DNA of 39,588 nucleotides from the IMG/VR virus record IMGVR_UViG_2534681990_000031. One strand, written 5' to 3'. This document shows, piece after piece, positions 1 through 39,588 of this stretch (within the stretch, counting starts at the first letter, position 1; each line of letters begins with the position of its first letter). Both the position numbers and the translations under genes were made by a program. The notes under the pieces were generated by a model that did not search any database, was not told the origin of the DNA, and saw only the letters and a list, made by a program, of their open reading frames with translations. Source of the DNA: a virus. Lineage: Duplodnaviria > Heunggongvirae > Uroviricota > Caudoviricetes.

Positions 1-1554
1 TTATTTCAGATTCTTTCTAATTATTTTCCCCGAGCAATTACGTGGCAGATCTTTTCTGATCTCCAGATAAGAGGGCACTTTAAATTTCGCCATATTTTGT
101 TCGCAGAAGCGGAAAAATTCCTCTTCGCTCAATGTTTCACCTTCATTCAGCACCACAAATGCTTTGATGGCTTCATCGCGAATCGAATCTTTAATACCCA
201 CAACCACGATATCCTGAATTTTTGGATGGGTGGCGATGATATTTTCCAGCTCCACGCAGGAGACATTCTCGCCACCGCGTTTGATCATATTGCAGCGGCG
301 ATCGACGAAATAAAAAAAGCCCTCTTCGTCGCAGTATCCGGTATCGCCGGTATGTAGCCAGCCGTCGGCTTCCAGCACTTTCGCAGTGGCTTTCGGGTTG
401 AGAAAATACTCTTTGAAGATGGTTTTCCCTGGTACGCCTTTAATACAGATTTCACCGATCTCACCTGCCGGGAGCGGGCGATTGTGATCGTCGCGGATCT
501 CCGCTTCGTAGCAAAACCCCGCCCGACCAATCGACGGCCAGCGTCGTTTATCGCCAGGGCGATCGCCGATAATGCCCACAATGGTTTCCGTCATCCCATA
601 AGACGTCAGCAAGCGAACGCCGAAGCGTTCACAAAACGCATCTTTTTCCTGCTCCGACAAGTTGAGATAAAACATCACTTCCCGCAGGCGGTGTTGCCGA
701 TCGTTCGCTGAAGGCGGCTGCACCATCAACGTACGGATCATCATCGGAATACATTCGGTAATGGTGGCGCGGTACTTCTGCACCTGTCCCCAGAAGGCGC
801 GGGCGCTGTATTTCTCGACCAGCACAAAGGTGGCCCCGGCAGAAAACGCCGCCATCGCCGCAGTACACTGGCAATCGATATGAAACGCAGGCATTACCGT
901 CAGGTAGACGTCATCGTCACGCAGTGCACACTGCCAGGCGGAGTAATATCCAGCGAAGCGCAGGTTGTAATGGGTAATCACCACACCTTTCGGTCGGGAG
1001 GTGGTGCCGGAGGTGAAGAGAATTTCCGCCGTATCGTCAGTCAATAGCGGCGGTGCATAGCACAAGGTGGCAGGTTGTTGATTTTTCAGTTGAGTAAACG
1101 AACTCACGCCATCATCAGCGGGAAGTGCCACATCTGTCAGGCAAATGTGCCGCAATTGAGTGGCATCTTCCTGCTGAATCTGTTGATACATAGGATAGAA
1201 TTGCGCACTGGTCACCAGCAGGCACGCCTGGCTATTTTGCAGGATCCACGCGCTTTCCTCGCGTAACAGGCGGGCGTTAATCGGCACCATAATCGCGCCA
1301 ATTTTTGCCAGCCCGAACCAGCAAAAGATAAATTCCGGGCAGTTGTCGAGATGTAGTGCAACCTTGTCGCCTTTGCGAATCCCCAGCGTATAAAACAGGT
1401 TTGCCGTGCGGTTAATCTCCTGATTTAACTCAAGATAACTATACCGGTTAACGACTCCGCCGCTGGATTCACAAATCAGCGCCGTTTTATGACCGTAAAC
1501 GTCCGCCAGATCGTCCCACATTTGACGTAGATGTTGTCCGCCAATGATATCCAT
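1..1554 (-). CDS. caiC: crotonobetaine/carnitine-CoA ligase CaiC (host gene)
   Basis: Track ORF 1..1725(-); protein from [29 protein letters not shown] matches recalled E. coli CaiC; adenylate-forming motifs [10 protein letters not shown] and YGMTE; stop codon at window bases 1-3; in-frame ATG at 1569 (MDRGAM) is an alternative start. Confidence 0.9.
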
Positions 1555-1599
1555 TGCACCTCTATCCATTTTTGTTCGTTTGTTATTGGTATAGCGCGG

Positions 1600-1680
1600 C
1601 GATTTTTTTGATACCGATTTGCATTTCATTTGATACCGCTGAAAAACGCCGATACGCAACTTATTTGATACTAAATCGGC
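1600..1680. repeat. three direct TTTGATAC(C/T) repeats at phage right end, candidate transposase binding sites
   Basis: TTTGATACC near 1607 and 1629, TTTGATACT near 1664 (22 and 35 bp spacing); adjacent GAAAAACGC resembles the recalled Mu attR site core. Confidence 0.4.
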
Positions 1681-1717
1681 GCTTTTCTTTTGAGTTTTAG
1701 AATGAGTTTTTAAGCGC

Positions 1718-2455
1718 TCATTCACTCTCTTTCAAACCAGTTTTAACTGTTTGTGGTTTTGGGTAAGGCTGGACTTTGAATAGCTTTGTGTTGAGGCGTT
1801 TTCTGGCCCTCTTGTTCAGAAACCGGATGTAACGAAACTGTCGGAACTTATGCACACTGGCTCTGTCGATATTAGCCCTCAGATGTTCACCTCGTTGTCC
1901 GCCTCGTTTAATGGCATTCCTGCAAATCTCGTGATACCACTCGCCATCAAGTTCATAGAATGTTGATTCATGGCTGCCTACATAATCAAAATTGCTTGCC
2001 TGATACACGACACCAAGACAGCCACAACGCTCATCTGCAAACGACTGAACCCACTGTACCTGCGGATAAAGCTGCCTGATTAGCTTGAGCGCGTAACTGA
2101 TTGCCCTTGATTCGGAGTTTCTCGGCATACAGTCATGCATCCATAGCCGGTTAAGCTCCATATATTCTCGGTTCTGCGTACCCGTTACGACGCGTGCACC
2201 ACTGTTTGGGTTAAGGGCGTAACCCCATTGCATTACGCCAACAAGTTCCCGTTCTGAAAATATACCCAGATGAAGGTAGGAATTATTTACGAAACGGTGG
2301 CTGTAATGTTTATTGACGATAACCAGTCTGGCCAGCCAGCAACTTATTGTCTCAACCCGCAACTCACGGGAGCCATAACCAACGATATTGTCGTTATAGC
2401 GAATAAGTTCAGGCGTGCTGATGATACGGGATGTGACTTGCTTTCTGTTCCCCAC
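1718..2455 (-). CDS. mom: Mom-like DNA modification protein (anti-restriction adenine modification)
   Basis: Track ORF 245 aa; last gene before the phage right end; overlaps the 3' end of a Com-like zinc-finger ORF as in Mu; listed first codon is GTG so true start uncertain. Confidence 0.7.
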
Positions 2456-2609
2456 GACAGGATTTCCTTGTGTATGTGGGGTGCTCTGTGGCGCTCGGAG
2501 ATGTGATTTGATTGAGGGTTTTACTGCGCGGACATTTTACTTCCAGATAACTGAAACTGGCCCGTGCCAGTAGCTTATTGCAGTGTCGGCACCGTATGTT
2601 TCGATACAT
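2409..2609 (-). CDS. com: Com-like zinc-finger translational activator of mom
   Basis: Internal Met of track ORF 2409..2654 gives [30 protein letters not shown], resembling recalled Mu Com (IRCKNCNKLL...RCPRCK); overlaps mom start by ~47 bp. Confidence 0.65.
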
Positions 2610-2649
2610 GACCGCATAACCTCCTGCTTTGTTGTTGATGCCTTTCTCA

Positions 2650-2680
2650 TGCAATCGATCGACAAAAACGATCGATTCGA
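2650..2680 (-). promoter_or_regulatory. GATC/TCGATCGA cluster upstream of com-mom, candidate Dam-sensitive regulatory region
   Basis: Two GATC sites ~13 bp apart (about 2657 and 2670) within palindromic TCGATCGA/CGATCGAT about 50 bp upstream of com start; Mu mom promoter is regulated through clustered GATC sites. Confidence 0.4.
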
Positions 2681-2723
2681 TTTGTTTAATTGATACAACA
2701 AATAGATTGAAAAGTCATCAACA

Positions 2724-3188
2724 ATGATTCAGGGAGGTGATTATTTACTTAAAGAAAACGAAGAGTTAGGTGGTGAAAACGATCATAAAATGATCATTTT
2801 ATTGACTTTTTATACAGTGAAGGTAGGATCACGCGTACATGTAGTATGTTTCAAATCAACAGGATACTACATAAAAGTGAAACCCAGCATAGCTGGAACT
2901 ATGCTGGGTCAATCTGTAAAAACTTGCATCAATGCTTTACTTCGAGCTCGTGGCGTATCCTATGATATTCCCCGGTCTCCTGTAAAGCAGAGATGCATAA
3001 AAAGGAGATCTTTATCATGGATGAAAGAGCCTGTTTGCCCTGCCTGTAAGACTCCCTTACAGCTCATCTATCGCCGTTCTCGATCTCAAAATGGCAAGAC
3101 ATACAAACCCAAAAATGCTTCCTGTTTCAGGATGCTGATATGTCCTGCCTGTTCTCCCAGGAGGGAAAATACACAAAACGTGCATTAA
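2724..3188 (+). CDS. hypothetical Cys-rich protein; likely real product is the C-terminal ~55 aa (CPAC...CPAC) from an internal Met near 3021
   Basis: Track ORF 154 aa; C-terminal MKEPVCPACKTPLQ...CFRMLICPACS with AAGGAG-like RBS upstream of the internal ATG; convergent with minus-strand genes across a shared hairpin; N-terminal two thirds look non-protein-like. Confidence 0.25.
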   Translation: MIQGGDYLLKENEELGGENDHKMIILLTFYTVKVGSRVHVVCFKSTGYYIKVKPSIAGTMLGQSVKTCINALLRARGVSYDIPRSPVKQRCIKRRSLSWMKEPVCPACKTPLQLIYRRSRSQNGKTYKPKNASCFRMLICPACSPRRENTQNVH

Positions 3189-3197
3189 CAAATTCAC

Positions 3198-3217
3198 CCG
3201 GCAGGGAAACCTGCCGG
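3198..3217. terminator. perfect 8-bp stem / GAAA loop hairpin between convergent ORFs, candidate bidirectional terminator
   Basis: CCGGCAGG-GAAA-CCTGCCGG; ~10 bp downstream of plus ORF stop (3188) and minus ORF stop (3227); T-rich flank on both sides is only moderate. Confidence 0.45.
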
Positions 3218-3226
3218 TCGGTATTG

Positions 3227-3472
3227 TTACATCATAGTACCGTCAGTTCCGGGCTGAACCGGCTCTGGTTGCTCTACGGGTTGAGGATCATTTTCCGTGC
3301 TGTTTTCAGCCGGAGAACGGCCAACCATTCGGGCCAGCACTTCATCAACATATGCGTCGATTTGTGCCTCAAAATCCTTGCGAACCTGCGCCTTCAGCAC
3401 GCGGTTCACTTCTTCAGAATAAAGTGCCTGTTTGACAAGCTCTTCAGTAACCGTGCCTTTAATCTCTGGCAT
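3227..3472 (-). CDS. hypothetical small charged protein (81 aa), cargo island
   Basis: Track ORF; AAAAGGAGAATATTC-ATG RBS; protein-like composition (MPEIKGTVTEELVKQALYSEEVNRVLKAQVRKDFEAQIDAYVDEVLARMV...). Confidence 0.5.
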   Translation of the reverse strand: MPEIKGTVTEELVKQALYSEEVNRVLKAQVRKDFEAQIDAYVDEVLARMVGRSPAENSTENDPQPVEQPEPVQPGTDGTMM

Positions 3473-3507
3473 GAATATTCTCCTTTTGCAGGTATATTGC
3501 CCCGTTA

Positions 3508-3690
3508 TCAGAGCGGGGTCGGGTCGTTTGGGGATGACGGTGCCTGTGCTGTTTTACTGAGTTTTTCAGCTGCCGCATCATCAATTTTACGGCGAATATA
3601 ATTTCTGATGACCTTATAACCACCGCTCACCAGATATAACGCACTGACCACAGCGCAGAAATAAAGCAGCATTGTATGAACGAATGTCAT
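3508..3690 (-). CDS. hypothetical small membrane protein (60 aa, one N-terminal TM helix then basic tail)
   Basis: Track ORF MTFVHTMLLYFCAVVSALYLVSGGYKVIRNYIRRKIDD...; AAGG RBS; immediately upstream of the 81-aa ORF. Confidence 0.45.
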   Translation of the reverse strand: MTFVHTMLLYFCAVVSALYLVSGGYKVIRNYIRRKIDDAAAEKLSKTAQAPSSPNDPTPL

Positions 3691-3803
3691 ATAACCTTAC
3701 CTTTGATATTGACTACATAATTCGTTATCGGGTAAAAACATCGAAGCGACTGATAACCACTCCTTCGGGAGTATTTTTATTTTCCTTTATGGGTTAGGTA
3801 GCT

Positions 3804-3838
3804 CCCGCCAGCCATATCATGACCGGCGGGATTTTTTT
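3804..3838 (+). terminator. GC stem (CCCGCC...GGCGGG) followed by T7 run, plus-strand terminator-like element overlapping esterase stop codon
   Basis: 6-bp stem with 15-nt loop then ATTTTTTTAT; T run is on the plus strand only; the loop is long for an intrinsic terminator. Confidence 0.3.
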
Positions 3839-5876
3839 ATTCTGTTACCGCTTTTTTCACTTCCACCACAATGCTGTCAATCAGCACCGGGTAAGTTGCA
3901 TTTTTTGTGATATCCGTTACGCGGAGTTTGTCCACCGGGAAAGTTCCTACTGGTGACTGCGTCAGGGTAAACGCGGCACCATCCTGACCATCAATAACCG
4001 GAATAACCTGAAGGCTGTTATTTCCTGCAAAACGGAAGGCCAGCGTATGCCATTCATTATCAAATGCACCAAAGGTTCCCAGTTTCTGGTTATTTGTTGC
4101 CACTTTTGCATTGTGGTACATCACATTCAGGTCTTTTGCGTCTGTCTGGATGTAGAACGATGCCAGCAGATTATTCCCTGCATCCCCTGTCAGGGTGACA
4201 CCCTGCGGCAGAGAGGAAACCGGCCAGTAAAGCCCCATGACATACTGGTTTGCCACCAGGTCGCCAGGTACTTTAAAACGACAACTGATTAAACCACCAT
4301 TTTTCAGCAGTTCAGCACCAGTACCGGCATCATGATCCAGATACCAAGATGATTTACCTGTTTCCTTGGTCAGTTTCATTGCCTTACCACCTGTGCCTCC
4401 TGCATCACTGATAATTTCAGCTTTACCGCCAGCCGGCTCCCAGCCCTGGGCTTTCAGATTTCCTTCTGACTCACTGACACGATAAGACAGCAGTGTTGTG
4501 GTTACTGCTTCAGTTTCTGAAGGTGACGGCACTGGTGCTTCAGTTTCAGAAGATGGAACATCGGCTTTTACTGTGGTTCGCCCCGCATGAGTCAGAACTG
4601 CCGTGGCCAGACGGTCGGAAATAATCCCACGACGTGCCCATGAACTGAAATGGCTGGCCCGGTCCGCAGATGTCCAGGTGGCGGCACTGTTACGCCACGT
4701 TGAGCCGTAATAACCAATGGATTCAATATCCGGGTCTTCTGCCGGATTGTTGGTGGGTACATTCGCGTCATTTTCATCTGTCATTAATGGAACGAAATGA
4801 ATGTTTTTATCTGTTTTGTTTTTGTAGCCGCCATAGATTGCCTGGTATGCCGGTTCATTTTTCTGTTTCCAGAAATACGTGGTATCGCCACAAATCCACG
4901 GAACGCCAGCAGCACTGCCACCGGTACACTGTTCCGCCTGTTCAGCCAGGTCTGCGCGGAATTTTTCCACCATCGCCAGAAACAGCGCGGAATGCTCCGT
5001 CGGCTTCGCATCAATATCAAACTCGCCCTGCATCCACACCACAGCAAGCAGGCGGTTTTTCGGGTTCTTCGCCAGTGCCGCTTTTGTCCGGCTGATTAAG
5101 TCCTTATACAGCGGCTTATCCACACCCCAGCGGGCTGAGTCCTCTGAAGCACCCGTGCTGTCACTGTACGTGCCGTCAGCACCCGCCGTGAATGCAGAAC
5201 CACCACGGCAGCAGGGAACCAGCAGAATCCCCGCATCTGCCGGAATAAACGGCAGCAGTTTTTTGGCAATGTGAAGCCCCTGACCCACGGTGCCATATTG
5301 CCCTTTAGCCACATCCGCTTTCGGGTGATTTTTTCCACTCATATCCTGCACATCATGCAGACAGTGGTCGGCCAGAATGATGTCGTTATACTGACAGGCT
5401 TTACCTCCCGGCGTGACTGTACTGCGACGGGCTAACTGCATAATACGCGGTTCGGGGCGGTCATATGTCTCCGGCAGTGGCAGACCTTCACCGTAAGCCA
5501 TACCGTTTGACTGACCAGCAAGAACCACCACGTAATACCAGGAAGGGGAGCTGGAAGCAGTTTCATTTCCTGACGGACGGGTATGTGTTTCAGCATTATC
5601 CCAGTCTGACGGTTCAGCAGTACCGGCAACATCAGCACTTAACGGAATGACCGCACCAATACCCGCTCCGGTAATTTCCACACTCGGATCACCGGATACT
5701 GGCCTTACCCACAGGCAATCCCGTGTATTAAAACTGATGAGACAGTCAGCAAATGTCATTCCTCCTTTTGTTTCGGCCGGAGGAAAGGGAGCCTCAAGAA
5801 ATGCCGCTGTACCACCGGAAACTTTAACAGTAAAGTTTCCGGGCATTGATGATAGTTGAACCCATTTGGACGTCAT
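3837..5876 (-). CDS. putative sialate O-acetylesterase-type SGNH/SASA hydrolase with C-terminal beta-rich (lectin-like) domain; NanS-p-like prophage cargo
   Basis: Track ORF 679 aa; VVVLAGQSNGMAYGEG (GQSN block I) and LLAVVWMQGEFD motifs typical of the SASA esterase family; S/T/P-rich linker PSSETEAPVPSPSETEA; sits between gin and com where Mu has no gene. Confidence 0.6.
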   Translation of the reverse strand: MTSKWVQLSSMPGNFTVKVSGGTAAFLEAPFPPAETKGGMTFADCLISFNTRDCLWVRPVSGDPSVEITGAGIGAVIPLSADVAGTAEPSDWDNAETHTRPSGNETASSSPSWYYVVVLAGQSNGMAYGEGLPLPETYDRPEPRIMQLARRSTVTPGGKACQYNDIILADHCLHDVQDMSGKNHPKADVAKGQYGTVGQGLHIAKKLLPFIPADAGILLVPCCRGGSAFTAGADGTYSDSTGASEDSARWGVDKPLYKDLISRTKAALAKNPKNRLLAVVWMQGEFDIDAKPTEHSALFLAMVEKFRADLAEQAEQCTGGSAAGVPWICGDTTYFWKQKNEPAYQAIYGGYKNKTDKNIHFVPLMTDENDANVPTNNPAEDPDIESIGYYGSTWRNSAATWTSADRASHFSSWARRGIISDRLATAVLTHAGRTTVKADVPSSETEAPVPSPSETEAVTTTLLSYRVSESEGNLKAQGWEPAGGKAEIISDAGGTGGKAMKLTKETGKSSWYLDHDAGTGAELLKNGGLISCRFKVPGDLVANQYVMGLYWPVSSLPQGVTLTGDAGNNLLASFYIQTDAKDLNVMYHNAKVATNNQKLGTFGAFDNEWHTLAFRFAGNNSLQVIPVIDGQDGAAFTLTQSPVGTFPVDKLRVTDITKNATYPVLIDSIVVEVKKAVTE

Positions 5877-5975
5877 AATAATCAGCCTGTTCCTGAATAA
5901 ACTGAATTATCATATCCACAGACCGATAAACGCCATTTTGCGTTAATTCAGTAAAGGCCCAACAAAGGGAGCGTC

Positions 5976-6536
5976 TTATTTTTCCGAAACGCTCGCAGGA
6001 TAATAACGATAAAGGGTTGAAAGGCCGATATCAAAAATAAGTGCCACCTGTCTTCGACTGACACCCCCGGCCAGTAAACGCCCGACCTGCTCGTATTGTT
6101 CCTGCGTGAGACGACGGGGTCTGCCGCCGGTTCGTCCCCTTTCACGGGCAGCTGCAAGACCAGCCCGTGTCCGTTCGACAATTAATTCACGCTCCATTTC
6201 TGCCAGCGCACCCATTATGTGAAAAAAGAAGCGCCCCATGGGGGTTGACGTATCAATGTTGTCAGTAAGACTACGAAAATTTATCCCCTGTTGCTGTAAT
6301 TCATCTGTCAGCGCAACAAGGTGGCGCATACTGCGCCCCAGCCTGTCCAGTTTCCAGACCATCAGTGTGTCACCGGGTTTTAGTTTCTTCAGTGCCCGCT
6401 TCAGTCCCGGCCGCTGTGTCGTTTTACCACTCATTTTATCTTCAAAAATCTGCTCACATCCTGCACATTCCAGCGCATTTCTTTGTAAACCTGTGTTCTG
6501 GTCATTTGTTGATACGCGTATATAGCCAATCAGCAT
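5976..6536 (-). CDS. gin: Gin/Hin/Pin-family serine DNA invertase
   Basis: MLIGYIRVSTNDQNTGLQRNALECAGCEQIFEDK... closely resembles recalled Mu Gin including catalytic-Ser motif RVSTNDQ and C-terminal HTH. Confidence 0.9.
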   Translation of the reverse strand: MLIGYIRVSTNDQNTGLQRNALECAGCEQIFEDKMSGKTTQRPGLKRALKKLKPGDTLMVWKLDRLGRSMRHLVALTDELQQQGINFRSLTDNIDTSTPMGRFFFHIMGALAEMERELIVERTRAGLAAARERGRTGGRPRRLTQEQYEQVGRLLAGGVSRRQVALIFDIGLSTLYRYYPASVSEK

Positions 6537-6591
6537 GTATTTACCTTCCTTAAAAAGAGGTGGAAAGGCCTTTTAAAGCAGATATACGGCA

Positions 6592-6617
6592 TCCCTGAAA
6601 CCTCGGTTTACGGGATA
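6592..6617. other. gix-like recombination site (left crossover)
   Basis: AAACCTCGGTTTACGGGA resembles the recalled Mu gix core AAACCTCGGTTTACAGGAA; lies ~60 bp upstream of gin start; inverted-repeat homology with the tail-fibre gene begins here. Confidence 0.5.
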
Positions 6618-6961
6618 CTGTAAACAGGGCCGCGAATGCCCTGCCATCGAACGGAGCGGCTGTTGCAGCGAATAAACTCGCCACTCCAAGAAATATTAAT
6701 GGTGTCCCATTTGACGGAACGCAGGATATAAATATTACATCGGGGATGACGCAGTCTGTGGCTGACTCACGTTATGTTCAAAGCATTCGAAGAGGTTCAA
6801 GGTCAACGATTGGAATGCAATATAATATTTTTGAGGTTCCTGACGGATGCGTACTTACAGGGCTTGATGTCGCTGGTGATGGTAATGCAACGGTAACCGC
6901 ATATTATCGACCTGTTCAGTTTCTGATAGATGGTTCGTGGAAAACAGCTTCCAGCGCATAA
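6599..6961 (+). CDS. silent alternative tail-fibre C-terminal cassette (S'v-like), promoter-less and start-less in this orientation
   Basis: Open frame begins right after a TGA at the gix site; shares ~60 aa with the expressed fibre then a distinct 60-aa tip ...GCVLTGLDVAGDGNATVTAYYRPVQFLIDGSWKTASSA. Confidence 0.6.
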   Translation, partial: NLGLRDTVNRAANALPSNGAAVAANKLATPRNINGVPFDGTQDINITSGMTQSVADSRYVQSIRRGSRSTIGMQYNIFEVPDGCVLTGLDVAGDGNATVTAYYRPVQFLIDGSWKTASSA

Positions 6962-7040
6962 AAGTGCAGTAGTTCAAAAAACAGATTATCTGAATAAATA
7001 TATGATGATTTTGTCTTTTCAACAAAAACAAGGTGAAATA

Positions 7041-7562
7041 ATGGAGCTTATTAACGTAAAACGATATTACCCGGAACACAAACCCTATGGTGAGGATGTT
7101 CAGTATTTCCAGAGTGAGGACGGAAGGGATTTTTATGAATCTATCCCGCTTTTCACAAAGAAATACAAACTCTGTATTTCGCCTGTAACGGGTATTATCT
7201 GCTCTGTTGCTGAAGATGTCTCTGCTTTATATCCGGCAGGTTTTACTGTTGTTGAAGTGGACGAACTGCCGGAAGGTGTGAATATTGACGGTAACTGGCA
7301 GTTTTCTGATGGCCTGATATCAAAGGTGCCGGTAAACTGGAAGACGGTTGCTGAAAAGCGCCGCTCATCGCTGCTCCAGGAAGCCAACGAAACTGTGGAT
7401 GACTGGAAAACGGAATTAAAACTGGACATGATTAGCGATGAAAATAAATTACAGCTGACGCGCTGGATGGCGTATATCCGACAGCTTAAAGAAATGCACT
7501 TTAATGATATTGCCAGTGAGGGGCATTACCAGGCGATTCCCTGGCCGGAAAAACCGGAATAA
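7041..7562 (+). CDS. tail fibre assembly chaperone (Tfa/U'-like)
   Basis: MELINVKRYYPEHKPYGE...GFTVVEVDELPEGV...AIPWPEKPE has Tfa-family architecture; AAGGTG RBS 6 nt upstream; follows the silent tip cassette; track ORF starts earlier at 6930. Confidence 0.7.
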   Translation: MELINVKRYYPEHKPYGEDVQYFQSEDGRDFYESIPLFTKKYKLCISPVTGIICSVAEDVSALYPAGFTVVEVDELPEGVNIDGNWQFSDGLISKVPVNWKTVAEKRRSSLLQEANETVDDWKTELKLDMISDENKLQLTRWMAYIRQLKEMHFNDIASEGHYQAIPWPEKPE

Positions 7563-7568
7563 TTCAGA

Positions 7569-7589
7569 GGGTGCATTCAGCACCCTTTT
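7569..7589. terminator. hairpin GGGTGC-ATTCA-GCACCC plus TTTT between convergent Tfa and tail-fibre genes
   Basis: Lies in the 35-bp gap between Tfa stop (7562) and fibre stop (7597), inside the invertible segment. Confidence 0.4.
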
Positions 7590-7596
7590 CTGTGGT

Positions 7597-8508
7597 TTAC
7601 ACTGAACTTACCGTTCTCCAGGCATTATTAATATAAATCTGAACCGGGCGATAATAGACCCCACCGATATTGTCCGCAGACCGGGAGCCGGTTTCCTGCA
7701 CGTTAATTCCGGAAAGCATACAACCGGAAGGTGCGCTGTAATTCCATGACATTTCATTGCCTCCGGGTGAATGATAGCTCTGTGCTCCAAGCTGAACATT
7801 CTGTACATACCGGCCATCTGCGGTTGACTGCGTCATTCCTGACGTGATGTTGATATCCAGCGTTCCGTCAAAAGGAACACCATTAATATTTCTTGGGGTG
7901 GCGAGTCTGTTTGCTGCCACGGCGGTTCCACCCGATGGCAGGGCATCAGCAGCCTTATTTACCGTTTCCCGTAAACCGACGTTATCGATAAAAGCGCCTT
8001 TATCCGGAATGTCTGCGCCGTTCTGCTCCCTGCGCAGGTAACGGTTATCACCTTCGCTTTTGCTGTAAACATCCAGATTATTACGGGCGGTTCCCGCATT
8101 CTCCAGGTCGGCAAGGTTCTGATCCTTCGCCAGAGCATTAACGTCACCGGGACCAAGACTGTTTTTTGTGGCAAGCGCCCCAAGACCAAGATAACCACGG
8201 GCAAGACGCTGGGCTTCCGCACCGGCATCAGCAATTTCTTTCAGGTTGTTTTTCCGGGAAAAGGCATTCGCAGCGATAATGGCTTTAATGGACAGCGTAA
8301 GCTGGTTTAACTGCGCCTTATCCGGCTGAATACTGGCTTCAGCCAGAATATTCAGCAGTTCGGCCTGGAGAATATTCAGCCAGTCCTGACCAATCCAGCT
8401 GATACCTTTTTGTCCGTCACCTTCGGTAAACCAGGTGGTGGTATTACTCTGCGCCGGTGCCAGCGCAGGCATATTCGCCACGCCGGAATTATTATCAACA
8501 TGGAACAT
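7597..8508 (-). CDS. tail fibre protein (S-like), constant N-terminus plus currently expressed variable tip
   Basis: Start MFHVDNNSG (ATG overlapping stop of upstream gene as TAATG); Gly/Asn/Ala-rich fibre-like sequence; C-terminal 67 aa unique to this orientation; track ORF extends to 8562. Confidence 0.8.
   Translation of the reverse strand: MFHVDNNSGVANMPALAPAQSNTTTWFTEGDGQKGISWIGQDWLNILQAELLNILAEASIQPDKAQLNQLTLSIKAIIAANAFSRKNNLKEIADAGAEAQRLARGYLGLGALATKNSLGPGDVNALAKDQNLADLENAGTARNNLDVYSKSEGDNRYLRREQNGADIPDKGAFIDNVGLRETVNKAADALPSGGTAVAANRLATPRNINGVPFDGTLDINITSGMTQSTADGRYVQNVQLGAQSYHSPGGNEMSWNYSAPSGCMLSGINVQETGSRSADNIGGVYYRPVQIYINNAWRTVSSV
7966..7991. other. gix-like recombination site (right crossover, inside tail-fibre gene)
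   Basis: Minus-strand ATAACGTCGGTTTACGGGAAAC at codons for NVGLR; start of homology with left site. Confidence 0.45.
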
Positions 8509-9068
8509 TAAATATTCTCCTCTTCGTGACTGTTTGCATATACGTAAATAAACGTCTGCCATGCAGGCTTATAACGGTTCAGAATACATTCCAGCGCACC
8601 GCCTTCATAAATACGCAGCGGCGTGAGAATATCATCCAGCACATTCATATTCCGGTAGCCGGTTTCACTGTTAATCGTGACAATACTGACCCACTGTGAA
8701 TCCGGTGATGGCTGAATATCTATTTCATAACCAAACTCTGCCGCAAACCGGATATAAAATTCACGGTTAAGAGAGGGTTTCATCCGGTATTTATTCCCGG
8801 CATAACGCTGACGCTCCTGAATGGTTGCGCCGGTCATATCACATTCCGGTAACCCCAGATAACGCTCCCAGTCTTCCAGCAGCAGACGGGATGAATCAGG
8901 AAAACGTTCTGCCAGCATCTGGTTACCGGTCCAGGAAACACGCTCCGTGGAATGACTGAGGCCCAGGCACAAAGCCGCAAGAACGGATGACGGCCGCTTA
9001 TCCCATGCCAGCCCGTCAGGCAGCAACTGCAACAGGGCGCGCTGATGCGGGGTCAGGGTTACAGCCAT
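8508..9068 (-). CDS. tail/baseplate protein (Mu gp48-like)
   Basis: Track ORF 186 aa directly upstream of tail fibre, downstream of baseplate J-like gene; translationally coupled. Confidence 0.65.
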   Translation of the reverse strand: MAVTLTPHQRALLQLLPDGLAWDKRPSSVLAALCLGLSHSTERVSWTGNQMLAERFPDSSRLLLEDWERYLGLPECDMTGATIQERQRYAGNKYRMKPSLNREFYIRFAAEFGYEIDIQPSPDSQWVSIVTINSETGYRNMNVLDDILTPLRIYEGGALECILNRYKPAWQTFIYVYANSHEEENI

Positions 9069-10144
9069 GTGATTTCCCCCACGGTCAGCAACTCTGTATC
9101 TCCGGCCATCACGGACTTCAGCGGGCTGCGAACTTCAAAATCCTCCAGTCCTTTCACCCCTGCAACAGCCCGCCAGAATGATGAAGGCAATACAAGTCCA
9201 CCCGGCCGCGATTCGTTATAAAGCAGGTCTGTTAATGCCTGTTTTACGGCAGCCTGATTTTCCGGCGTTTTGGGTACAATCCTGATCTCAAACGCCACCG
9301 GCTTATTGGTCAGCTTAAACACGCTGATTGTCGGCCCAAGTGGCTGACCAACGGGCTGGCCCGTCGCCGGATCATCATGACTGCGGATATAATCCGCCAC
9401 CCGCTTCACATCACCTTCTCCGGGGAAAATGTCAGGGTTATTATCCTGAACAAAAGTCACACCAACACTACCCGCCTCAGGCCATTCAGGCTTACACCAT
9501 GCCCGCGTCACGCCCGGTACTTCCCGTGCCCAGCGTTCAAAATCATACTGTGTTCCCCCTGATGGCGGGTTCTGTACCCGGAATACCAGCCTGGACAGCA
9601 ACTCCGGCACCGTTTCCACATCCGCACCACCGGTGAGTCCCGTGCCGGTGACCGTGGCTGTCTGGTTGATGCCCGCCTGTGGCGTGATAAAGGACAGGCG
9701 GGTTCCGGTCGGGGTATTTCCAGCGCGCCCCGCACTTTCCGCCTCCACATTAACATTCAGTGTTCCGGCTTTTCCGGTCGCAGAGCCGGTGATGCGGTAC
9801 ACAACCCCATCGCTTCGCTGAAGGAGTACGCCTTCCGTGATCCCTGCATCCGTGGTCAGCATCAGTTGTACCGGTCCGTCAGCGCGGGAAGCCGGTTTAC
9901 GGATGACACCCCAGAATGCGCAGTGTTTCAGGAGTTCGGCTTCATCAGCTTCTGTCGGAATTATCTGCCGGGAGATCCAGGCCAGATGTTCATGCTCCTG
10001 TGCTGACAGACCCGCCAGTGCATACGCAATGGCATTCAGGGTGGTTTCATTCACGCCCGGCTGCGAACCGGGCAGGCGCTGGCTGATATCCTGTTGTGTC
10101 TGTGTGATCAGTTGCGCCAGTGGTAAGGGCTGATAAGGCATCAT
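9059..10144 (-). CDS. baseplate J-like protein (Mu gp47-like)
   Basis: Track ORF 361 aa; position and size match baseplate wedge J family in Mu/P2-type tails. Confidence 0.7.
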   Translation of the reverse strand: MMPYQPLPLAQLITQTQQDISQRLPGSQPGVNETTLNAIAYALAGLSAQEHEHLAWISRQIIPTEADEAELLKHCAFWGVIRKPASRADGPVQLMLTTDAGITEGVLLQRSDGVVYRITGSATGKAGTLNVNVEAESAGRAGNTPTGTRLSFITPQAGINQTATVTGTGLTGGADVETVPELLSRLVFRVQNPPSGGTQYDFERWAREVPGVTRAWCKPEWPEAGSVGVTFVQDNNPDIFPGEGDVKRVADYIRSHDDPATGQPVGQPLGPTISVFKLTNKPVAFEIRIVPKTPENQAAVKQALTDLLYNESRPGGLVLPSSFWRAVAGVKGLEDFEVRSPLKSVMAGDTELLTVGEITWL

Positions 10145-10578
10145 TCCCCCTTCATATCAGCATAAAAAATCATCGGATGTCTGCTTCCGTCCGGCAGGGT
10201 GATTTTCACGGAAAGCGAAAGGCGAGCATGCCCCACACGCATGGCATGACATACCACGGATGTGGCAGCACCGCTTTTATGCAGCCACGCCAGCGCTTCA
10301 TCAGCATAGGCCTGTGCACGGCTGACCACGGAGGACAGCGTCTTTTCACGGCTTAACAGCCAGAGACGGGAGCCAACGGGGCGCTCCCGGAAACTGTCTC
10401 CCCACCATCCCCGACGGTCACGGGTGCCGTCAGGGATTTCATCGGAATCCAGCGCCCGCCTGTCCGTAAACAGTGAAATAATGACCGCAGTCAGCAGGCT
10501 GTTATCCGTCAGAAGATCTGCGCCGTTCAGTTGCAGGGAACCGCAACCCTGATCCCAGACGACAGCAATATCAGCCAT
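10141..10578 (-). CDS. baseplate wedge protein (gp46 / GPW-like)
   Basis: Internal ATG (MADIAVVWDQ...) of track ORF 10141..10791 chosen because the upstream part overlaps the preceding gene; 145 aa. Confidence 0.6.
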   Translation of the reverse strand: MADIAVVWDQGCGSLQLNGADLLTDNSLLTAVIISLFTDRRALDSDEIPDGTRDRRGWWGDSFRERPVGSRLWLLSREKTLSSVVSRAQAYADEALAWLHKSGAATSVVCHAMRVGHARLSLSVKITLPDGSRHPMIFYADMKGE

Positions 10579-11185
10579 TCTCTGGTCCTCCCGTTTTGCT
10601 GCCTTCACCGTTATCGTGATGCACATGACCTGAATAGGTGATCCCGGCAATAACCGCTTCGGACATCGTGAACGTCCCCTGTGATCTTCCGGTGCCGTCA
10701 ATGGACACATTGCCTTTGACATGCAGGTTCTTATCCACTGTGACATTACCGGTAAAGTGAGCCTCCGGTGTATCCACCTGAACACCTTCATCGGCGTAAA
10801 TCTCCAGCGTCTTACAGGTCACAATGATCCGGCCGTTCTTTGTCAGACGTATACGGTGCCCCTCATGGTGATACACGCCGGTATCTCCGGCGGTAAGTCC
10901 GGTCGGGCGACTGCGGCGGTCTTCCACCACAAGCACCACGGCCTGATCCCGTTGTCCGCCAGCACAGGCCAGAAAAACTTCCGCACCAGGCAGGGGGACG
11001 CTGATTTGCCCGTACTGCTGGGGGCGTTCAACGTCATCAAAGGTTTCACCATCCATACCGGTGATTTGCACATTCTGGATTTTCAGCGTGTCCGTTGTGC
11101 CGGTCAGTACACCACGCCCGAACAGCAGACGAACACCCCGCATCACGGGGGCCAGAAGGCGGCTGATGACTTCGTCATTCATCAT
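10571..11185 (-). CDS. baseplate central spike / assembly protein V-like (gp45-like)
   Basis: Track ORF 204 aa; beta-rich Gly/Val/Thr sequence with HxH-containing C-terminus; synteny. Confidence 0.6.
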   Translation of the reverse strand: MMNDEVISRLLAPVMRGVRLLFGRGVLTGTTDTLKIQNVQITGMDGETFDDVERPQQYGQISVPLPGAEVFLACAGGQRDQAVVLVVEDRRSRPTGLTAGDTGVYHHEGHRIRLTKNGRIIVTCKTLEIYADEGVQVDTPEAHFTGNVTVDKNLHVKGNVSIDGTGRSQGTFTMSEAVIAGITYSGHVHHDNGEGSKTGGPENG

Positions 11186-12299
11186 TGAATTTAATCCCCT
11201 GTTTTTTCATCTGTGCCCGCACGAAGGCGTCCACGTCACCCGCATTTCCGCTTCCGCTGTTTCCCGGCTCTGCCGGAACAATAAAGCCGTCACGGGGTGC
11301 CAGAATCAGACGGGTGGTTTCGCCGTGATTTGCATCCAGCGAAAACTCCACCTGACAGACAAGAAGATCACGCTCTTCCACTCCGGTGCGGGGAGCCGTG
11401 ACAGCCGTCAGCAGGTTGATATCCCACAACTGGCCGTTCTCCCGAAACCAGTGCCGCACGGTGGCTGTCAGGCGCACAGAGCGGGCAACCGCCCGGCGCA
11501 TTTCCCGGACAGCCCTCTGGCGTGCACCGTCTGCATCAACAGCATGATCCGCCAGCACAATTTTCGGTCTGTAACGGTGGATGGCACTGTCTGTCACCGT
11601 ACCAACGGGTGCGGCCAGCGTTCCGGCTGTCAGTGCATCCCCGGCATGACCACCACCACGCCCGTGCCCCCGTACACGGTATTCACTGTGGCGCAGACGG
11701 TGATCCACGTTGTGATCCAAATCCAGCAGATTTTCGCCCAGCGTCAGCGTGTCGCCACGCTGACTGCCGGCCTGAGTGAAAACCAGTTCACCGGCGGCAT
11801 TACTGGTTACCAGGACGCCTCTGTGTCTCGCGGCCCGTGTCAGCGCATCTGCCACGGTTTCTGAGTTTTCCAGTGTGAAGGTGGAAAAGGGCCGGGCTGC
11901 CGTTGCATCATTTACCTGCCAGCGCACCGTGACCCCGAACGGAGCACACAAATCTGAAGCAATGTGCTCCAGCGTGCGGTTCCTCCACTGGCTGCCCGGA
12001 TGAATGGCTGAACAGTCCACCAGGTCACCGGTTTTATCCCGTCCGCTGAGCGTGATCTGAAAACGCGTGGCGCTGATGCGCTGCCGGACCTGATCCAGCC
12101 AGCCAGTGATCACAGGCTGACCGTCAATGCGCAATTCCAGAGACTGACCGGCACGGACGGATGACGGAAGGCGTACACCGGGCATCATTACCCCCAGTTC
12201 AAAGGAGCCCGCCAGATGTTCAAGAGAGCGACGAACACTCACCGTCAGCCAGCCGGAAAAAATCTCACCGCCCAGATACAGTTCAACCCTGCTGCTCAC
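11175..12299 (-). CDS. baseplate hub / tail protein P-like (late control D family)
   Basis: Track ORF 374 aa between DNA circularization-like gene and spike; synteny with Mu P. Confidence 0.65.
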   Translation of the reverse strand: MSSRVELYLGGEIFSGWLTVSVRRSLEHLAGSFELGVMMPGVRLPSSVRAGQSLELRIDGQPVITGWLDQVRQRISATRFQITLSGRDKTGDLVDCSAIHPGSQWRNRTLEHIASDLCAPFGVTVRWQVNDATAARPFSTFTLENSETVADALTRAARHRGVLVTSNAAGELVFTQAGSQRGDTLTLGENLLDLDHNVDHRLRHSEYRVRGHGRGGGHAGDALTAGTLAAPVGTVTDSAIHRYRPKIVLADHAVDADGARQRAVREMRRAVARSVRLTATVRHWFRENGQLWDINLLTAVTAPRTGVEERDLLVCQVEFSLDANHGETTRLILAPRDGFIVPAEPGNSGSGNAGDVDAFVRAQMKKQGIKFNDE

Positions 12300-13632
12300 T
12301 AATCACCTCCACTGAATGGCCTCCGGGAATGAACAGCGGATCAACAATACCGTTACGGCGCACAAAACGTTGCCAGCCGGTACTGTTCCCGGTGGCACGG
12401 TACAGGGTCACCAGTGCAGGCTCGGTGGTACGTACAGTCACTACTGTTGCACCGGGTAGCTGAACTCCCCGTGTATTCAGATCCTCTGTCAGTGCCAGTC
12501 TGGCATCACGAAGCGTCAGCGCCGTGGCGGTATACCCCTGCCCGGACAGTGTCATCACCTGCCGTTCGAGCGCTTCGCTTAAGTCACGGTTAATGCGCTG
12601 AAGATCAACTGAACTTTCCAGCCAGACAGGCCAGGTACGGTGGGCTGCGTCACTGTCCGGCAGGGTTTCCTGACTGAGAACCTGATCCAGCAGTTTTCCC
12701 ACGGTCTGTGCCTGGGCCACCACGGCAGCACTCTGCATTACCGCCCGTATCAGACGAATATTCTTTTGTGCTGCCGGTGTCAGACCGATGAGAGTCTGCG
12801 GATTATCCTGCTCATCCAGCACGTAACGCAGGGAAGATAATGTCCTGTACAGTTGCGGCATTCCCTGAGAGAAGGCGGATGTCGTCCGGCCGATACTGCC
12901 ACCGGGCCGGGTATTCAGGCCTCCTGAAGACAGTGACGGCAGCGATGGCAGGGTGATCAGGGCACTGAAAAGCCCCGCAAAAGATGAGGCCATGCGGGAA
13001 GGTGCTGTCAGTAATGCCGTGGCATTCCCTTTCAGCGCCGTGAACGTGGCAGTAAAGGCACTGATATCCTGTACAATCCCCATGCCGGAAACGGCATTTT
13101 CCAGGGCGGACACCTTATCGCTGATGGTTTCGGTCATTGCCTGGACATCGTGCATTCCGTCAGAAATCACCGTCCAGCCCGCTTCCAGGGTTTCAAAAAC
13201 CTTCCCGAGCGCGGTGGTACTCTTCTGCTCCAGAATGGCGGCCGTGTCCTGTGTGACAGCAGGTGCGGTATCATCACTTACCGGCGTGACATTAATGGTG
13301 AACTCAACCACGCCCTGTTCAGCAGCGTTATAACGACTTTCAAAGCTGTTTATCAGCACATTTAACGTGCCGTAATCCGGGTGAAGCAGCTCCCCGGCAC
13401 CGGGAGCACGAAGGGCATCACGCAGACGATTTCGCTGTGTCTGAACATCATCCCCCATCACAAGTACACTGAACGTAAATTCAGCCAGTTTAGGTCCCAG
13501 ATCGTCTGCACCACCGGTTTCCCGTAACGGATATTCCCGACGGACAATGTTTCGCCCGCCACGTTCGCGCTGCTCACGCCAGACGAGGAACGGCACACCA
13601 CGGAACGCACCACGACCGTCACCAGAGGCCAT
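12283..13632 (-). CDS. Mu N-like tail protein (DNA circularization protein family)
   Basis: Track ORF 12283..13653; start chosen at internal ATG (MASGDGRG) preceded by GGAGGG RBS; follows tape measure. Confidence 0.65.
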   Translation of the reverse strand: MASGDGRGAFRGVPFLVWREQRERGGRNIVRREYPLRETGGADDLGPKLAEFTFSVLVMGDDVQTQRNRLRDALRAPGAGELLHPDYGTLNVLINSFESRYNAAEQGVVEFTINVTPVSDDTAPAVTQDTAAILEQKSTTALGKVFETLEAGWTVISDGMHDVQAMTETISDKVSALENAVSGMGIVQDISAFTATFTALKGNATALLTAPSRMASSFAGLFSALITLPSLPSLSSGGLNTRPGGSIGRTTSAFSQGMPQLYRTLSSLRYVLDEQDNPQTLIGLTPAAQKNIRLIRAVMQSAAVVAQAQTVGKLLDQVLSQETLPDSDAAHRTWPVWLESSVDLQRINRDLSEALERQVMTLSGQGYTATALTLRDARLALTEDLNTRGVQLPGATVVTVRTTEPALVTLYRATGNSTGWQRFVRRNGIVDPLFIPGGHSVEVISEQQG

Positions 13633-15694
13633 AATTCCCTCCGTTCCAGACATTCACATCCAGTCCGTGACCGGACGTGTCATCAATATCAATACTGCGA
13701 GCCTGCCACCCTTCCGGGGCAACCAGCTCCACACGGGCAGAGGCTTTTTGTACCGCCTGTCCACTGCTTTCATCATCACTGCCCCGTAATTTCTGCCAGG
13801 CTTCAGTCAGCCATCCCCCCAGATAGTTACCGAGATAGCTGCCCACCGTAGAACCAATGGCAATCCCCACAGGTCCGGCTGCCGCCCCCAGCGCACCACC
13901 GGCAATACTGCCTGCAAGAGAGCCGACCGCTTCTCCCTTGTCTGTGGCACTGGCGCTGCCATCCAGCAGAACCGGGGCTGCCATCGCGCCAGCCCACAGG
14001 GCACCTCCACCCAGCCGGCCGGCCAGTCCACCGGCACTGCGGAAAAAGCCGGAGAAACGCCCCAGCCCCATGCGGCTACCGACAGACGAAAGTAACCCAC
14101 CGGCGCGCCCCATCATGCGCCCCCAGAACCCTGCCCCACCAGAAGAGGGAGACGGTGGCACTGGGGACGGTGGCAGGGGAGGCGTGACCGGTCTTCCGCG
14201 CCCCGGTCCGCGTTTCCTGCGGCCCCGCCCCTGACGTCCGCCTGAGGATGTATCGGTCGCGCCGGTGCCGGACAGTCCTCCTGTGGGCCAGTTTGTTACA
14301 AGTACTGGCTGAACGGCTGCCGGATTTACCCCGGTAAGAAAGTTTATAAAACGTTGCCCTCGTCCCTGAGATGTGCCTGGTGGTGTTCCGGCCGGAGGAG
14401 AGCGCCGGAAAGGTGAGGTCAGGAAGGCCGCCGCTGATAATCCGTATCCCAGCAATGCAGCACCCGGACGTATAATCCCCGTTCCGACAGCCCGCGCCAT
14501 TTTCAGGGCACGGGTGGCGAGATACATGTACAGCAGGTATTTCGCGGCGGTCTGTGCCCCCTGACCAATGCGATCCAGCGCATCACCATAGCCCGCATCC
14601 CGCAGAGCCTGAAGCGTGTCGCGTACCTTTCTGATCGCCTGATAAAACCCAGTCACTGCATCACGGGCATACTCAAAGCCCTGGTTCATGGCTGATGCCG
14701 TGCTTTCCGCCAGGGAATGGTAACTGCCATCAGATTTGGCACTGTCAACCCATGAAAGAAATCCCCTGAGATTACCCTTCAGTTTTTCAAATGGCCCACT
14801 GTCCATCACATCCCGGGCAAACTGGTCCCAGACGTCACCCATCATGGCCGTCAGGCCACTCCAGGAATTCATTGCGTCCTTTTGTGCTCCCCTGGCCTGT
14901 TCCGCCAGCGTCTGAAATAACAGGCGAATACTGTCCGGCCCAAGCAGCCCTTTTTCACCAAGTTTTCTGACCACTTTCTGGTCCACACCCAGACGATCAG
15001 CCAGCACGCGGTAGGCATTAATGCCGTAGGTGGCAAGAATATTTGCATCCGCCGCCTGAATACTGCCTCTTGCATACATCTGTTTCAGTTGCAGGGATGC
15101 CCCCTGTGCATCGGACAGTGACCAGCCGCCCACGGCACCCTGATCCTGAAGCATGGTGACAAAATTTCGGGCCTCCCTGTCACTCATACCAAAGCCCAGA
15201 CTGGACGTATATTCCTGCATGACGCCAGCCAGCCCCCAGGTGGTTTCCTTCGCATTCTGTATTGCCCACCTGCGGACATCATCAGTTTTCGCCCGATCCC
15301 CTTTGTAAAGGGAGTTCAGGCGAATCATATAGGTTTCCATCTCCGCTGCCGGGCGAATAAATCCCCGGTTAAAGCCATATACAGCAGCACCACCGGCCAG
15401 CATTCCGTAAAGATTGCTGATCCGCCCGATGGTGCCGGTAATACTGCCCTGAAGACGGTCAAAATCAGAAGTGACATGGCGGATACTGCCCCGCACCCCG
15501 GCCAGCGTGCGCTGCATCCTGCTTCCGAGTACATCTGTTTCCTGCCCGGCACGGCGGGCAGCATTTCCCAGGCCACCCAGCCCCGCCTGGCCGGAGCGTG
15601 AGAATGCCCCCAGCTCCTGTGACCACTGGCGGGATTTGGCTGAGATATTGCCGAGCAAATCAACTATCAGAGATGCTCTGAGATTTCGGGCCAT
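13619..15694 (-). CDS. tail tape measure protein
   Basis: 691 aa, between chaperone and baseplate genes; helical N-terminus, Pro-rich and Gly-rich C-terminal segments typical of tape measures. Confidence 0.8.
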   Translation of the reverse strand: MARNLRASLIVDLLGNISAKSRQWSQELGAFSRSGQAGLGGLGNAARRAGQETDVLGSRMQRTLAGVRGSIRHVTSDFDRLQGSITGTIGRISNLYGMLAGGAAVYGFNRGFIRPAAEMETYMIRLNSLYKGDRAKTDDVRRWAIQNAKETTWGLAGVMQEYTSSLGFGMSDREARNFVTMLQDQGAVGGWSLSDAQGASLQLKQMYARGSIQAADANILATYGINAYRVLADRLGVDQKVVRKLGEKGLLGPDSIRLLFQTLAEQARGAQKDAMNSWSGLTAMMGDVWDQFARDVMDSGPFEKLKGNLRGFLSWVDSAKSDGSYHSLAESTASAMNQGFEYARDAVTGFYQAIRKVRDTLQALRDAGYGDALDRIGQGAQTAAKYLLYMYLATRALKMARAVGTGIIRPGAALLGYGLSAAAFLTSPFRRSPPAGTPPGTSQGRGQRFINFLTGVNPAAVQPVLVTNWPTGGLSGTGATDTSSGGRQGRGRRKRGPGRGRPVTPPLPPSPVPPSPSSGGAGFWGRMMGRAGGLLSSVGSRMGLGRFSGFFRSAGGLAGRLGGGALWAGAMAAPVLLDGSASATDKGEAVGSLAGSIAGGALGAAAGPVGIAIGSTVGSYLGNYLGGWLTEAWQKLRGSDDESSGQAVQKASARVELVAPEGWQARSIDIDDTSGHGLDVNVWNGGNYGLW

Positions 15695-15696
15695 AC

Positions 15697-15879
15697 TTAC
15701 TGCTTCGTTCTGATGATTTTTTCTGTCTGTCGGCAGTGCCGGTAAAGTTGCGACAGGGGGAGGTTAAGCGCCCATTCCGGACCGCTTTTTGTCACCATCC
15801 CCAGGATAATTGCCGCTTCTTCAATCTGATCCCGACACTGCGCCTGATCGCCCCCGGTCAGCTGCCAGCTTTCCGGCAA
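15697..15879 (-). CDS. possible frameshift extension of tail assembly chaperone (GT-like)
   Basis: 60-aa ORF in +1 frame relative to the chaperone; overlaps its last ~58 bp and ends 3 bp before tape measure start; listed start is TTG. Confidence 0.3.
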   Translation of the reverse strand: MPESWQLTGGDQAQCRDQIEEAAIILGMVTKSGPEWALNLPLSQLYRHCRQTEKIIRTKQ

Positions 15880-16315
15880 GCGCGGTATCCAGCAGGCTGA
15901 CCGCTGCCATCAGGCGGGAGAGATCGCGCTCGCTTAACTGTCCAATCTGACGGGGTGACAACGGACCTTCAATGTCTCCCACTGCGGCAATCTGACGGCG
16001 CAGCAGTGCAACACCGCGTAACGACGGAGACGCTATCAGCATCGGGCCATTGTTTGTCTCCACCACGCGCTCGGCTTCTGCTTCTGCGTCAATACTGTCT
16101 TTCGCTGTCAGTTCCCGGAACGTGACACGATATTCACGGGTCTCACCAAACGGCAGACCATCAAGCAGATCCACATATCCCTTTGCCAGTTGCTCTGTCA
16201 GCCCGGCAGTGCGTGGATCAGCCCCCTCAAGTGCTTCCCGGATTGCCTCCATCACGGCTGCCTCGGAAACTGCCGTTTTTTTCTTACGTGTGGTCATTTT
16301 ATTTTTCCTGATCAC
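15821..16315 (-). CDS. tail assembly chaperone (between tube and tape measure)
   Basis: Track ORF 164 aa; conserved position; ATGA overlap with tube gene stop. Confidence 0.55.
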   Translation of the reverse strand: MIRKNKMTTRKKKTAVSEAAVMEAIREALEGADPRTAGLTEQLAKGYVDLLDGLPFGETREYRVTFRELTAKDSIDAEAEAERVVETNNGPMLIASPSLRGVALLRRQIAAVGDIEGPLSPRQIGQLSERDLSRLMAAVSLLDTALAGKLAADRGRSGAVSGSD

Positions 16316-16677
16316 TGAACACGGGTACTGGAGGCGCTGGCGAACTTCACGGAGATCTCCCCGCCACCGTCAAGCGAGGCCGGTTCACTGCTCCAGGCCT
16401 TCGTCATCATGTGGACTTCGCCGGTATCCGCCACAAACTCGATAGTGACCGCAGTCCAGTTGTTGATTTCATCGGCGGCTGGTGAACCTTCTCCGCCTGC
16501 CGGAAATTTGCAGTCCAGCGTCGCTTCACGTGGTTTCTGGCGGTAACCATAGACTTTCGCGCCTTTCACCACTTCACGTTCAAAACCAGACGGAGAAAAT
16601 GTAGCCCCCTCAAGCGTCTCGTATTCCTGACCGTTCACACGGATAGTGGCCGTACCCTGATACTGTTTTCCGCTCAT
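16312..16677 (-). CDS. tail tube protein
   Basis: 121 aa immediately downstream of sheath gene; Mu M-like synteny. Confidence 0.75.
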   Translation of the reverse strand: MSGKQYQGTATIRVNGQEYETLEGATFSPSGFEREVVKGAKVYGYRQKPREATLDCKFPAGGEGSPAADEINNWTAVTIEFVADTGEVHMMTKAWSSEPASLDGGGEISVKFASASSTRVQ

Positions 16678-16685
16678 GCCTTACC

Positions 16686-18188
16686 TCACAAAATGAAACG
16701 GATCTGTGCTGCCAGGAAGCGGAACTGGTTAACCAGATCCGGCGTGCATAACACGTCAAGACGGTTTCGATCTGACGCATTACGCTCCACAAGCAGATTC
16801 TTTTTAAAGGTGTCCAGATTTTCGACCAGCCCGAGTTCCACCCACTCTTCACCCAGCGAAATTAACTGAAGCTTCATGATCTCCGGCGTCACGATATTCT
16901 GACCGGCACGAACGGGCGTCCCGTCATCAGCCAGTTTATGGCGCGGAAAACGTTGTGTGATAAAAGTACGCAGGGAATAACGCAGCCAGGAGAGGGTGTA
17001 GATGGTTTCCACATCCAGATAGCTGGGATCACTTTCGCCGTACACGTTCTGGCGATACATGGTCACCTGACGTTCGATCTGAACCACATCACCGGCAGCC
17101 ACACTGACCGTGGCAATCCCTCCCCACAGCAGACTGTTACGCTCTTCACGCGTCAGACGATCGGCCGGAGCCGGGGCCATGCGTGACGGAAGCGCCAGCG
17201 TCTGAAGCGGACGCGCAGGATCTGCTCCCAGAGAGGGTGCACAGGTGGCACAGACCGCCGCTGCCCAGAGGTAATCCGGTTCAGGGGCTTTGGGAATGGA
17301 TGTGCAGGTCGCCAGAAAATCATTGCGTTTTGCCCCGAATGCCTGCACCTCACCAAACGTGCCGGTATGTGCCAGCCACAGCACGCCGTCAGACATTTTG
17401 GCCGGTCCCCAGCGTTTCAGAAGCTCATCACTGATGATTTTCAGGTTTGCATCATCCTTATAGGGCATGACGACATAGTTGTACTGGCGATCGCCCATAC
17501 CCGCCACGCTTCGGGTGATATCCGGGTTAGCCGCTTTTTGTTTCGGATAGGCTATAGCGACCTGTATTCCTTCCGGGGTTGCTTCCCCGTCGTGATAGTT
17601 CAGGCGCACATCATGAACGGAGCATTCACCGGTAAAGCGGGCGGTGATCCCCAGAGACCCTTTCAGACCTGCGCCATTATCACCACTTCCTGCACCAGAG
17701 GAGGCCGTGAAGGGCGCGTCAGGATCGGCATTGATCAGCGCGGCCAGCTCGTCGGTCAGTTCTTTGCCTTTCTTACCTTTTGGTGCCGGGAGTGTATAAC
17801 GCCGCCCCCCCACGCAGGCATAAACAATCCCGTCACGGGTGACCGTTCCGGTCAGATTCATGGCCGCAGCCGTTGCCTGTCCGGTGCCGTTCCCCTGAGC
17901 AATGGCATACAGTTCAGCATCAGGATTGATGGCGATAAATTCCGCCACCATCAGGGCAATCATGGAGCCGCGCCCCCAGAGTTCTGTTGCCTGAGACGCA
18001 CGGGTGATCCTGACCGGAACATCCAGAACACCGGCACCGTCCACGGCATTCTCTTTCATTCTCGCCTGACCAAACAGCAGCACACACTGACGCTGTGCCG
18101 GAGTGCCGGTGACAGCCATGGAGTTATTAAACTCAACCTCAATCAGCGGTATACGGCGGTCATTACCGATCCCGTCAAAATTAATCAT
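16686..18188 (-). CDS. contractile tail sheath protein
   Basis: 500 aa; size, position and composition match Mu L / sheath family. Confidence 0.85.
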   Translation of the reverse strand: MINFDGIGNDRRIPLIEVEFNNSMAVTGTPAQRQCVLLFGQARMKENAVDGAGVLDVPVRITRASQATELWGRGSMIALMVAEFIAINPDAELYAIAQGNGTGQATAAAMNLTGTVTRDGIVYACVGGRRYTLPAPKGKKGKELTDELAALINADPDAPFTASSGAGSGDNGAGLKGSLGITARFTGECSVHDVRLNYHDGEATPEGIQVAIAYPKQKAANPDITRSVAGMGDRQYNYVVMPYKDDANLKIISDELLKRWGPAKMSDGVLWLAHTGTFGEVQAFGAKRNDFLATCTSIPKAPEPDYLWAAAVCATCAPSLGADPARPLQTLALPSRMAPAPADRLTREERNSLLWGGIATVSVAAGDVVQIERQVTMYRQNVYGESDPSYLDVETIYTLSWLRYSLRTFITQRFPRHKLADDGTPVRAGQNIVTPEIMKLQLISLGEEWVELGLVENLDTFKKNLLVERNASDRNRLDVLCTPDLVNQFRFLAAQIRFIL

Positions 18189-18430
18189 TGCGGTTTCTCC
18201 TTATCGGATGCCGGTTGGGCGACCGGTTTTTCTGTCGCAGTCGTTGCATCCGCAGATACAGCCGGAGCCTCTTCAGCGGCTTTTTCAGCCTGAATGACAT
18301 CGCCGTCATCAAGACGCCGACACCAGAACGGCGTAAAGGGCTTTTCCTCCCCCTCCTGTGCCAGCGGGCGCATTGTGTCGGGATCACGAATCAGGCGTCC
18401 CGGCGCGGGTTTGATAAAGATGGTTTTCAT
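18185..18430 (-). CDS. small head-tail region protein (Mu gp38-like)
   Basis: 81 aa, translationally coupled between gp37-like and sheath genes. Confidence 0.5.
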   Translation of the reverse strand: MKTIFIKPAPGRLIRDPDTMRPLAQEGEEKPFTPFWCRRLDDGDVIQAEKAAEEAPAVSADATTATEKPVAQPASDKEKPQ

Positions 18431-18991
18431 TTACAGTTCCTCCGGCGGTTCGACCGCCGTTGTCGTGTTCCCCGGCAAATCAATATGTGCCTCAAACGGC
18501 GGCGTACCGGGCGGCTCCACAAAGGTTTCGTAATGACGCAGGAAGTCGTCCAGCGAGCTGGTATCGGTCAGCGGTGCGATCATTTCCTCGCAGGAGAAAT
18601 AAAGCGCATACATCACCGCACCACTGTCCGCCTGGGTTTCGGTGTAACCGTTGACCGCCTTTTCAAAGTAAAGCGGTGAGGTTTTTTCTGTTCTGAAGCC
18701 GTTAAGCACGGCAATCAGCCGGGCCACAATCTGATACAGTCCGGGACGGCTGGCCTCACGCCCGTTGAGCATGTCGCCGATGACGTAGAACACCCAGTGA
18801 CTGACCAGGCGACCACGGGTACGGCCTTCACCGGCACCCAGCCAGGCAACGTAGATCGCCGGGGCGTTAATCAGCATGGTGCGCAGTACGCTGTCGCTCC
18901 AGTCGCCGGGATGCGTGTCAACAGACACCAGTTCATTCCCGAAATACTCACGGATACGGGCGATGTATGCCTGTTCGGTTTCCGTAATCAT
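18431..18991 (-). CDS. head-tail connector/neck protein (Mu gp37-like)
   Basis: 186 aa; synteny. Confidence 0.55.
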   Translation of the reverse strand: MITETEQAYIARIREYFGNELVSVDTHPGDWSDSVLRTMLINAPAIYVAWLGAGEGRTRGRLVSHWVFYVIGDMLNGREASRPGLYQIVARLIAVLNGFRTEKTSPLYFEKAVNGYTETQADSGAVMYALYFSCEEMIAPLTDTSSLDDFLRHYETFVEPPGTPPFEAHIDLPGNTTTAVEPPEEL

Positions 18992-19407
18992 ATGAAGCCC
19001 TTCTGGTTGCGCCCGAATACCGCTGCATCAGACTGAACCTGTGGTAAATCCCCGGATTCAGGGGCCGCACCGTTCGTATCCACACCGACCGGCACATTGC
19101 CGTTCATGACATCTTTCAGCCAGGCCAGCGCTTCACGGTAACGGTCACGCGCCTGATCGGAGGCTCGCTGATCGCACAGGTAATAAAAGGCAATCGCGCA
19201 ACAGTGCTGAACAAGAACGGCCGGAATAACCTCCAGCGGCAACGTGTAACGGGCGGACAGATAGCTGTCGATAAGGGCTGACGCATCTGTCAGCGCCCGG
19301 TTCAGCTTGCGCGTGTCCGGCTCATCCGAACGGGGCACAGCCAGTAACGGCCTGAGCAAATCCTCGCGGTAACGCGCCCGCATATCGGTTTCAGTGGCGT
19401 AATTCAT
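18988..19407 (-). CDS. head-tail joining protein (Mu gp36-like)
   Basis: 139 aa; synteny downstream of major head gene. Confidence 0.55.
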   Translation of the reverse strand: MNYATETDMRARYREDLLRPLLAVPRSDEPDTRKLNRALTDASALIDSYLSARYTLPLEVIPAVLVQHCCAIAFYYLCDQRASDQARDRYREALAWLKDVMNGNVPVGVDTNGAAPESGDLPQVQSDAAVFGRNQKGFI

Positions 19408-19778
19408 GCACGGGCCTGTTCCGCTTTGTTACCGGTCTTTTTCCGGGGAGCATCCTGTCCGGCTTCGGCTTCGGCTTCGGCTTCGGCTTCGGCTTCGGCT
19501 AAATCTGTACCGGCCACTGCATGAACCACACCCGCCACGCTCCCCGCATCATCAGCAGACGTCTGTAGTATTCGCACAGTGAGGCATGGCTCCTCCTCCA
19601 GTCGGGCAAGCTGCTCCGGGGTGACCTCAACCTGCTGACGTCCACGCGTGAACAGGAACCCCGCACGACGAAACGCCGAACGACTGCAACGCACTTCTGC
19701 CAGCACCGTGACAGAATTGTCACCACTGACCTGAAGACCTGAATCATCTGTTGCTGCCACAGTGTGATGTTCATTCAT
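19404..19778 (-). CDS. head-associated protein (Mu gp35 position) with C-terminal (Glu-Ala)n tract
   Basis: 124 aa; ...LAEAEAEAEAEAEAGQDAPRKKTGNKAEQARA; located between major head and gp36-like genes. Confidence 0.55.
   Translation of the reverse strand: MNEHHTVAATDDSGLQVSGDNSVTVLAEVRCSRSAFRRAGFLFTRGRQQVEVTPEQLARLEEEPCLTVRILQTSADDAGSVAGVVHAVAGTDLAEAEAEAEAEAEAGQDAPRKKTGNKAEQARA
19461..19500. repeat. (GGCTTC) hexanucleotide tandem repeat, ~6.7 copies, in-frame inside a CDS
   Basis: ggcttcggcttcggcttcggcttcggcttcggcttcggct read directly; encodes (EA)n on the minus strand. Confidence 0.9.
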
Positions 19779-19821
19779 ATTTGCCCTCCGCAGGGGCCGG
19801 GCCGTAAGCCCGGCTCACCGT

Positions 19822-20769
19822 TTACAGATAATCCGCGACAACCAGCTCCAGCTTACCCTTCATCTCGTTAGAGACGGTTGCGTTTCCGTCTGCGAACAGT
19901 TCACGCTCCAGCAGCTGCACCGCCTGTTTTTCCAGCGAGGTGGGGACAACAATATGGGTGGGTTTAATGCCGAGTTTGCGGCCACCGTCAGCGGTAAATT
20001 CGCGCATGGCTGACCAGCCGTGCCACAGTGCATCCAGCGTCAGCGGTGACTGCATCATGTAGGCCATCTGCCAGAAGCCGTAGCCCACATTGCGACGGGC
20101 GGATGCACCAAACACAAATTCGTTATCGGTGAATGCGCGACCTTCATCGACTTTGGTCTGGGCAACCAGTTCAGCCTTACGGCGATCCTGATAAATCAGC
20201 GGTTTTACCGCGCGGGAGCAGTCAAGCAGATACCAGGCCGGACCGCTGTAATCAGCCTGTGCGCCGACAGAGCCGGTTTTTGCCACAAACATATTGCTGA
20301 CCATCTGCGCATCCCCGGAGCCATCCACTTTGGGGTAAACCGGATGTTCGGTATCAAAGAAGTTCTGACCGTCATAGCAGGCCGCACTGATCCCGTCACG
20401 CAGGGCAGCAAAGACCAGCTCATCCGGTTGTACCGCCGCAGCGCGCCCCATCTCCTGGAACAACGGGGAATAAATACCGAGGTTGTCGTCTTCGAAGTCA
20501 TCGCGGCTAATGGCGACAGTGCCTTCAAAAGTTTTGTTCACGATGGCATAGCCATAGGCTTTCATCTTCTCGATGACGCGGGAGCCGATCCACTCACGGA
20601 ACTGCGGGAACTGCCCCAGCCAGCCGTAGGTGTTGGATTTCGATGTGGAGGGCACGGTCATCGCAATTTTTTTATACTGCGACGGGGCCATGGACATCCC
20701 GGCCTGAAAATCAGAACGGTAGCCCGTCATCAGGGCTGTGATCATCGCCGGTGTAATCGGGGTAGGCAT
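19822..20769 (-). CDS. major head subunit (Mu T-like)
   Basis: 315 aa; follows I protease/scaffold gene with overlapping stop/start; sequence type matches Mu-like major head family. Confidence 0.85.
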   Translation of the reverse strand: MPTPITPAMITALMTGYRSDFQAGMSMAPSQYKKIAMTVPSTSKSNTYGWLGQFPQFREWIGSRVIEKMKAYGYAIVNKTFEGTVAISRDDFEDDNLGIYSPLFQEMGRAAAVQPDELVFAALRDGISAACYDGQNFFDTEHPVYPKVDGSGDAQMVSNMFVAKTGSVGAQADYSGPAWYLLDCSRAVKPLIYQDRRKAELVAQTKVDEGRAFTDNEFVFGASARRNVGYGFWQMAYMMQSPLTLDALWHGWSAMREFTADGGRKLGIKPTHIVVPTSLEKQAVQLLERELFADGNATVSNEMKGKLELVVADYL

Positions 20770-21893
20770 TATTGCATTTCCTCTTTCATTTTCAGGAACT
20801 CGGCTTCGGTTTTACCCAGCAGTTTGGCGGCCGCGATATCTTCAGCCGACAGCGCAGCGGTGGCAGTCTTTTTATCCGGCACGGTCACGGTGTCGGTCTG
20901 AAGAGAGGTCAGGGCCGCAACCGGCTGGCGGGCGTCAAGCTGTGCAGAAAGTGCCGCAACGCCAATCTGCCCGCCCAGTTGTTCCAGATAGCCGCGTTCG
21001 CTTTTGAAGATGCGCCCTTCGGATTCAGCCTTGTCCAGCACCTGCTCCAGCGTGGTGCTGCCGTGCTGCGCCGACAGCGCAACGTATTCGGTACGCAGGG
21101 CGTTATACGTTTCAACGGGCACGTATTTCGTCAGATCAATAATGCCGCCAGCCGGTGTGCCTTTTGCGGTTTCCAGCTCTGCCGACAGACTGGCGACCTG
21201 TGTTTTCAGGTTGTCGTGTGCATCCGCACGGGTTTTGATCCCGGTGAGGGCAGACAGCGCCGCCGTGCCCAGCTCCGGCGTAAATTCGTCACCGTCAGCC
21301 ACGGTCAGACCGAGCGCCGTCAGCAACTGGCGTAATTGCTCATTCATGGAGGTATCCTTTAAAGGAGGGTTTAAGGCGTTATAAAGGTCATCCGCCGACA
21401 GCGCGGCGACAGGATTCATGCCGGTCAGACCGGGGTCACCGGTAATAGCCAGCATCCGAAGTTCGACAGGTTCGCCGGTGTTCTCGTCATAGCCAATCAC
21501 CGGTGAAAACCAGGGGAATTCGTTATTACGCAGATGTTCAAGGGCCGGAGGGTTCCACTTCGGGCGCACCTCGAAGCCACGCTCTTCACTGAAGCGAAAA
21601 TTCTCCGGTGAGGCCATCACAAAACCGGCAGCCGGTGCCTGATGCCCCTTAATCAGGGTCTGGTGGTTGTAGTCAATTTTCACCGGCTGATTGAGCGCCA
21701 CAACCCGGGATACCATGCGCTCAACGGTCGCACGGTTAATCAGCCAGCCCTCGGCCGGTTTTTCCGGGCGACCGTCACGGGCCTTTACCCGACCGGCTGG
21801 CATGATCTGACACCAGTCACCGTCCCCGTCTGCGGACAGGCTGATGGCATTCAGAATGGCATAAGCAAGTTTGGGCGTGTTTTTCGTCTTCAT
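20769..21893 (-). CDS. head maturation protease / scaffold (Mu I-like)
   Basis: 374 aa; N-terminal domain then Ala/Leu-rich coiled C-terminal half as in Mu I/Z. Confidence 0.8.
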   Translation of the reverse strand: MKTKNTPKLAYAILNAISLSADGDGDWCQIMPAGRVKARDGRPEKPAEGWLINRATVERMVSRVVALNQPVKIDYNHQTLIKGHQAPAAGFVMASPENFRFSEERGFEVRPKWNPPALEHLRNNEFPWFSPVIGYDENTGEPVELRMLAITGDPGLTGMNPVAALSADDLYNALNPPLKDTSMNEQLRQLLTALGLTVADGDEFTPELGTAALSALTGIKTRADAHDNLKTQVASLSAELETAKGTPAGGIIDLTKYVPVETYNALRTEYVALSAQHGSTTLEQVLDKAESEGRIFKSERGYLEQLGGQIGVAALSAQLDARQPVAALTSLQTDTVTVPDKKTATAALSAEDIAAAKLLGKTEAEFLKMKEEMQ

Positions 21894-22069
21894 TCCGGCA
21901 GCATAAGCCGGGAATTTTCAGGGCGGGTTTTGCGGGATTTCAGGAAGTGCTTCCAGGGGAAAAATACAAAGGCGCTTCACGCAGATTTTAAAGCCCGTTA
22001 AATACAGGTTAGAAAATCACGACACGCGCCTGAAGGGGGTAAGGTAATGCATTTGCATACCTTAAACAA

Positions 22070-22543
22070 TTAAGGCGTTTCTGTGGCCTTTTTAAAGCGT
22101 TTTCTGATTTCGTCCATGATCTCCTGCTCTGCCACCTGATCAAAGCCCATATACGGGCGTGCGCCAATGGCCGCCGGTCCCGGTGGCATACCAGGCAGGC
22201 CACCCCACTGATGAATGGCCGCATAAGGCTCATTTGATCCAATCAGCGCCCAGGTATCGCCATAATCCGTGGTCAGGCGTCGGGCCAGATCGCCGTTCAG
22301 CGTCAGGATTTTGCCGGGCATGTATCCCTTACGGGTACGCCACTTGCGGTAAGGATCTGACCAGTCATGCCAGCGTTCGCCGTCCGGCTCTTTTTCCTGT
22401 TCAAACGCCATTTCTGACGATGACAGAAGACTCGCCGCCACACTGCGGGCCAGGTCTTTCCCTCCACCCACAAACTGAAGCCGGGCAAAGACCCGCTGGA
22501 GACGCGTAACGTCAACAACGACAGCGGCATCAATGGATGACAT
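22070..22543 (-). CDS. virion morphogenesis protein (Mu G-like)
   Basis: 157 aa between F-like and I-like genes. Confidence 0.7.
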   Translation of the reverse strand: MSSIDAAVVVDVTRLQRVFARLQFVGGGKDLARSVAASLLSSSEMAFEQEKEPDGERWHDWSDPYRKWRTRKGYMPGKILTLNGDLARRLTTDYGDTWALIGSNEPYAAIHQWGGLPGMPPGPAAIGARPYMGFDQVAEQEIMDEIRKRFKKATETP

Positions 22544-22664
22544 ATTGCCTCCGCATAAAGGATGAATATAAAATAAACAGGCGGTCAGTGTACGCTTAAC
22601 TGGTAAAGTCGGTGCCTGCCTCCGGGTGGATCATGTATGCGGGTTCAACCCCCGCCACTGACCG

Positions 22665-23996
22665 TTAATCAATATCTCCTTCCAGTACCTCAAGCATTCC
22701 ACCCCGGATATCCGATTTCAGCTTATCCATATTGATAACCCGGTAAGCATTCACAATCACATCCAGTTTATCCGGCTGACGCTTCAGGCTGTACGGCGCA
22801 TTAACGGCAATCTGCACACTGCTATCCTTACTTTCCACGATATACATCAGATTGTTGTGGCGTTTGTCCCACAGCACCGCTTTTGGCTTTGCCAGCATTG
22901 CCGGTAATCGACCGAAATCCTCCGGCGTCAGGGCGATACCGTCATTCTGATGTTTCATGCTGTCCGCATGGAGCACATTTTTACCGCTCATCGCCAGCAG
23001 GCGGGCCGGTGGCGTTCCCGTCCGGCTTTCCACCGCCTGCGCAATGCTTTCGGTCATAAAGCCCAGCGTGCGGATATCGTTACCGCCTCGCCGGGTTTTC
23101 ATGATGTTTTTTGCCCAGATGCGGAACGCCAGCTGCCGCTCCGGGCTGTTGTTCATCTCCTGCACTACCATTTCCCGCAGCGCCGGGCTTTTCACCTCGA
23201 TCAGTTTACGGATCAACGCCTGGTCTGTGCCGAACGCCGCCGAGCCGGGGTTATATGACCAGCCCACATCCGGTGTCATGGTTCTGGTGCCATCTGAATA
23301 TGTGGTCACCGGCATTTCTCTGACTTCTCCGGTCTGCTTATCCACGCCAGCCTCAACATTGCGGGTGGAAAGATGATCCTGACCGGATGAAACGGATAAC
23401 CCCATTGCATCCAGACGGGTCTGAGACAATGGCCGGACACGGCAGCGGCAGTTCCAGCCATTGGGTGGGTAGTGTGTATTCCAGAACGGATCGTCATAGC
23501 GGAATACCTGCCCGTTAAGGGCGGAATGCGCCGGGCGGGTGCGGCTGTCCATCACCGCCACATACTGCCAGAACGGATGCGTGTCCGTGTTGTTCATCAT
23601 CTGCGTGTAACGCCCGGCATTGTAAGCCACGCGGGTGTTCACGTTGTAAATCAGCGCCAGACGGCGGGGACTGCCCAGTTGCACTTCTTCTGCGTTACCG
23701 GCGCTGTCCACCACAATCTGCTTTCCCCACCATCCCAGCTTTTGCAGGCGGGGTGTCAGTGTGCGGATAAATGCTTTCTGTGAAATCCCCTCATCAACAG
23801 CACGCTGCACTTCCGCCTGTAGTGTGGTCAGTACGTCCAGGCGTGCCACTTTTGCCGCCGTGAATGAACGGGCATGAACATCCGCGTCTGTTTCGAACCA
23901 GTTCCAGCTGATATGCGCCCCTTTGGCGCGGAAGTATGCCACCGCCTCTTTTGAGGGAAGCGTGGCGGCATAACCTAAATCAATCCCCTGTGCCAT
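22665..23996 (-). CDS. minor head protein, Mu F-like
   Basis: 443 aa; ...NGWNCRCRVRPLS motif region typical of F-like head morphogenesis proteins; follows portal. Confidence 0.8.
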   Translation of the reverse strand: MAQGIDLGYAATLPSKEAVAYFRAKGAHISWNWFETDADVHARSFTAAKVARLDVLTTLQAEVQRAVDEGISQKAFIRTLTPRLQKLGWWGKQIVVDSAGNAEEVQLGSPRRLALIYNVNTRVAYNAGRYTQMMNNTDTHPFWQYVAVMDSRTRPAHSALNGQVFRYDDPFWNTHYPPNGWNCRCRVRPLSQTRLDAMGLSVSSGQDHLSTRNVEAGVDKQTGEVREMPVTTYSDGTRTMTPDVGWSYNPGSAAFGTDQALIRKLIEVKSPALREMVVQEMNNSPERQLAFRIWAKNIMKTRRGGNDIRTLGFMTESIAQAVESRTGTPPARLLAMSGKNVLHADSMKHQNDGIALTPEDFGRLPAMLAKPKAVLWDKRHNNLMYIVESKDSSVQIAVNAPYSLKRQPDKLDVIVNAYRVINMDKLKSDIRGGMLEVLEGDID

Positions 23997-25578
23997 CCAG
24001 CATCCCCTTCATTTCCGCAGCAAACATGGCATCACTGAGCAGCGTCATCAGGCGGGAATCATCCATTTCACGGTAAAGGGCAGGCAGGTCTGCCAGTGCC
24101 TCCGCCAGCCCCCGCGTTCTGATGGCTTCAATGACCGGCTCCAGTACCGGGTCGATGGCCTCCTGTAACCGGCGGGCAGGCACCGCATCCCCCATGTCGT
24201 CCAGTTCATCTCGGGGGCTGCTCTTCGCTTCCGGCAGTCTGGCAGCCAGCGCTGTCTGCTCTGTCTTCTCCTGTTTTTCCGGTGGCATCTCTTTGTCTGT
24301 CTGAGCAGGTTCATTGCCACTCTGACGGACACGGAAGATGGCTTCACCGGGGGCAGGCTGTGGAATACCGGTCTGCTCCCGCACCCAGGGATCAGGAATA
24401 TCCATCCCCGTACTGAGCTGCATCACCGCACTGGTGATTTTGGTGATATCCCCCGGCTCTTTTGTCTGGAAACAGATACGCGGCAGGCGACGGATATCAA
24501 TGGCGTGGGCGGTGTTCAGGGCATACAGCGGATACACCAGATCGCGGTTCAGCGTGGCGGCCAGCTGACGTAAATCAGAATCCCTGATTTCCCGGCGCAC
24601 CTCGTTATGCACTTCACCCAGCGAACGTGCGCCCTTGTCTCCGGCTTCCGTGGTCAGCGTGCCGCCGAGGATAGCTTTGGAGATGGAACGCTCCCCCCAC
24701 GAAATCATGGTTTCAAACGGATCGGCCTGACCGTTCGCTGCCGCCTGAAACTCCAGCGACATCCCGGCCGGGATGATCCCGCCTGTACGTCGCCCGATAT
24801 CCATCACCGCCCGCATCAGGGCGCTTTTCTGCTCCGGTGTTGCCCCGGACGGGTATTTACCGACCTTCATCGGCAGGCCGTACACCTCCAGAAATTCAGC
24901 CAGATCGCGCACGGAATAGTTTTTGAAAATGAACGGCCAGATAAGCGTTCTGACAAGCCCCGTCGCACCACCGTAGCCAGTGCGTGAACGCGACTGATGC
25001 ACTATCCAGCCAAAGGGCTGAAACGCCACCCCGGCATGGCTGCCGTCACGCAGCCGCAGTTCGCTCAAATCATCCGGGTTAAGGCAGAAATGCCCGCTGT
25101 CACGCCAGCGGATGGCGCGGATGATGTGCATTTTACCGAGCATCCCGTGCTCAATCTCCATACAGGAATAGCCCTTCAGGATGGCATCGGTGGCATCAAA
25201 CAGCATGGCATCAAACCAGTCGGCGGAATGCAGATATTCGTCGAGCATTTCCGCGTCCTTTTTCTCATTCGCGCTGGCGTTCGGGGGCGGCTCAATACTC
25301 CAGGACACCCCCTGAATGGCAAGGCGTCGCTTGCCCAGCTCTGCAAAAAGGTGGGTATCCTTTTCTTCAATGTCAGCGGCCAGATCGGACTGGGCAATCA
25401 GATCGCCACGTTCAGCTCCGCGAAGGCACTGTGCCGCCCGGTTCGGGGTGATACCCGAGGCCGGATGTTCAATATAACGGCTGGCAATCTGCGGAATATC
25501 CAGCACGGCACTCTGCATCTCCGGGTCAAAGGAGAAAGGTTTTCCGTCAAGATCAATTATGCGTCCCACTACCAGCAC
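23980..25578 (-). CDS. portal protein (Mu gp29-like)
   Basis: 532 aa directly downstream of large terminase. Confidence 0.85.
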   Translation of the reverse strand: MLVVGRIIDLDGKPFSFDPEMQSAVLDIPQIASRYIEHPASGITPNRAAQCLRGAERGDLIAQSDLAADIEEKDTHLFAELGKRRLAIQGVSWSIEPPPNASANEKKDAEMLDEYLHSADWFDAMLFDATDAILKGYSCMEIEHGMLGKMHIIRAIRWRDSGHFCLNPDDLSELRLRDGSHAGVAFQPFGWIVHQSRSRTGYGGATGLVRTLIWPFIFKNYSVRDLAEFLEVYGLPMKVGKYPSGATPEQKSALMRAVMDIGRRTGGIIPAGMSLEFQAAANGQADPFETMISWGERSISKAILGGTLTTEAGDKGARSLGEVHNEVRREIRDSDLRQLAATLNRDLVYPLYALNTAHAIDIRRLPRICFQTKEPGDITKITSAVMQLSTGMDIPDPWVREQTGIPQPAPGEAIFRVRQSGNEPAQTDKEMPPEKQEKTEQTALAARLPEAKSSPRDELDDMGDAVPARRLQEAIDPVLEPVIEAIRTRGLAEALADLPALYREMDDSRLMTLLSDAMFAAEMKGMLDGTGD

Positions 25579-27233
25579 CCCCGATCAAATTCATGATATG
25601 CCTCATCGTCATCACGATAACCGCCCTCCATTGCCCGCGACCGCTCCGGCAGCGCCTGACAGGCTGATTCATCCAGGATGAAGCCCTCCATGTATGACGC
25701 CCGGTTTGCCATACAGAGCGCCACGGCAAAATCACCATGGCGGCGGGCGTTCACAGCCGTTGCGTTCTGGTCCTTCGTACGCCCCTTGTCGATTTGCGGG
25801 ATACCGTTCACCACCTTCACATGGCGCAAATCATCAAGCGTGGTCTGATGGCGGGCGACGAGGATATTCTGATCCTCAAACTCGGCCTTCAGTTTTGGCA
25901 TCCACTCGCCATACCACTTCGGCGATAACATCACGCAGTCGATGATGTCCGGGCCAAAGGCCAGCAGCGCGGCTTCGGCCAGATAGCCGCCGTTACCGGT
26001 GGCGTCGAACGCCGCACCGACCAGCGCCGGAACGCGGGTCAGGATGTACATCATCACCTGCTCCTGCTGGGCATACGGCAGGTTGCGCAGCTCCACGCGA
26101 AACACCTCGCGTTTTGCCAGGGATTCAGTGATTTCCAGCAGCACAAAGCAGGACAGGTCTCCGGTGCGGGCAAAGTCTTCCCCGAAGCTGAAGCGGGAAC
26201 GGGGATTTAACGCCTCTAAAAGCGGTTTTAAATGTTCTTCACACCAGGTTAAAACCTCCGATTCACGCAGCCATGCGGCACGGCTGATGAAGTCGTCCGG
26301 GGCTTCAAACGTCAGAATCGGGATGTCGCGGATCATCGCCATTTCAATAAGCGCGTGAGGAATATAGGCACCGCCGGATTTTTTCGGGATACAGCCGTAT
26401 TCCTCGTCGGCATCCTCACGGGTCGGGGCGTTTTTGTAGAGATCATCACGCCACTTCTGCTCGCTTTCCGGTGACCATTCGCGGCCGGTGACATAACAGA
26501 TACGACGGTACAGCCCGTCCGCAATGGCATCATCCAGGGTAATGCGGTGGACGCTGTAATCCTTGCGCCCCTCGCGGGCTTCCTGAATGTACTGATTAAA
26601 CAGATTATCGACGCCGTTATGCGTGGAGATAATACGCACGCGCGCGCCCCACATGGTAAGCGCCATTGCCGCCTTGAGAAGCTCATCCAGTGACTCGTGG
26701 AACGCGGCTTCATCAATCACCACATCCCCCTGAAGGCCGCGCAGGTTTGACGGACGGGAAGACAGTGCCTGAATTTTGAATCCACTGTTCGGAAAGCGGA
26801 TCATGTAGGTCAGAATTTCTTCTTTTTTATCCCGATCCCAGAAGGTCTGCTCATACACATCAGCATCTGCCAGCTGGTTAAAGGCACGGGAGAACAGTGC
26901 GCAGGCAGAAATATATTCCAGCGCCATCTCCTGCTTTGACCCCACATAAAACACATTGCGGCCACCACGCCGCTTCGGTTTTGCAGCGGTAATGACGTTA
27001 CGCCCGGCTTCCGCCCAGGTAAGCCCGGTGCGGCGGGATTTTTCCGCGATGCAGACCTCGCTTTCATCCTCAAACCAGCGGGCCTGATAATCCAGAAACA
27101 CCGGCATATCACCGGGCAAATCAAGGCTGTCCGGCACATCCACGCCCAGCAGGGCTTTTTCACCGGCCAGATCAATTTTGCGGGTGGAGACGGTATTCGT
27201 CAGTAAGGGTGAGAGTTCTTCGGCGTTATTCAT
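25569..27233 (-). CDS. terminase large subunit (Mu gp28-like)
   Basis: 554 aa; ATPase plus nuclease-sized protein at the head of the packaging module. Confidence 0.85.
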   Translation of the reverse strand: MNNAEELSPLLTNTVSTRKIDLAGEKALLGVDVPDSLDLPGDMPVFLDYQARWFEDESEVCIAEKSRRTGLTWAEAGRNVITAAKPKRRGGRNVFYVGSKQEMALEYISACALFSRAFNQLADADVYEQTFWDRDKKEEILTYMIRFPNSGFKIQALSSRPSNLRGLQGDVVIDEAAFHESLDELLKAAMALTMWGARVRIISTHNGVDNLFNQYIQEAREGRKDYSVHRITLDDAIADGLYRRICYVTGREWSPESEQKWRDDLYKNAPTREDADEEYGCIPKKSGGAYIPHALIEMAMIRDIPILTFEAPDDFISRAAWLRESEVLTWCEEHLKPLLEALNPRSRFSFGEDFARTGDLSCFVLLEITESLAKREVFRVELRNLPYAQQEQVMMYILTRVPALVGAAFDATGNGGYLAEAALLAFGPDIIDCVMLSPKWYGEWMPKLKAEFEDQNILVARHQTTLDDLRHVKVVNGIPQIDKGRTKDQNATAVNARRHGDFAVALCMANRASYMEGFILDESACQALPERSRAMEGGYRDDDEAYHEFDRGCW

Positions 27234-27814
27234 CAGGCTTTACCCAACAGAATCCCCTTAATACGGGACTCAAGCTGTTCACTCATCCCGTCCACGCCGC
27301 GCAGCTCGTCGGTGACCGCGTTTGCCATCTCTTCAGCAAATGCGGCCCGGATTTCTTTTTCACGCTTAATGCTGCGCTCGGCGGCACTTTCCGCACGCTG
27401 TGCTGACAGGAGGATGTCTTTGATGAGGCGCATATCCACGTCGCTGTCGCTGTTCAGAGATTCGGTCGCGGCACGCAGGCGGCGGTACATCAGGGCGCGG
27501 GACATTTCCAGAATCAGCGCTGTGGTTTCACCGGTTGGCTTGTCCCCCAGTTCGGCCATCATGGCTTTTGTCTGCTCGCGTAAATCACGCAGGTTACGGG
27601 CAATCAGCTCATTACGGGAGGCTTCCCGGCTGATGGCCGCCGGTGAAAGCTGCTGCTCTTCCGGCAGGCCCGCCTCTCGGATCAGACGGTTGATTTCCTC
27701 GCGGATCTGGACCTGCGTCAGACGTTTTTCACGCAGCATTTCCAGCAGCGGCTTACGGATGCTGTCGGGGAGCAAATCCACCTTGCGTACACGACCACGC
27801 GTCGGCTTGTCCAT
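27233..27814 (-). CDS. Mu gp27-like protein (putative small terminase / DNA-binding)
   Basis: 193 aa, N-terminal HTH-like region, coiled C-terminus, immediately upstream of large terminase. Confidence 0.6.
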   Translation of the reverse strand: MDKPTRGRVRKVDLLPDSIRKPLLEMLREKRLTQVQIREEINRLIREAGLPEEQQLSPAAISREASRNELIARNLRDLREQTKAMMAELGDKPTGETTALILEMSRALMYRRLRAATESLNSDSDVDMRLIKDILLSAQRAESAAERSIKREKEIRAAFAEEMANAVTDELRGVDGMSEQLESRIKGILLGKA

Positions 27815-27816
27815 CG

Positions 27817-28107
27817 TTACCCCCTTGCGCGTGGTTTCTTCACACCCGGAACGCAGGCCCGGCCTTCCGCCACATCCTGCCCACGACCGGTCAGTTCCGC
27901 GATGAAATAACCGTTAATCAGAACGCGTTTGCGCACCAGTCCCTGCTCGGCAAGCCAGGCAATGTGGGTGTGAACGGTGTCGCGGGACACGCGGTGGCCG
28001 TAATCATCCAGACAGTCCTGGAGCACGGATTCACCCAGTTCACCGTTGTAATCTGCCAGCGACCGCAGAATGACCAGACGCTGATCTTCAGTAATGAAAT
28101 CACTCAT
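27817..28107 (-). CDS. hypothetical protein (Mu gp26 position)
   Basis: 96 aa track ORF between lysis cassette and gp27-like gene. Confidence 0.5.
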   Translation of the reverse strand: MSDFITEDQRLVILRSLADYNGELGESVLQDCLDDYGHRVSRDTVHTHIAWLAEQGLVRKRVLINGYFIAELTGRGQDVAEGRACVPGVKKPRARG

Positions 28108-28412
28108 TGCGTTTTTTTCCTTACAGCCTGCTCCAGCAGCAGTTCGTTCTGATAGGAGACAGAGCGGAGCGTGGCGTTCGTGGTTTTCAGTTCACCCCGC
28201 AGGGTCACGATTTCCACATTCAGACGGTTGACCTCGGCTTCTGTCGGCAGTGACGACAGGCGGGTTTCCACCTTCTCAACGCGGTCGGAGAGTTTTTCAA
28301 AGGCCTCGCGGGGGACAAACGTTTTGCGCATCAGCGCCATGAATATCCCGCCAGCGGTTGCCGTCGCCGAAAGGATCGGCACAACATAATCTTTAACGAT
28401 GCTGACCCACAT
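28104..28412 (-). CDS. membrane protein, Mu gp25-like (candidate releasin, DUF2730-type)
   Basis: 102 aa; N-terminal TM helix then coiled coil; ATG at 28412 overlapping upstream stop. Confidence 0.5.
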   Translation of the reverse strand: MWVSIVKDYVVPILSATATAGGIFMALMRKTFVPREAFEKLSDRVEKVETRLSSLPTEAEVNRLNVEIVTLRGELKTTNATLRSVSYQNELLLEQAVRKKTQ

Positions 28413-28620
28413 TACGGGCCTCCATGATGTTCTGGCAGTTCACACAACGGATGGCATCAGGCACAGCAACAAGACGTGCGGCGGGGATCTCTCCACCACA
28501 GTCCGCGCAGACACGTCTGCCCGGCGTATCCACTGCCTGGCGCTTACGTGTCAGCCGGTTACAAAGGGCGCGTTCTGATCCCCGCTCCATCACAGCCTGA
28601 GCACGATCTGAATCATCCAT
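28393..28620 (-). CDS. TraR/DksA-family C4 zinc-finger protein
   Basis: 75 aa; CADCGGEIPAARL...IRCVNCQ two CxxC pairs with conserved spacing. Confidence 0.6.
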   Translation of the reverse strand: MDDSDRAQAVMERGSERALCNRLTRKRQAVDTPGRRVCADCGGEIPAARLVAVPDAIRCVNCQNIMEARNVGQHR

Positions 28621-28629
28621 ACCTTTTCC

Positions 28630-29001
28630 TTACTTCGTTTTTCCTGCCGGAACAGCAGGCGTTCCGGCCATATCAGTAAATTCATGTTGTCGCCGCGTCT
28701 CCAGACGACGAATACTGGCCTTGTCCACGTTGCAGTTCTTGATCACCGCCAGCAGTTGCAGGTTGTAAGTGACCGATGCCCCAAACGTGAACGGCTCCGG
28801 CGCAGGAGGGACTAGGCAGTCAGCCAGCCATTCAGCGGGGATCGGCACCGGCTTCACAGGCACGTATTTCACAGACGGCCCGGCGCACCCGATCAGCCAC
28901 ATCATCAGGAACAGGGGCAGAGGCCGCAGGCACTGCTGCCAGCGACCGGCGGACAACGCTCTGCTGCCCCTCGCTGTGCTGAATGTTCTGTTGTTTTTCA
29001 T
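28630..29001 (-). CDS. o-spanin (outer-membrane lipoprotein, Rz1-like), overlapped arrangement
   Basis: Internal ATG of track ORF 28630..29196 gives signal peptide with lipobox LIGC; Pro-rich mature part; GAGG RBS; start lies inside the i-spanin gene. Confidence 0.55.
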   Translation of the reverse strand: MKNNRTFSTARGSRALSAGRWQQCLRPLPLFLMMWLIGCAGPSVKYVPVKPVPIPAEWLADCLVPPAPEPFTFGASVTYNLQLLAVIKNCNVDKASIRRLETRRQHEFTDMAGTPAVPAGKTK

Positions 29002-29332
29002 TCGTGGCCGCCTCACTGATTTGTGAAATGAGTTGCAGGGTGTGCTGCTGATTTGCCAGCACCTGACGCGCCTCATCCCGCTCACGCACAAGCACCTGAT
29101 TATTGTCTTCAAGGCGCTGCGTCTTCTGGTGCATTCCCCATATCGCGGCAACCAGTACAGCGATAATCCCCAGCGCCGCCATGCACGCCCCGGCAATCAG
29201 GGCCGGTAAGGCATTATTCACCGCAGCCACAGGACACCCCGTAACAGCAGTACCGCACACAGCAGCGCTATCATGATCGGTCGCCAGAAGCGGTTCAGAC
29301 TTTCGGCAAATCGTAGCGACATAACCATTCAT
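28832..29332 (-). CDS. i-spanin (Rz-like, N-terminal TM then coiled coil)
   Basis: ATG at 29332 within track ORF 28832..29353 (listed first codon is TTG); TM segment MAALGIIAVLVAAIWGM then charged helical region. Confidence 0.6.
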   Translation of the reverse strand: MNGYVATICRKSEPLLATDHDSAAVCGTAVTGCPVAAVNNALPALIAGACMAALGIIAVLVAAIWGMHQKTQRLEDNNQVLVRERDEARQVLANQQHTLQLISQISEAATNEKQQNIQHSEGQQSVVRRSLAAVPAASAPVPDDVADRVRRAVCEIRACEAGADPR

Positions 29333-29795
29333 CCGCCGAACGGCGGGCCTCAAGGCCGGGGAGCTTCACCCCCTTTGAATAAATCCAGCGGATATACTGC
29401 TTACAGGACGCGGGCATCTGCCCGGCATTGATCAGGCGCAGAAGCGTGGAGTTGCGAAAGTTCGTTTCACCGGCCCAGAAGATCCACGAAGCCAGCGCCA
29501 CCGTCTGACCACGGGTAAGCGGCACCTGAACACGCCGATCAATGGCCGCAAAGGCCCATTTCATGTCCTTTTCCAGTAGTTCCAGGCATTCTTCATCCGT
29601 CAGGGTCATACCCGGTTTCACATCCGGGCCGGTATGGCCGTAACAGATGGTGGGTGTACCGGTGGGATCGATATACGTGGAGTTTTCTTTCCCTTCCCAG
29701 TAACCGGTGTAATGCGTGGCAATCGTGAACGTCCCGGCACCGGCCAGAACAAGGGCAATCAGCTTTTTACGCAGTGGTGCGGGGAGTTTTGGCAT
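29295..29795 (-). CDS. endolysin, T4/lambda-type lysozyme fold with N-terminal SAR-like domain
   Basis: YWEGKENSTYIDPTGTPTICYGHT catalytic motif; weakly hydrophobic N-terminus LIALVLAGAGTFTIATHY. Confidence 0.85.
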   Translation of the reverse strand: MPKLPAPLRKKLIALVLAGAGTFTIATHYTGYWEGKENSTYIDPTGTPTICYGHTGPDVKPGMTLTDEECLELLEKDMKWAFAAIDRRVQVPLTRGQTVALASWIFWAGETNFRNSTLLRLINAGQMPASCKQYIRWIYSKGVKLPGLEARRSADEWLCRYDLPKV

Positions 29796-29796
29796 T

Positions 29797-29834
29797 GTTA
29801 CGCTGTCTCATGATGTTCTCTGAGTCAGCGTAAC
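29797..29834 (-). promoter_or_regulatory. perfect 9-bp inverted repeat (GTTACGCTG / CAGCGTAAC, 20-bp spacer) abutting endolysin start codon
   Basis: Read directly in the mor/C-lys intergenic region; function unknown (activator site or 5'-UTR hairpin). Confidence 0.35.
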
Positions 29835-29866
29835 GGTGAAGGAAAGGCGGCAGGCTTTGCGGAATA

Positions 29867-30292
29867 TCAGAAAAGTGGCGGTTGTGTTCTTGCCAGATGC
29901 AGACGGCGCTGTTCACGTATGACGGTATAAATCTGGGTTTCTGACATCCGGTAATGGCGGCGAAGGGATTCAATTTTCTCGCCCCGGTCCCAGCGCGAAA
30001 ATATCTCATTGTTTCGCAGCTCGGCAAAGAGAGATTCCCCGACCGGCAGGTAATAACCCCGTCCGCCCATATAGGCTGCCTGAGCCGCAGCCACCTTGCG
30101 TGCCAGTTTGCCGGCCAGTACCGGCTCAATCCCCTGACGCTGAAGTTCTGCGCCGGTGACTTCAACCAGTTCTGACAGGGTCCGCGGCCAGTTCTTTTTG
30201 AGAACATCATCAGGGATGTCATCAAGGCGGTCGATAAGGGCGTGCAGTTGCTCACTGTCACCACCAAACATGCTCATCTGAGTTTCTGCCAT
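29867..30292 (-). CDS. Mor/C-family transcriptional activator
   Basis: 141 aa; C-terminal HTH ...RRHYRMSETQIYTVIREQRR resembles recalled Mu Mor C-terminus; only family member in window. Confidence 0.8.
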   Translation of the reverse strand: MAETQMSMFGGDSEQLHALIDRLDDIPDDVLKKNWPRTLSELVEVTGAELQRQGIEPVLAGKLARKVAAAQAAYMGGRGYYLPVGESLFAELRNNEIFSRWDRGEKIESLRRHYRMSETQIYTVIREQRRLHLARTQPPLF

Positions 30293-30320
30293 ATCAGCCT
30301 CCGGTTCTCGCGTTCCCGGT

Positions 30321-30355
30321 AAGTTTAAAATAAAAATCCCGCGTTGTGGCGGGAT
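30321..30355 (-). terminator. rho-independent terminator after gemA (stem ATCCCGC/GCGGGAT then TTTTATTTT on minus strand)
   Basis: 7-bp GC-rich stem, 6-nt loop, U-run on the coding (minus) strand 7 bp after gemA stop. Confidence 0.55.
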
Positions 30356-30361
30356 TTGGGG

Positions 30362-30871
30362 TTAACGGGGAAGTGATTTTTCATACTGCCTGCAAACGGC
30401 GTCATACCCCATCAGCGTGCGTTCGGGCATTCCCATCGCGGCCAGCATTTTGCGGCGGTGCCATCGCTTGAGACGCTCCAGCACATCTGAGGCCAGGGCG
30501 GGGTGTTGCTCCAGCCACTGCCAGTTTGCCACACCTTCGCCGCCGTTTTGCGCGGCCGTCTGCGATTTCACCCAGCGGTTAAGGGCGGTTTCCGCACCAT
30601 CAGAGATAAAGCCCTGCCGGTGCATCACCTTCCAGATGGCGCGAATTTTAGCGGTCACCGTACCCGGTTTTAAGGCCCGGTTAACCGGGTTCTGACGCAC
30701 TTTAAAACCGCGTTTTTTGAAAACATCCAGCACGCGGGATAACTCATCCGGTGACATATCCCGGCAGCTGGTTTTGCCGGTGACCGCCAGTAGTACGGAT
30801 GTGTAGGTTTCATCATCCAGGGCAAGCTCGCGTTTTGCCACATGAATGGCAGATATCAGTTTCCCTCTCAT
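30362..30871 (-). CDS. gemA: GemA-like protein (Mu gp16 family)
   Basis: 169 aa; MRGKLISAIHVAKRELALDDETYTSVLLAVTGKTSCRDMSPDEL matches recalled gp16/GemA N-terminal signature; synteny next to mor. Confidence 0.75.
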   Translation of the reverse strand: MRGKLISAIHVAKRELALDDETYTSVLLAVTGKTSCRDMSPDELSRVLDVFKKRGFKVRQNPVNRALKPGTVTAKIRAIWKVMHRQGFISDGAETALNRWVKSQTAAQNGGEGVANWQWLEQHPALASDVLERLKRWHRRKMLAAMGMPERTLMGYDAVCRQYEKSLPR

Positions 30872-31164
30872 GCTGTATCAACACTCCTGCGGATATGATA
30901 GGTATTATTTTCCCGATCGAGCTGAACCCGATACTCCGGAGGAATCACAAAAATATTAAAACCATCATCAGTTTTTATTCTTGAGTAGCATTCCCCCTTA
31001 TGATATCTGGCCAGTGCATTAATCAGAGAAGTCGCAGCCTGCCCAATCAGGTATTTTTTATGAAAAATACTGATAACTTTCCGGCACAGCCATCGTGTAA
31101 TGACGAATGCACCGAAAAAGGATGTGATATATAAATACCAGAACAACTGCGAACTACTGTCCAT
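30868..31164 (-). CDS. hypothetical membrane protein (98 aa, one N-terminal TM helix)
   Basis: Track ORF; LFWYLYITSFFGAFVITRWL TM segment; AT-rich codon usage; overlapping starts/stops with neighbours. Confidence 0.5.
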   Translation of the reverse strand: MDSSSQLFWYLYITSFFGAFVITRWLCRKVISIFHKKYLIGQAATSLINALARYHKGECYSRIKTDDGFNIFVIPPEYRVQLDRENNTYHIRRSVDTA

Positions 31165-31351
31165 TATCTTTCTCCTTATTCAGTCTTCTGCGGCATTCGG
31201 CACAGTCATCAGGGCTTTCAAATGTATCCGGCTCGCGATTATGAGCCAGATATAACCACCGTCCACATATACTGATATTTTCGCCTGTTTTAAAAAAATG
31301 ATGCTTCCTGGCCATTAGTGGCCGCGCCCATCCAGCGGGTAGACTATTCAT
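31154..31351 (-). CDS. hypothetical small Cys-containing protein (65 aa)
   Basis: Track ORF; C...CAEC arrangement (ICGRW...DDCAECRRRL); AT-rich. Confidence 0.45.
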   Translation of the reverse strand: MNSLPAGWARPLMARKHHFFKTGENISICGRWLYLAHNREPDTFESPDDCAECRRRLNKEKDNGQ

Positions 31352-31679
31352 TTGCTTTATCCTCCATGCTGGACAGAATCATATGTATTAATGTCGGGCG
31401 TGGAGATATACGCATTTCATTAAGCGTCTGAAGGGCAGCAACAGCTGCCTGTTTATCGGTGCCTTTGGCAATTTCAGCAAGAGAATGCACAATCCATAAT
31501 GGGCTTAACGCTACGGCTGAATGCAGAATCATGTCATCCATAATAATTTCTGGCATATCCCGTTTGTCACATTCTTTATCCATAAAAGAAACGATTTTTT
31601 CTGCATCTTCCGGTTTCATGCCTCCGGCGATGAGAATTTTACGATATTCATAAGACGATCTTAATTCAATACTCATCAT
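31344..31679 (-). CDS. hypothetical protein (111 aa)
   Basis: Track ORF; AT-rich block; translationally coupled with neighbours. Confidence 0.5.
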   Translation of the reverse strand: MMSIELRSSYEYRKILIAGGMKPEDAEKIVSFMDKECDKRDMPEIIMDDMILHSAVALSPLWIVHSLAEIAKGTDKQAAVAALQTLNEMRISPRPTLIHMILSSMEDKANE

Positions 31680-31691
31680 TCACCTGCCTGT

Positions 31692-32060
31692 TTAATCAGT
31701 TTCCAGTGCTTTGCTACGGGCAACAGCCTCACACTCAAAAAATACCGACTCCGGCACACGCTCCTTTAATTCACGAACAAGAAAATCATTAACGAGTTCA
31801 TGACGTCTTATATTTCTTTCCTTTTCCTCCTGGCGCAATACAGCAAGGCGGTATTCAACAGTCCGGCGTTGTTTCTGAAAGACAGCCAGTGCTTTTCTGG
31901 CAGAGTTACGCAATGTATCATCGCCACAGGGTTCGTATTCAAGCTGAAATTTAATCTCTTCAATGGTTTCTTTTATTTTTGCCAGCAAGCTAAGACAGTC
32001 GCTGATTGTCTTCAGTTTTTCATTATCAATATAACTTCTCACGCATTCACCTCCCGTCAT
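31692..32060 (-). CDS. hypothetical coiled-coil protein (~122 aa)
   Basis: Track ORF 31692..32084; start moved to internal ATG (MTGGECV) that abuts upstream stop. Confidence 0.45.
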   Translation of the reverse strand: MTGGECVRSYIDNEKLKTISDCLSLLAKIKETIEEIKFQLEYEPCGDDTLRNSARKALAVFQKQRRTVEYRLAVLRQEEKERNIRRHELVNDFLVRELKERVPESVFFECEAVARSKALETD

Positions 32061-32368
32061 TCCGGTAAAGCTGAAATATGGCACCAGTGCGTCACCTGTC
32101 CGTCCTCATCTTCAAGGCAGGCTCCGGTTTCTTCATCAATAAAAAAGCCTTCATACCCCATATGGCCGATGCGCAGTTCCTGTTGGTCACCATACTGAAC
32201 AATCAGCACGACAGCCTCCATATCAGGCGGGAAAGCATCATTCAGTGAATGCCAGGGATAACCGCGCAAATCCCCGAAATAAACACCGGTCAGCGTTCCG
32301 CCACAGACCGGCATTCCGACGGCACACACAAGGGGTTCATCTGATTCAACAAATAATGTCGTTATCAT
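32057..32368 (-). CDS. hypothetical strongly acidic protein (103 aa)
   Basis: Track ORF; ~20 Asp/Glu versus few basic residues; ATGA overlap with upstream gene. Confidence 0.5.
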   Translation of the reverse strand: MITTLFVESDEPLVCAVGMPVCGGTLTGVYFGDLRGYPWHSLNDAFPPDMEAVVLIVQYGDQQELRIGHMGYEGFFIDEETGACLEDEDGQVTHWCHISALPE

Positions 32369-32916
32369 GGCATTAATTCCCGTAATACAACATCTTCGGC
32401 AGTCCGACGACGGTGATAAATAAAACTCACCGTGCCCTCGGATAATTCAAATTTCTCGCCGATTTCCCTAAAGGTAAGACGCCGTGGTGATTCAGCATCC
32501 CGTAATTCACGAATAAGACGAACATCATCGTCAGGTATGCGGGTGAAGGGCAGCAACTCTCCGTATTTTTTCATGCTTACGCCAATATATCGCGCCCGAT
32601 TGTGGACAGAATCCCGGTCTCGCCCCAGATATTCTCCTATTTGCTTACCGGTCATTGTTCTGGCATTTTTTCGGATAAATTTATCTTCATCAGGTTTAAA
32701 TCTGAGGCGTTTGCATTTGAGCAACTCCGGGTAAGTACCGCGTAATAAAACAATCCGGTTATGTACACCCCAGAAACTTCTTTTTATCCTGACAGCAATA
32801 TCCTTAACCGGGGTGGATGGATAAAGCGCAATCAGCAGCGCATCTTCTTCAGGTGTCCATGCGCGAACATGAGCGGGTGCACGGCCTTTTCTCCCCATGG
32901 GTTGTAATATCATCAT
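32365..32916 (-). CDS. hypothetical DNA-binding protein with three HTH-like repeats
   Basis: 183 aa; three ~50-aa segments each ending in an HTH-like stretch (KDIAVRIKRSFWGVHNRI; GKQIGEYLGRDRDSVHNRARYIG; LTFREIGEKFELSEGTVSFIYHRRR). Confidence 0.5.
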   Translation of the reverse strand: MMILQPMGRKGRAPAHVRAWTPEEDALLIALYPSTPVKDIAVRIKRSFWGVHNRIVLLRGTYPELLKCKRLRFKPDEDKFIRKNARTMTGKQIGEYLGRDRDSVHNRARYIGVSMKKYGELLPFTRIPDDDVRLIRELRDAESPRRLTFREIGEKFELSEGTVSFIYHRRRTAEDVVLRELMP

Positions 32917-32919
32917 GCA

Positions 32920-33435
32920 TCACCCCCTGACTCGCTTTTCAGCAGCATAAAACTCATCAGACAGAATTTCGGTCATTTTCTGATTTGCGGGTTTTACGCC
33001 GCACTCAAGGTAAATCACATCGTCAACGCAGAACCACTTCACAGGGCCAAACATGATTGCCGAGAAATCAATACCCAGCCAGAACAACAGTGCATCGGTT
33101 CTGGCATACGTGACGGGCGAATATTCACGCCACAGACTGTTAAGTTCGTCAGAGGCAACGCGCAGGGCTTTGGGAATACGTGATGTGCGCGGTGTGCAGC
33201 TCCAGCCATTCGACGCAGTCGGTTTTCGCCATAAGTCGCGATGAAAAGGATATTTGTCATCCATAAAGCGCAGCCCTTTAAAACAAAAGCCACTGATACC
33301 GGATACAAATACCGACCGGCACGCAACATTCAGCACGGCCTCAAGGCGTTTTGCCTCATCCTTAACTTTCTGGCAGTCCTGCTGATATTTTTGCCACGCG
33401 GCCAGCGCGGAAGGGTTTGATGTTTTAAAGAACAT
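32920..33435 (-). CDS. hypothetical protein (171 aa)
   Basis: Track ORF in early operon, translationally coupled. Confidence 0.5.
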   Translation of the reverse strand: MFFKTSNPSALAAWQKYQQDCQKVKDEAKRLEAVLNVACRSVFVSGISGFCFKGLRFMDDKYPFHRDLWRKPTASNGWSCTPRTSRIPKALRVASDELNSLWREYSPVTYARTDALLFWLGIDFSAIMFGPVKWFCVDDVIYLECGVKPANQKMTEILSDEFYAAEKRVRG

Positions 33436-33968
33436 TACGCCACCTCCGCAGATATCCCGGCAGGCGCGGCCGTCCGGTCAACAATCAGGTAACGCAGAAC
33501 GCGCGAGGTGATATTCCAGCCGCTTAAACCGCAGATAATGACACCCAGGCGTATGTCGATATACGCCATCACAAACTGGGGCACGCCTTCTTTCATGGCC
33601 TGCTCATCAACTTCAGCCACCACATAAACGGTTTCACAGGTCAGAACGCCCTGAGCAAATTCCCACGCCATTGACGGAATATCATGCCCCTCAATCCACG
33701 GCAGGGATTTTCTGAAGCTGCACCACTGAACATCATCAGCCGCACCTTCCTGGCTGCATTTGCGACGAACCGGCTGCACCGGGCGGGGACGCGGAATATC
33801 ATAAAAACCGTTACATTCCGTCAGCACCCCGGCATCGACCGCATCACGCAGAAAATAAACCATCGAGGATGGCGGCATATTCATTTTTTCAGCCAGAATG
33901 CCGCAGGTCAGACGCCCGTAAATACTCAGCCAGTTTTTAACCCCTTCAAGCACTTTTGCACCAATCAT
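33435..33968 (-). CDS. hypothetical protein (177 aa)
   Basis: Track ORF in early operon. Confidence 0.5.
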   Translation of the reverse strand: MIGAKVLEGVKNWLSIYGRLTCGILAEKMNMPPSSMVYFLRDAVDAGVLTECNGFYDIPRPRPVQPVRRKCSQEGAADDVQWCSFRKSLPWIEGHDIPSMAWEFAQGVLTCETVYVVAEVDEQAMKEGVPQFVMAYIDIRLGVIICGLSGWNITSRVLRYLIVDRTAAPAGISAEVA

Positions 33969-33971
33969 GAA

Positions 33972-34514
33972 TTATTCCTCCGTCAGCGCCACATATTCAG
34001 AATGTTTAATCTCCTGGCATTCTTCAGGAATACCCCCTTTTATTTCCCTGCCATAAGCGCCTACTTTAAACACCACGCACAGGGCATCACGGGAGAGCGA
34101 CGGGGTCCACCAGGAGTCCATGTTAAACATGGAGGGGATTCTCATTACCCCCAGCTTTTCACAGAGCCAGACAAGGAAATCAGGACGCTTTCTTAACTCG
34201 CGTTCAGCGGCTTCAATCATTGCGGCAATCGCCGGTCCTTCAGGGCATGACTCATCAGGTCTGGCAATAAAGCACGGTCCGTCCCCGATAAAAGCCACAT
34301 CATCGCGCTTACGCCAGCCCGCAGGCAGAGCACCAGAAAAATAAAACTCACTGATTACGTCCATGGCAAACGGCTTTAAGCGCAATCCGGCAGCGCCTGT
34401 ATTTTTCAGTAATGCCCGAAGAATACTGTTGCGTAGCGGTAAAACAGTCTGTTGATATTTGGTGAAATATTTATTTGTCTGCACACGGTCTAATTTGAAA
34501 TAAAAATATGCCAT
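33972..34514 (-). CDS. hypothetical protein (180 aa)
   Basis: Track ORF; AAGGAACAGGATAT-ATG RBS; first gene after gam. Confidence 0.5.
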   Translation of the reverse strand: MAYFYFKLDRVQTNKYFTKYQQTVLPLRNSILRALLKNTGAAGLRLKPFAMDVISEFYFSGALPAGWRKRDDVAFIGDGPCFIARPDESCPEGPAIAAMIEAAERELRKRPDFLVWLCEKLGVMRIPSMFNMDSWWTPSLSRDALCVVFKVGAYGREIKGGIPEECQEIKHSEYVALTEE

Positions 34515-34611
34515 ATATCCTGTTCCTTATTTTCAGTTTACAGGCGCAGGCAGTCCCCTGACGCGAGCGCCATACTTAAAACGATGTGATATTTAAAGAT
34601 TTAATGCGGTG

Positions 34612-35142
34612 TTATTTATTCAGTCCGGCGTCCTGTTCAAAAGGCTCGACATAAAAACTTTCAGCGCCTTTATTCACCTTAATACCGGCAATGCCTTTCA
34701 CTGCATCCGGCTCCGCTAGGACCGCTTCCTTGTTCACTTCCTCTTTCGTGCGGATGAATCGCTCAAGCCCCATACGGCGCAGCATTTCAATCACACCTTC
34801 CACATCACGGCTGACGCTGCATGATGGATTTCCCAGCCGCCATGACACTGTTCCGGTGGTCAGATTGGCTGTTTTGGTTTTGCCGCCGTTCGTCAGCTCA
34901 TCGCGGTTGGTTTTGCACCAGTCCTGAATCCCCTTAAAAAGCACTTTGATTTCTTTTTTAAGGTTTTCAATCTGCGGCGTATAACGGGCGGTGATTTCTG
35001 CCACTTCATCATTCATCGCCGTTTCCAGCCGTAGCGCCTCTCGCTGAATATCGCCCAGGGTACGGATATCGCGGCTGACTTCTTCGCGGGTCTGCGGTGC
35101 AGCCTCGGCTGCGGCCTTTAATTTTGTAACACGTTTAGCCAT
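34612..35142 (-). CDS. gam: Gam-like DNA-end binding protein (host nuclease inhibitor, Ku-like)
   Basis: MAKRVTKLKAAAEAAPQTREEVSRDIRTLGDIQREALRLETAMNDEVAEI...DELTNGGKTKTANLTTGTVSWR closely resembles recalled Mu Gam. Confidence 0.85.
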   Translation of the reverse strand: MAKRVTKLKAAAEAAPQTREEVSRDIRTLGDIQREALRLETAMNDEVAEITARYTPQIENLKKEIKVLFKGIQDWCKTNRDELTNGGKTKTANLTTGTVSWRLGNPSCSVSRDVEGVIEMLRRMGLERFIRTKEEVNKEAVLAEPDAVKGIAGIKVNKGAESFYVEPFEQDAGLNK

Positions 35143-35153
35143 TTTGTTTTTCC

Positions 35154-35447
35154 TTATTGCAGTGTGCCTGATGCTTTATGCACGCGGTGGCGTTTAATGA
35201 TGGCATCCGCCCCAAAAGCCTGTACAGATGCCTGAAATTCCGCTGAGAGAAACTGAATAATTTCAGGACTGTGATACTGGAGAATACTTGCATAAACGCC
35301 ACAGAGTGACGTCGGCCTGTTATTCGTATCACGTTCTGTTTTTACATCCACACCAATCTTTTCATGCACTTCAACACAGTCATTGCCTGCCGGTTTTTCG
35401 TCATGCGAAACATGCTTAAATTCAAAAATAACGCGTACTTTGCTCAT
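35154..35447 (-). CDS. hypothetical protein, paralog 2 of tandem pair (97 aa)
   Basis: Internal ATG of track ORF 35154..35474; N-terminus MSKVRVIFEFKHVSHDEK parallels neighbour MSKVVRIIFEYKEHVIHK; AGGGG RBS. Confidence 0.5.
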   Translation of the reverse strand: MSKVRVIFEFKHVSHDEKPAGNDCVEVHEKIGVDVKTERDTNNRPTSLCGVYASILQYHSPEIIQFLSAEFQASVQAFGADAIIKRHRVHKASGTLQ

Positions 35448-35451
35448 GGAA

Positions 35452-35724
35452 TTACCCCTGCTGATTAAATTCATTACCTTTAATAACCCCGGAACGCATG
35501 CTCATATCTTTCATGAGCGCACTGGCTTTCATTGCCACAAGTTCAGCAAAGTCTCTGCTTTCCGCGAGCATAACCACCCCAAAAATCATGGCGGGTCCAT
35601 CACCTTTCTGCTTTATCCCGGTTGAACGTATGTCCAGACTTACCCCCATGCGCACTGTTCCATCAGCGTTTTTATGGATAACGTGCTCCTTGTATTCGAA
35701 AATAATGCGTACGACTTTACTCAT
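35452..35724 (-). CDS. hypothetical protein, paralog 1 of tandem pair (90 aa)
   Basis: Track ORF; ATGA overlap with upstream ORF. Confidence 0.5.
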   Translation of the reverse strand: MSKVVRIIFEYKEHVIHKNADGTVRMGVSLDIRSTGIKQKGDGPAMIFGVVMLAESRDFAELVAMKASALMKDMSMRSGVIKGNEFNQQG

Positions 35725-35927
35725 CCTCTGGTCCTCGTTCTGTTTGGATAACTGACCCGGCGTCTGACCTCACGGCAGAACCGAATCATGGCATTAAAGG
35801 CTTCTTCCTCCGTCACCGCTTCCGGTATCCCCGGAACCAGTAACTGCTCCTGTTCATCACGTCCATGACGCGCCATAACCTCAATCACATGCCGTACCGT
35901 GGCAGGCTTTCCGGCAACTATCGGCAA
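35721..35927 (-). CDS. hypothetical small protein (<=68 aa)
   Basis: Track ORF with TTG first codon; internal GTG/ATG starts possible; weakly supported. Confidence 0.35.
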   Translation of the reverse strand: MPIVAGKPATVRHVIEVMARHGRDEQEQLLVPGIPEAVTEEEAFNAMIRFCREVRRRVSYPNRTRTRG

Positions 35928-36002
35928 TGCACCTTCCGGCAGGACGTAACCAAACTCAATAAGACCACTCGACCACGCCCATGCAATGAGATTTTTTTCA
36001 CC

Positions 36003-36269
36003 TCACACCTCCCAGTAAACCGTGCAGCCGCTGATGCGGGTGGCCTTCACACGGCGGCGCAGGCCGTTGGTCTGTATGGTGATTTCAATTTCACCGGTTC
36101 CCTGCACGTTGCCTACCGGCGGCGTGGTTTTCAGTGCAAAACGTTGCGGATAGCGCTTACTGCGTTCCAGTACCGCACCGGCAAGTTCGGTCAGACGGCG
36201 CGCGCTGTTCAGGGAGTCGAATAAATTCATTTTGTTACCGCAGGATTGCATATTCATATAACACCTCAT
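36003..36269 (-). CDS. hypothetical small protein (<=88 aa)
   Basis: Track ORF; ATG at 36269 abuts upstream stop; several in-frame Mets. Confidence 0.4.
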   Translation of the reverse strand: MRCYMNMQSCGNKMNLFDSLNSARRLTELAGAVLERSKRYPQRFALKTTPPVGNVQGTGEIEITIQTNGLRRRVKATRISGCTVYWEV

Positions 36270-36497
36270 TTAGCTGACTTGTTTCGCACCAACAGAACGG
36301 CATATTCCGCTGTAAACGTCTGTCGCACCTTCGCGATCAAGTCCGGCAGATATCACCATTCGTGTGCGGTCATTAAATTCAAAAAGTAAATCGCCACATT
36401 CTTTATTTTCGGCCAGTGAAATCACCTTCACGTTATCGAAATTAACCAGGTAAAAGCGTCCGTAAATATCAGGAATATTAAATACCGCCATAATCAC
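36270..36497 (-). CDS. small protein at the position of Mu kil (75 aa)
   Basis: Track ORF immediately downstream of B with ATGA overlap; function by position only. Confidence 0.45.
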   Translation of the reverse strand: MIMAVFNIPDIYGRFYLVNFDNVKVISLAENKECGDLLFEFNDRTRMVISAGLDREGATDVYSGICRSVGAKQVS

Positions 36498-37426
36498 ACC
36501 TGTGAGAGTAATTCAGGGTTGGTATAAACCTCTTTAAAGGCCGCATTAATATGTTTTTCTGTCAGCGCCGCGCCTTCACCGCTGGCGGTGAGCCACGCCT
36601 GGTTAAGCGTATGTGTCAGAACGCGTAACGCTCCCGGCTTTTCAGCGATAGCCTGCATGACGGCCAGCTCGGCCTCACCACTGATCCCCCACGCCCTGGC
36701 AATGGCCAGCACATCCGCCTTTTTGGCCTTGCGAAGTTGTTTTGTACGGGCAAGACGGCTGAACAGGCGCGATAAATCATCAAAGGCGCGGCGTCCACCT
36801 TTAAACAATCCGCGCGGGTTACCAATAAGCACCATCCCGATCCCCGTGGCGTCCTGAATTGCCCGGAGTTGCTCCAGACCGTCAATACCCAGATGATCCG
36901 CCTCATCCACAATCACCAGTCCACGCGTTCCCATCAGGCGACGGCGGATGGCGCGGGATAATGCCCCTTTGTTCGCGCGGGTGTAATCAATCCCCAGCGC
37001 ATCGGCCAGCTCCAGCAGACACTCCGTGACGCTGGAGTGCGCGGGTGACAGGGTGATCATCCAGGTGTTTGGTTGCTCCTGGCAGTAATTACGGGCAGTG
37101 GCCGTTTTACCCACACCCGGTACGCCCACAATAACGTTAATACAGCCCATCAGACGAACCGCCTGAAACAGTGCGCGCAGCTCCTGGACTGTCTGCGTTT
37201 CCACAAACTGCGGCGGTTCCGGCAGTGCGCTTTGTTTATTCCAGTTTTCATACCAGGAACGCAGGGAAGCAGCCACAGCGGCGTTATCGCCTTTATATTT
37301 CCCCTTGCGGAAAGCCGATAATGTGCCGTCGGAAATTCCCGCCTCTCTGGCGATGGCATACTGCGTCAGTACGCCGCCATCAATAAGTTCATCAATGGTC
37401 TTGATTACATCGTTAATATCAGTCAT
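36494..37426 (-). CDS. B: MuB-like AAA+ ATPase target-DNA activator
   Basis: 310 aa; N-terminal HTH (TQYAIAREAGISDGTLSAF), Walker A GVPGVGKT, Walker B LVIVDEADHL; strong similarity to recalled Mu B. Confidence 0.9.
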   Translation of the reverse strand: MTDINDVIKTIDELIDGGVLTQYAIAREAGISDGTLSAFRKGKYKGDNAAVAASLRSWYENWNKQSALPEPPQFVETQTVQELRALFQAVRLMGCINVIVGVPGVGKTATARNYCQEQPNTWMITLSPAHSSVTECLLELADALGIDYTRANKGALSRAIRRRLMGTRGLVIVDEADHLGIDGLEQLRAIQDATGIGMVLIGNPRGLFKGGRRAFDDLSRLFSRLARTKQLRKAKKADVLAIARAWGISGEAELAVMQAIAEKPGALRVLTHTLNQAWLTASGEGAALTEKHINAAFKEVYTNPELLSQV

Positions 37427-37464
37427 ATTATTAACCTCTCATTTGATACCTTGTTTAATCAAAT

Positions 37465-37498
37465 AACCTGAGTCGCCGCTCGGGTTATTTTTTTATTT
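37465..37498. other. hairpin with T7 run in A-B intergenic region
   Basis: AACCTGAG-TCGCCG-CTCGGGTT then ATTTTTTTATTT on plus strand; adjacent ATTTGATACC shares the right-end repeat motif. Confidence 0.3.
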
Positions 37499-39588
37499 CA
37501 GGCCAGCGGGTCATTTTCTTTTAATTTCGCTTCCAGCAACTGCAATCCCCGCTGGAAATTACGCTCGTATTCTTCATCAGGTTCATCGTCAGCGACCGGT
37601 TGCTGAACGGTCACCGTATTACCCACAGGGCGGTATATGTTTTCCAGCCAGGGCTCCTGCGGCTTGTGCTCCAGCACGTTGACAACCTCATCCTCGGCAT
37701 CACGGATTTTTTCCTCTGCGCGTTTACGCATGCCTTTAAGGCGTTGCTGCTGTTTGTAGTATTCCGCGCTGACCGGGAAGGCTTCGCGTTTATTGCCGTC
37801 CCATACCGCCTCGCAAATCACGCTGCCATCCAGGCGACGTACGGTAATTCGTTCGGCATCATGAATGTCATAGCTGATAAGCACCTTACGGCCATGCTCG
37901 TCACGCAGCTCGGGCGCGTAGTAAATATTATTCAGCCAGCGTATTTCACAGCGTCTTACAGGGCGTTCCACCATCGGCCGGAACATATCCCGCAGCTCAA
38001 CATCGGACAGCCATTCAATTTCCGTGTCCTCTTCCGCCAGGCGTTTTTTTCTGAACTCCGCCGGGCTGTAATGCTTGCCGTTCGGCTTCACCGGTAATTC
38101 ATCGTGCGGCCGGTTGTTGTACCACTCAACACCGTCACGAATGGCATCAATCAGTTCAGACCAGGACGGTAAATCACGCATCGCTGACTGCTGCCGGGCG
38201 TTCAGCCGTTTGCCCTGTTGCAGGGCAGTAAATGCCGAGCGTAAATCGCGGTTGGTTTTGCGTAACGTCTCGCGATCTGCACCTTTCCCGAAATAGGTGC
38301 GGTATTTACGGGCTATGCGCATCGGTAATGTGCGGTTAAGCCGTTCGATAATGCCTCGTCCCTGCGGATTACCGGCAATCCCGGTCGGGTGATTAATCCC
38401 CAGTCGCGGCAGTATCCCCACAACCTCCTTATCCAGGATGTCGGCGGTTTCCCCGGAGCCGTTATCCGAGTAATACAGAAACGGTTTGCCGTGATGGCGA
38501 ATGCCGTGCTGTATGGCACCGGCTACGGCGAAAACATTTTCAGCCAGGTCAAGGCTCCAGCCCACCACAAAGCGCGTGCCACCGTCGATAACAAAGGTCA
38601 CTTCCGGTGCAAATGGCCGACCGTGAACCGGGTGTGCGCATTTCAGCTTCATGCCGTGACCGTCACCAATCCAGACATAATTCACCGGCATTCTGGACCA
38701 GTCGCGGCGCGTGAATCCCTCAAGCTGGCGGTATTCACTGCCGGTCACCCGGCCTTTTTGTTTCACCACTTCCGGCAGTTTCTTCATTGCGCGGCGAATG
38801 GAGTCATAAGACGGCATGATATCGAGCATATAAGGCTCATTAGCGTGCCGGTGCTGCCATTCAGCGACAAAATCCTCGTAAGCCTCGGTCATTGGTCGGC
38901 CGTTTGACTGGCGATACTGCGCCAGAAATTCGGGCAGCCAGTTAATATCTTCGGCTTTTATTTCCTGGCGCTTACCCGGTGCCAGTAAAAGCAGGCGTTC
39001 AGCGGCGTTCTGCGCCTTGTTAAAGGCCGCAATCCAGCGTTTCAGCGTGATTTCACTTAACGCGCGGCTGTTTCCCTTTTTGGCGTTCGCCGTCTCAACC
39101 ATTGCCACAATGCGCTCGTCCAGCTGCGAACGTGCCAGGTTGTCAACGATAAACCGGATAGCCTTCGCACAGCTGAAACCAGGTTGTTGCGCGACTTTCA
39201 GAACTTCGCTGACGATCGCGATTCGTGCATCAGCCACCTGGCGCTGGTTTTCAGTCAGGGCATTAAGGCGTTCGACCATCAGTTGTGGTGATCCGCGATA
39301 TGCCTCCACCGCATCAACCACGGCAGGCGAGCGTCTGGCCTTTGTCACCACTGGAGCCGGTGATTCATCGACTTTTTGAGTCATCAGTTGCAGGGCGTAG
39401 CGTTCACGTAATGCCTGCTGCGTCACTTCAGGTAAACAGTCGATGCTGTATTCAGTTGCTTTAGAGCCTGAGCGACGACGGGAACAACAGCTTTTCCCTT
39501 GTACGTAACGTTGTAATGCCTGGCGAATACCTTTTGTTGTAGCAGGCATTCCGGGCGCGCCAATCAGTTCTTTTGCAATGACATACAT
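37498..39588 (-). CDS. A: Mu-type DDE transposase A (starts at window edge; possibly full length)
   Basis: 696 aa; N-terminus ELIGAPGMPATTKGIRQALQRY...KATEYSIDCLPEVTQQAL parallels recalled Mu A DNA-binding domain; central DDE/RNase-H-like region (WIGDGHGMKLK...YYSDNGSGE); ATG is the last codon of the window. Confidence 0.9.
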   Translation of the reverse strand: MYVIAKELIGAPGMPATTKGIRQALQRYVQGKSCCSRRRSGSKATEYSIDCLPEVTQQALRERYALQLMTQKVDESPAPVVTKARRSPAVVDAVEAYRGSPQLMVERLNALTENQRQVADARIAIVSEVLKVAQQPGFSCAKAIRFIVDNLARSQLDERIVAMVETANAKKGNSRALSEITLKRWIAAFNKAQNAAERLLLLAPGKRQEIKAEDINWLPEFLAQYRQSNGRPMTEAYEDFVAEWQHRHANEPYMLDIMPSYDSIRRAMKKLPEVVKQKGRVTGSEYRQLEGFTRRDWSRMPVNYVWIGDGHGMKLKCAHPVHGRPFAPEVTFVIDGGTRFVVGWSLDLAENVFAVAGAIQHGIRHHGKPFLYYSDNGSGETADILDKEVVGILPRLGINHPTGIAGNPQGRGIIERLNRTLPMRIARKYRTYFGKGADRETLRKTNRDLRSAFTALQQGKRLNARQQSAMRDLPSWSELIDAIRDGVEWYNNRPHDELPVKPNGKHYSPAEFRKKRLAEEDTEIEWLSDVELRDMFRPMVERPVRRCEIRWLNNIYYAPELRDEHGRKVLISYDIHDAERITVRRLDGSVICEAVWDGNKREAFPVSAEYYKQQQRLKGMRKRAEEKIRDAEDEVVNVLEHKPQEPWLENIYRPVGNTVTVQQPVADDEPDEEYERNFQRGLQLLEAKLKENDPLA

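Follow-up and report, generated by a model that had tools for sequence, protein, structure and literature searches.

In the 39,588-nucleotide stretch of DNA analyzed here (hereafter the window), caiC, a gene of the carnitine operon of E. coli, lies directly beside phage genes rather than beside caiB, its expected upstream neighbor. This arrangement raises the questions of where host sequence gives way to phage sequence, what kind of phage is involved, and whether caiC and the genes that follow it can still be expressed. An initial annotation had placed the right end of a Mu-like prophage immediately upstream of caiC, splitting the operon, and had expected a 5-bp target duplication. Our preferred reading, to which we assign a probability of about 0.85, is that an Sp18-type prophage transposed into the caiB-caiC spacer, duplicated the four bases CCAA and split the operon, which by inference leaves caiCDE largely silent.

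Host sequence and insertion site

The caiC gene occupies positions 1-1554 on the minus strand and encodes a crotonobetaine/carnitine-CoA ligase, intact at 517 amino acids as judged by its open reading frame and translation, with the Pfam domains AMP-binding and AMP-binding_C. The initial annotation had described the gene as complete with its start codon, and this is borne out by RefSeq, in which the CaiC accession (WP_000351348.1) is identical in the interrupted strain E. coli UTAK-8 and the uninterrupted strain E2863. When window positions 1-2500 were compared by megablast with 5,426 complete E. coli genomes, the host match ran from 1 to 1589 and stopped exactly there in the uninterrupted genomes among the matches listed. 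A match through 2500 was found only in UTAK-8 (NZ_CP168991.1), the one genome of the 5,426 with this insertion in cai.

The native caiB-caiC spacer measures 73 bp in E2863. Side-by-side comparison with the native sequence places the leftover, caiC-proximal 35 bp of the spacer at 1555-1589, which are 100% identical to the native spacer among the uninterrupted genomes listed from a set of more than 5,000 E. coli genomes, and sequence from 1590 on is foreign. The host/phage junction is thus at 1589|1590, 35 bp from the caiC start codon and inside the interval of about 20-50 bp in which replacement of host sequence had been predicted. The remnant retains the GAGGTG ribosome-binding region of caiC and an alternative upstream ATG at 1569. 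A 574-amino-acid open reading frame at 1-1725 on the minus strand, beginning with a GTG at 1725, was considered and rejected as a gene; the caiC frame is simply open across the junction. This spurious frame takes in the phage end together with the final mom-region codons and could mislead gene callers.

The window is 99.98% identical to UTAK-8, from whose RefSeq record it differs by five substitutions, one single-base gap and 30 bp (five CGGCTT units) fewer in the window, and it may derive from a sibling isolate of UTAK-8 or from another assembly. In UTAK-8 the gene order is caiT-caiA-caiB, the 39.3-kb prophage, then caiC-caiD-caiE, so that caiB is found where the initial annotation would have it once the prophage is crossed; E2863 has the native order with caiB next to caiC. 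All six cai coding sequences are intact in UTAK-8, and their protein accessions are the same as in the uninterrupted strain. What is broken is the contiguity of caiTABCDE, which is interrupted between caiB and caiC by 39,304 bp. The prophage is co-directional with the operon, its left end and repressor adjoining caiB and its mom gene and right end adjoining caiC.

The right end of the prophage

The right end (attR) of this Sp18-like transposable prophage is a non-coding segment of 128 bp at 1590-1717, reaching from the mom stop codon to the junction. On the plus strand the right terminus reads 5'-TATAGCGCGG, and the phage strand therefore ends ...CGCTATA-3'. This terminus is identical at 10 insertion sites. 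With positions 1590-1900 as query, 311 of 311 nucleotides matched at 100% identity at many unrelated sites, always beside mom among the genomes listed.

Three direct repeats of the motif TTTGATACY lie on the plus strand within this end: R1 (TTTGATACC, 1607-1615), a presumed transposase-binding site 18 nt from the terminus, R2 (TTTGATACC, 1629-1637) and R3 (TTTGATACT, 1664-1672). Measured from the right terminus they stand at 18, 40 and 75 nt; the corresponding copies at the left end stand 18, 113 and 165 nt from the left terminus. Across the whole window the motif occurs five times against 0.36 expected, and at least five copies were reached in none of 100 shuffles. The repeat-bearing phage end followed by mom (1718-2455) that had been read from the sequence is therefore present, and together with com it marks a Mu-type right end just upstream of caiC. 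Two more exact copies of TTTGATACC occur inside the phage, at 37442-37450 on the plus strand and 20350-20358 on the minus strand. One internal copy falls in the short gap that separates the transposase stop codon from the MuB start codon; an internal site for transposase binding or for regulation is conceivable, as is a chance occurrence. Scanned with Rfam at gathering thresholds, the whole window returned no RNA family.

Termini and target-site duplication

In operon orientation the native site reads GCCCGCCCAATAACAAACG. The left junction, taken from UTAK-8, reads ...GCCCGCCCAA-TGTAACCAGG..., with the phage beginning TGTAACC, and the right junction reads ...GCGCTATA-CCAATAAC..., with the phage ending GCTATA. 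The right-hand copy of the duplicated target is at 1586-1589, TTGG on the plus strand and CCAA in operon orientation. A 4-bp duplication was found at all 10 of the independent Sp18-type insertion sites compared (cai, agaF, an HNH gene, an MFS gene, a DUF4224 gene, recX, an epimerase gene, terB, phnM and sorM of strain Sakai), and the 5 bp that the initial annotation had anticipated must be given up, the extra T belonging to the phage.

At the cai site a 5-bp duplication, CCAAT, can be read. This was dropped: at the nine further sites the left neighbor beyond the four repeated bases is always T and the right neighbor is variable, so the constant fifth base is phage-borne, and the apparent 5-bp duplication at cai is chance. 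Two other 5-bp readings, in which the fifth base was overwritten or the right-terminal A is host-derived, both fail because the empty recX and agaF sites, when rebuilt with 4 bp, are exactly the native sequence, 100% identical over 296 nt in a single piece. The first TTTGATACC motif, moreover, is 18 nt from the terminus at both ends only if the T is counted as phage. Genuine Mu prophages read in the same way, as a control, gave 5 bp (GCCGC and TTCAT, in E. coli W and Z0117EC0098).

Sp18-type phage is thus bounded by 5'-TGTAACC...GCTATA-3' and duplicates 4 bp of its target, which fits a transposase only 22% identical to MuA. In GenBank record LC727881, a related copy, the depositors annotated a 4-bp 'duplication due to insertion'. 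A literature search for a published 4-bp duplication in Mu-like prophages found none beyond this GenBank feature annotation. The exact boundaries of Sp18-type prophages are settled by these comparisons, and the 4-bp rule matters where ends are called by the 5-bp repeat of Mu; it is a useful correction to boundary calling that depositors had already annotated. On this reading, the RefSeq feature for Sp18 in Sakai (5040971-5079729) misses the first base of the phage and runs on for five bases past its end, an offset that arises because the duplication is 4 bp rather than 5 bp.

Prophage identity and gene content

In UTAK-8 the prophage is 39,304 bp long and carries 59 phage genes. Its leftmost ~1.27 kb, with attL, the repressor and ner, is outside the window, which agrees with the earlier expectation that the left end would have to be sought elsewhere; the end lies ~1.27 kb past the transposase start codon. 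By BLASTN the closest comparison, Sp18 of O157:H7 Sakai, matches at 98.97% over 29.3 kb and at 98.0% over 7.2 kb, for a total of 36.5 kb at 98-99% nucleotide identity. The label Mu-like holds for this prophage, and its subtype is corrected to the Sp18 type, whose transposase is only 22% identical to MuA. At about 31692-32361, some 0.7 kb of the early region is without a close match in Sakai Sp18; it is a mosaic replacement, with two extra small hypothetical genes in UTAK-8 and one in Sp18.

Right ends of the Sp18 type occur at 283 places in 231 of 5,426 E. coli genomes, with up to four places per genome, and UTAK-8 carries a single copy. That one of the 5,426 genomes carries this prophage in cai is as expected for a near-random transposition event. 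The insertion is a new site of a known phage type, the Sp18 group, in a genome already public and annotated, and it is an ordinary strain-specific event, not a new kind of element. E. coli UTAK-14, from the same isolate series, harbors this phage in recX; its transposase gene there is frameshifted, and that copy may be immobilized.

The gene nearest to the junction is mom (1718-2455, minus strand; stop codon 1718-1720), which encodes a DNA adenine modification protein of 245 amino acids and is oriented towards caiC; its product matches Pfam Mom (PF25680, E = 5.8e-77) and is 79% identical to Mu Mom. Its start is overlapped by com (2409-2609, minus strand), the translational activator of mom, which matches Pfam Zn_ribbon_Com and is labelled a 'Com family' CDS by RefSeq at the matching position in UTAK-8. 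Just upstream of com, at 2653-2677, lies a palindrome, AATCGATCG-ACAAAAA-CGATCGATT, with two GATC (Dam) sites, similar to the region ahead of Mu mom that is under Dam/OxyR control. A terminator-like hairpin with a 13-bp stem and a T-rich tail is predicted at 2881-2910 on the minus strand, where it follows the cargo genes and precedes com-mom.

The cargo comprises a sialate O-acetylesterase-like gene (3837-5876, minus strand; 679 amino acids; Pfam SASA and DUF6645) and two small open reading frames for DUF1378 and DUF826 proteins (3508-3690 and 3227-3472). At the nucleotide level the esterase gene is 78-81% identical to genes that many Stx-converting phages carry, annotated there as yjhS or 9-O-acetyl-N-acetylneuraminic acid deacetylase. 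A Gin-type serine invertase (5976-6536, minus strand; Pfam Resolvase and HTH_7) stands beside an invertible tail-fiber segment (6599-7983) bounded by 182-nt inverted repeats, the opposite orientation of which is annotated in strain 2-6-2. Tail and head genes of the Mu type are present according to the UTAK-8 annotation. At 19460-19500, an 'HI1506-related' head-region gene contains a perfect hexamer tandem repeat of 6.8 CGGCTT units; the gene varies from 387 to 411 bp among prophage copies, and the repeat number is therefore unstable.

At the far end of the window, a MuB-type AAA+ transposition ATPase (36494-37426, minus strand; Pfam Phage-MuB_C, E = 2.5e-25, and AAA_22) that is 48% identical to Mu B is encoded beside a Mu-type transposase of 696 amino acids (37498-39588, minus strand), at whose start codon the window ends. 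The transposase passes the Pfam cut-offs for both Mu-transpos_C (E = 1.5e-17) and HTH_Tnp_Mu_1 (E = 6.9e-6), and its similarity to MuA is weak and full-length (22% identity, E = 6e-11).

Predicted consequences for the cai operon

A single intergenic control region, governed by CaiF, CRP and FNR, drives both cai and fix, and caiB and caiC respond to promoter replacement at this region and to upstream polarity (PMC3680233). CaiF is activated by crotonobetainyl-CoA (PMC12083890). On our reading, an intact 39.3-kb prophage inserted by DDE transposition at a point 35 bp from the caiC start codon; caiTAB stays behind the promoter controlled by CaiF, CRP and FNR, and caiCDE now lies 39 kb from this sole known promoter of the operon, which is upstream of caiT. 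The only co-directional units just upstream of caiCDE are the cargo genes, followed by the terminator-like hairpin, and com-mom. The activation of carnitine and crotonobetaine to CoA esters by CaiC and the dehydration of carnitinyl-CoA by CaiD should then be lost. With no CaiC and CaiD the pathway would be unprimed and the CaiF inducer should not form, little crotonobetainyl-CoA, the activator of CaiF, being made. For UTAK-8 this predicts no CaiC, CaiD or CaiE, loss of carnitine/crotonobetaine respiration and weak CaiF induction of the remaining cai and fix genes. Loss of caiCDE expression in the lysogen is probable, judging from the architecture of the operon (PMC3680233) and from the scan, in which no outward promoter was predicted.

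Two alternatives would do away with the insertion itself. That 1555-1717 is simply native caiB-caiC intergenic sequence, the outcome named in advance as fatal to the proposal, is scarcely credible: alignment to the uninterrupted cai locus shows only 1555-1589 to be native, the 73-bp spacer diverges from the window from 1590 onward, and the sequence at 1590-1900 recurs perfectly at unrelated loci beside mom in the genomes listed. A mis-assembly, in which a Mu-like prophage from elsewhere was wrongly joined to cai, has in its favor that transposable prophages can be multi-copy, with up to four places per genome here, and that such repeats may confuse assemblers. It is nevertheless very improbable, as UTAK-8 is a closed, complete genome with a single copy of the prophage, and the native target is repeated exactly at both junctions as the 4-bp duplication typical of Sp18-type phage.

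Other readings accept the insertion and differ in what follows from it. The insertion may be real but non-polar, with caiCDE usefully expressed through transcription that runs on from com-mom or from the cargo genes, or through an unrecognized outward promoter in the right end. The mom and caiC genes are co-directional, the ribosome-binding region of caiC is kept, and from the mom stop codon (1718) to the caiC ATG (1554) the caiC strand has no predicted promoter-like or terminator-like site, so that late or spontaneously induced com-mom transcription would reach caiCDE. On the caiC strand from 1400 to 3000, however, the sole promoter-like site predicted is at 2986-2957. The scan matched a simple sigma-70 consensus and might overlook an outward promoter in the phage end that is weak or depends on an activator. 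At 2910-2881 a strong terminator-like hairpin separates the cargo genes from com-mom. Transcription of mom in Mu, furthermore, occurs only late, requires the activator C and is off in lysogens. We therefore consider a non-polar insertion unlikely. A coupling in both directions is conceivable because prophage and operon are co-directional and neither junction has a convincing predicted intrinsic terminator: CaiF/CRP/FNR-driven transcription leaving caiB would run antisense to the repressor gene at the phage left end, and caiCDE would be driven, on induction, by late transcription of com-mom. If it were true, derepression of the prophage would be sensitive to anaerobiosis and carnitine. At the left junction the scan gave only two weak terminator-like sites, both inside the repressor gene and no more than in shuffles; with this result on the left and no outward promoter predicted on the right, the coupling is without positive support and we judge it decidedly improbable. 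Silencing of caiCDE by a polar prophage thus remains our preferred reading.

Comparison with known systems

Mu insertions act as polar mutations, and the cai insertion resembles a classic polar mutation by the 'mutator' phage. Another strain-specific disruption of cai is found in E. coli UTAK-15 (NZ_CP169018.1), a sibling veal isolate, but there an IS600-family element lies within the caiC coding sequence, whereas the insertion here is a prophage between two genes. That cai was hit twice in the same strain series, each time by a different mobile element, suggests that the operon is dispensable in that niche.

With Mu the prophage shares a transposase and MuB ATPase, a Gin-invertible tail-fiber segment, com-mom at the right end and near-random insertion, as well as three end sites per end, of which one is at the terminus and the other two are far from it on the left or clustered near it on the right. 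It differs in that its end-site motif is TTTGATACY and not that of Mu, its right terminus is TA-3' rather than the CA-3' of Mu (its left end being 5'-TG, in TGTAACC), its target duplication is 4 bp where Mu read in the same way has 5 bp, and three extra cargo genes stand between gin and com. The prophage is therefore Mu-like in its transposase and MuB, its putative arrays of end sites, its Gin and Mom proteins and the multitude of its insertion sites, and it departs from strict Mu (Muvirus) in two defining features, duplicating 4 bp instead of 5 bp and ending on the right in TA-3' instead of CA-3'. Strict Mu is marked, too, by headful packaging, with variable host DNA at the virion ends, and by replicative transposition.

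Among isolated phages, the nearest in transposase sequence, at 79% amino acid identity, are the Yersinia phages vB_YpM_5 and vB_YpM_6, which have a different host and whose virion DNA carries variable host flanks. These phages are themselves described as Mu-like, with a C-repressor, Ner, G segment, Gin and Mom (PMC10434027). The nearest known system overall is Sp18 of Sakai, described as an intact, packaged Mu-like prophage whose DNA was found not to be circularized and which was not inducible by mitomycin C (PMC2669165); relatives of Sp18 in STEC occupy variable chromosomal sites (PMC7430833, PMC10132054). The prophage described here has the same gene order as Sp18, from repressor, ner, A and B to gin, cargo, com and mom, the same termini (TGTAACC...GCTATA) and the same 4-bp duplication, whereas it differs in the length of the CGGCTT repeat and in its location, the caiB-caiC spacer here as against sorM in Sakai.

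Follow-up and report, generated by a model that had tools for sequence, protein, structure and literature searches.

The stretch of DNA analyzed here (39,588 nucleotides, hereafter the window) raises the question of what function, if any, is served by a short word, TTTGATAC, that is found three times within a few dozen base pairs just inside one end of a Mu-like prophage. From position 1590 to its last base the window consists of this prophage, which occupies the intergenic region of caiB and caiC in E. coli and in which, read from the near end, Mom and Com, a Gin-type invertase, tail and head genes, Mor, Gam, a MuB-type ATPase and the transposase A follow one another (Table 1). The initial annotation had noticed three direct copies of TTTGATAC(C/T) spaced 22 and 35 bp and had proposed that they are the multiple phased transposase sites of a Mu-type end. 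The copies were readily found at 1607-1614, 1629-1636 and 1664-1671, all on the + strand and with start-to-start distances of 22 and 35 bp. In the whole window 5 copies were observed on both strands whereas 1.0 is expected, and at least 5 copies were reached in 1 of 100 shuffles; three same-strand copies within 66 bp are far beyond chance.

Table 1. Features discussed in the text, with positions counted from the first base of the window.
Feature	Position	Strand	Remarks
caiC (E. coli)	1-1554	-	
Target-site duplication of 4 bp, right copy: TTGG, which is CCAA on the phage strand	1586-1589		caiB-caiC intergenic region
Outermost 17 nt of the prophage at the right end, inward sequence 5'-TATAGCGCGGCGATTTT	1590-1606	+	
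R1, TTTGATACC, proposed terminal transposase-binding site	1607-1615	+	nt 18-26 from the tip; same register as L1
R2, TTTGATACC	1629-1637	+	nt 40-48; 22 bp from R1; spacing as in Mu R1-R2 and in L131
GAAAAACGC in the R2-R3 spacer	1641-1649	+	chance resemblance to Mu R1
R3, TTTGATACT	1664-1672	+	nt 75-83; 35 bp from R2, direct orientation; also in seven lineages and L131
TTTGATAC copy in the coding region of the major head gene	20351-20358	-	flank CTTTGATACC, a poorer fit to the consensus
B protein, 310 aa, MuB-type AAA+ target-DNA activator	36494-37426	-	Pfam Phage-MuB_C and AAA_22
Extra ATTTGATACC between A and B	37441-37450	+	just upstream of the B Shine-Dalgarno sequence, which is on the other strand
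Transposase A, 696 aa, MuA-family DDE enzyme, proposed reader of the repeats	37498-39588	-	
Segment of A (codons 121-200) that may determine specificity for the end repeats	38989-39228	-	

The prophage is of the same phage type as Sp18 of E. coli O157:H7 Sakai and the Sp18-like Mu-like phages of Shiga-toxigenic E. coli (STEC), a type that is named Sp18-like in the STEC literature (PMC10132054). Of the 5426 complete E. coli genomes, 243 contain its right end, which is found at numerous loci, and a 95%-identical copy is deposited in GenBank as LC727881, the annotation of which gives a 4-bp duplication. In the literature searched, Sp18-like phages are only called mobile Mu-like elements and their end-binding repeats are not described; queries on the motif, on Sp18 ends and on 4-bp duplications retrieved no description of these repeats in that literature, nor was a binding or transposition experiment on this phage found in it. 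As the last base of the window belongs to the start codon of A, the left end of the phage lies outside the window, and it was taken from the near-identical strain UTAK-8 (locus L001), in which the prophage likewise sits between caiB and caiC and which can be told from the window only by a few point differences and by a change of 30 bp in repeat number. The latter is located at about 19460-19500 within the 'HI1506-related' head-region gene, the length of which differs between relatives too. Between gin and com/mom the prophage carries a cargo gene, an ORF of 679 aa with a DUF6645 domain (3837-5876, - strand), which shows 78-81% nucleotide identity to a gene that many lambdoid phages, both Stx-converting and others, carry under various annotations (yjhS, esterase or hypothetical). 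A 'tRNA-OTHER' feature is annotated by PGAP between head morphogenesis genes of related prophages (19134-19214 in L005 and the equivalent position in L006-L008), and no tRNA or RNA family was detected anywhere in the window with ARAGORN and Rfam.

In order to define the right end exactly, positions 1-3000 were compared by BLAST with the 5426 complete E. coli genomes. Approximately 5400 genomes matched and host homology ends at 1589, the sole genome that matched past this position being UTAK-8. The phage therefore begins at 1590, and its right tip reads 5'-TATAGCGCGG in the inward direction. Six independent insertions, located at caiB/caiC, hyfE, garP, irp1, citF and within an Stx phage, were compared and their tips read 5'-TGTAACC...GCTATA-3', the right tip corresponding to window position 1590. 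In L001 the tips have the coordinates 4594-4599 and 43900-43906, and the junctions of UTAK-8 read ...GCCCGCCCAA/TGTAACC on the left and ...GCTATA/CCAATAAC on the right. The left tip is 5'-TGTAACCAGG, and its T was present in 6/6 insertions although the target base at this place differs in four of them, which rules out a 5-bp duplication combined with a left tip GTAACC; at the right tip, the base preceding TATAGC varies among the six insertions. The duplicated targets (CCAA, CAGG, TCCC, TTAC, TTCG and CATC) all have 4 bp, and including the insertion of the E. coli VL40 phage (L131) considered below, a duplication of 4 bp was found in 7/7 cases (6/6 of the Sp18 type plus L131). When empty sites were rebuilt assuming a 4-bp duplication, those of hyfE and garP matched thousands of genomes with 100% identity and without gaps over 136 nt. 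In Sp18-type phages the left tip begins with 5'-TG and the right tip with 5'-TA, and in relatives position 2 likewise gives either TG or TA. The tip at 1590 would be the point of cleavage and joining.

Reading inward from the left tip of UTAK-8, TTTGATACC was found at nt 18-26 (L1) and at nt 113-121 (L2) and TTTGATACT at nt 165-173 (L3). All three point inward and so are inverted relative to the right-end copies, and L1 and R1 both occupy nt 18-26 from their respective tips; a search for inverted copies at the left end, which had been suggested as a check in the initial annotation, therefore yielded three copies, the first of them exactly as far from its tip as R1 is from the right tip. On the left the sites are laid out as L1, a gap, L2 and L3, and on the right, where R1 and R2 are 22 bp apart, the array spans 18-83 nt inward of the prophage tip. 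In the inward reading, the two ends have no words of at least 8 nt in common other than those containing TTTGATAC and one AAATCGGC, which adjoins L3 as well as R3; the longest common word has 13 nt, a length reached in 0/2000 shuffles.

Two further features of the end regions were observed. Near both ends there is a 13-nt word, ATGAGCGCTTAAA, in the form of a direct repeat (about 1700-1723 in the window and nt 95-107 of the L001 left end), and its right-end copy belongs to a hairpin overlapping the stop codon of mom. At the L001 left end, CAGGTGA/TCACCTG words occur three times (nt 7-13, 47-61 and 81-87), including the palindrome AGGTGAAATCACCT; they are kept in the diverged left end L181 and are a candidate for a pac or host-factor site.

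In an alignment of five prophages the left end shows almost no variation up to and including nt 173, where L3 ends; only L008, with a single substitution in L2, and L006, with a gap of 1 nt, deviate. Past nt 173 the sequences separate into two immunity alleles, the repressors of which have 194 aa and 176 aa, indicating that the conserved end module stops at the last repeat. Since identical ends are combined with different repressor alleles, the repeats do not track the repressor, and this observation bears on an alternative in which they would be operators for a phage regulator (c repressor, Ner-like protein or a Com/Mom regulator) and not transposase sites. An arrangement at both ends, inverted and in the same tip register, is unneeded by any transcriptional operator, and a promoter-like site was not found between 1400 and 2000, although the right-end repeats are situated directly downstream of mom and although in Mu the repressor and the Iα domain of MuA share DNA targets and regulators can bind left-end repeats. 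As the motif class furthermore follows one segment of the transposase (see below), we consider it very improbable that the repeats serve as operators.

Conservation of the sites was explored in diverged relatives. IMG/VR was scanned for two motif copies 22 bp apart and, besides unrelated iteron arrays, about a dozen distinct Mu-like right ends were recovered; in this set the R1 and R2 motifs are imposed by the search pattern, and the independent evidence comes from flanks, tips and R3 only. In all of these Mu-like right ends T[A/G][T/A]AGCG is placed exactly 17 nt before the first copy (one reads TATTGCG), and in seven other lineages a third copy, which the pattern did not demand, is present at nt 74/75-83, the R2-R3 spacers of these lineages being unrelated to that of the window. 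R1 is invariant across all relatives, and in diverged relatives TTTGATACYR is present at the same positions while the spacers are completely changed. The 46 sites compiled, among them the R3 sites not demanded by the pattern and the L1-L3 sites of phages identified by protein similarity alone (see below), all consist of TTTGATAC followed by Y (45/46) and then by R, and their flanks contain almost no information except that A is weakly preferred at -6 and -5.

Left ends were compared in relatives that had been found by protein similarity alone, namely L251 from Salmonella and L253 from E. coli, the transposase N-terminal regions of which are 67% and 53% identical to that of the window, respectively. 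Both have a perfect TTTGATAC at L1-L3, with spacings of 95/52 in L251 and 106/40 in L253. The 106 and 40 nt of L253 (left end at 1640-1815) are the spacings of phage Mu, in contrast to 95 and 52 nt in the window phage, and the L1-L3 span amounts to about 146 nt in both L253 and the window phage. When viral contigs were scanned for the L2-L3 arrangement, four real left ends only were obtained, the other matches being noise caused by coding repeats and unrelated iterons, and a search of genome contigs with transposase A returned two close relatives only.

These comparisons also bear on the possibility that the repeats are a functionless chance or compositional feature of an end that is AT-rich and non-coding. 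Such an origin would have to account for a motif that is invariant across lineages with unrelated spacers and for copies at the other end in identical register, and the expected count is only 1.0 in the whole window. The two additional copies located elsewhere in the phage do look incidental. The copy in the major head gene is treated as a coincidence of coding sequence. Of the copy between A and B, which had been pointed out as a recurrence of the motif, the presence stood up to inspection whereas a functional role found no support: L001, L005, L006 and L007 carry it, but L008 lacks it in spite of identical ends, and nothing corresponds to it in L131. It can thus be ruled out as a conserved regulatory site; it is probably incidental, although it may have a minor regulatory role. 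With about one chance copy expected, the A-B copy and the head-gene copy are best taken as incidental, and for the end repeats themselves chance is, of all explanations considered here, the one to which we give the least credence, close to none.

The initial annotation had also drawn attention to a GAAAAACGC element resembling the core of Mu attR. This element is indeed there and the 9-mer also occurs in Mu attR, but it is a single match whereas 0.54 are expected, at least one match was obtained in 42 of 100 shuffles, it reads GAAAAGCGC in a 95%-identical phage, and in other lineages the whole spacer is replaced. A role as a Mu-like core was therefore ruled out. In the same intergenic region as the extra motif copy, from the stop of A to the start of B, a hairpin formed by AACCTGAG...CTCGGGTT with flanking A/T runs follows directly after the A stop codon (about 37460-37490). 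A hairpin is present at the same place in L131 with a different stem sequence, and this structure may adjust the expression of B as an attenuator or terminator.

A sister lineage permitted the repeats to be compared with the transposase. Phages from E. coli VL40 (L131; ends at 624-760 and 35130-35215), from Shigella/E. coli (L129/L130; about 2790-2960) and from Salmonella (L252; 1700-1860) possess repeats of a different word, TTCAAGATAA. The relative NZ_CP178302 was reached by a BLAST search with its left end. In L131, L129 and L252 the motif is found at the same positions, with R spacings of 22/35 bp and 52 bp between L2 and L3, so that this lineage resembles the window phage in having the motif from nt 18 on, the same R and L2-L3 spacings and a 4-bp duplication, whereas it differs in the repeat word, in an L1-L2 distance of 71 nt instead of 95 nt and in having 5'-TA at both tips. 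The transposase of L131 is 76% identical to A of the window. This identity is unevenly distributed: the catalytic cores of both proteins are 93-100% identical, whereas residues 121-180 are only 33-43% identical. Among five proteins compared, residues 121-200 show 53-80% identity within a motif class versus 28-49% between classes, and within the N-terminal 325 residues no other part groups by end-motif class, residues 93-120 and 201-325 grouping otherwise. The protein of L253, although the most distant overall, groups with A of the window in residues 121-200 and shares its motif. The pattern formed by residues 121-200 and the motif is, at the level of sequence comparison, that of a protein and a DNA site evolving together.

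This co-variation helps to judge whether the repeats might instead be sites for host architectural or replication proteins, or packaging (pac) signals. HU and IHF are recruited to the ends of Mu, the pac site of Mu is located near the left end, and TTTGATAC arrays also occur in an iteron-like manner in unrelated viral contigs. However, those unrelated arrays have other tips and another geometry, and the pac site of Mu is at one end only whereas the repeats are at both. Phages of the same hosts, E. coli and Salmonella, use TTCAAGATAA, and the word switches along with the phage transposase; a host factor would not switch in this way and is therefore disfavored. Sites for host proteins or packaging appear even slightly less probable than operators. 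Binding by the transposase, as originally proposed for this end, is the explanation that fits the inverted copies at the left end, the conservation in diverged relatives and the joint change of motif and transposase in the sister lineage.

The protein that would read the repeats was examined for domains known from MuA. Although A of the window shares only 22% sequence identity with MuA and its matches in the PDB are weak, Pfam identifies in it a Mu N-terminal DNA-binding domain and a Mu transposase C-terminal domain, and a Foldseek search matches A to the Iα domain (1tns, TM 0.68). The N-terminal 300 residues are predicted to hold MuA-like Iα, Iβ and Iγ folds, and residues ~121-200 are, placed by position and approximately, the predicted counterpart of the Iβ/Iγ domains that bind the ends of Mu. 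A MuA-family DDE transposase with a predicted Iβ/Iγ-like domain is thus encoded together with a MuB-type ATPase, as expected for an element with Mu-type ends.

Craigie, Mizuuchi and Mizuuchi reportedly defined in 1984 the MuA binding sites L1-L3 and R1-R3 at attL and attR of Mu, and the structure of the Mu transpososome is available as PDB entry 4FCY. For a direct comparison, the ends of Mu were taken from NC_000929, in which CGAAA cores are located at nt 22-26 (L1), 127-131 (L2), 167-171 (L3), 22-26 (R1) and 44-48 (R2), R3 being inverted at nt 57-78. Mu and the window phage both have three sites per end, a terminal conserved core about 21-26 nt from both tips, R1 and R2 spaced by 22 bp and an L1 that is set off from L2/L3 by a long spacer, and the span from L1 to L3 is 147 nt in the window phage and 145 nt in Mu. 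Both also have a DDE transposase, with Iα/Iβ/Iγ-like N-terminal folds predicted in the window phage, a MuB-type ATPase and the gene order c, ner, A, B ... gin, com, mom. The exact prophage-host junction with a short duplication and the three plus three inverted and asymmetrically spaced repeats are those of a Mu-type end. On the other hand, the recognition words are unrelated (TTTGATACYR in the window phage versus a 22-mer with ...CGAAA(A/G) in Mu), R3, inverted in Mu, is direct in the window phage and all its relatives, the right end terminates in 5'-TA (with 3'-TA on the strand that is transferred) where Mu has TG/CA, and the target duplication has 4 bp instead of 5 bp. Four features of Mu in the strict sense are accordingly absent: the consensus word, CA at both tips, the 5-bp duplication and the inverted R3. 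In a review-type paper on transposable phages, only duplications of 5 bp and 6 bp are given (PMC8705779). Repeats read by TnsB are also found at the ends of Tn7 and CAST elements; the window element differs from these in being a full myovirus-type transposable phage with MuB, and it is without TnsC/D/E or CRISPR components.

The exact junctions, the inverted copies in register, the Mu-like geometry, the conservation, the Mu-like domain folds and the co-variation of the motif with a single transposase segment lead us to conclude, with a probability of about 0.9, that positions 1590-1672 are the attR of an Sp18-type Mu-like prophage and that its TTTGATACY words are the R1-R3 sites of the gene A transposase. 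Binding of the transposase to the repeats, the placement of subunits and the chemistry can be proposed by analogy with Mu. According to such a scheme, the prophage would have transposed into the caiB-caiC intergenic region as follows. Transposase monomers would recognize each site via their Iβ/Iγ-like N-terminal part, in which residues ~121-200 are the candidates for specificity, and the monomers at the right end would pair with those on the inverted copies L1-L3 to form a transpososome. This complex would nick the 3' ends at the tips, on the right at window position 1590, the MuB-like ATPase would present the target, and the ends would be joined to it with a 4-bp stagger.

The element is of an ordinary kind and does not overturn the current understanding; new are a recognition word that was previously undescribed and an insertion scar of 4 bp and not 5 bp. 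It is tempting to go further and to regard the Sp18-type phages as a distinct branch of Mu-like phages, characterized by a 4-bp stagger, by tolerance for TA or CA at the tips and by a swappable combination of residues ~121-200 with a 10-bp word, of which at least two versions exist (TTTGATACYR and TTCAAGATAA) on a core that is otherwise 93-100% identical. We advance this proposal only tentatively, with odds that fall a little short of even. If it is true, co-resident prophages would carry orthogonal transposase-end pairs and would not cross-mobilize each other.

The 4-bp stagger and the TA tip imply that the rule of a '5-bp duplication and CA end' does not define the family. For this family of Mu-like phages, which are common among Shiga-toxigenic E. 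coli and insert into genes as well as into Stx phages, exact ends are now available together with a searchable signature, consisting of the tip T[A/G][T/A]AGCG, TTTGATACYR at nt 18, further copies at +22 and +35 and a 4-bp duplication, which can be used directly for calling prophage boundaries and for mapping insertion sites. The use of these results lies mainly in such annotation and in a natural specificity swap, as two motif classes on near-identical transposases constitute a natural system for studying how a MuA Iβ/Iγ-type domain reads DNA.

Follow-up and report, generated by a model that had tools for sequence, protein, structure and literature searches.

A com allele with serine at the fourth zinc-ligand position in the com–mom operon of a Mu-like Escherichia coli prophage

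The com–mom operon of phage Mu is the closest described counterpart of the locus reported here. In Mu, translation of the mom mRNA depends essentially on Com, and Dam and OxyR govern the mom promoter (PMC3378877). A promoter of the Mu type is weak and depends on an activator of the Mor/C family, with the OxyR site upstream of it being formed by three clustered GATC sites. Com has been described as a CCCC module that recognizes CC(N2-3)GAG in a hairpin loop, and the same report, from which the motif and hairpin model used here are taken, has described a translation-inhibition structure (TIS) for Mu (PMC6483171). Another report states, citing Witkowski et al. 1995, that the zinc finger of Mu Com requires Cys6, Cys9, Cys26 and Cys29 (PMC3299994). 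That report also places com before DNA methyltransferases in FluMu, Pnm1 and B3, and com–mom modules in Mu-like prophages of E. coli O157 were noted there earlier (PMC3299994). Over-expression of Mom is lethal, and mom is an accessory gene (PMC7261163). In the scheme for the family, late transcription results in one com–mom mRNA in which the GUG start codon and the Shine-Dalgarno sequence of mom are locked in the TIS. Com, a CCCC zinc ribbon, binds the adjacent CC(N2-3)GAG hairpin, upon which the TIS opens and Mom is made. Mom, a GNAT-fold enzyme that depends on Gly-tRNA, then modifies adenines of the phage DNA to N6-carbamoylmethyl-adenine, resulting in protection from restriction.

A Mu-type com–mom module at a prophage end

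The window, i.e., the whole stretch of 39,588 nucleotides that was analysed (IMG/VR record IMGVR_UViG_2534681990_000031), begins with 1.55 kb of E. coli caiC on the minus strand (1..about 1555). A Mu-like prophage follows from about 1589 rightwards, also on the minus strand, with the transposase genes at the far end. The caiC junction was matched end to end in one of 5,426 complete E. coli genomes, that of strain UTAK-8 (NZ_CP168991.1), and the prophage end sequence ...CGCGCTATAC is common to Mu_JNE082796. The prophage closes with com and mom, and the minus strand carries the complete module. The features of this part are as follows.

1589..1717, minus strand: non-coding right end of the Mu-like prophage; other prophage copies align only from about 1589
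2455..1718, minus strand: mom, 245 aa, GTG start; GNAT-fold DNA adenine modification enzyme by homology (Pfam, PHROG)
2609..2409, minus strand: com, 66 aa, ATG start; homologue of the Com zinc-ribbon translational activator (Pfam, PHROG, RefSeq)
2620..2625, minus strand: Shine-Dalgarno sequence AGGAGG of com, 10 nt before the ATG (direct reading)

Com matched the Pfam family Zn_ribbon_Com (PF10122) with 41.7 bits (E = 7.9e-11; curated cut-off, 22.9 bits) and the PHROG family 'gpCom control of modification' with an E-value of 9.6e-12. RefSeq calls the same 66-aa ORF (WP_001444515.1), and the start at 2654 given in the original prediction is an in-frame TTG upstream within the com ORF. The com gene overlaps mom by 47 nt, as in phage Mu and in relatives from Salmonella and Yersinia. 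The homology of the 245-aa protein to Mom, which had been proposed from the letters of the DNA, is strong: it matched the Pfam Mom family (PF25680) with 258.4 bits (E = 5.8e-77; curated cut-off, 27.1 bits) over the full model (1–202) and the PHROG family 'Mom-like DNA modification protein' with an E-value of 5.5e-84. The equivalents of Mu H58, Y59, R111, S124, D149, R151 and Y159, a list of active-site residues taken from PMC13219725, are conserved in all seven cases, and the HTH-like insertion (residues 175–209, approximately) aligns free of gaps. With Pfam and PHROG matches to both proteins and a position about 130 nt from the right end of the prophage, the Mu-type com–mom module anticipated at this place is confirmed, and by homology the operon is an ordinary, canonical Mu-type com–mom anti-restriction operon in an E. 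coli prophage.

Compared with Mu, Com is 43% and Mom 79% identical. Both systems have a GUG start buried in a CCCAC/GUGGG-type hairpin, an adjacent hairpin with CC(N3)GAG, a TCGATCG-N8-GATCGAT pair of Dam sites and a late activator of the Mor/C type. In contrast to Mu, the window has Ser instead of Cys as the fourth ligand, two GATC sites instead of three, a C·A mismatch in the Com-target stem, and a terminator-like hairpin with small ORFs upstream in place of the gin/G segment. The com–methyltransferase cassettes of Mu_JNE082796 and of Salmonella and Yersinia prophages are also alike in com, the TIS and the start GUG GGG AAC. In these cassettes, however, com is followed by a C5-cytosine or N6/N4 methyltransferase and not by mom, and Cys29 is kept.

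Codon 29 of com and the state of the fourth cysteine

Com of the window reads MYRNIRC7RHC10...KC26PRS29K, and the residue that sets it apart is encoded as follows.

2525..2523, minus strand: codon 29 of com, AGT (Ser); aligns with the zinc ligand Cys29 of Mu Com; TGT or TGC in all relatives

The second knuckle is CxxS, as had been read in the original prediction, with AGT standing in the Cys29 column of Mu Com. Functional Com has the four-Cys feature CxxC-N15/16-CxxC, whereas the window has Cys7, Cys10, Cys26 and Ser29; lacking the four-Cys site, the protein is filed as a variant allele. It belongs to the Com family as a derived, probably defective allele and is not classed as a genuine CCCC finger. 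The serine was also considered as a product of faulty sequencing or assembly, or of a wrongly read ORF, and this was rejected. Such an error is exceedingly improbable, since 24 complete genomes that were assembled independently of one another have the same AGT, the exact protein is present on at least about 1000 contigs, RefSeq calls the same 66-aa ORF, and the reading frame is fixed by the full-length alignment to Mu Com. A search of PDB sequences for a Com structure resulted in weak matches to eS27 zinc ribbons only, with E-values of 0.02 or worse.

Conservation of the fourth Cys was followed among close and diverse relatives. Besides Mu and two loci of E. coli, the 38 close relatives comprised 35 protein clusters whose members come from E. 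coli, Salmonella and Yersinia, and Cys29 was present in all 38 of these sequences in an alignment (A2) that otherwise held the window allele and its own fragment. In addition, an unindexed profile search over 1.84 billion cluster representatives resulted in 554 matches, the best 150 of which were inspected; the profile favours Cys, with a single column costing just a few bits. Among the best 150 of the 554 matches, 144 had CxxC...CxxC. The six exceptions included two N-terminal fragments, two sequences with a CxC first knuckle, one without the first Cys and one without the third, and none of these six, again among the best 150 of 554, lacked the fourth Cys. A scan of contigs with the peptide pattern EVKCPRCK is biased to Cys29 and was excluded from the conservation evidence. 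Other rare alleles with loss of a ligand exist (P0165 and P0172), as does a rare C26Y allele in E. coli (P0198, 3 contigs). Ligand-loss alleles thus arise occasionally, and C29S is the one that became common.

Complete genomes of E. coli also revealed the origin of the serine codon. The 301-nt com region was present in 232 of the 5,426 complete genomes. A 57-nt probe centred on codon 29 matched 209 records, 24 at 100% and 185 with one mismatch; in strain E2865 the mismatch is TGT (Cys), and most E. coli copies carry TGT. Ser29 differs from this majority allele by a single T>A transversion. The Cys29 alleles of E. coli (E2865 and 2012C-4502; WP_001310452.1 and WP_001443803.1) are 99.1–99.7% identical to the window in nucleotides over com–mom and share its regulatory region, RNA elements and mom. 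They differ in having TGT at codon 29, and are the canonical majority (185 of the 209 records of the 57-nt probe). These alleles belong to the same Mu-like prophage family and occur in Shiga-toxin-producing and other E. coli; they probably correspond to the Sp18 type to which PMC3299994 refers. The nearest Cys29 haplotype, that of strain 2012C-4502, differs from the window in three of 983 nt, namely in C29S, in a base located 2 nt ahead of the ATG of com, and in Mom N180S. One Com protein (P0188) is the same as Com of the window except for Cys29, with 98.5% identity (65 of 66 residues). A search with the reconstructed ancestor, i.e., com–mom of the window with TGT restored, gave no exact match; the exact 983-nt window haplotype was present in 20 records, and four more carried one extra change. 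Compared with P0188 and 2012C-4502, the Ser29 allele has no added Cys or His, and no compensatory change was found on the Ser29 haplotype. These comparisons show the Ser29 codon to be a derived state, reached by one nucleotide change on an allele that is canonical in other respects.

The possibility that Ser29 Com is still a working activator, with Mom made perhaps at a lower level, is a rather unlikely one. The zinc ion would be coordinated by Cys7, Cys10 and Cys26 together with the hydroxyl of Ser29, a water molecule, or a pre-existing residue of the C-terminal tail (H43, C51, H59, H63 or H65); in another variant of this reading, the fold would survive without full zinc occupancy. Single Cys-to-Ser changes in Cys4 sites sometimes retain partial activity. 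Against a working protein stand the presence of only Cys at position 29 in the 38 close and 150 diverse relatives, the lack of any compensating substitution on the Ser29 allele, and the report that all four cysteines are required (PMC3299994). The alignment to Com family members for which the original prediction had called was made, and no alternative metal ligand was visible among the homologues; a replacement ligand was rejected, the conserved residues of the tail coinciding with RNA elements and the mom start. The designation 'unusual zinc finger' is not supported. A single derived change, the absence of compensation and a fourth Cys kept in all other relatives examined point to a point mutant of a CCCC finger that is most likely defective.

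Elements controlling mom translation and com–mom transcription

Two RNA elements that would control the translation of mom were recognized within com and around the mom start.

2494..2481, minus strand: probable Com-binding hairpin GCGC-CACAGA-GCAC, within the com coding sequence; carries CC(N3)GAG
2450..2481, minus strand: translation-inhibition structure (TIS); CCCCAC (2481..2476) pairs with GUGGGG (2455..2450) in predicted folds

The CC(N3)GAG motif of the hairpin, CCACAGAG, is located at 2491..2484. Across eight homologues ranging from E. coli to Acinetobacter, 90.6% of the cells of the 4-bp Com-target stem are paired, compared with 3–59% in slid controls, and two of the four pairs have changes on both sides (covariation). 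The second stem pair is a C·A mismatch in the window and in other enteric copies. The predicted TIS sequesters the GUG start of mom, with the mom Shine-Dalgarno sequence AAGGA (2469..2465) in the loop. The TIS was present in the minimum-free-energy and centroid folds, with modest folding z-scores (-0.7 to -1.5), and an equivalent CCCAC/GUGGG stem was predicted in Mu and in the homologue L007. A search of Rfam with positions 1600..3300 resulted in chance-level matches only.

These elements also bear on the tail of Com, which is otherwise disordered. The codons of its conserved residues, A-x-E-H-P-T and R-G-E, fall in the Com-target hairpin, in the arms of the TIS and at the start of mom. Conservation of the tail is explained at the RNA level and provides no evidence for a spare metal ligand; in addition, the tail has been reported as dispensable for RNA binding (PMC6483171), and both points argue against a Ser29 Com kept active by a tail residue. 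In the Ser29 module every predicted cis element, as well as mom, is intact. Decay of mom on the Ser29 haplotype was considered and rejected, as M106 is common to the Cys29 haplotypes and N180 matches Mu.

The DNA upstream of com contains a pair of Dam sites, and further features are relevant to transcription.

2677..2653, no strand assigned: perfect inverted repeat of 9 bp, AATCGATCG-N7-CGATCGATT, which holds two Dam sites at a spacing of 13 bp
2881..2910, minus strand: terminator-like hairpin with a 13-bp stem and a T-run, which ends the upstream tail-fibre operon
29867..30292, minus strand: late transcriptional activator of the Mor/C family (Pfam Mor, 2.8e-32; PHROG 'late transcriptional activator', 3.1e-45)

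The GATC sites are located at 2673..2670 and 2660..2657, i.e., 64 and 51 nt upstream of the com ATG. Two GATC sites in a palindrome had been proposed here; the two sites do lie in a perfect inverted repeat upstream of com, but only one arm is exactly TCGATCGA. The GATC-N9-GATC pair upstream of com is the only such pair in the 39.6-kb window, and as at least one was present in 31 of 100 shuffles, its occurrence is unremarkable alone. Mu, two prophages of Salmonella and one of Yersinia have TCGATCG-N8-GATCGAT at the corresponding place upstream of com, and a near-identical CGATCG-N8-GATCGAT is in the same position in Citrobacter. The sequence around the motif is otherwise diverged among the relatives, while the preceding ATCAATTAAA is also common to the window and Mu. 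The pair is a conserved counterpart of two of the three Dam sites of Mu (sites 2 and 3); the first GATC of Mu is absent in the window and present in the Yersinia relative.

GATC pairs 13 bp apart inside one OxyR half-site have been reported for gtr of P22 (PMC2909390). With the same spacing of 13 bases, both GATC sites of the window would fit one 15-bp OxyR half-site. Dam/OxyR operators with paired GATC sites are those of gtr of P22 and of agn43, and the GATC1/2 and GATC3/4 pairs of gtr (PMC2909390) are comparable to the window sequence ATCGTTTTTGTCGAT. The inverted repeat is a probable OxyR half-site or Dam-sensitive operator of the com–mom promoter, and control of the GATC pair by Dam and OxyR may reasonably be inferred from homology. 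The arrangement differs from that of Mu: the distance of the GATC pair to the ATG of com is 51 and 64 nt in the window versus 78 and 91 nt in Mu, and being about 27 nt nearer to com leaves no room for the Mu-like order of OxyR site, C site and promoter. In the relatives from Salmonella, Citrobacter and Yersinia, a -10-like TATACT or TATCAT occurs 6–7 nt after the second GATC, and in these relatives the operator may overlap with the core promoter.

The terminator-like hairpin (2910..2881) indicates that transcription of com–mom must start from a separate promoter, located between 2880 and 2610. A sigma-70 promoter scan of the minus strand from 2880 to 2610 recognized no com–mom promoter, and the absence of a sigma-70-like promoter fits dependence on an activator. 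Only one activator of the Mor/C family was found in the window. It is a candidate activator of the com–mom promoter and is located between gemA and the lysozyme gene, as is the C gene in Mu.

Spread and probable effect of the serine allele

The Ser29 allele is present in 24 of the 209 E. coli complete-genome records, one copy of it being plasmid-borne. The insertions of its carrier prophage include the following.

UTAK-8: upstream of caiC
PA20 and 20R2R: in bcsA
SRCC 1675 and Wll001: next to an aga PTS gene
97-3250: in an epimerase pseudogene
SMN013SH2: next to a TerB-family gene

The identical 983-nt Ser29 haplotype occurs at at least five different insertion sites, and a clonal artefact (a single host lineage with a single insertion) was rejected on this basis. 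Several insertion sites also imply that the carrier phage inserted repeatedly after the mutation arose. The wide and repeated spread, together with a mom that is fully intact and undecayed, would fit a working Com equally well, for which the retention of all cis elements and the expectation that phage-level selection for anti-restriction would favour function likewise speak.

The reading preferred here, which appears reasonably probable, is that the derived C29S com is a loss- or reduction-of-function allele and that mom is silent or strongly down-tuned. The change of TGT to AGT replaces the fourth ligand, Cys29, with Ser, and zinc binding would most likely be greatly weakened. Weaker zinc binding would be expected to weaken the folding of Com and its binding to RNA and to result in poor activation of mom, the translation of Mom being activated poorly or not at all and mom being silent or strongly down-tuned. 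The accessory nature of com and mom and the toxicity of Mom to the host may explain why the allele is tolerated; the allele travels with a phage lineage that is still active.

It has also been considered that the Ser29 allele is defective in cis and is rescued in trans by the normal Com of a second Mu-like prophage. Two com-probe matches were present in 13 of the 24 Ser29 records, for example in 97-3250, where the second copy is annotated 'protein mom', and the RNA target is identical between the haplotypes. In the other 11 of the 24 records, including UTAK-8, PA20 and SRCC 1675, a single copy of this com is present, and rescue by a co-resident normal Com is thus not general; it also needs joint induction of both prophages. 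Taken together, rescue in trans appears quite improbable. Two further readings are doubtful, namely that a natural CCCS Com still folds, binds its RNA hairpin and activates mom, its sensitivity to zinc or to redox conditions perhaps being altered, or that the change is a positively selected off-switch of toxic mom. As an observation on the off-switch, the phage would be one that keeps spreading among Shiga-toxin-producing E. coli while its toxic anti-restriction gene is silenced.

The module itself follows the textbook picture of Mu, and RefSeq already lists the allele, without remark, under the name 'Com family'. Should Ser29 Com be dead, then in complete E. coli genomes roughly one in ten members of the prophage family would have a mom that is intact but cannot be translated, and the annotation 'Mom present' would over-predict the anti-restriction capacity. 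The phages would then move between O157, O26 and other lineages without Mom, and under the loss-of-function reading the spread of the allele would mean that Mom is not needed for phage movement among hosts. If, on the other hand, Ser29 Com works, it would offer a naturally occurring mutant with which to study how zinc is coordinated in a very small zinc ribbon that binds RNA and for which the PDB sequence search revealed no solved structure.

com as probable RNA target and leader of other modification genes

The com codons 37–53 (2500..2450) encode the only conserved residues of the disordered tail of Com, A-x-E-H-P-T and R-G-E. These codons coincide with the Com-target hairpin, with the arms of the translation-inhibition structure (TIS, the mRNA hairpin that buries the mom start) and with the mom start codon itself. 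The coding sequence of com probably also serves as the RNA target of Com. Genes other than mom were also found after a closely similar com. In E. coli and Salmonella the gene that takes the place of mom encodes a C5-cytosine methyltransferase; in Yersinia it encodes an N6/N4 methyltransferase. Mu_JNE082796 is a Mu-like phage that resides within an Stx2c phage; its com is 97% identical to that of the window but precedes a different downstream gene.

Loci with a non-mom gene after com, compared with window 2455..2445
L002, 3633..4840
L020, 2501..3710
L025, 2501..3194

The swap of the downstream gene starts directly past the common start GUG GGG AAC (window 2455..2445), so the Com-responsive leader behaves as a portable cassette. 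The principle of a portable com leader is already known from FluMu, Pnm1 and B3 (PMC3299994).

Loss of zinc ligands was also observed in other Com proteins. P0198, a Com family member present on three E. coli contigs, carries C26Y and has lost a single ligand, and the distant cluster representatives P0165 and P0172 have lost one each, the first or third Cys. Ligand-loss alleles of com, an accessory gene, recur.

Region upstream of com

The region between the tail genes and com contains a putative ORF on the opposite strand and further GATC sites.

Features upstream of com
2724..3188, plus strand, putative ORF of 154 aa
2781..2795, second close GATC pair, 11 bp apart (AATGATCATTTTATGATCG)
2827..2830, additional third GATC site, beyond this pair

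The ORF matches phrog_26524, a PHROG of unknown function (2.2e-51), and its C-terminal end contains a zinc-ribbon-like segment (CPAC...CPAC) with a weak Trm112p-like match. The terminator-like hairpin at 2881..2910 falls within its span, and RefSeq annotates the ORF with a frameshift in strains 2012C-4502 and N8B7-2. The distance from these upstream GATC sites to com is 175–221 nt, and a sigma-70-like site (2802..2829, plus strand) overlaps this second GATC region. The sites are identical in the three further E. coli-type copies compared (E2865, 97-3250 and the Stx2c-inserted Mu-like phage), and no GATC was found at the equivalent positions in the Salmonella and Citrobacter relatives compared.

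Prophage context and insertion at caiC

Phage Mu contains both mor and C, whereas a single Mor/C-family activator gene was found among the 10 ORFs scanned between gemA and the lysozyme gene of the window prophage (29867..30871).

The com–mom haplotype with Ser29 in place of the ligand Cys29 also occurs on a plasmid record of E. coli SMN152SH1 (NZ_CP024617.1, 3631..4613; 88,896 bp), which implies that a Mu-like prophage, whole or partial, is inserted in this plasmid. A contig attributed to a Gram-positive organism (L006, NZ_JBQPOM010000071.1, labelled Vagococcus sp. WN89Y) has a com of enterobacterial type (62% identical), together with the same TIS and a GATCGAT motif. This record may represent contamination or a mislabelled assembly.

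The window prophage lies within the carnitine (cai) operon, and its insertion point is some 35 bp upstream of where caiC starts (window 1555..1600; 3983..4147 in the compared locus L030). Of 5,426 complete E. coli genomes, just that of UTAK-8, a strain from veal, has the caiC–prophage junction, so the insertion looks recent. The insertion is probably polar on caiCDE.

Follow-up and report, generated by a model that had tools for sequence, protein, structure and literature searches.

Tail-fibre flip-switches are the classic programmed host-range variation of phages, and the textbook rule gives each alternative fibre tip a chaperone of its own. [quoted passage not shown] In its fibre switch a sole chaperone gene, tfa, is co-oriented with the silent tip, and this is the asymmetry that a sequence-only reading of the locus had pointed out. 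Does the tip that is currently expressed do without a chaperone, as that reading implied, or is one Tfa shared by both tips? For Sp18, host-specificity genes that differ from those of Mu have been noted to lie in an invertible region (Asadulghani, 2009). The phage is common and mobile in STEC and also inserts into Stx phages. The features of the locus are collected in Table 1.

Table 1. Features of the fibre switch, in window coordinates.
Feature	Position	Strand	Description
gin, serine DNA invertase, 186 aa	5976-6536	-	Pfam Resolvase 1.4e-51, HTH_7 1.7e-14
Gin-proximal crossover site, gix-like 12+2+12	6591-6616	-	ATCCCGTAAACC-GA-GGTTTCAGGGAT; central dinucleotide 6603-6604
Inverted repeat, left arm	6599-6780	+	Conserved proximal 61 residues of silent cassette (NLGLRDTVNRAANAL...SRYVQ)
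Invertible segment	6603-7979		1,377 bp, both central dinucleotides included
Silent tip B	6781-6961	+	Variable 59 residues and stop (ends YYRPVQFLIDGSWKTASSA)
Spacer, tip B stop to tfa start	6962-7040	+	79 nt, 75% A+T; candidate independent tfa promoter site
tfa, sole chaperone gene in segment, 173 aa	7041-7562	+	Pfam Caudo_TAP 1.9e-18; PHROG 136 1.1e-57
Hairpin between convergent tfa and fibre genes	7566-7588	+	9-bp stem, 5 GC pairs (terminator scan)
Expressed tip A	7597-7801	-	Variable 67 residues and stop (ends SADNIGGVYYRPVQIYINNAWRTVSSV)
Inverted repeat, right arm	7802-7983	-	Proximal 61 residues of expressed cassette
Fibre-internal crossover site	7966-7991	+	TTCCCGTAAACC-GA-CGTTATCGATAA; central dinucleotide 7978-7979
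Tail fibre constant N-terminal part, Mu S-like	7984-8508	-	Residues 1-198 similar to Mu S 1-191

A Gin-type switch that inverts in nature

The product of gin matches PHROG 125 (DNA invertase, 6e-95) and shares 136 identical amino acids with Mu Gin (73% of 186 aa); its catalytic Ser9 sits in the motif YIRVSTNDQ. The first 120 nt of the gene are 80% identical to Mu gin, and nt 69-102, in the region of the presumed Fis-dependent enhancer, are nearly invariant. The two crossover sites are inverted relative to each other, with a GA core in both that is read on opposite strands. The gin-proximal site agrees with Mu gixR at 19 of 26 positions and is separated by 54 nt from the gin ATG, slightly less than the 60 bp first estimated. 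The fibre-internal site agrees with Mu gixL at 22 of 26 positions and encodes IDNVGLRE when read on the minus strand; the central dinucleotide falls in the Val codon of NVGLR, the codons to which the crossover had already been assigned. The gix core pattern occurs exactly twice in the 39.6 kb, against 0.09 occurrences expected by chance.

The fibre gene lies downstream of Mu gp48-like and baseplate J genes. Its likely start is the ATG at 8508 (MFHVDNN), which overlaps the stop of the upstream gene and gives a product of 303 aa, and not the 321-aa ORF from 8562. The N-terminal similarity to Mu S (PDB 5yvq_A) has an i-Evalue of 3.2e-43. Inversion of 6603-7979 in silico yields an alternative fibre of 295 aa, in frame. 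The exchange had been thought to concern merely the final 60-67 residues; in fact all residues past the crossover are replaced (126 in the current and 118 in the alternative fibre), and divergence is strong over the last 67 or 59 of these. Each of the two tips is homologous to the distal domain of Mu S, which binds Tfa in PDB 5YVQ; tip A corresponds to residues 435-503. The silent cassette (6599-6958) matches the tail-fibre PHROG 1833 at 4.6e-29 over profile positions 176-322 of 322. Tip A is a member of the SADNIGGVYYRP subclass and is 57-68% identical to tips from P2-like phages, SfMu and Rac-SA53.

The inverted repeats have arms of 182 nt, in agreement with the earlier estimate of about 180 bp; the proteins that they encode are identical at 52 of 61 residues, and not the same over 60 residues as had been stated. 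At the DNA level the arms are 79% complementary, with a dS of about 1.0 and a dN/dS of 0.10 between them, and by this measure they are old paralogues. The arms are thus conserved as protein-coding sequence and not through gene conversion, and the same values rule out the long repeat as a P1-like homogenised recombination substrate.

Both orientations, and not one only, are found in nature. The flipped sequence generated in silico (2,701 nt) is present at 100.0% identity in the complete genomes of E. coli FORC_044, 2-6-2 and 07_3636, and strain 07_3636 carries two copies, one in each orientation. Among complete E. coli genomes 181 have the orientation of the window and 23 the flipped one, a bias that may be due to clonal sampling. 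The junctions of the natural inversions fall exactly at the predicted gix-like sites. IMG/VR contigs also include both orientations, and nine of them end at or near the crossover, as in assemblies of mixed populations. The sites, the in-frame exchange and the inversion in nature establish a Gin-type site-specific inversion switch at this locus. The single tfa and its conservation, described below, are established as well.

One tfa, its spacer and its partners in relatives

The assignment of tfa, whose product belongs to the chaperones with a fibre-binding N-domain and a helical C-domain, is supported by matches to PF02413 (67 bits, cutoff 22.1) and to Mu U (PDB 5YVQ chain B, 2.3e-15), and by 52.6% identity to the Tfa of Rac-SA53. 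A search of the window by tblastn with six Tfa queries returned this locus only, and none of the antisense ORFs (7136-7429, 7452-7583 and 6858-7079) matched a PHROG profile. The observation that Tfa follows the silent cassette alone therefore stands. No pseudogene remnant was seen between 7562 and 7597, where the 34-nt gap is made up by the hairpin. This hairpin is terminator-like for tfa, with a T-run after the stem on the plus strand, and a similar one (GGGTGC...GCACCC) is found in locus L026.

The distance between the tip gene and tfa differs between layouts. In single-tfa loci the gap is AT-rich and 51-121 nt long. Where there are two tfa genes or the locus is non-invertible, tip gene and tfa overlap by a few bases or are no more than 3 nt apart; TfaW-family pairs elsewhere are separated by about 5-26 nt. 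A sigma-70 consensus scan of the plus strand from 6600 to 7040 gave nothing at 9/12 or better. A relaxed scan upstream of tfa returned weak 8-9/12 matches in AT-rich DNA; such matches occur in all four single-tfa spacer classes and, at a comparable position, in one of eight tight-coupled controls, and they are too weak to count as evidence of a sigma-70 promoter. We also derived a late-promoter motif, AT[CT]CCGCA-N24-TTA[CT]GCT, from the regions upstream of the lys-like (29865) and I-like (21938) operons by homology to Mu Plys and PI; the motif is homologous to the Mu C-box. It is absent upstream of tfa, and a Mu-type C-dependent late promoter was rejected on this ground, although the sensitivity of the motif is low because it rests on two instances and missed a PP analogue.

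In relatives, the Tfa family of the window adjoins both classes of tip. In a set of 80 IMG/VR loci, about 10 contigs have it after a tip A-like tip and about 40 after a tip B-like one. A tfa comes after tips of the expressed class in SfMu, Rac-SA53, a P2-like phage and Citrobacter, and the gap after tip A-like tips (57-68% identity) is 1-3 nt in SfMu, Rac-SA53 and fiAA91-ss; for the Tfa of Rac-SA53 the cis partner is a tip A-like tip. The window and locus L035 have Tfas that are 98% identical and different cis tips, while L035 and L050 share the same tip and have Tfas that are only 64% identical. To judge from such comparisons, the pairing of Tfa with tip is loose. Across allele classes the N-domain of Tfa, to which fibre binding is attributed (PMC9608196, summary of North et al., 2019), is 73-77% identical although the tips differ widely.

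The single-tfa layout is found in three allele classes, between which the dS of the tfa genes is saturated, and in both orientations. A Citrobacter braakii relative has three gix sites, three tips and one tfa in its invertible region, and two relatives, L040 and L042 (64-70% identity in the fibre N-terminus), have two tfa genes. No locus spanning the region is without a tfa. This holds also for loci that have lost gin and the second gix, namely seven from IMG/VR and seven or eight complete genomes, the latter from human and mouse hosts. In these loci tfa is still intact and converges on the fibre gene; among them it has a dS of 0.11-0.43 and a dN/dS of 0.10-0.23, indicating purifying selection. 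As they possess a single gix site, flipping by a trans-acting invertase is ruled out. The argument from constraint could be weakened if the gin-less loci imported their tfa alleles by recombination from invertible relatives.

A proposed shared Tfa and the competing readings

We favour, with moderate confidence, a functional Gin/gix switch in which one generalist Tfa would fold both tips. Gin recombines the two 26-bp gix-like sites and flips the segment between them, so that a short Mu S-type fibre has its final ~120 residues replaced and ends in either tip A (303 aa) or tip B (295 aa). The swap would presumably alter the receptor recognised by the phage and, as a presumed consequence, its host. 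For the single Tfa encoded between the two tips to fold both of them, it has to be produced whichever way the segment points. When the segment is flipped, tfa lies downstream of the fibre gene; in the state of the window the convergent tfa would need a weak or activator-dependent promoter of its own in the AT-rich spacer, and the hairpin would halt both converging transcripts. Most likely, judging from the comparison of loci, the single Tfa is shared and expressed independently of orientation.

The arrangement in the window could suggest instead that tip A folds and works without Tfa and that tip B alone needs the chaperone, the switch toggling a Tfa cap as well. In this orientation tfa runs antisense to the transcript of the fibre gene, whose stop is followed by a hairpin, and tfa is preceded by no promoter match of 9/12 or better; furthermore, the orientation of the window is the commoner one among genomes (181 vs 23) and is thus unlikely to be a dead state. 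On the other hand, tips of the same subclass are followed by tfa in SfMu, Rac-SA53, P2-like phages and C. braakii, the closest relatives of this Tfa are paired in cis with tip A-like tips, and the loci locked in the window orientation, with no invertase and one gix site, hold tfa under purifying selection. We regard a chaperone-independent tip A as unlikely, and the sequence-only reading probably erred in implying that the expressed tip does without Tfa. A variant of the same idea, in which orientation sets both the tip and the presence of Tfa, tip A being naked and tip B folded and Tfa-capped as in Mu, would make the chaperone or cap phase-variable and a part of receptor choice; it is rather improbable because tfa is constrained in the very lineages locked in the naked state.

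The antisense position of tfa would also fit a switch between infectivity ON and OFF, and not between hosts, in which the fibre misfolds in orientation A for want of co-transcribed Tfa; indeed, Mu-type fibres generally need Tfa (PMC9608196, summary of North et al., 2019). Tip A, however, is under strong purifying selection between lineages (dN/dS 0.04-0.12 at a dS of about 1 or more), and lineages frozen in orientation A have spread widely and diversified, as seen from IMG/VR and the 7-8 complete genomes. This would be unexpected of permanently fibre-defective phages, and we consider an OFF state very unlikely. Could the Tfa for tip A be provided in trans by co-resident prophages? Many lambdoid and P2-like tfa genes are present in STEC genomes, E. 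coli prophages include Rac-type Tfas 52-71% identical to that of the window, and Tfa proteins are able to cross-complement, the Tfa of lambda substituting for gp38 of T4. Supply in trans would nevertheless leave unexplained both the intact, constrained tfa of invertase-less loci, where it would be useless, and the absence of any tfa-less locus, and reliance on the prophage content of the host would be fragile for a strain-hopping transposing phage; its probability appears very low indeed. Finally, the two tfa genes of L040, L042, SfMu and Mu would allow the asymmetry to be read as recent decay, in which a degenerating prophage has lost a second tfa by deletion and the layout is without functional meaning. 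This we hold to be the least credible reading of all, given that three allele classes with saturated tfa dS and the Citrobacter relative have the layout in common, that the switch still flips and that, for Sp18, packaging and the formation of Mu-like particles have been reported (PMC2669165).

Known switches and the meaning of a single chaperone gene

The generalist Tfa proposed here would operate in a switch whose parts are largely those of Mu and its close relative SfMu: a serine invertase whose gene borders the segment on the outside and points away from it, an S-type fibre whose C-terminal, putative receptor-binding part is exchanged in frame, and a crossover at the place in the fibre protein that corresponds to the boundary of the Mu G segment (FIQNLGLQET in Mu, FIDNVGLRET here). 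The N-terminus of the fibre resembles Mu S, the tips its distal domain, and Tfa resembles U. The G segment of Mu, however, measures 3,059 bp against 1,377 bp and carries two tfa genes, one for each tip (S-U and U'-S'), in keeping with the sequence-only reading, which had called the present switch compact beside a G segment of about 3 kb with a chaperone per orientation. The exchanged part of the Mu fibre is about 335 aa, as compared to 126 or 118 aa, and tfa follows the tip in Mu after 1-2 nt and here after 79 nt. A NanS-like esterase gene occupies the place of Mu com/mom.

Compactness by itself is not new, since the P segment of e14 spans about 1.8 kb. The segment of carotovoricin Er (Pectobacterium) is reportedly about 0.8 kb. 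There the ein invertase swaps the C-terminal region of a tailocin fibre, an exchange comparable to the one seen here, while the N-terminal half stays constant (PMC13195805). Compact switches of about 1.8-1.9 kb are those of e14 in E. coli K-12, with the invertase Pin, and of the EPEC E2348/69 Mu-like prophage; both act on a short fibre gene that immediately follows a YmfQ or Mu gp48-like gene. They differ in having crossover sites of the AAACCTTGGTTT type and a convergent pair of tfa genes, each of which directly adjoins the tip gene that belongs to it; SfMu likewise has two. Inversion in culture has been demonstrated for both (Goldberg, 2014, PMC4272514, Table S1). Being of the two-tfa, e14-like type, the EPEC prophage was ruled out as experimental proof of the single-tfa layout. 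More than two alternative fibre C-termini are produced through nested crossover sites by Min of plasmid p15B and by a P2-like three-site locus of EPEC (PMC4272514); the C. braakii relative, with its three sites and three tips, resembles these systems, whereas the window has just two sites. In our literature searches we came across no account of an invertible fibre segment with one tfa.

What is new here is the combination of two or three alternative tips with a single chaperone gene, unlike the switches of Mu, P1 and e14. It bears on the specificity of Tfa-fibre recognition, as it is the fibre-binding N-domain, supposedly variable, that is conserved here. If one Tfa folds all tips, the tip-specific information required for a change of host range would shrink to about 180-200 bp, and tips could be swapped without co-swapping the chaperone. 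If true, tip swapping of this kind would be useful for engineering the host range of phages and tailocins.

Layout of the switch and its single chaperone gene

[quoted passage not shown] Many chromosomes of O157:H7 and other STEC match region 5900-8600 at 100% identity, and a "Mu-like phage" inserted in Stx phages matches it at 94%. Sp18 of strain Sakai, a prophage of the same type, is apparently intact, is packaged and forms Mu-like particles, and its invertible region was already noted in 2009 (Asadulghani et al., 2009, PMC2669165). In the following, tip A is the fibre tip expressed in the window and tip B the silent tip, joined to the fibre after inversion; tfa encodes the tail-fibre assembly chaperone, gin the serine invertase, and gix is its 26-bp crossover site.

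Features of the switch and its surroundings (window coordinates, except for L005, the Citrobacter braakii ATCC 51113 locus, which has its own)
Feature	Position	Strand	Remark
Baseplate J gene	10144-9059	-	
Mu gp48-like gene	9068-8508	-	
Tail fibre	8508-7597	-	likely start MFHVDNN
Fibre-gene gix-type site	7966-7991		TTCCCGTAAACC-GA-CGTTATCGATAA; 22/26 positions as in Mu gix
Inverted repeat arms	6599-6780, 7802-7983		182 nt, 79% complementary
Hairpin	7566-7588		between tfa stop and fibre stop
tfa	7041-7562	+	
Fibre 3' cassette (silent)	6599-6961	+	promoterless
Gin-proximal gix-type site	6591-6616	-	ATCCCGTAAACC-GA-GGTTTCAGGGAT; 19/26 positions as in Mu gix
gin	6536-5976	-	
Esterase gene	5876-3837	-	679 aa, SASA + DUF6645
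L005 locus	5819-8238		
L005 fibre-gene site	5819-5845		
L005 inverted sites	7846-7872, 8212-8238		

The factual core of the sequence-only reading, an asymmetric switch with one tfa in its segment, stands. Indeed, the product matches Caudo_TAP (1.9e-18), PHROG 136 (1.1e-57) and Mu U (PDB 5yvq_B, 2.3e-15), tblastn of the window with six diverse Tfa proteins detected no second copy, PHROG scans gave no chaperone match among the antisense ORFs, and the 34 nt between the tfa and fibre stops are occupied by a hairpin. The single-tfa layout occurs in three allele classes of the E. coli phage, every class in both orientations, and no tfa-less locus was found among those covering the region. C. braakii ATCC 51113 carries three gix-like sites and three alternative tips; it is a mini-shufflon with a single tfa inside the invertible region. 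Its third cassette (8212-7866, minus strand, ending RRPLQMYINGWRNIDWQ before the stop) adjoins the inner site without a tfa of its own, and beyond gin lie a collagen-like second fibre gene (8934-9896) and a tfa-like gene running from 9908 past the locus end.

Directly downstream of gin, in the place of com/mom in Mu, the window carries a gene whose product joins a sialate O-acetylesterase (SASA) domain to DUF6645 and resembles the NanS-p esterases of Stx phages. This gene is kept at the same position in relatives, invertase-less ones included (47-100% identity).

Inversion and crossover sites

In silico inversion of 6603-7979 places the silent cassette in frame behind the 180 constant residues, giving a fibre of 295 aa vs. 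303 aa in the window's state. That such a switch takes both orientations is borne out in nature: the predicted inverted 2,701 nt were found at full length and 100.0% identity in E. coli FORC_044, O157:H7 2-6-2 and 07_3636. Of the 5,426 complete genomes searched, 181 hold the window orientation and 23 the inverted one, with hits counted from 80% query coverage upwards; 07_3636 has two copies, one per orientation. Both orientations are also present among IMG/VR contigs. Mechanistically, with recombinase, sites and natural inversion all found, the switch belongs to the Gin/Hin/Cin/Pin family. A Fis enhancer is possible in the 5' part of gin, where the first 120 nt share 80% identity with Mu gin and include a nearly invariant stretch at nt 69-102. 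Compactness by itself is no novelty: the e14 P segment is also short, at ~1.8 kb.

Nine IMG/VR contigs (L013, L019, L021, L027, L032, L033, L034, L036 and L038) stop at, or up to ~140 nt past, the fibre-gene crossover, a pattern typically expected of cultures mixed for orientation. In some loci of the type-2 allele, gin is matched in two overlapping pieces (L020 and L084, 6926-7472; L083, 1395-1939), which suggests a frameshifted invertase gene.

The two gix-type sites lie at the outer ends of the inverted repeat, and the window has the gix core at these two places and nowhere else, vs. 0.09 occurrences expected by chance. The fibre-gene site codes for IDNVGLRE, with the 2-bp crossover core within the Val codon; alignment to Mu S places it at the position homologous to the G-segment boundary of Mu. 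The base adjoining the central GA differs between the two sites (GAG vs. GAC; 6603-6606 and 7976-7980). The same 1-nt asymmetry is suspected of blocking G inversion in SfMu (PMC4406740); the window-type segment clearly inverts in nature despite it. The two arms had been read as encoding the same 60 residues, which is only approximately so (52 of 61 identical). Their dS of ~1.0 and dN/dS of 0.10 point to conservation at the protein level rather than homogenisation of the DNA.

Probable dependence of tip A on the chaperone

The sequence-only reading implied that the expressed tip is chaperone-free. This is probably wrong, as several independent lines speak against it: homology to Mu S and U, the presence of tfa after tip A-like tips, the occurrence of one Tfa family with both tip classes, the recurrence of the single-tfa layout, the constraint on tfa in loci fixed in the window's orientation, loose Tfa-tip pairing and the conserved N-domain of Tfa. 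The Mu S distal domain is homologous to both tip A and tip B, and Mu U to the window's Tfa; S and U are the two partners in the solved S-U complex. The summary of North et al. (2019) in PMC9608196 assigns binding of the fibre tip in this system to the N-domain of Tfa and makes the C-domain the driver of trimerisation. Behind tips of the tip A subclass (…SADNIGGVYYRPVQ…), tfa starts after 1-3 nt in SfMu, Rac-SA53 and the P2-like fiAA91-ss; it also comes next in C. braakii, after a 69-nt spacer. The Rac-SA53 Tfa, whose cis partner is a tip A-like tip, shares 52.6% identity with that of the window. Moreover, across 80 IMG/VR loci the window's Tfa family stands behind tip A-like tips in ~10 contigs and behind tip B-like ones in ~40, and is therefore naturally associated with both classes.

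Tfa-tip pairing is loose: the window and the related locus L035 have the same Tfa (98% identical) beside cis tips that differ, while L035 and a further relative, L050, share the same tip with Tfas just 64% identical. Comparison of the allele classes gave 73-77% identity for the N-domain of Tfa, which binds the fibre, but only 46-51% for its C-domain. The published rule is the opposite, with the N-domain variable and the C-domain conserved. Such conservation fits a chaperone recognising a feature common to all these tips. In alignment A1, which comprises the Tfa proteins of the window, L018, L026, L014, L050 and Rac-SA53, identity is 66-77% in the N-terminal and 36-51% in the C-terminal domain.

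Strong purifying selection acts on tip A itself (dN/dS 0.04-0.12), so the window's orientation is not a dead state. Furthermore, gin, the second gix and most of the silent tip have been lost from seven IMG/VR loci (L014, L015, L016, L024, L026, L031 and L039) and seven or eight complete genomes (among them E. coli S1-CAM-01-A, JE86-ST02, JE86-ST05, CI5, M1, M3 and M18). These locked loci are fixed in the "chaperone-less" orientation and yet retain tfa, intact and convergent to the fibre gene; between them tfa has a dS of 0.11-0.43 and a dN/dS of 0.10-0.23, which is not the pattern of a useless gene.

In the locked lineage the lost gix is the gin-proximal one, and the nanS-like gene is divergent, ~300 nt from tfa. 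Upstream of tfa lie a 44-aa ORF and what looks like a short leftover of a tip 3' end (…TAYYRLII, then stop). Loci with tfa genes diverged by a dS of up to 0.43 show a single variable site, TATTATTCCTGTTTTTATCATTGATT[T/C]ACATGGTGATGTTT, in the ~40 nt of type-3 spacer (as in L026, 6466-6560, minus strand) that precede the tfa ATG; the palindrome CTGAAATATGCGTTATTTCAG lies just upstream of this stretch.

Expression of tfa and the proposed mechanism

Most likely, one generalist Tfa folds tip A and tip B alike, for which tfa expression would be needed in both orientations. The distance from tip stop to tfa start is 51-121 nt in single-tfa loci (75% A+T in the window), ~5-26 nt where the window's Tfa family occurs elsewhere, and an overlap or at most 3 nt in two-tfa and classical non-invertible loci. 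This spacer is a possible structural correlate of orientation-independent tfa expression. Upstream of tfa, what locked and invertible relatives have in common is limited to the ~125 nt directly preceding the ATG, so any common tfa promoter should be within that stretch. A consensus scan upstream of tfa gave no sigma-70 promoter of at least 9/12; each of the four spacer classes has only weak sigma-70-like matches (8-9/12), 48-72 nt ahead of the ATG.

Elsewhere in the window, AT[CT]CCGCA-N24-TTA[CT]GCT occurs in two copies (29865 and 21938, both minus strand) upstream of lys-like and I-like operons and aligns with the C-dependent late promoters Plys and PI of Mu; these are probably late promoters of this phage. 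At the same stringency no PP or Pmom analogue was found. This Mu C-box-like motif is absent upstream of tfa, and the presumed tfa promoter is the weakest link of the shared-Tfa explanation.

Mu, SfMu, e14 and the Mu-like prophage of EPEC E2348/69 have two convergent tfa genes, each adjoining its own tip. The host-range switch is like that of Mu, but the one-Tfa-per-tip feature of Mu fails in the window. In the searchable literature, with the older Min/p15B and carotovoricin work outside this scope, we found no account of a single, apparently shared chaperone or of its conservation. We propose that Gin inverts the segment at low frequency in lysogens and that, on induction, each cell would make fibres with either tip A or tip B, yielding, by analogy with Mu, P1 and e14, particles that differ in receptor specificity.

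Follow-up and report, generated by a model that had tools for sequence, protein, structure and literature searches.

A length-variable hexanucleotide repeat in a gp35-like gene of an Sp18-type Mu-like prophage, matched by primer sequence to the EHEC typing locus EHC-5

Why would a perfect short tandem repeat be carried inside a head-region gene of a Mu-like prophage, and does its length matter to the phage? The question is raised by a 39,588-nucleotide stretch of DNA (IMG/VR record IMGVR_UViG_2534681990_000031; the whole stretch is called the window here). TRF reports a (GGCTTC)6.8 array on its + strand at 19460-19500, with a period of 6, 100% matches and a score of 82, and this is the sole array in the 39.6-kb window with a score above 50. 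Read directly, the letters of the array are cGGCTTC x6 GGCT. The run of period-6 self-matches is 35 positions long, far more than chance would give: across 300 simulated sequences that kept the dinucleotide content, the longest run was 7.5 on average and 12 at most. The coding strand consists of GCC GAA codons, giving the peptide (Ala-Glu)6-Ala, or A94-(EA)6, at residues 94-106 of the protein, and GQDAPRKKTGNKAEQARA follows directly after residue 106. The TRF array and the frame of the 124-aa minus-strand ORF bear out the original prediction of an in-frame hexanucleotide microsatellite encoding an (EA)n tract. An ORF that crosses the repeat on the + strand (19406-19582, reading 'RLRLRL...') was rejected as spurious because the homology is carried by the minus-strand frame. 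The accompanying remark that such a repeat is unusual inside a structural-module gene was overstated, as the hexanucleotide is a standard unit size of EHEC MLVA loci. Eight of nine E. coli O157 MLVA loci have units of 6 or 7 bp (PMC3777172).

The 124-aa ORF (19404-19778, minus strand) is a Mu gp35 / HI1506-related gene, as indicated by the ORF list, Pfam, PDB, PHROG 3622, RefSeq and the annotation of the Sakai genome, where it is ECs_4975 of prophage Sp18. RefSeq labels the protein 'HI1506-related protein', and Pfam detects FluMu_N (PF17891) in it with E=9e-9 and 35.3 bits, above the gathering cut-off of 25.8. The NMR structure 2OUT, of Haemophilus FluMu gp35 (HI1506/HI1507) and the only one solved among the relatives, matches the protein by sequence with E=1.5e-4 and is also the best Foldseek match to its model and the sole PDB entry returned. 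The gene directly upstream encodes gpT, the Mu-like major head subunit (19822-20769, minus strand; PF10124, E=6.6e-119), and downstream is a Mu gp36-family gene, a head-tail adaptor according to the Mu annotation (18988-19407, minus strand; PF07030, E=3.5e-35). The gene order past gp36 is gp37, DUF2635 (gp38) and the tail sheath, based on Pfam. In phage Mu, gp35 is annotated as an HI1506 homologue and occupies the same slot between gpT and gp36, so the position originally proposed for the gene, that of Mu gp35 between major head and connector genes, agrees with both the Pfam neighbours and the Mu gene order. The gene thus has the domain score and the gene position of the Mu gp35/HI1506 family, and it lacks the two-domain architecture. 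Its TGA stop overlaps the ATG of gp36 (ATGA), an arrangement that suggests translational coupling of the two genes. A literature search found no role for Mu gp35/HI1506, and the PHROG families are labeled 'unknown function'. We noted that ECs_4975 (NC_002695.2, 5061524-5061910) is annotated in Sakai as 'DNA processing protein', for which we found no support in PHROG or Foldseek.

The repeat turned out to have a name already. EHC-5 belongs to the MLVA scheme in use at Japanese public institutes (Izumiya et al. 2010, 2020), and its primers are given in the S5 Table of Hirai et al. 2023 (PMC10062581). The forward primer ATACTACAGACGTCTGCTGATGA matches 19549-19571 on the minus strand and the reverse primer CCGCTTTGTTACCGGTCTTTTTC matches 19421-19443 on the + strand, each exactly, with 0 mismatches and at a unique site, so that the pair converges around 19460-19500 with an amplicon of 151 bp. 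The other 17 published primer pairs, from the Japanese and PulseNet sets, have no match in the window. Judged by these primer sequences, as given in a later paper that has Izumiya among its authors, the array is EHC-5, already known as an EHEC typing marker. On the minus strand, 19460-19500 is then the perfect hexanucleotide VNTR that forms the array of EHC-5, an assignment that draws on the TRF call, the sequence, the chance test and an allelic series of n=1-20.

The published typing results agree with this identity. Part 1 of the strain table of PMC10062581 covers 142 O157 isolates, of which 104 are null for EHC-5; the 38 that carry it show 11 alleles by capillary MLVA (2, 3, 5, 6, 7, 9, 10, 11, 12, 13 and 14). 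The isolates CEC18128 and CEC18136 in this source are the same at the other 16 loci and have EHC-5 alleles of 5 and 9. Both copy-number variation and absence from many O157 strains were therefore found for EHC-5, and the capillary genotyping provides independent wet-lab evidence of the same behavior that we describe from genomes below. Variable presence of EHC-5 also matches residence on a prophage that only some strains carry: of the 5426 complete E. coli genomes compared, 228 have it. The papers that we covered use EHC-5 solely as a marker. In the searchable literature we did not find its coding context, in which the repeat encodes an (AE)n tract in the tail of a gp35 homologue that has no C-domain and belongs to Sp18, and searches on rotations of the repeat motif, Mu-like prophage, Sp18 and ECs4975 returned nothing relevant.

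To survey the locus we compared 601 bp around the repeat with complete E. coli genomes. The matches, in the 228 genomes just mentioned, have spans of 577-685 bp, and the genomes are mostly O157:H7, with O26, O103, O111 and O145 also present. Among the E. coli loci that we fetched, the array was pure (GGCTTC)n between essentially identical flanks with n=2, 3, 4, 5, 11, 13, 14, 15, 18 and 20, compared with n=6 in the window; the array of Sakai Sp18 has n=8, and in a sub-lineage with a 9-nt longer tail we read n=17 and n=1. An evenly spaced sample of the 229 E. coli records, in which n was deduced from span lengths, has no gap in the series from n=1 to n=17, and the n=1 allele is common (7/59 sampled records). 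In eight IMG/VR contigs whose flanks match exactly, n is 3, 4, 4, 5, 6, 7, 8 and 11, and a scan of IMG/VR for long alleles (~11-21 units) found none. The repeat number is thus variable among relatives (n=1-20) and not invariant. The original proposal, that slippage adds or removes Glu-Ala dipeptides without breaking the frame, is supported, as the ORF is kept throughout this range.

The array also changes quickly. The cattle isolates 118, 113 and 121 have n=15, 14 and 13, respectively, with 0 mismatches in flanks of 20,161 and 20,404 bp (40,565 bp in all), so that length polymorphism is present among closely related isolates with identical 40.5-kb flanks. Among the matches listed, the 21 strains of that cattle set fall into just the same three span classes. 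Between the window and UTAK-8, whose prophages go back to a single insertion event in caiC, there are 5 substitutions and one 1-bp indel over ~39.5 kb, yet the arrays have n=6 and n=11, and the genome 2013C-3252 contains two copies of the prophage with n=13 and n=8. The array mutates far faster than the surrounding DNA, and it does so by whole units. We give almost no weight to the idea that these counts reflect assembly or sequencing artefacts. Many draft-genome proteins are labeled 'partial' and end within the tract, indicating that short-read assemblies break there, but finished complete genomes differ by whole 6-bp units with perfect flanks, and capillary electrophoresis of EHC-5 gives the same allele range.

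With its short, pure repeat on a pathogen's mobile element, the locus may bring to mind a phase-variable on/off switch acting on the gp35-like gene or on its coupled neighbor gp36. Two rare database proteins, P0073 and P0082, are indeed out of frame here, but they are isolated entries and their differences did not arise by unit slippage. The 6-bp unit is always in frame: every allele that we fetched is annotated as an intact CDS, and all alleles read, n=1-20, retain the ORF with its stop overlapping the gp36 start (ATGA). In addition, the array lies within the coding region at least 53 nt upstream of the gp36 start and not in a promoter or spacer, so neither the frame shift nor the change in promoter spacing that defines a phase-variable contingency locus was found. 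We consider an on/off switch to be extremely improbable.

What the array does change is the length of the protein, and the architecture of the protein indicates where. Its folded FluMu_N core spans residues ~21-72 (19563-19718, minus strand), with four strands, a helix and one more strand in the AlphaFold2 model, pLDDT of ~80-86 over residues 21-70, and the Foldseek match to 2OUT. Residues 73-124 (19407-19562, minus strand) form a predicted disordered C-terminal tail, in which a Gly/Ala-rich linker leads into the (AE)n tract and then into a short basic end, PRKKTGNKAEQARA. The model has no secondary structure after residue 72; pLDDT is ~50 or lower from residue 75 on and below 50 at residues 75-109, which include the whole (AE)n tract, and at most of the residues beyond. 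The model was built on a shallow alignment of 18 sequences and has a mean pLDDT of 61.2, and based on it we place the (AE)n tract in a tail that is predicted to be disordered. Alternatively, the (AE)n stretch could form a single helix with a length-dependent role. Alleles share a conserved short basic end beyond the tract, and in view of this the entire tail may have a function. We observed that the C-terminus occurs in two forms, ...NKAEQARA and ...NKAKQAKKARA, which differ by 9 nt (window 19407-19430 and its homologues). Each form is found with many repeat numbers, which indicates a second, slower indel polymorphism in the tail.

The tail is where this protein departs from its family, as it takes the place of the helical C-domain of Mu gp35/HI1506. 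Mu gp35 (136 aa), the Edwardsiella relative P0084 and a majority of the distant relatives that an exhaustive HMMER search turned up have FluMu_N, an acidic or proline-rich low-complexity linker, and a helical C-domain of ~50 residues. Homology to P0084 ends at window position 19503, which is the edge of the repeat. A C-terminal domain encoded elsewhere in the window was not found by tblastn (best E=0.12), and this search also ruled out, within the window, a C-domain present as a separate gene, as in the split HI1506/HI1507 annotation. Judging from these comparisons, the repeat-bearing protein is an atypical gp35 homologue that has kept FluMu_N and in which the C-terminal domain is absent.

We infer that the mechanism behind the variation is replication slippage (slipped-strand mispairing), which would shift the copy number by whole 6-bp units, with one Ala-Glu dipeptide gained or lost in each event. 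What is known of slipped-strand VNTRs is found here, namely pure units arranged head to tail and whole-unit changes between otherwise identical sequences. The mutated units have themselves been tandemly duplicated, as in AEVEVE, AESESE and AGAGAGAG. The array appears to have grown from a single 'LAEAG' seed, which survives as the n=1 allele: the equivalent place is '...TLAEAGG...' in Mu and 'DLAEAGQD' in the shortest E. coli allele, and both sequences fit growth from one seed unit. Long arrays are codon-pure, always GCC GAA, and this purity points to a process at the DNA level and not to selection for an Ala-Glu peptide. With a unit length divisible by three, slippage can neither break the frame nor uncouple the gp36 start, and this frame-safe unit probably accounts for the persistence of an unstable array in the midst of a late structural operon.

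The remaining issue is whether the length itself is under selection. It is conceivable that the (AE)n tract is a spacer that tunes the reach or the charge balance of the basic C-terminal end in a head-associated protein. The gene is part of the head module, lies between major capsid and adaptor genes and is coupled to gp36; the basic end that follows is conserved among alleles; distant relatives all retain an acidic or proline-rich low-complexity linker at this place; and the range of alleles is wide. Against this, Gly, Val, Ser, Lys or Thr can stand at the Glu positions, and some alleles have whole stretches of AG in place of AE. Alleles with n=1 are also common (7/59 sampled records), the purity of the array points to a DNA-level process, and the tract is predicted to be disordered. 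We therefore regard functional length tuning as unlikely. On this view slippage would give rise to phage subpopulations that differ in capsid assembly, DNA interaction or stability, making the array a structural contingency locus on a transposable phage. The reading in which a minimal gp35-type head-module protein, having shed its C-domain, uses the tract as an acidic spacer of tunable length seems to us likewise unlikely.

With a predicted disordered tail and no C-domain, the protein tolerates from 1 to at least 20 dipeptides. In our reading, variation in tract length is most likely tolerated and close to neutral, so that the array would serve as a fast molecular clock for typing and not as a regulatory or phase-variation switch. 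Taken as a whole, we consider it very likely that the locus is the EHC-5 VNTR, lying within the gene at the gp35 position of a Mu-like prophage of the Sp18 type, with length variation that is driven by slippage, tolerated and most likely near-neutral.

The element that carries the array is itself of interest. In Sakai it is annotated as 'prophage Sp18, Mu-like phage' at 5,040,971-5,079,729. In the window, the insertion site is caiC, where host DNA (1-1589) gives way at 1590 to the mom end of the prophage, and among complete genomes this caiC junction is common to the window and UTAK-8 only. The same phage, at ~99-99.9% identity, is found beside many host genes (ypdA, dprA, irp1, creC, sbmA) or beside genes of other prophages, and so many insertion sites at this level of identity indicate, from sequence comparison, that the prophage has recently been mobile by transposition. 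The repeat locus occurs at 267 places in 229 records, NZ_CP027442.1 among them, with up to four copies per genome.

We also noted other features of the prophage outside the repeat-bearing gene. Between the invertase and mom there is a gene for a 679-aa cargo protein (3837-5876, minus strand) with a SASA sialate O-acetylesterase domain (PF03629, E=6.5e-12) and DUF6645 (E=2e-69) and no PADLOC match. The protein resembles the NanS-p type esterases of EHEC prophages, here on a Mu-like phage. A serine recombinase (Resolvase and HTH_7; 5976-6536, minus strand) adjoins tail-fibre and tail-fibre-assembly genes (6758-7562, + strand) whose orientation is opposite to that of the rest of the late operon, and this region looks like an invertible host-range switch of the Gin/G-segment type. 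Near the center of the prophage there is a 176-bp non-coding gap (21894-22069) between the G-like and the I-like (protease/scaffold) genes. In Mu, G and I flank the central strong gyrase site.

For genome scanning, this locus is a positive control, as reading of the raw sequence flagged a hypermutable locus that has been used in national EHEC surveillance for more than 10 years. For typing, the location of EHC-5 on a mobile prophage, at times in several copies with different alleles, accounts for null alleles and leads one to expect multi-peak or discordant MLVA results now and then. Breaks of short-read assemblies in the tract make in-silico MLVA from draft genomes unreliable at long alleles. 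What we add is modest, namely that the marker is in the predicted disordered tail of a gp35 homologue that lacks the C-domain, on a prophage that is mobile and sometimes multi-copy. Tolerance of 1-20 dipeptides in a protein without the C-domain slightly constrains ideas about what the gp35 family needs.

Compared with Mu gp35 and FluMu HI1506 (2OUT), the window protein has a homologous N-terminal domain and occupies the same slot between gpT and gp36. An acidic low-complexity stretch follows the domain in both cases, '...TLAEAGG...' in Mu and 'DL(AE)nAGQD' in the window protein. In contrast, Mu gp35, HI1506 and a majority of the distant relatives have the helical C-domain of ~50 residues that the window protein is without, and the expanded perfect repeat of the window protein is in none of the gp35 relatives that we inspected. 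With the simple-sequence contingency loci, such as the tetranucleotide repeats in surface genes of Haemophilus and Neisseria, the array shares a hypermutable, slippage-prone repeat in a pathogen. Those loci switch expression by frameshift or promoter spacing, whereas the EHC-5 unit is a multiple of three inside an ORF and alters only the length of the protein.

The closest comparison is with EHC-5 itself, which is the same locus as the window array, variably present and multi-allelic where present, with no difference at the DNA level. The other hexanucleotide O157 MLVA loci (O157-3, -9, -17, -19, -25 and -37 of the PulseNet, Keys and Noller sets) likewise have a 6-bp unit, show stepwise gain and loss in clonal lineages and are used for outbreak typing. 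Eight of nine O157 MLVA loci, with units of 6 or 7 bp, mutate in serial passage, and all nine are scored in EDL933 (PMC3777172). These nine are chromosomal or on pO157, whereas EHC-5 is on a transposable Mu-like prophage and, as a result, may be absent from a strain or present in several copies with different alleles.

Follow-up and report, generated by a model that had tools for sequence, protein, structure and literature searches.

The DNA analysed here, 39,588 nt in all and in the following called the window, represents a Mu-like prophage (Sp18 type) of E. coli O157 and is found unchanged in many O157 genomes. It contains the complete transposable-phage set (MuA, MuB, GemA, C, the Mu portal, F, Gin, Com and Mom). 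The Sp18 prophage has been rated intact (PMC2669165), and every ORF of the lysis cassette is intact as well. On the minus strand, positions 28104-29795 encode, one after the other, a lysozyme whose N-terminus is SAR-like, an i-spanin, an o-spanin in the +1 frame, a TraR/DksA zinc-finger protein and a 102-aa DUF2730 protein. The features of the region are as follows.

29867..30292, minus strand: activator of late transcription, Mor/C family (context; PF08765, 2.8e-32), immediately before the endolysin gene, like Mu C
29295..29795, minus strand: endolysin (lys), 166 aa, T4-lysozyme-type muramidase, Mu gp22 homologue (PF00959, 6e-37; PHROG 7, 8e-51)
29218..29328, minus strand: unannotated small hydrophobic ORF, 36 codons from ATG 29328 or 34 from ATG 29322; product MVMSLRFAESLNRFWRPIMIALLCAVLLLRGVLWLR
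28832..29230 (open frame 28832-29353), minus strand: i-spanin, 132 aa from the probable start GTG 29230, Mu gp23 homologue (PHROG 214 'Rz-like spanin', 6e-32)
28630..29001, minus strand: o-spanin, 123 aa, Mu gp23.1 homologue (PF23793 LysC, 6e-16; PHROG 3001, 4e-42)
28393..28620, minus strand: TraR/DksA-family protein of 75 aa with a C4 zinc finger, at the place of Mu gp24 (PF01258, 2.5e-12; TIGR02419; PHROG 54, 9e-20)
28104..28412, minus strand: 102-aa DUF2730 protein, homologous to the releasin of Mu (gp25) (PF10805, 7e-20; PHROG 736, 9e-32)
27817..28107, minus strand: gp26-like winged-helix protein (context; NF050184 VpaChn25_0724, 113.7 bits; PHROG 436, 1e-40)

The E-values of the cassette family matches are strong, and the matches are thus not due to chance. 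All elements named in the original prediction lie where it placed them, on the minus strand, and its reading of the region as a Mu-type lysis cassette agrees with homology, synteny and the membrane-segment scan and matches the Mu system (PMC9239132). The inventory and extent that it gave were incomplete: the small conserved ORF at 29218-29328 was overlooked, and the coupling of the cassette to the gp26, gp27 and terminase genes was not stated.

Gene content and context of the cassette

Each of the five cassette proteins has a homologue in Mu, encoded in the same order: gp22, gp23, gp23.1, gp24 and gp25, with 27-42% identity. The activator encoded upstream is closer to Mu C (39% identity, E 4e-35) than to Mu Mor (27%), and a terminator-like hairpin (30357-30334) separates its gene from gemA. 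At the other end, the cassette runs on, translationally coupled, into the packaging block, which the gp26-like gene opens without a break and which continues with gp27 (PF11985) and the gene of the large terminase. The DUF2730 gene overlaps the zinc-finger gene by 20 nt at its start, and its stop overlaps the start of the gp26-like gene (ATGA). All related Mu-like loci that were examined keep the order Mor/C, lys, spanins, zinc finger, DUF2730, gp26, gp27. In many O157 genomes, the cassette sequence is 100% identical; 230 of the 5426 complete E. coli genomes carry it. A scan of the genome collection with the endolysin as the query yielded one additional locus only, and a metagenome scan with the o-spanin alignment no further lineage. 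An Rfam search of the 39.6-kb window gave zero matches.

The i-spanin (27% identity to Mu gp23, BLASTP E 4e-7) has an N-terminal transmembrane domain (TMD; hydrophobicity -2.5) and a helical periplasmic domain. Its start is called differently in different RefSeq genomes. Most likely, the true start is GTG 29230, because ACGGGG is found 6 nt upstream, because Citrobacter-type relatives have an ATG at the same site, and because the codon-position pattern of substitutions changes frame there. The alternatives TTG 29353, ATG 29332 and GTG 29260 (the RefSeq call) were rejected, since the Citrobacter-type relatives have no upstream ATG and the substitutions in that frame follow a non-coding pattern (22/13/7 for the three codon positions).

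As the original prediction had it, the o-spanin gene starts within the i-spanin gene in another frame and encodes a lipobox, LIGC. The gene lies in the +1 frame, overlaps the last 170 nt of the i-spanin gene and extends 202 nt beyond it, so that the pair has the properties of an overlapped two-component spanin. The protein (42% identity to Mu gp23.1, E 1e-14) has a lipoprotein signal with the lipobox L-I-G-C39, Ala at +2, and a Pro-rich mature part. Its ATG is preceded by a GAGG Shine-Dalgarno sequence 9 nt upstream, and the MKNN start and Cys39 are kept in five lineages. The RefSeq start (28872) is wrong: it lies downstream of the lipobox Cys and disregards the conserved MKNN start.

The zinc-finger protein scores above the family cut-offs for both PF01258 (47 bits, cut-off 24.9) and TIGR02419 (78.5 bits, cut-off 59.7). 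It has an acidic N-terminus (MDDSD) and the motif C38xxC41-x17-C59xxC62; Mu gp24 has the same CxxC...CxxC layout, with about 38% identity over the zinc-finger core. Its gene is kept directly upstream of the DUF2730 gene in Shewanella and Vibrio Mu-like phages. The predicted membership in the TraR/DksA family thus stands, but a role in lysis does not follow from it, and the protein belongs to the cassette by position only. Most likely, it has no part in lysis and regulates RNA polymerase by binding to it, as TraR does. A function as a holin substitute is unlikely, because Mu gp22 and gp25 suffice for lysis from a plasmid and because TraR homologues act on RNA polymerase.

A small ORF between the endolysin and i-spanin genes

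The one new item of the cassette is a small conserved putative membrane-peptide gene that has never been annotated before. It occupies the space between the genes for endolysin and i-spanin, overlapping the 3' end of the former and the start of the latter, and its CTG-CGG-GGN codons (LRG) double as the i-spanin Shine-Dalgarno sequence. The predicted product has a single hydrophobic segment, which at -1.5 lies between the i-spanin TMD (-2.5) and the SAR domain of the endolysin (+2.1). Its own Shine-Dalgarno sequence, GGAT/GGAG 7 nt upstream, is weak.

The ORF borders are unchanged in 29 of 29 distinct close relatives, and the ORF is present in six lineages of related prophages. An HMM built without the respective lineages matched the loci L167 (1e-11), L285 (2e-17) and L287 (5e-14). 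Substitutions are distributed over the codon positions as 13/7/22 in the frame of the small ORF versus 22/13/7 in the i-spanin frame, and pN/pS is 0.68 in the former versus 2.78 in the latter. Between lineages, the corresponding counts are 55/28/67, and no indels are found between the WR and LRG motifs. Lineages devoid of the small ORF also lack the spacer between lys and the i-spanin gene. Mu and two related lineages have the same cassette, without a counterpart of the ORF.

The peptide is absent, by exact look-up, from a collection of 15 billion proteins, and it has no Pfam, NCBIfam or PHROG match. A TBLASTN search of the phage collection returned only two Stx-phage records, both with an inserted copy of this Mu-like phage. 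A relationship to Mu gp20 was considered and dismissed, as there is no sequence similarity. Production by frameshifting from lys, suggested by a lys fusion in the locus L030, was rejected as well: the fusion is due to one extra A in an A-run, is found in a single contig, and lacks a slippery heptamer, and was therefore treated as an error or mutation.

Endolysin release and the question of a holin

Holin-free, releasin-dependent lysis was demonstrated experimentally for Mu in 2022 (Chamblee et al., mBio, PMC9239132). The endolysin of the present phage is 39% identical to Mu gp22 (E 9e-35) and has the catalytic motif E34-x8-D43-x5-T49. Its N-terminus, MPKLPAPLRKK, contains the basic residues K3, R9, K10 and K11. 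Residues 12-33 are uncharged, and 11 of these 22 residues are Ala, Gly, Ser or Thr. The N-terminal stretch is of marginal hydrophobicity (sum +2.1), similar to Mu gp22, and by composition alone it qualifies as a SAR domain, located directly ahead of the catalytic domain. The SAR-like character of the N-terminus was thus correctly recognized in the original prediction. R9-K10-K11 immediately precede the stretch and are kept in the Citrobacter-type lineage; in Mu gp22, the adjacent basic residues K6 and K7 confer releasin dependence (PMC9239132). By homology to the Mu enzyme, for which the experiments were done, the endolysin is expected to behave as a SAR protein.

A putative signal peptidase site, T-I-A↓T, follows the hydrophobic stretch, and as such would count against a Mu-like mode of action. 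The N-terminus could then be an ordinary cleavable Sec signal peptide, and the endolysin a soluble enzyme under some other control, with neither SAR release nor a releasin. In silico, SAR domains and signal peptides are not reliably separable, and the layout of n, h and c regions (MPKLPAPLRKK / LIALVLAGAG / TFTIA↓T), with small residues at -1 and -3, would fit. Nevertheless, a cleavable signal peptide appears very improbable. The homologous Mu gp22 is a proven SAR endolysin, the release of which needs gp25 or a pinholin (PMC9239132). The Ala/Gly/Thr-rich composition and the short distance to the catalytic Glu34 are as in SAR endolysins of the R21/gp22 type, and the putative cleavage motif varies in related lineages (TVGIATS, GIGVLTE, ALALAAC). 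Moreover, an active lysozyme that is secreted constitutively would kill the host once late transcription starts.

The DUF2730 protein matches PF10805 over residues 6-97 with 71.4 bits (cut-off 24.9). It is 34% identical to Mu gp25 (E 5e-18), the matched Mu record is annotated as 'releasin', and by this similarity it belongs to 'type I' in the classification of PMC9239132. A single, weakly hydrophobic TMD at the N-terminus (residues 9-28) is followed by an R29-K30 junction. The C-terminal helices show a heptad pattern, with hydrophobic residues in 75% of the a/d positions. The original prediction of a single-TMD coiled-coil protein in the place of Mu gp25 is borne out by these data. An AF2 model, used solely for helix boundaries, has helices at residues 2-28, 35-52 and 58-101 (single-sequence model, pLDDT 63, low confidence). 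The gene is the fourth annotated one after lys, or the fifth if the small ORF is counted, and thus lies within the distance of at most five genes that belongs to the definition of the system.

The cytoplasmic domain of the protein, with 11 acidic and 14 basic residues, is net basic, unlike that of the Mu releasin, which is described as anionic. It contains no His, and Tyr87 is found in the O157 lineage where most relatives have His. Across the family, position 87 is H, R or K (Y in the O157 lineage), and Tyr87 need therefore not be disabling. The lack of His in the domain, and the choice of H, R, K or Y at the most conserved His position, argue against a protease model of releasin action. The identity to Mu gp25 of only 34%, the net basic cytoplasmic domain and Tyr87 are among the observations that count against the cassette working as in Mu.

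Some Mu-like phages combine a DUF2730 protein with a soluble endolysin, and one of them has a gene for a holin-like protein with two TMDs (PMC9239132 and the loci examined here). This likewise counts against Mu-like working and suggests that the role of the family may not always be SAR release. It is conceivable, though rather far-fetched, that the DUF2730 protein is not a lysis factor at all but works with the packaging and head genes to which its gene is coupled, and that the SAR endolysin is released spontaneously. The zinc-finger, DUF2730, gp26, gp27 and terminase genes stay together as a conserved block in Mu-like phages with endolysins of any type, soluble enzymes included (PMC9239132), the start and stop overlaps tie the gene to gp26, and Tyr takes the place of the commonly conserved His87. 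However, deletion of gene 25 in Mu abolishes timely lysis, and gp22 and gp25 together are enough for lysis (PMC9239132). The endolysin here retains the pair of basic residues to which gp22 owes its dependence on gp25, and with H, R or K in the family at position 87, a Tyr is not necessarily disabling.

Among all plausible genes of the 39.6-kb window, which ends short of the prophage left end beyond transposase A, only the tape measure gene encodes a protein with two or more hydrophobic segments. Cassette and early-region proteins have no match to holin families in Pfam, PHROGs or NCBIfam. A canonical holin elsewhere in the phage, which by its own terms would contradict the original prediction, was thus found in the window neither by the segment scan nor by these family searches. 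There are two single-TMD candidates, the small ORF product (29218-29328) and a 98-aa early protein (30868-31164). The claim that there is no classical holin therefore stands for multi-TMD proteins other than the tape measure, but the label 'holin-less' has to be qualified by the small hydrophobic ORF that had been missed, and cannot be proven from sequence alone.

The small peptide does not resemble the members of holin families, as it has 34-36 residues instead of about 60-220, no charged C-terminal tail, and an end inside the hydrophobic segment. It may still act in a holin-like manner. The cassette would then not be holin-free, and the peptide would be a minimal holin, a pinholin, a depolarising peptide or a regulator that sets endolysin release, with or without the DUF2730 protein. 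The gene lies between lys and the spanin genes of a late operon, which is the usual place of a holin or antiholin, and its product has a hydrophobic segment as strong as that of a true TMD (-1.5). It is found in six lineages with a coding-type substitution pattern, the spacer is restricted to the lineages that have it, and the small single-TMD accessory lysis factor Lcc6 of phage LambdaSo provides a precedent. We nevertheless consider this unlikely, as the peptide is far below the size of any known holin, without a charged tail or family match, and as Mu and two related lineages do with the cassette without it. The small TMD proteins gp19 and gp20 of Mu have no holin activity (PMC9239132), the conservation of LRG (CTG CGG GGN) is partly explicable by the i-spanin Shine-Dalgarno sequence, and the ORF, with its weak Shine-Dalgarno sequence, is a prediction from the sequence. 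It is less likely still that the 98-aa early protein (30868-31164) is the actor.

The features that define the Mu system are all found here: SAR-type composition, at least two adjacent basic residues, the EDT triad, a DUF2730 TMD with R-K, and the location of this gene no more than five genes from lys. We therefore favor, with a probability of roughly 0.78, the view that this is the lysis cassette in the late operon of a transposable Mu-like prophage (Sp18 type) and that its mode of action is that of Mu gp22-gp25. As in Mu, the endolysin would show SAR behaviour and depend on the releasin, and holin activity would be lacking. The C-like activator would turn on the late promoter upstream of lys. 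The endolysin would be exported by Sec and kept inactive in the inner membrane by its weakly hydrophobic N-terminal SAR domain, with R9-K10-K11 on the cytoplasmic side locking it in the membrane. The DUF2730 protein would be the releasin, in N-out/C-in orientation with a helical cytoplasmic domain, and the i-spanin/o-spanin complex would afterwards disrupt the outer membrane. No holin would be involved. The TraR-like zinc finger would, most likely, reprogram the host RNA polymerase, outside the lysis mechanism.

The extra conserved membrane-peptide ORF is a further observation that counts against strictly Mu-like working. Tentatively, the peptide might be an additional lysis component of the releasin type, i.e. 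a timer, an anti-releasin or a membrane-active trigger. It is a concrete and easily testable candidate for lysis timing without a holin in one clade. For the public annotation, the o-spanin start after the lipobox, the inconsistent i-spanin starts and the missing small gene are corrected.

Comparison with known lysis systems

In pinholin/SAR systems (S21/R21 of phage 21, Lyz of P1), a muramidase of the same fold has a weakly hydrophobic N-terminal membrane anchor as well. A lambdoid relative of the present endolysin with 38% identity (L042) has a two-TMD pinholin-like gene upstream. In contrast to these systems, there is no two-TMD pinholin gene beside lys or elsewhere in the window, and a DUF2730 gene is found instead. 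TraR of the F plasmid and lambda Orf73 (PMC9239242) are, like the present 75-aa protein above the TIGR02419 TraR-family cut-off, small C4 zinc-finger proteins with an acidic N-terminus. What sets Mu-like phages apart is the location of the gene in a late operon, between spanin and DUF2730 genes.

Lcc6 of Shewanella phage LambdaSo, a protein of 65 aa with a single TMD, works together with a pinholin, and its gene is remote from the lysis genes (bioRxiv 10.1101/2024.01.23.576932). Lcc6 (by description) and Mu gp20 (39 aa) resemble the product of the small ORF in being very small, phage-encoded and equipped with one TMD. In both gp20 and the small ORF product, a short basic N-terminus is followed by a C-terminal hydrophobic segment. 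However, gp20 is the product of a middle gene without lysis phenotype and without sequence similarity, whereas the small ORF is part of the late lysis operon.

The closest likeness is to Mu, where the system is experimentally established. Genes 22-23-23.1-24-25 have the same order downstream of a C-type activator, with identities of 39, 27, 42, about 38 (zinc-finger core) and 34%, respectively. Shared are the SAR-type endolysin with its EDT triad and with basic residues ahead of the SAR domain, the overlapped spanins, the DUF2730 N-terminal TMD with an R-K or R-R junction, the gp26, gp27 and terminase genes that come next, and the lack of a multi-TMD holin. A 2026 PNAS paper on Mu C contains nothing about gp24 or gp25. 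The differences are in the details. The SAR domain is rich in Ala and Thr here, whereas gp22 has a Gly-run, and the basic residues number four, as against three in gp22. Compared with gp25, the cytoplasmic domain of the DUF2730 protein is net basic and devoid of His. The middle operon genes mor, 18, 19 and 20 of Mu are without counterpart between gemA and the C-like gene, and the window thus lacks equivalents of gp19 and gp20, the other two membrane proteins of Mu. In Mu, gene 23 overlaps gene 22, whereas an extra ORF of 34-36 codons is placed between lys and the i-spanin gene here.

Since releasin-dependent lysis of Mu had already been demonstrated, the cassette is largely known biology. The Mu arrangement is widespread, and as a divergent copy of it, the version present in the 230 E. 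coli genomes adds little beyond that. It does indicate that the features singled out by the Mu work, namely a pair of basic residues ahead of the SAR domain and R-K behind the releasin TMD, are kept at 34-39% identity. If the small peptide does take part in lysis, the 'holin-less' Mu-like phages of this clade would control endolysin release by a two-part membrane system that is lacking in Mu.

Prophage context and the lysis cassette

Nearly all genes of the window lie on the minus strand, and the matches are those of a Mu-like transposable phage: transposase A (PF09299, PF02316), transposase B (PF09077), GemA, a Mor/C-family activator, a Mu-type portal, protein F, the Gin invertase, Com and Mom. 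A 2.5-kb stretch around the cassette matches many E. coli O157:H7 chromosomes at 100% identity, and 230 of 5426 complete E. coli genomes contain it. Two Stx-phage records label the cassette-bearing region 'inserted bacteriophage Mu-like phage'. The prophage corresponds to the Sp18 type, which has been judged intact and Mu-like (PMC2669165).

All elements of the holin-less lysis cassette that the original prediction had placed at 28104-29795 are present, and a further small ORF lies among them:

29795-29295, minus strand: endolysin (lys), 166 aa; PF00959 at 6e-37, PHROG 7 'endolysin'
29328-29218, minus strand: unannotated small ORF, 36 codons in another frame, second ATG at 29322; MVMSLRFAESLNRFWRPIMIALLCAVLLLRGVLWLR
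29353-28832, minus strand: i-spanin ORF; PHROG 214 at 6e-32
29001-28630, minus strand: o-spanin (LysC); PF23793, PHROG 3001 at 4e-42
28620-28393, minus strand: TraR/DksA C4 zinc finger, 75 aa; TIGR02419, 78.5 bits against a cut-off of 59.7
28412-28104, minus strand: DUF2730 protein, 102 aa; PF10805, 71.4 bits against a cut-off of 24.9

The zinc-finger and DUF2730 genes overlap by 20 nt, the DUF2730 and gp26-like genes share an ATGA overlap, and the cassette genes continue without break into the gp27 and large terminase genes. On the other side, the region 29796-30362 (minus strand) has a single Mor/C-family gene, the product of which is nearer to Mu C (39% identity, E 4e-35) than to Mu Mor (27%). 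It directly follows a strong terminator-like hairpin (30357-30334) that separates it from gemA.

Further away, an AMP-binding-enzyme ORF (1-1725, minus strand, 574 aa) runs off the left edge of the window and shares 8 nt with the end of mom, and a gene between com/mom and gin (3837-5876, minus strand) encodes a protein of 679 aa that combines DUF6645 with a sialate O-acetylesterase (SASA) domain. Both are in a stretch of reduced G+C and resemble cargo or flanking genes. Inverted repeats (6599-6780 and 7802-7983; 182 nt, 79% complementary) bracket about 1 kb, the invertible host-range segment, beside the gin invertase gene.

Spanin start sites and a small ORF

The only new points are corrections to the annotated o-spanin and i-spanin starts and a candidate gene for a small membrane peptide. 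As predicted, the o-spanin gene begins inside the 3' part of the i-spanin gene in another frame (+1), overlapping its last 170 nt. Its ATG has GAGG nine bases upstream, the lipobox is L-I-G-C39 with Ala at +2, and five lineages share both the MKNN start and the Cys. The RefSeq start at 28872 was rejected, since it lies downstream of the lipobox Cys, leaving the annotated protein without a signal peptide, and comparative data favour the ATG at 29001. The RefSeq i-spanin start takes three differing positions among genomes (L001, L003-L006). For this gene the comparisons favour GTG 29230, which sits 5-9 nt downstream of a conserved GCGGGG/ACGGGG and is ATG in Citrobacter-type relatives.

The small ORF lies between the lys stop at 29295 and the i-spanin membrane anchor, and is absent from the RefSeq annotation. 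All 29 distinct E. coli and Citrobacter-type sequences have it open, with identical start and stop. In the 64 nt covered by no other gene, its own frame shows 13/7/22 substitutions by codon position and a pN/pS of 0.68, the i-spanin frame 22/13/7 and 2.78. An HMM built from three lineages recovered three more, namely L167 (MAMYVRLAESRLSQYWRVVTLGLLVFVLVLRGVLWLG, 1e-11), the Serratia-type L285 (2e-17) and L287/L288 (5e-14, GTG start), and the ORF is kept in six lineages in all. Between lineages, substitutions by codon position are 55/28/67, and the conserved W-R stands 14 codons from L-R-G in all four lineages that were compared. Lineages without the ORF (Mu, L072/73, L164-166) also lack the spacer, and in them the lys stop falls within the i-spanin gene. 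By a crude scale of membrane insertion, the hydrophobic segment scores -1.5, like a true membrane anchor.

Several points call for caution. The L-R-G codons are the i-spanin Shine-Dalgarno sequence, so that part of the ORF's conservation is regulatory, and the MVM start is forced by the endolysin motif E-W-L-C. Only a weak Shine-Dalgarno sequence precedes the ORF itself, the exact peptide does not occur in a 15-billion-protein collection, and neither a protein family nor Mu gp20 matched it. Overall, it is quite likely that the small ORF is a real gene; that its peptide takes part in lysis appears doubtful. Lcc6 of LambdaSo (bioRxiv 10.1101/2024.01.23.576932) is an earlier example of a small lysis factor with a single TMD that had not been expected. 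In one relative, an IMG/VR contig (L030, 3001-3579), the CCGAAAG run at the lys 3' end has one A more, which joins the endolysin and the hydrophobic part of the small ORF in one continuous frame; a sequencing error or a mutation is the probable cause.

Membrane proteins of the window

The endolysin starts with MPKLPAPLRKK, followed by LIALVLAGAGTFTIATHYTGYW: four basic residues precede 22 uncharged ones, 11 of which are Ala, Gly, Ser or Thr, and the catalytic motif E34-x8-D43-x5-T49 is C-terminal to this stretch. The segment scores a marginal +2.1, similar to that of Mu gp22 (+4.5), and the i-spanin anchor scores -2.5. Composition, basic residues, marginal hydrophobicity and homology to Mu gp22 fit the proposed SAR-like N-terminus. 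T-I-A|T is a possible cleavage site, which is not kept in related lineages.

The predicted single-TM coiled-coil protein at the position of Mu gp25 is present, with a PF10805 match, 34% identity to gp25 and a heptad pattern (a/d positions 75% hydrophobic across six heptads). In a low-confidence AF2 model, helices span residues 35-52 and 58-101. The only hydrophobic segment is N-terminal (residues 9-28, 28329-28388, YVVPILSATATAGGIFMALM) and is followed by R-K. Half of it is Ala, Thr, Gly or Ser, and with its marginal score of +2.6 it is much like a SAR domain; the Mu gp25 segment also scores as marginal. This makeup would be in keeping with helix-helix contact between the segment and the SAR domain. 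When 1.84 billion cluster representatives were searched with a profile, 165 relatives were found at E <= 0.001, and the window protein has all conserved features of the family: TMD, basic junction, L-P-T/S, L-R-G-D/E and L-L-L-E. Codon 87 (28152-28154) encodes Tyr in the O157-type cluster only, and His in Mu gp25 and most close relatives. Among 40 family sequences read, most have His or Arg/Lys here and a few have Asn, Gln or Tyr, so that the change from His to Tyr87 may be tolerated. A serine-protease model for the releasin was raised and itself doubted in the Mu paper (PMC9239132); the variable position 87 and the His-free, net basic cytoplasmic domain argue against it.

All plausible gene products across the window were scanned for uncharged hydrophobic stretches, and no protein has at least two such segments except the tape measure, in agreement with the predicted lack of a classical multi-TM holin; the region beyond transposase A lies outside the window. 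Single segments occur in the SAR endolysin, i-spanin, o-spanin (signal), DUF2730 protein and a 98-aa early protein, and a weak one in the product of 32057-32368; none of these has a holin-family match in Pfam, PHROG or NCBIfam. The 98-aa protein (30868-31164, minus strand; PHROG 17269), with one N-terminal segment, is the only other clear single-TMD protein outside the cassette. In Pasteurella phage AFS-2018a (L047), a Mu-like phage that bears DUF2730 and a soluble amidase, a 75-aa two-TMD holin-like gene (1770-1997) comes directly after that of the endolysin; DUF2730 and a candidate holin can thus occur together.

Comparison with phage Mu

Gene order is the same in Mu (AF083977): C, the SAR endolysin gp22, gp23 (i-spanin), gp23.1 (o-spanin), gp24, gp25 (releasin), gp26 (winged-helix) and gp27 (small terminase).

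Similarity of the cassette proteins to Mu proteins
Endolysin and gp22: 39% identity, E 9e-35
i-Spanin and gp23: 27% identity, E 4e-7
o-Spanin and gp23.1: 42% identity, E 1e-14
Zinc finger and gp24: weak match, CxxC...CxxC core, E 0.011
DUF2730 protein and gp25: 34% identity, E 5e-18

Counterparts of Mu mor, 18, 19 and 20 are absent from the window, which, for lack of gp19 (four TMDs) and gp20 (one TMD), encodes fewer membrane proteins than Mu.

The zinc finger, classed as TraR/DksA-type in the original prediction, scores above the TraR-family TIGR02419 cut-off and has the cysteine layout of Mu gp24. In this phage, in Mu and in Shewanella and Vibrio Mu-like phages, the DUF2730 gene immediately follows the zinc-finger gene, which belongs to the 'cassette' by position. 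Since Mu gp22 and gp25 lyse cells without gp24 (PMC9239132), and TraR homologues, including a lambda protein, are reported to reprogram RNA polymerase directly (PMC9239242), the role of the zinc finger is most likely transcriptional, not lytic.

Mu gp22 is a SAR endolysin, and Mu has no holin: gp19, gp20 and gp25 give no depolarisation-triggered lethality, and DNP delays lysis. Timely release of gp22 needs gp25, the two are enough for lysis, and K6 and K7 of gp22 confer gp25 dependence. The TMD of DUF2730 proteins is N-out/C-in and has an RR/RK junction, and in transposable phages their genes are no further than five genes from that of the endolysin (all PMC9239132). Gene content, order, overlaps, motifs, homology and the lack of multi-TMD proteins are observed here directly. 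By analogy with the Mu experiments, the endolysin would be exported by Sec, tethered to the membrane and locked by R9-K10-K11, the DUF2730 protein would promote its release, the spanin complex would disrupt the outer membrane, and no holin would be involved. Every sequence-level feature of the Mu releasin-type system is found in the cassette, which supports its earlier interpretation as a lysis system of this type, which is known biology.

Follow-up and report, generated by a model that had tools for sequence, protein, structure and literature searches.

Organization of the locus

The window analysed here, a single stretch of 39,588 nucleotides, is a Sp18-type Mu-like prophage of E. coli, and DNA matches of 100% to it were found in the chromosomes of E. 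coli O157 and other STEC. Its genes follow the order known from Mu (A, B, gam, gemA, mor, lysis, head), and it contains Pfam matches to GemA and Gp11_C. The minus strand reads transposase, AAA ATPase, small open reading frames (ORFs), Gam and, further on, the genes here called F, E, D, C, B and A, followed by GemA and Mor. A preliminary description had drawn attention to four small genes at 30868–32084, placed beside GemA among the early genes of a transposable prophage, and both gene order and Pfam agree with that placement. The position of the block matches the Mu-type semi-essential early (SEE) region, which lies between the transposition genes and gam on one side and gemA and mor on the other, on the early-operon strand. 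The features of the locus are as follows.

32365..32916, minus strand: gene F, a 183-aa HTH DNA-binding protein; conserved upstream flank of the variable slot
32057..32368, minus strand: gene E, 103 aa, very acidic (pI 4.05), DUF551-like (phrog_6925; UniRef name DUF551)
31692..32042, minus strand: gene D, a 116-aa three-helix (long hairpin) protein with a GTG start at 32042
31344..31679, minus strand: gene C, 111 aa (110 aa as called by RefSeq), acidic, predicted helical
31154..31351, minus strand: gene B, a 65-aa basic protein with three Cys residues
30868..31164, minus strand: gene A, 98 aa, an ORF and RefSeq CDS (WP_000378480); last cargo gene
30362..30871, minus strand: gemA (gp16 family; Pfam GemA, E = 2e-30); conserved downstream flank of the slot
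30334..30357, minus strand: terminator-like hairpin found by consensus scan, a 9-bp stem and then a T run, directly after gemA

All four minus-strand ORFs of the block (A–D) are present and closely packed, each start carrying a Shine-Dalgarno site. The tight overlap originally described holds for three junctions, with 4 nt (ATGA) shared by A and GemA, 11 nt by B and A, and 8 nt by C and B; D and C do not overlap and are separated by a 12-nt spacer. The sizes given for A, B and C likewise stand, and D, put at about 122 aa, is better read as 116 aa. Its GTG start at 32042, which is preceded by GGGAGGTGA, is favoured by RefSeq and by the alignment of homologues. The maximal D ORF (31692–32084, 130 aa) begins with a GTG at 32084, and an alternative ATG at 32060 yields the version of ∼122 aa and overlaps the stop codon of E as ATGA.

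The block has a GC content of 0.4215, compared with a mean of 0.536 (sd 0.047) for windows of the same size over the 39.6 kb. Only 0.1% of these windows are as low, and the global minimum begins at 30833. GC is thus not uniform, and the block is indeed the most AT-rich segment of its size; the proposed contrast with both flanks is sharp only towards GemA. GC3 is 0.36–0.41 in A–D versus 0.63 in GemA and 0.56 in Mor, and on the upstream side GC recovers gradually (0.50 in E, 0.46 in F, and 0.50 in the next gene), so that the AT-rich zone extends to about 32900.

The prophage lineage is present in ∼4% of complete E. coli genomes: the gemA type of the window occurs in 230 of 5,426, with many O157 and other STEC strains among the carriers, and 117 of the 230 have at least 80% of the A–D block. 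A scan of genome contigs with GemA returned no relatives, and an Rfam scan of 29800–33500 gave no match. In a PLoS Pathogens 2026 paper, Sp18 is named only for prophage excision in a mutant.

Properties of the individual genes

Gene A probably has an N-terminal membrane anchor followed by a C-terminal domain of roughly 65 aa, in keeping with its first description as a single-TM protein. It is a near-orphan, restricted to the prophage lineage of the window; at 50% identity it forms a cluster by itself, and there are two distant small homologues, which have in common with it the TM segment and a RIK..DG.N.FV..P.Y.V motif. A second allele, A′, is 51% identical to A; the TM segment is conserved and the C-terminal domain has diverged. 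Positive selection between the two was considered and rejected. Since dS is saturated and dN/dS lies well below 1, A and A′ are old alleles rather than products of recent diversifying selection.

In B, first described as a Cys-containing protein, H17, H18, C29, C50, and C53 are invariant. These His and Cys residues suggest a small domain that may bind zinc, possibly of a zinc-ribbon or treble-clef-like kind. AF2 gave models of moderate quality, four of the five having a pLDDT of 60 or below. A suspected resemblance of B to DUF3039 was not confirmed by fold, profile, or family searches. A possible RHH fusion was seen in one high-GC contig, at an E-value of 8e-4 that is below Pfam's cut-off. Homologues of B occur in nin-like regions of lambdoid prophages, in other phages, and even in high-GC phages.

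Gene C combines a conserved core with alternative C-terminal tails, and contains a recombination breakpoint at 31432. Gene D has a confident AF2 model, and its homologues lie directly upstream of xis/int. Gene E is outside the coordinates first given for the block, yet it belongs to the same variable slot and is its most persistent cargo gene. Gene F matches phrog_323 (transcriptional regulator, D5-like; E = 6e-58) and has weak Pfam matches to Sigma70_r4/HTH; it is found in all loci that extend that far, where its alleles form two classes (about 73% and >87% identical), and has no match in Mu or SfMu. The GemA protein of the window is 43% identical to that of Mu.

A–D are all real protein-coding genes under purifying selection. 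The median dN/dS of the four ranges from 0.11 to 0.17 (0.17 for A, 0.15 for C), as compared with 0.23 for GemA. The possibility that they are chance reading frames in a non-coding AT-rich spacer might draw on their being hypothetical in all annotations and members of no curated family, but it is effectively refuted by this substitution pattern, which extends over many alleles, and the Shine-Dalgarno sites, the homologous families with conserved motifs in unrelated phages, and the confident model for D also speak against it. We give it next to no weight.

Searches for function

The statement that none of the four proteins could be assigned to a family is borne out for Pfam and NCBIfam and needs revision for PHROG. 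Scans of A–D and their distant relatives against Pfam, NCBIfam, and PADLOC gave no significant match; the PADLOC matches for A–D are at chance level (E ≥ 0.0096), and no toxin or antitoxin domain is recognisable. Each protein fits an existing PHROG family: A phrog_17269 (E = 1e-68), B phrog_2358 (E = 4e-34, spanning only positions 4–67 of a 146-position profile), C phrog_1988 (E = 6e-45), and D phrog_6158 (E = 4e-56). All four families are annotated as of unknown function, and all sources list A–D as hypothetical. No relative in the PDB was detected by sequence or profile, no specific match by fold searches, and no match in a literature search with Sakai locus tags and peptide strings.

The promoter scan found 6 promoter-like sites against 7.8 expected, and the weak internal terminator-like matches (9 found, 5.9 expected) are at chance level; no promoter or terminator belonging to A–D themselves was detected. 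The strongest-looking terminator-like site is the hairpin with the 9-bp stem just after gemA (AAATCCCGC-CACAAC-GCGGGATTT-TTATTTT), a candidate for the end of the early transcript judged by its sequence. From the missing internal signals, the coupled junctions, the gene order, and what is known of Mu, A–D read as part of the early operon.

A variable slot between F and gemA

The slot was compared by tblastn mapping in 39 related loci. F (HTH) and GemA bracket it in all 39 loci that span it, and at least eight cargo architectures are found between them: (1) E-D-C-B-A, (2) E-D-C-B-A′, (3) x61-C-B-A′, (4) x61-C-B-A, (5) E-D-C′-DUF2513, in which the last gene is on the opposite strand, (6) E-A′, (7) E-zn46-p100, and (8) E-IS5. 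Gene E is found in architectures 1, 2, 5, 6, 7 and 8; in Sakai-type prophages, E and D are together replaced by a 61-aa two-TM peptide. The E-A′ variant has a slot of 629 bp. At the protein level the flanks remain 84–100% identical around unrelated cargo, sibling prophages of the L018 and L005 types are without any of A–D, and IS elements sit in the slot in some copies. The block is therefore variable among close relatives, and it is not conserved across Mu-like phages.

Breakpoints at 32359, 32051, 31691, 31432, 31167, and 30847 recur at gene junctions; the downstream breakpoint of cassette swaps, 30847, lies 8 codons into gemA. Relative to L018-type prophages, 32051..30847 of the window (D-C-B-A) is exchanged for a Mu gp13/gp14-type cassette. 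The proposed limits of the block thus match one real swap, and E has to be added to the slot. The idea of a single four-gene insert does not survive the comparison: E, D, C-B, and A (A/A′) are exchanged separately, A exists as two alleles, and no repeats, direct or inverted, were found at the edges of the block. Because the exchanges break at gene junctions, these single genes and gene pairs act as separate modules. A site-specific insertion or transposon origin of the block was rejected since bounding repeats are missing.

The low GC content is likewise shared by other cargoes. All slot versions other than the IS one have a low GC content (0.40–0.475, against about 0.51–0.58 for GemA), and the slot of Mu itself has a GC content of 0.465 versus 0.553 for its gemA; AT-richness is hence not peculiar to the D-C-B-A cargo. 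An inherent AT-richness of the B and D families was rejected, as homologues elsewhere follow the local GC, up to 0.73. We consider it very probable that the region between F and gemA is a combinatorial accessory-gene slot with D-C-B-A as its current cargo.

Interpretation and alternatives

The explanation we favour, and hold to be likely, is that A–D are the current cargo of a recombination-shuffled accessory slot in the distal early (SEE) operon of a Sp18-type prophage. Such a slot is an ordinary feature of Mu-like phages. Under this explanation, transcription of A–D would start at the early promoter (Pe) and would require induction or infection, and their translation would be coupled through to gemA. 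They may be dispensable for phage growth, as suggested by sibling prophages without them and by IS-disrupted copies. Each of these small proteins might work by itself, binding some component of the host or of a competitor and so serving host takeover, counter-defence, or exclusion. In this picture, A would work at the inner membrane, B would use a zinc-stabilised mini-domain and might contact nucleic acid or a protein that handles DNA, and C and D would be helical modules for protein–protein interaction. The low GC would reflect a shared, horizontally circulating gene pool rather than one foreign insertion.

A different possibility is that A–D form one co-functional system, such as a toxin–antitoxin, exclusion, or anti-defence operon, gained in a single horizontal event and composed of interdependent genes. 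The exchange of D-C-B-A as one piece (32051..30847) relative to the L018 type, the tight coupling and similar GC of the genes, and the fact that B is never without C in the Mu-like loci sampled would all fit. However, C-B-A or C-B-A′ occurs without D in the Sakai type, E-A′ without D, C, and B, and D-C′ without B or A; beyond Mu-like phages B is found without C, and D without the others. With no PADLOC match and no bounding repeats in addition, a co-functional system appears quite unlikely. A phage-intrinsic role, in which A–D modulate transposition or replication or the early-to-middle switch as non-orthologous replacements of Mu gp13–gp15, is judged equally unlikely. The location of A–D exactly at the gp13–gp15 position beside gemA, purifying selection comparable to that on core genes, the hint of a nucleic-acid-related activity in the possible RHH fusion of B, and the replication genes adjoining B homologues in lambdoid prophages are in its favour. 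It has to contend with siblings that share the transposase, gam, and gemA backbone and carry unrelated cargo or only E-A′, and with the view of the SEE region as semi-essential (PMC8705779); Mu gp13–15 are themselves uncharacterised. As points against the accessory-cargo explanation, the purifying selection on A–D and their occurrence in about half of the lineage are also compatible with a role closer to phage housekeeping.

The genes might instead be lysogenic-conversion or superinfection-exclusion morons, with A and the 61-aa two-TM peptide acting at the inner membrane against phages that arrive later. A and A′ carry the membrane anchor and are two forms of one gene in surroundings that are otherwise almost the same, the alternative Sakai-type cargo is a small two-TM peptide, and some variants carry the opposite-strand DUF2513 gene, for which an own promoter is necessary. 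AT-rich composition is also typical of morons (HK97, lambda). Against this, A–D are on the early-operon strand, and the early operon of Mu is repressed in lysogens. The moron model for A–D was rejected because promoter-like and terminator-like sites are not enriched and stops and starts overlap. Early expression is compatible with exclusion during lytic growth, so exclusion overlaps with the accessory-cargo explanation; on its own we regard the moron or exclusion reading as improbable, if somewhat less so than the two preceding alternatives.

As to what the accessory cargo does, a counter-defence or host-takeover role for A–D is plausible by analogy with other phage accessory genes. We lean towards the class of ‘non-essential early effector’ for the cargo; a specifically anti-defence function is a more doubtful proposition. 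A/A′ or B could inhibit host defence or exclude rival phages, and the A alleles could be matched to alternative host targets. It is conceivable, on balance rather unlikely, that at least one of them is the first of a new class of phage effectors expressed early. A/A′ and B are the best candidates, A/A′ as a pair with the TM segment kept and a presumed cytoplasmic domain diverged to 51% identity in prophages that are otherwise nearly the same, B as a conserved His/Cys mini-protein that spans lambdoid, Mu-like, and high-GC phages.

The finding is a mapped example of a known phenomenon and reveals no new one. With its clear limits, the slot works as a natural exchanger of cassettes, and supplies small, selected, uncharacterised early genes that can be compared in one backbone: A/A′, B, C, D, E, the 61-aa two-TM peptide, the Mu gp13/gp14 pair, and DUF2513. 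If any of these were an anti-defence or exclusion factor, it would provide the first functional handle on Mu gp13–gp15 and likewise a handle on widespread lambdoid nin-region ORFs.

Comparison with known systems

The closest counterparts of A–D are Mu gp13, gp14, and gp15 (Mup13–Mup15, formerly E14/E15), which have the same position as the last small early genes immediately upstream of gemA. Both sets follow gp11/gp12 homologues and are small, uncharacterised, and AT-rich relative to gemA; in Mu, Mup12 (the G171 homologue) directly precedes Mup13. The alternative sibling cargo consists of zn46, 92% identical to Mup13, and p100, 49% identical to Mup14. Because one alternative cargo is the Mu gp13/gp14 counterpart, D-C-B-A occupies the place of Mu gp13–gp15. 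No sequence similarity to Mup13–15 is detectable in A–D, and the lineage of the window differs from Mu by two additional genes, F and E, which stand between its gp12 homologue and the slot and have no match in Mu. SfMu_14 (SfMu ORF14), a homologue of C with 34–36% identity, occupies the corresponding slot before gemA and has been described as SfMu-unique and without a known function (PMC4406740). A C homologue is also found in the slot of the Yersinia Mu-like phages vB_YpM_5 and vB_YpM_6; C is the only gene that SfMu and the Yersinia phages have in common with the cargo of the window.

In lambdoid nin-like regions, B homologues (61–73% identical) lie downstream of the replication genes, among DUF1627, DUF551, and Ead/Ea22-like genes. 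Since B homologues lie in nin-like regions and D homologues beside xis/int, the cargo comes from the same pool of delayed-early accessory genes. The lambdoid nin-like and ea/xis-proximal small ORFs differ from the window in phage type and regulatory circuit, and the lambdoid neighbours of the B and D homologues are uncharacterised, so no function can be transferred to B or D. Morons of the HK97 and lambda type resemble A–D as AT-rich extra genes between conserved genes that vary among relatives; the defining promoter and terminator of a moron, by which it can be expressed while the prophage is repressed, were not found for A–D, and only the opposite-strand DUF2513 cargo looks moron-like.

The SEE region of Mu-like phages is poorly conserved and semi-essential and encodes small uncharacterised proteins (PMC8705779). 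The early region of Mu itself contains gnarl2 (E6/Mup07), an accessory gene that modifies the host (Silas et al., bioRxiv 10.1101/2023.04.06.535777). Prophages were excluded from the input set of that screen, and the main text of the preprint does not contain sequences of the slot. Like the accessory regions of Silas et al., the slot has conserved flanks around highly variable, horizontally exchanged small genes, and Silas et al. show that genes of such phage accessory regions frequently counteract the defences of the host or alter it in other ways (bioRxiv 10.1101/2023.04.06.535777).

Gene content and packing of the block

As described beforehand, four small genes, A to D, occupy 30868–32084. 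Their neighbours upstream are E and F.

Features of the block and its surroundings
29867–30292, minus, Mor/C-family activator, the only such gene detected in the window
30334–30357, minus, putative terminator-like hairpin after gemA (9-bp stem and T run)
30868–31164, minus, gene A, 98-aa ORF
31154–31351, minus, gene B, 65-aa ORF
31344–31679, minus, gene C, 111-aa ORF (110 aa in RefSeq)
31692–32084, minus, gene D, maximal ORF
32057–32368, minus, gene E, 103 aa, labelled DUF551 in UniRef
32365–32916, minus, gene F, HTH protein (phrog_323, 'transcriptional regulator, D5-like')

The tight overlaps first described hold at the A/GemA junction (ATGA, 4 nt), B/A (11 nt) and C/B (8 nt), but D and C are separated by a 12-nt spacer. 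The ~122-aa version of D exists, with an ATG start overlapping the stop of the upstream gene, whereas RefSeq and homologue alignment favour a 116-aa product from the GTG at 32042, which is preceded by the Shine-Dalgarno site GGGAGGTGA. A 132-aa antisense ORF (31800–32198, plus) overlaps D and E; there is no sign that it is a gene, and an open frame of this kind probably just mirrors the AT-rich coding region on the other strand.

A variable slot between F and gemA

The window proteins were mapped onto 39 region-spanning loci (six RefSeq variants, 32 IMG/VR contigs and the window). F and GemA are present in all 39, whereas the cargo of the interval between them, the slot, differs, bearing out the predicted variability among Mu-like prophages.

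Slot architectures in transcription order (A', second allele of A; C', variant form of C; x61, 61-aa two-TM peptide)
1, E-D-C-B-A, this window
2, E-D-C-B-A'
3, x61-C-B-A', Sakai Sp18
4, x61-C-B-A
5, E-D-C' and a DUF2513 gene on the opposite strand
6, E-A' alone
7, E, a 46-aa Cys-rich protein and a 100-aa protein
8, E, then an IS5-family element

DNA alignments place breakpoints at 32359 (F/E), 32051 (E/D), 31691 (D/C) and 31167 (B/A), and further ones at 30847, eight codons into gemA, and 31432, within C. The exchange modules inside the slot are E, D, C-B and A. The notion of a four-gene insert thus survives in part: 32051 to 30847 is one real swap relative to architecture 7, but the stretch splits into separately distributed modules. 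Of 5,426 complete E. coli genomes, 230 have the window's gemA type, and 117 of these retain 80% or more of the block.

Strains 95NR1 (L128) and 95JB1 carry IS1203 within the 3' end of E; in strain S1-CAM-01-A (L006), ISKpn26 separates E from gemA. The slot therefore tolerates disruption in the prophage state; polar effects on the early genes downstream are to be expected. In some relatives (L005, L022, L034 and L042) the interval from gemA to the Mor-family gene is a further variable slot. In L005 (1745–2533) it contains two genes, one of 78 aa and one of 140 aa on the opposite strand, and the Mor gene starts ~1.5 kb downstream of gemA in L034, compared with ~70 bp in the window.

Base composition

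The block has a GC content of 0.4215, which excludes uniform composition: same-size windows over the 39.6 kb average 0.536 (sd 0.047), just 0.1% reach a value this low, and the lowest block-size window of all starts at 30833. GC3 is 0.36–0.41 in the block genes, against 0.63 in GemA and 0.56 in Mor. Of the contrast claimed with both flanks, the step toward GemA is abrupt but the upstream change is only gradual (E 0.50, F 0.46). All non-IS versions of the slot are AT-rich (0.40–0.475, versus ~0.51–0.58 for GemA), as is that of phage Mu (0.465, versus 0.553 for Mu gemA), which makes a single foreign insertion an unlikely cause. Homologues of B and D in other phages follow local GC, from 0.40 to 0.73, so that an intrinsic property of these protein families was likewise rejected. 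Low GC therefore appears to be a property of the slot's gene pool.

Proteins A to D

Pairwise dN/dS has medians of 0.17 (A), 0.11 (B), 0.15 (C) and 0.14 (D), compared with 0.23 for GemA. All four genes are under purifying selection, and these values refute the alternative that the ORFs are non-coding. That none belongs to a family holds for Pfam, NCBIfam and PADLOC, which returned no match, but each matches a PHROG family, none with an assigned function. The four are labelled hypothetical in every public source and lie outside every characterised protein family; a literature search found no mention of the Sakai locus tags or of peptide strings.

The N-terminus of A is probably a membrane anchor; positive charges lie on the anchor's C-terminal side, which suggests that the C-terminal domain is cytoplasmic. 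The protein is a near-orphan: besides its own cluster, 1.84 billion representatives yielded just two small and distant homologues, which share the TM segment and a RIK..DG.N.FV..P.Y.V motif. A and A' keep the first ~30 residues and have diverged over the rest (dN 0.37, dS saturated), indicating old alleles. A suspected resemblance of B to DUF3039 was not confirmed by searches. In some assemblies (P0015–P0017; L021 5575–5715) B is frameshifted or truncated to 56–57 aa with an unrelated C-terminal half, and is apparently decaying in those lineages. C is acidic, with a conserved LIAGG...LSP.WI...DK.AAV.AL core and several alternative tails; its sole distant relative, SfMu_14, occupies the same slot in SfMu and Yersinia Mu-like phages and was reported to lack a homologue in Mu or D108 (PMC4406740). 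D gives a confident three-helix model (pLDDT 85.8) whose structural neighbours are generic coiled coils only; in phage Fraca and in IMG/VR contigs, D homologues immediately precede xis/int.

Neighbouring genes and the Mom end

E, the most persistent slot member, is very acidic (pI 4.05; 18 acidic versus 2 basic residues), and this charge makes a DNA-mimic or anti-restriction role a speculative lead. F falls into two allele classes, ~72–74% and 87–99% identical to the window's copy. Neither F nor E has a counterpart in Mu, and F has none in SfMu either; the pair is an addition peculiar to the Sp18-type lineage.

The window's remaining low-GC patches are found where the prophage carries Mom (1718–7562).

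Features of the Mom end
1718–2455, Mom
2724–3601, plus, two unassigned ORFs
3837–5876, SASA esterase/DUF6645 protein, 679 aa, which we take to be of the NanS-p type of EHEC prophage cargo
5976–6536, Gin-like invertase
6930–7562, tail-fibre assembly gene

Transcriptional setting and alternative explanations

The window is an Sp18-type Mu-like prophage of E. coli, and 30300–32900 is 100% identical in many O157 and other STEC chromosomes; one paper mentions Sp18 solely in connection with prophage excision (PMC13502914). The annotated order is transposase, AAA ATPase, small ORFs, Gam, small ORFs, gp16/GemA, Mor-family activator, lysis and head, with Pfam support for GemA and one Gp11_C protein. 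The genes from transposase through GemA all lie on the minus strand. A scan showed no enrichment of promoter-like sites (6 found, 7.8 expected by chance), and terminator-like matches inside the block are weak and at chance level (9 found, 5.9 expected). Together with the hairpin after gemA and established Mu knowledge, this anatomy suggests that the block is the distal part of the early operon. An Rfam scan of 29800–33500 gave no match, a repeat search found no repeats bounding the block, and a search of genome contigs with GemA returned no relatives. The Mor/C-family activator gene follows the strong hairpin, and its product resembles Mu C (39%) more than Mu Mor (27%); a single such gene in this position suggests an early-to-late cascade simpler than Mu's.

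The best supported reading, very likely as to the anatomy, is that homologous recombination in conserved flanks maintains the slot as a site for cargo, with exchanges at gene junctions that keep genes whole. In this reading the cargo comes from a pool of small delayed-early genes that enterobacterial temperate phages have in common. That the modules are distributed independently contradicts one co-functional system of four genes, and the unrelated cargo of sibling prophages contradicts an intrinsic replication or regulatory role. Exclusion morons expressed from the prophage would suit the probable membrane anchor of A and the A/A' dimorphism, but transcription signals of their own were not found, which counts against them.

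It is somewhat probable that A to D are made early after induction, with translation coupled through to GemA, and are dispensable, each acting singly on components of the host or of competitors. A role against host defences in particular is a tentative reading by analogy, prompted by the enrichment of accessory regions for such genes and by Mu E6/Mup07 being gnarl2 (bioRxiv 10.1101/2023.04.06.535777). That they include a new family of effectors, for which A/A' and B are the likeliest candidates, is similarly doubtful. The locus is a well-mapped fresh example of an already known phenomenon, and its value lies in a compact candidate list.

Relation to Mu and other known systems

Architecture 7 carries Mu-type cargo: the 46-aa protein shares 92% identity with Mup13, and the 100-aa protein 49% with Mup14. 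The two genes upstream of F correspond to Mu gp11 and gp12, so D-C-B-A occupies the position of Mu gp13–gp15. In SfMu (L008, KP010268), an unannotated stretch at 2778–3279 is 54% identical, in two HSPs, to the window's 171-aa Mup12 homologue; SfMu was reported to have no homologue of Mu orf12 (PMC4406740), and the stretch may be a frameshifted or missed gene. The locus differs from a moron, which has its own promoter and terminator. In its testable features it agrees with a phage accessory region and with the semi-essential early region of Mu, described as poorly conserved and uncharacterised (PMC8705779).
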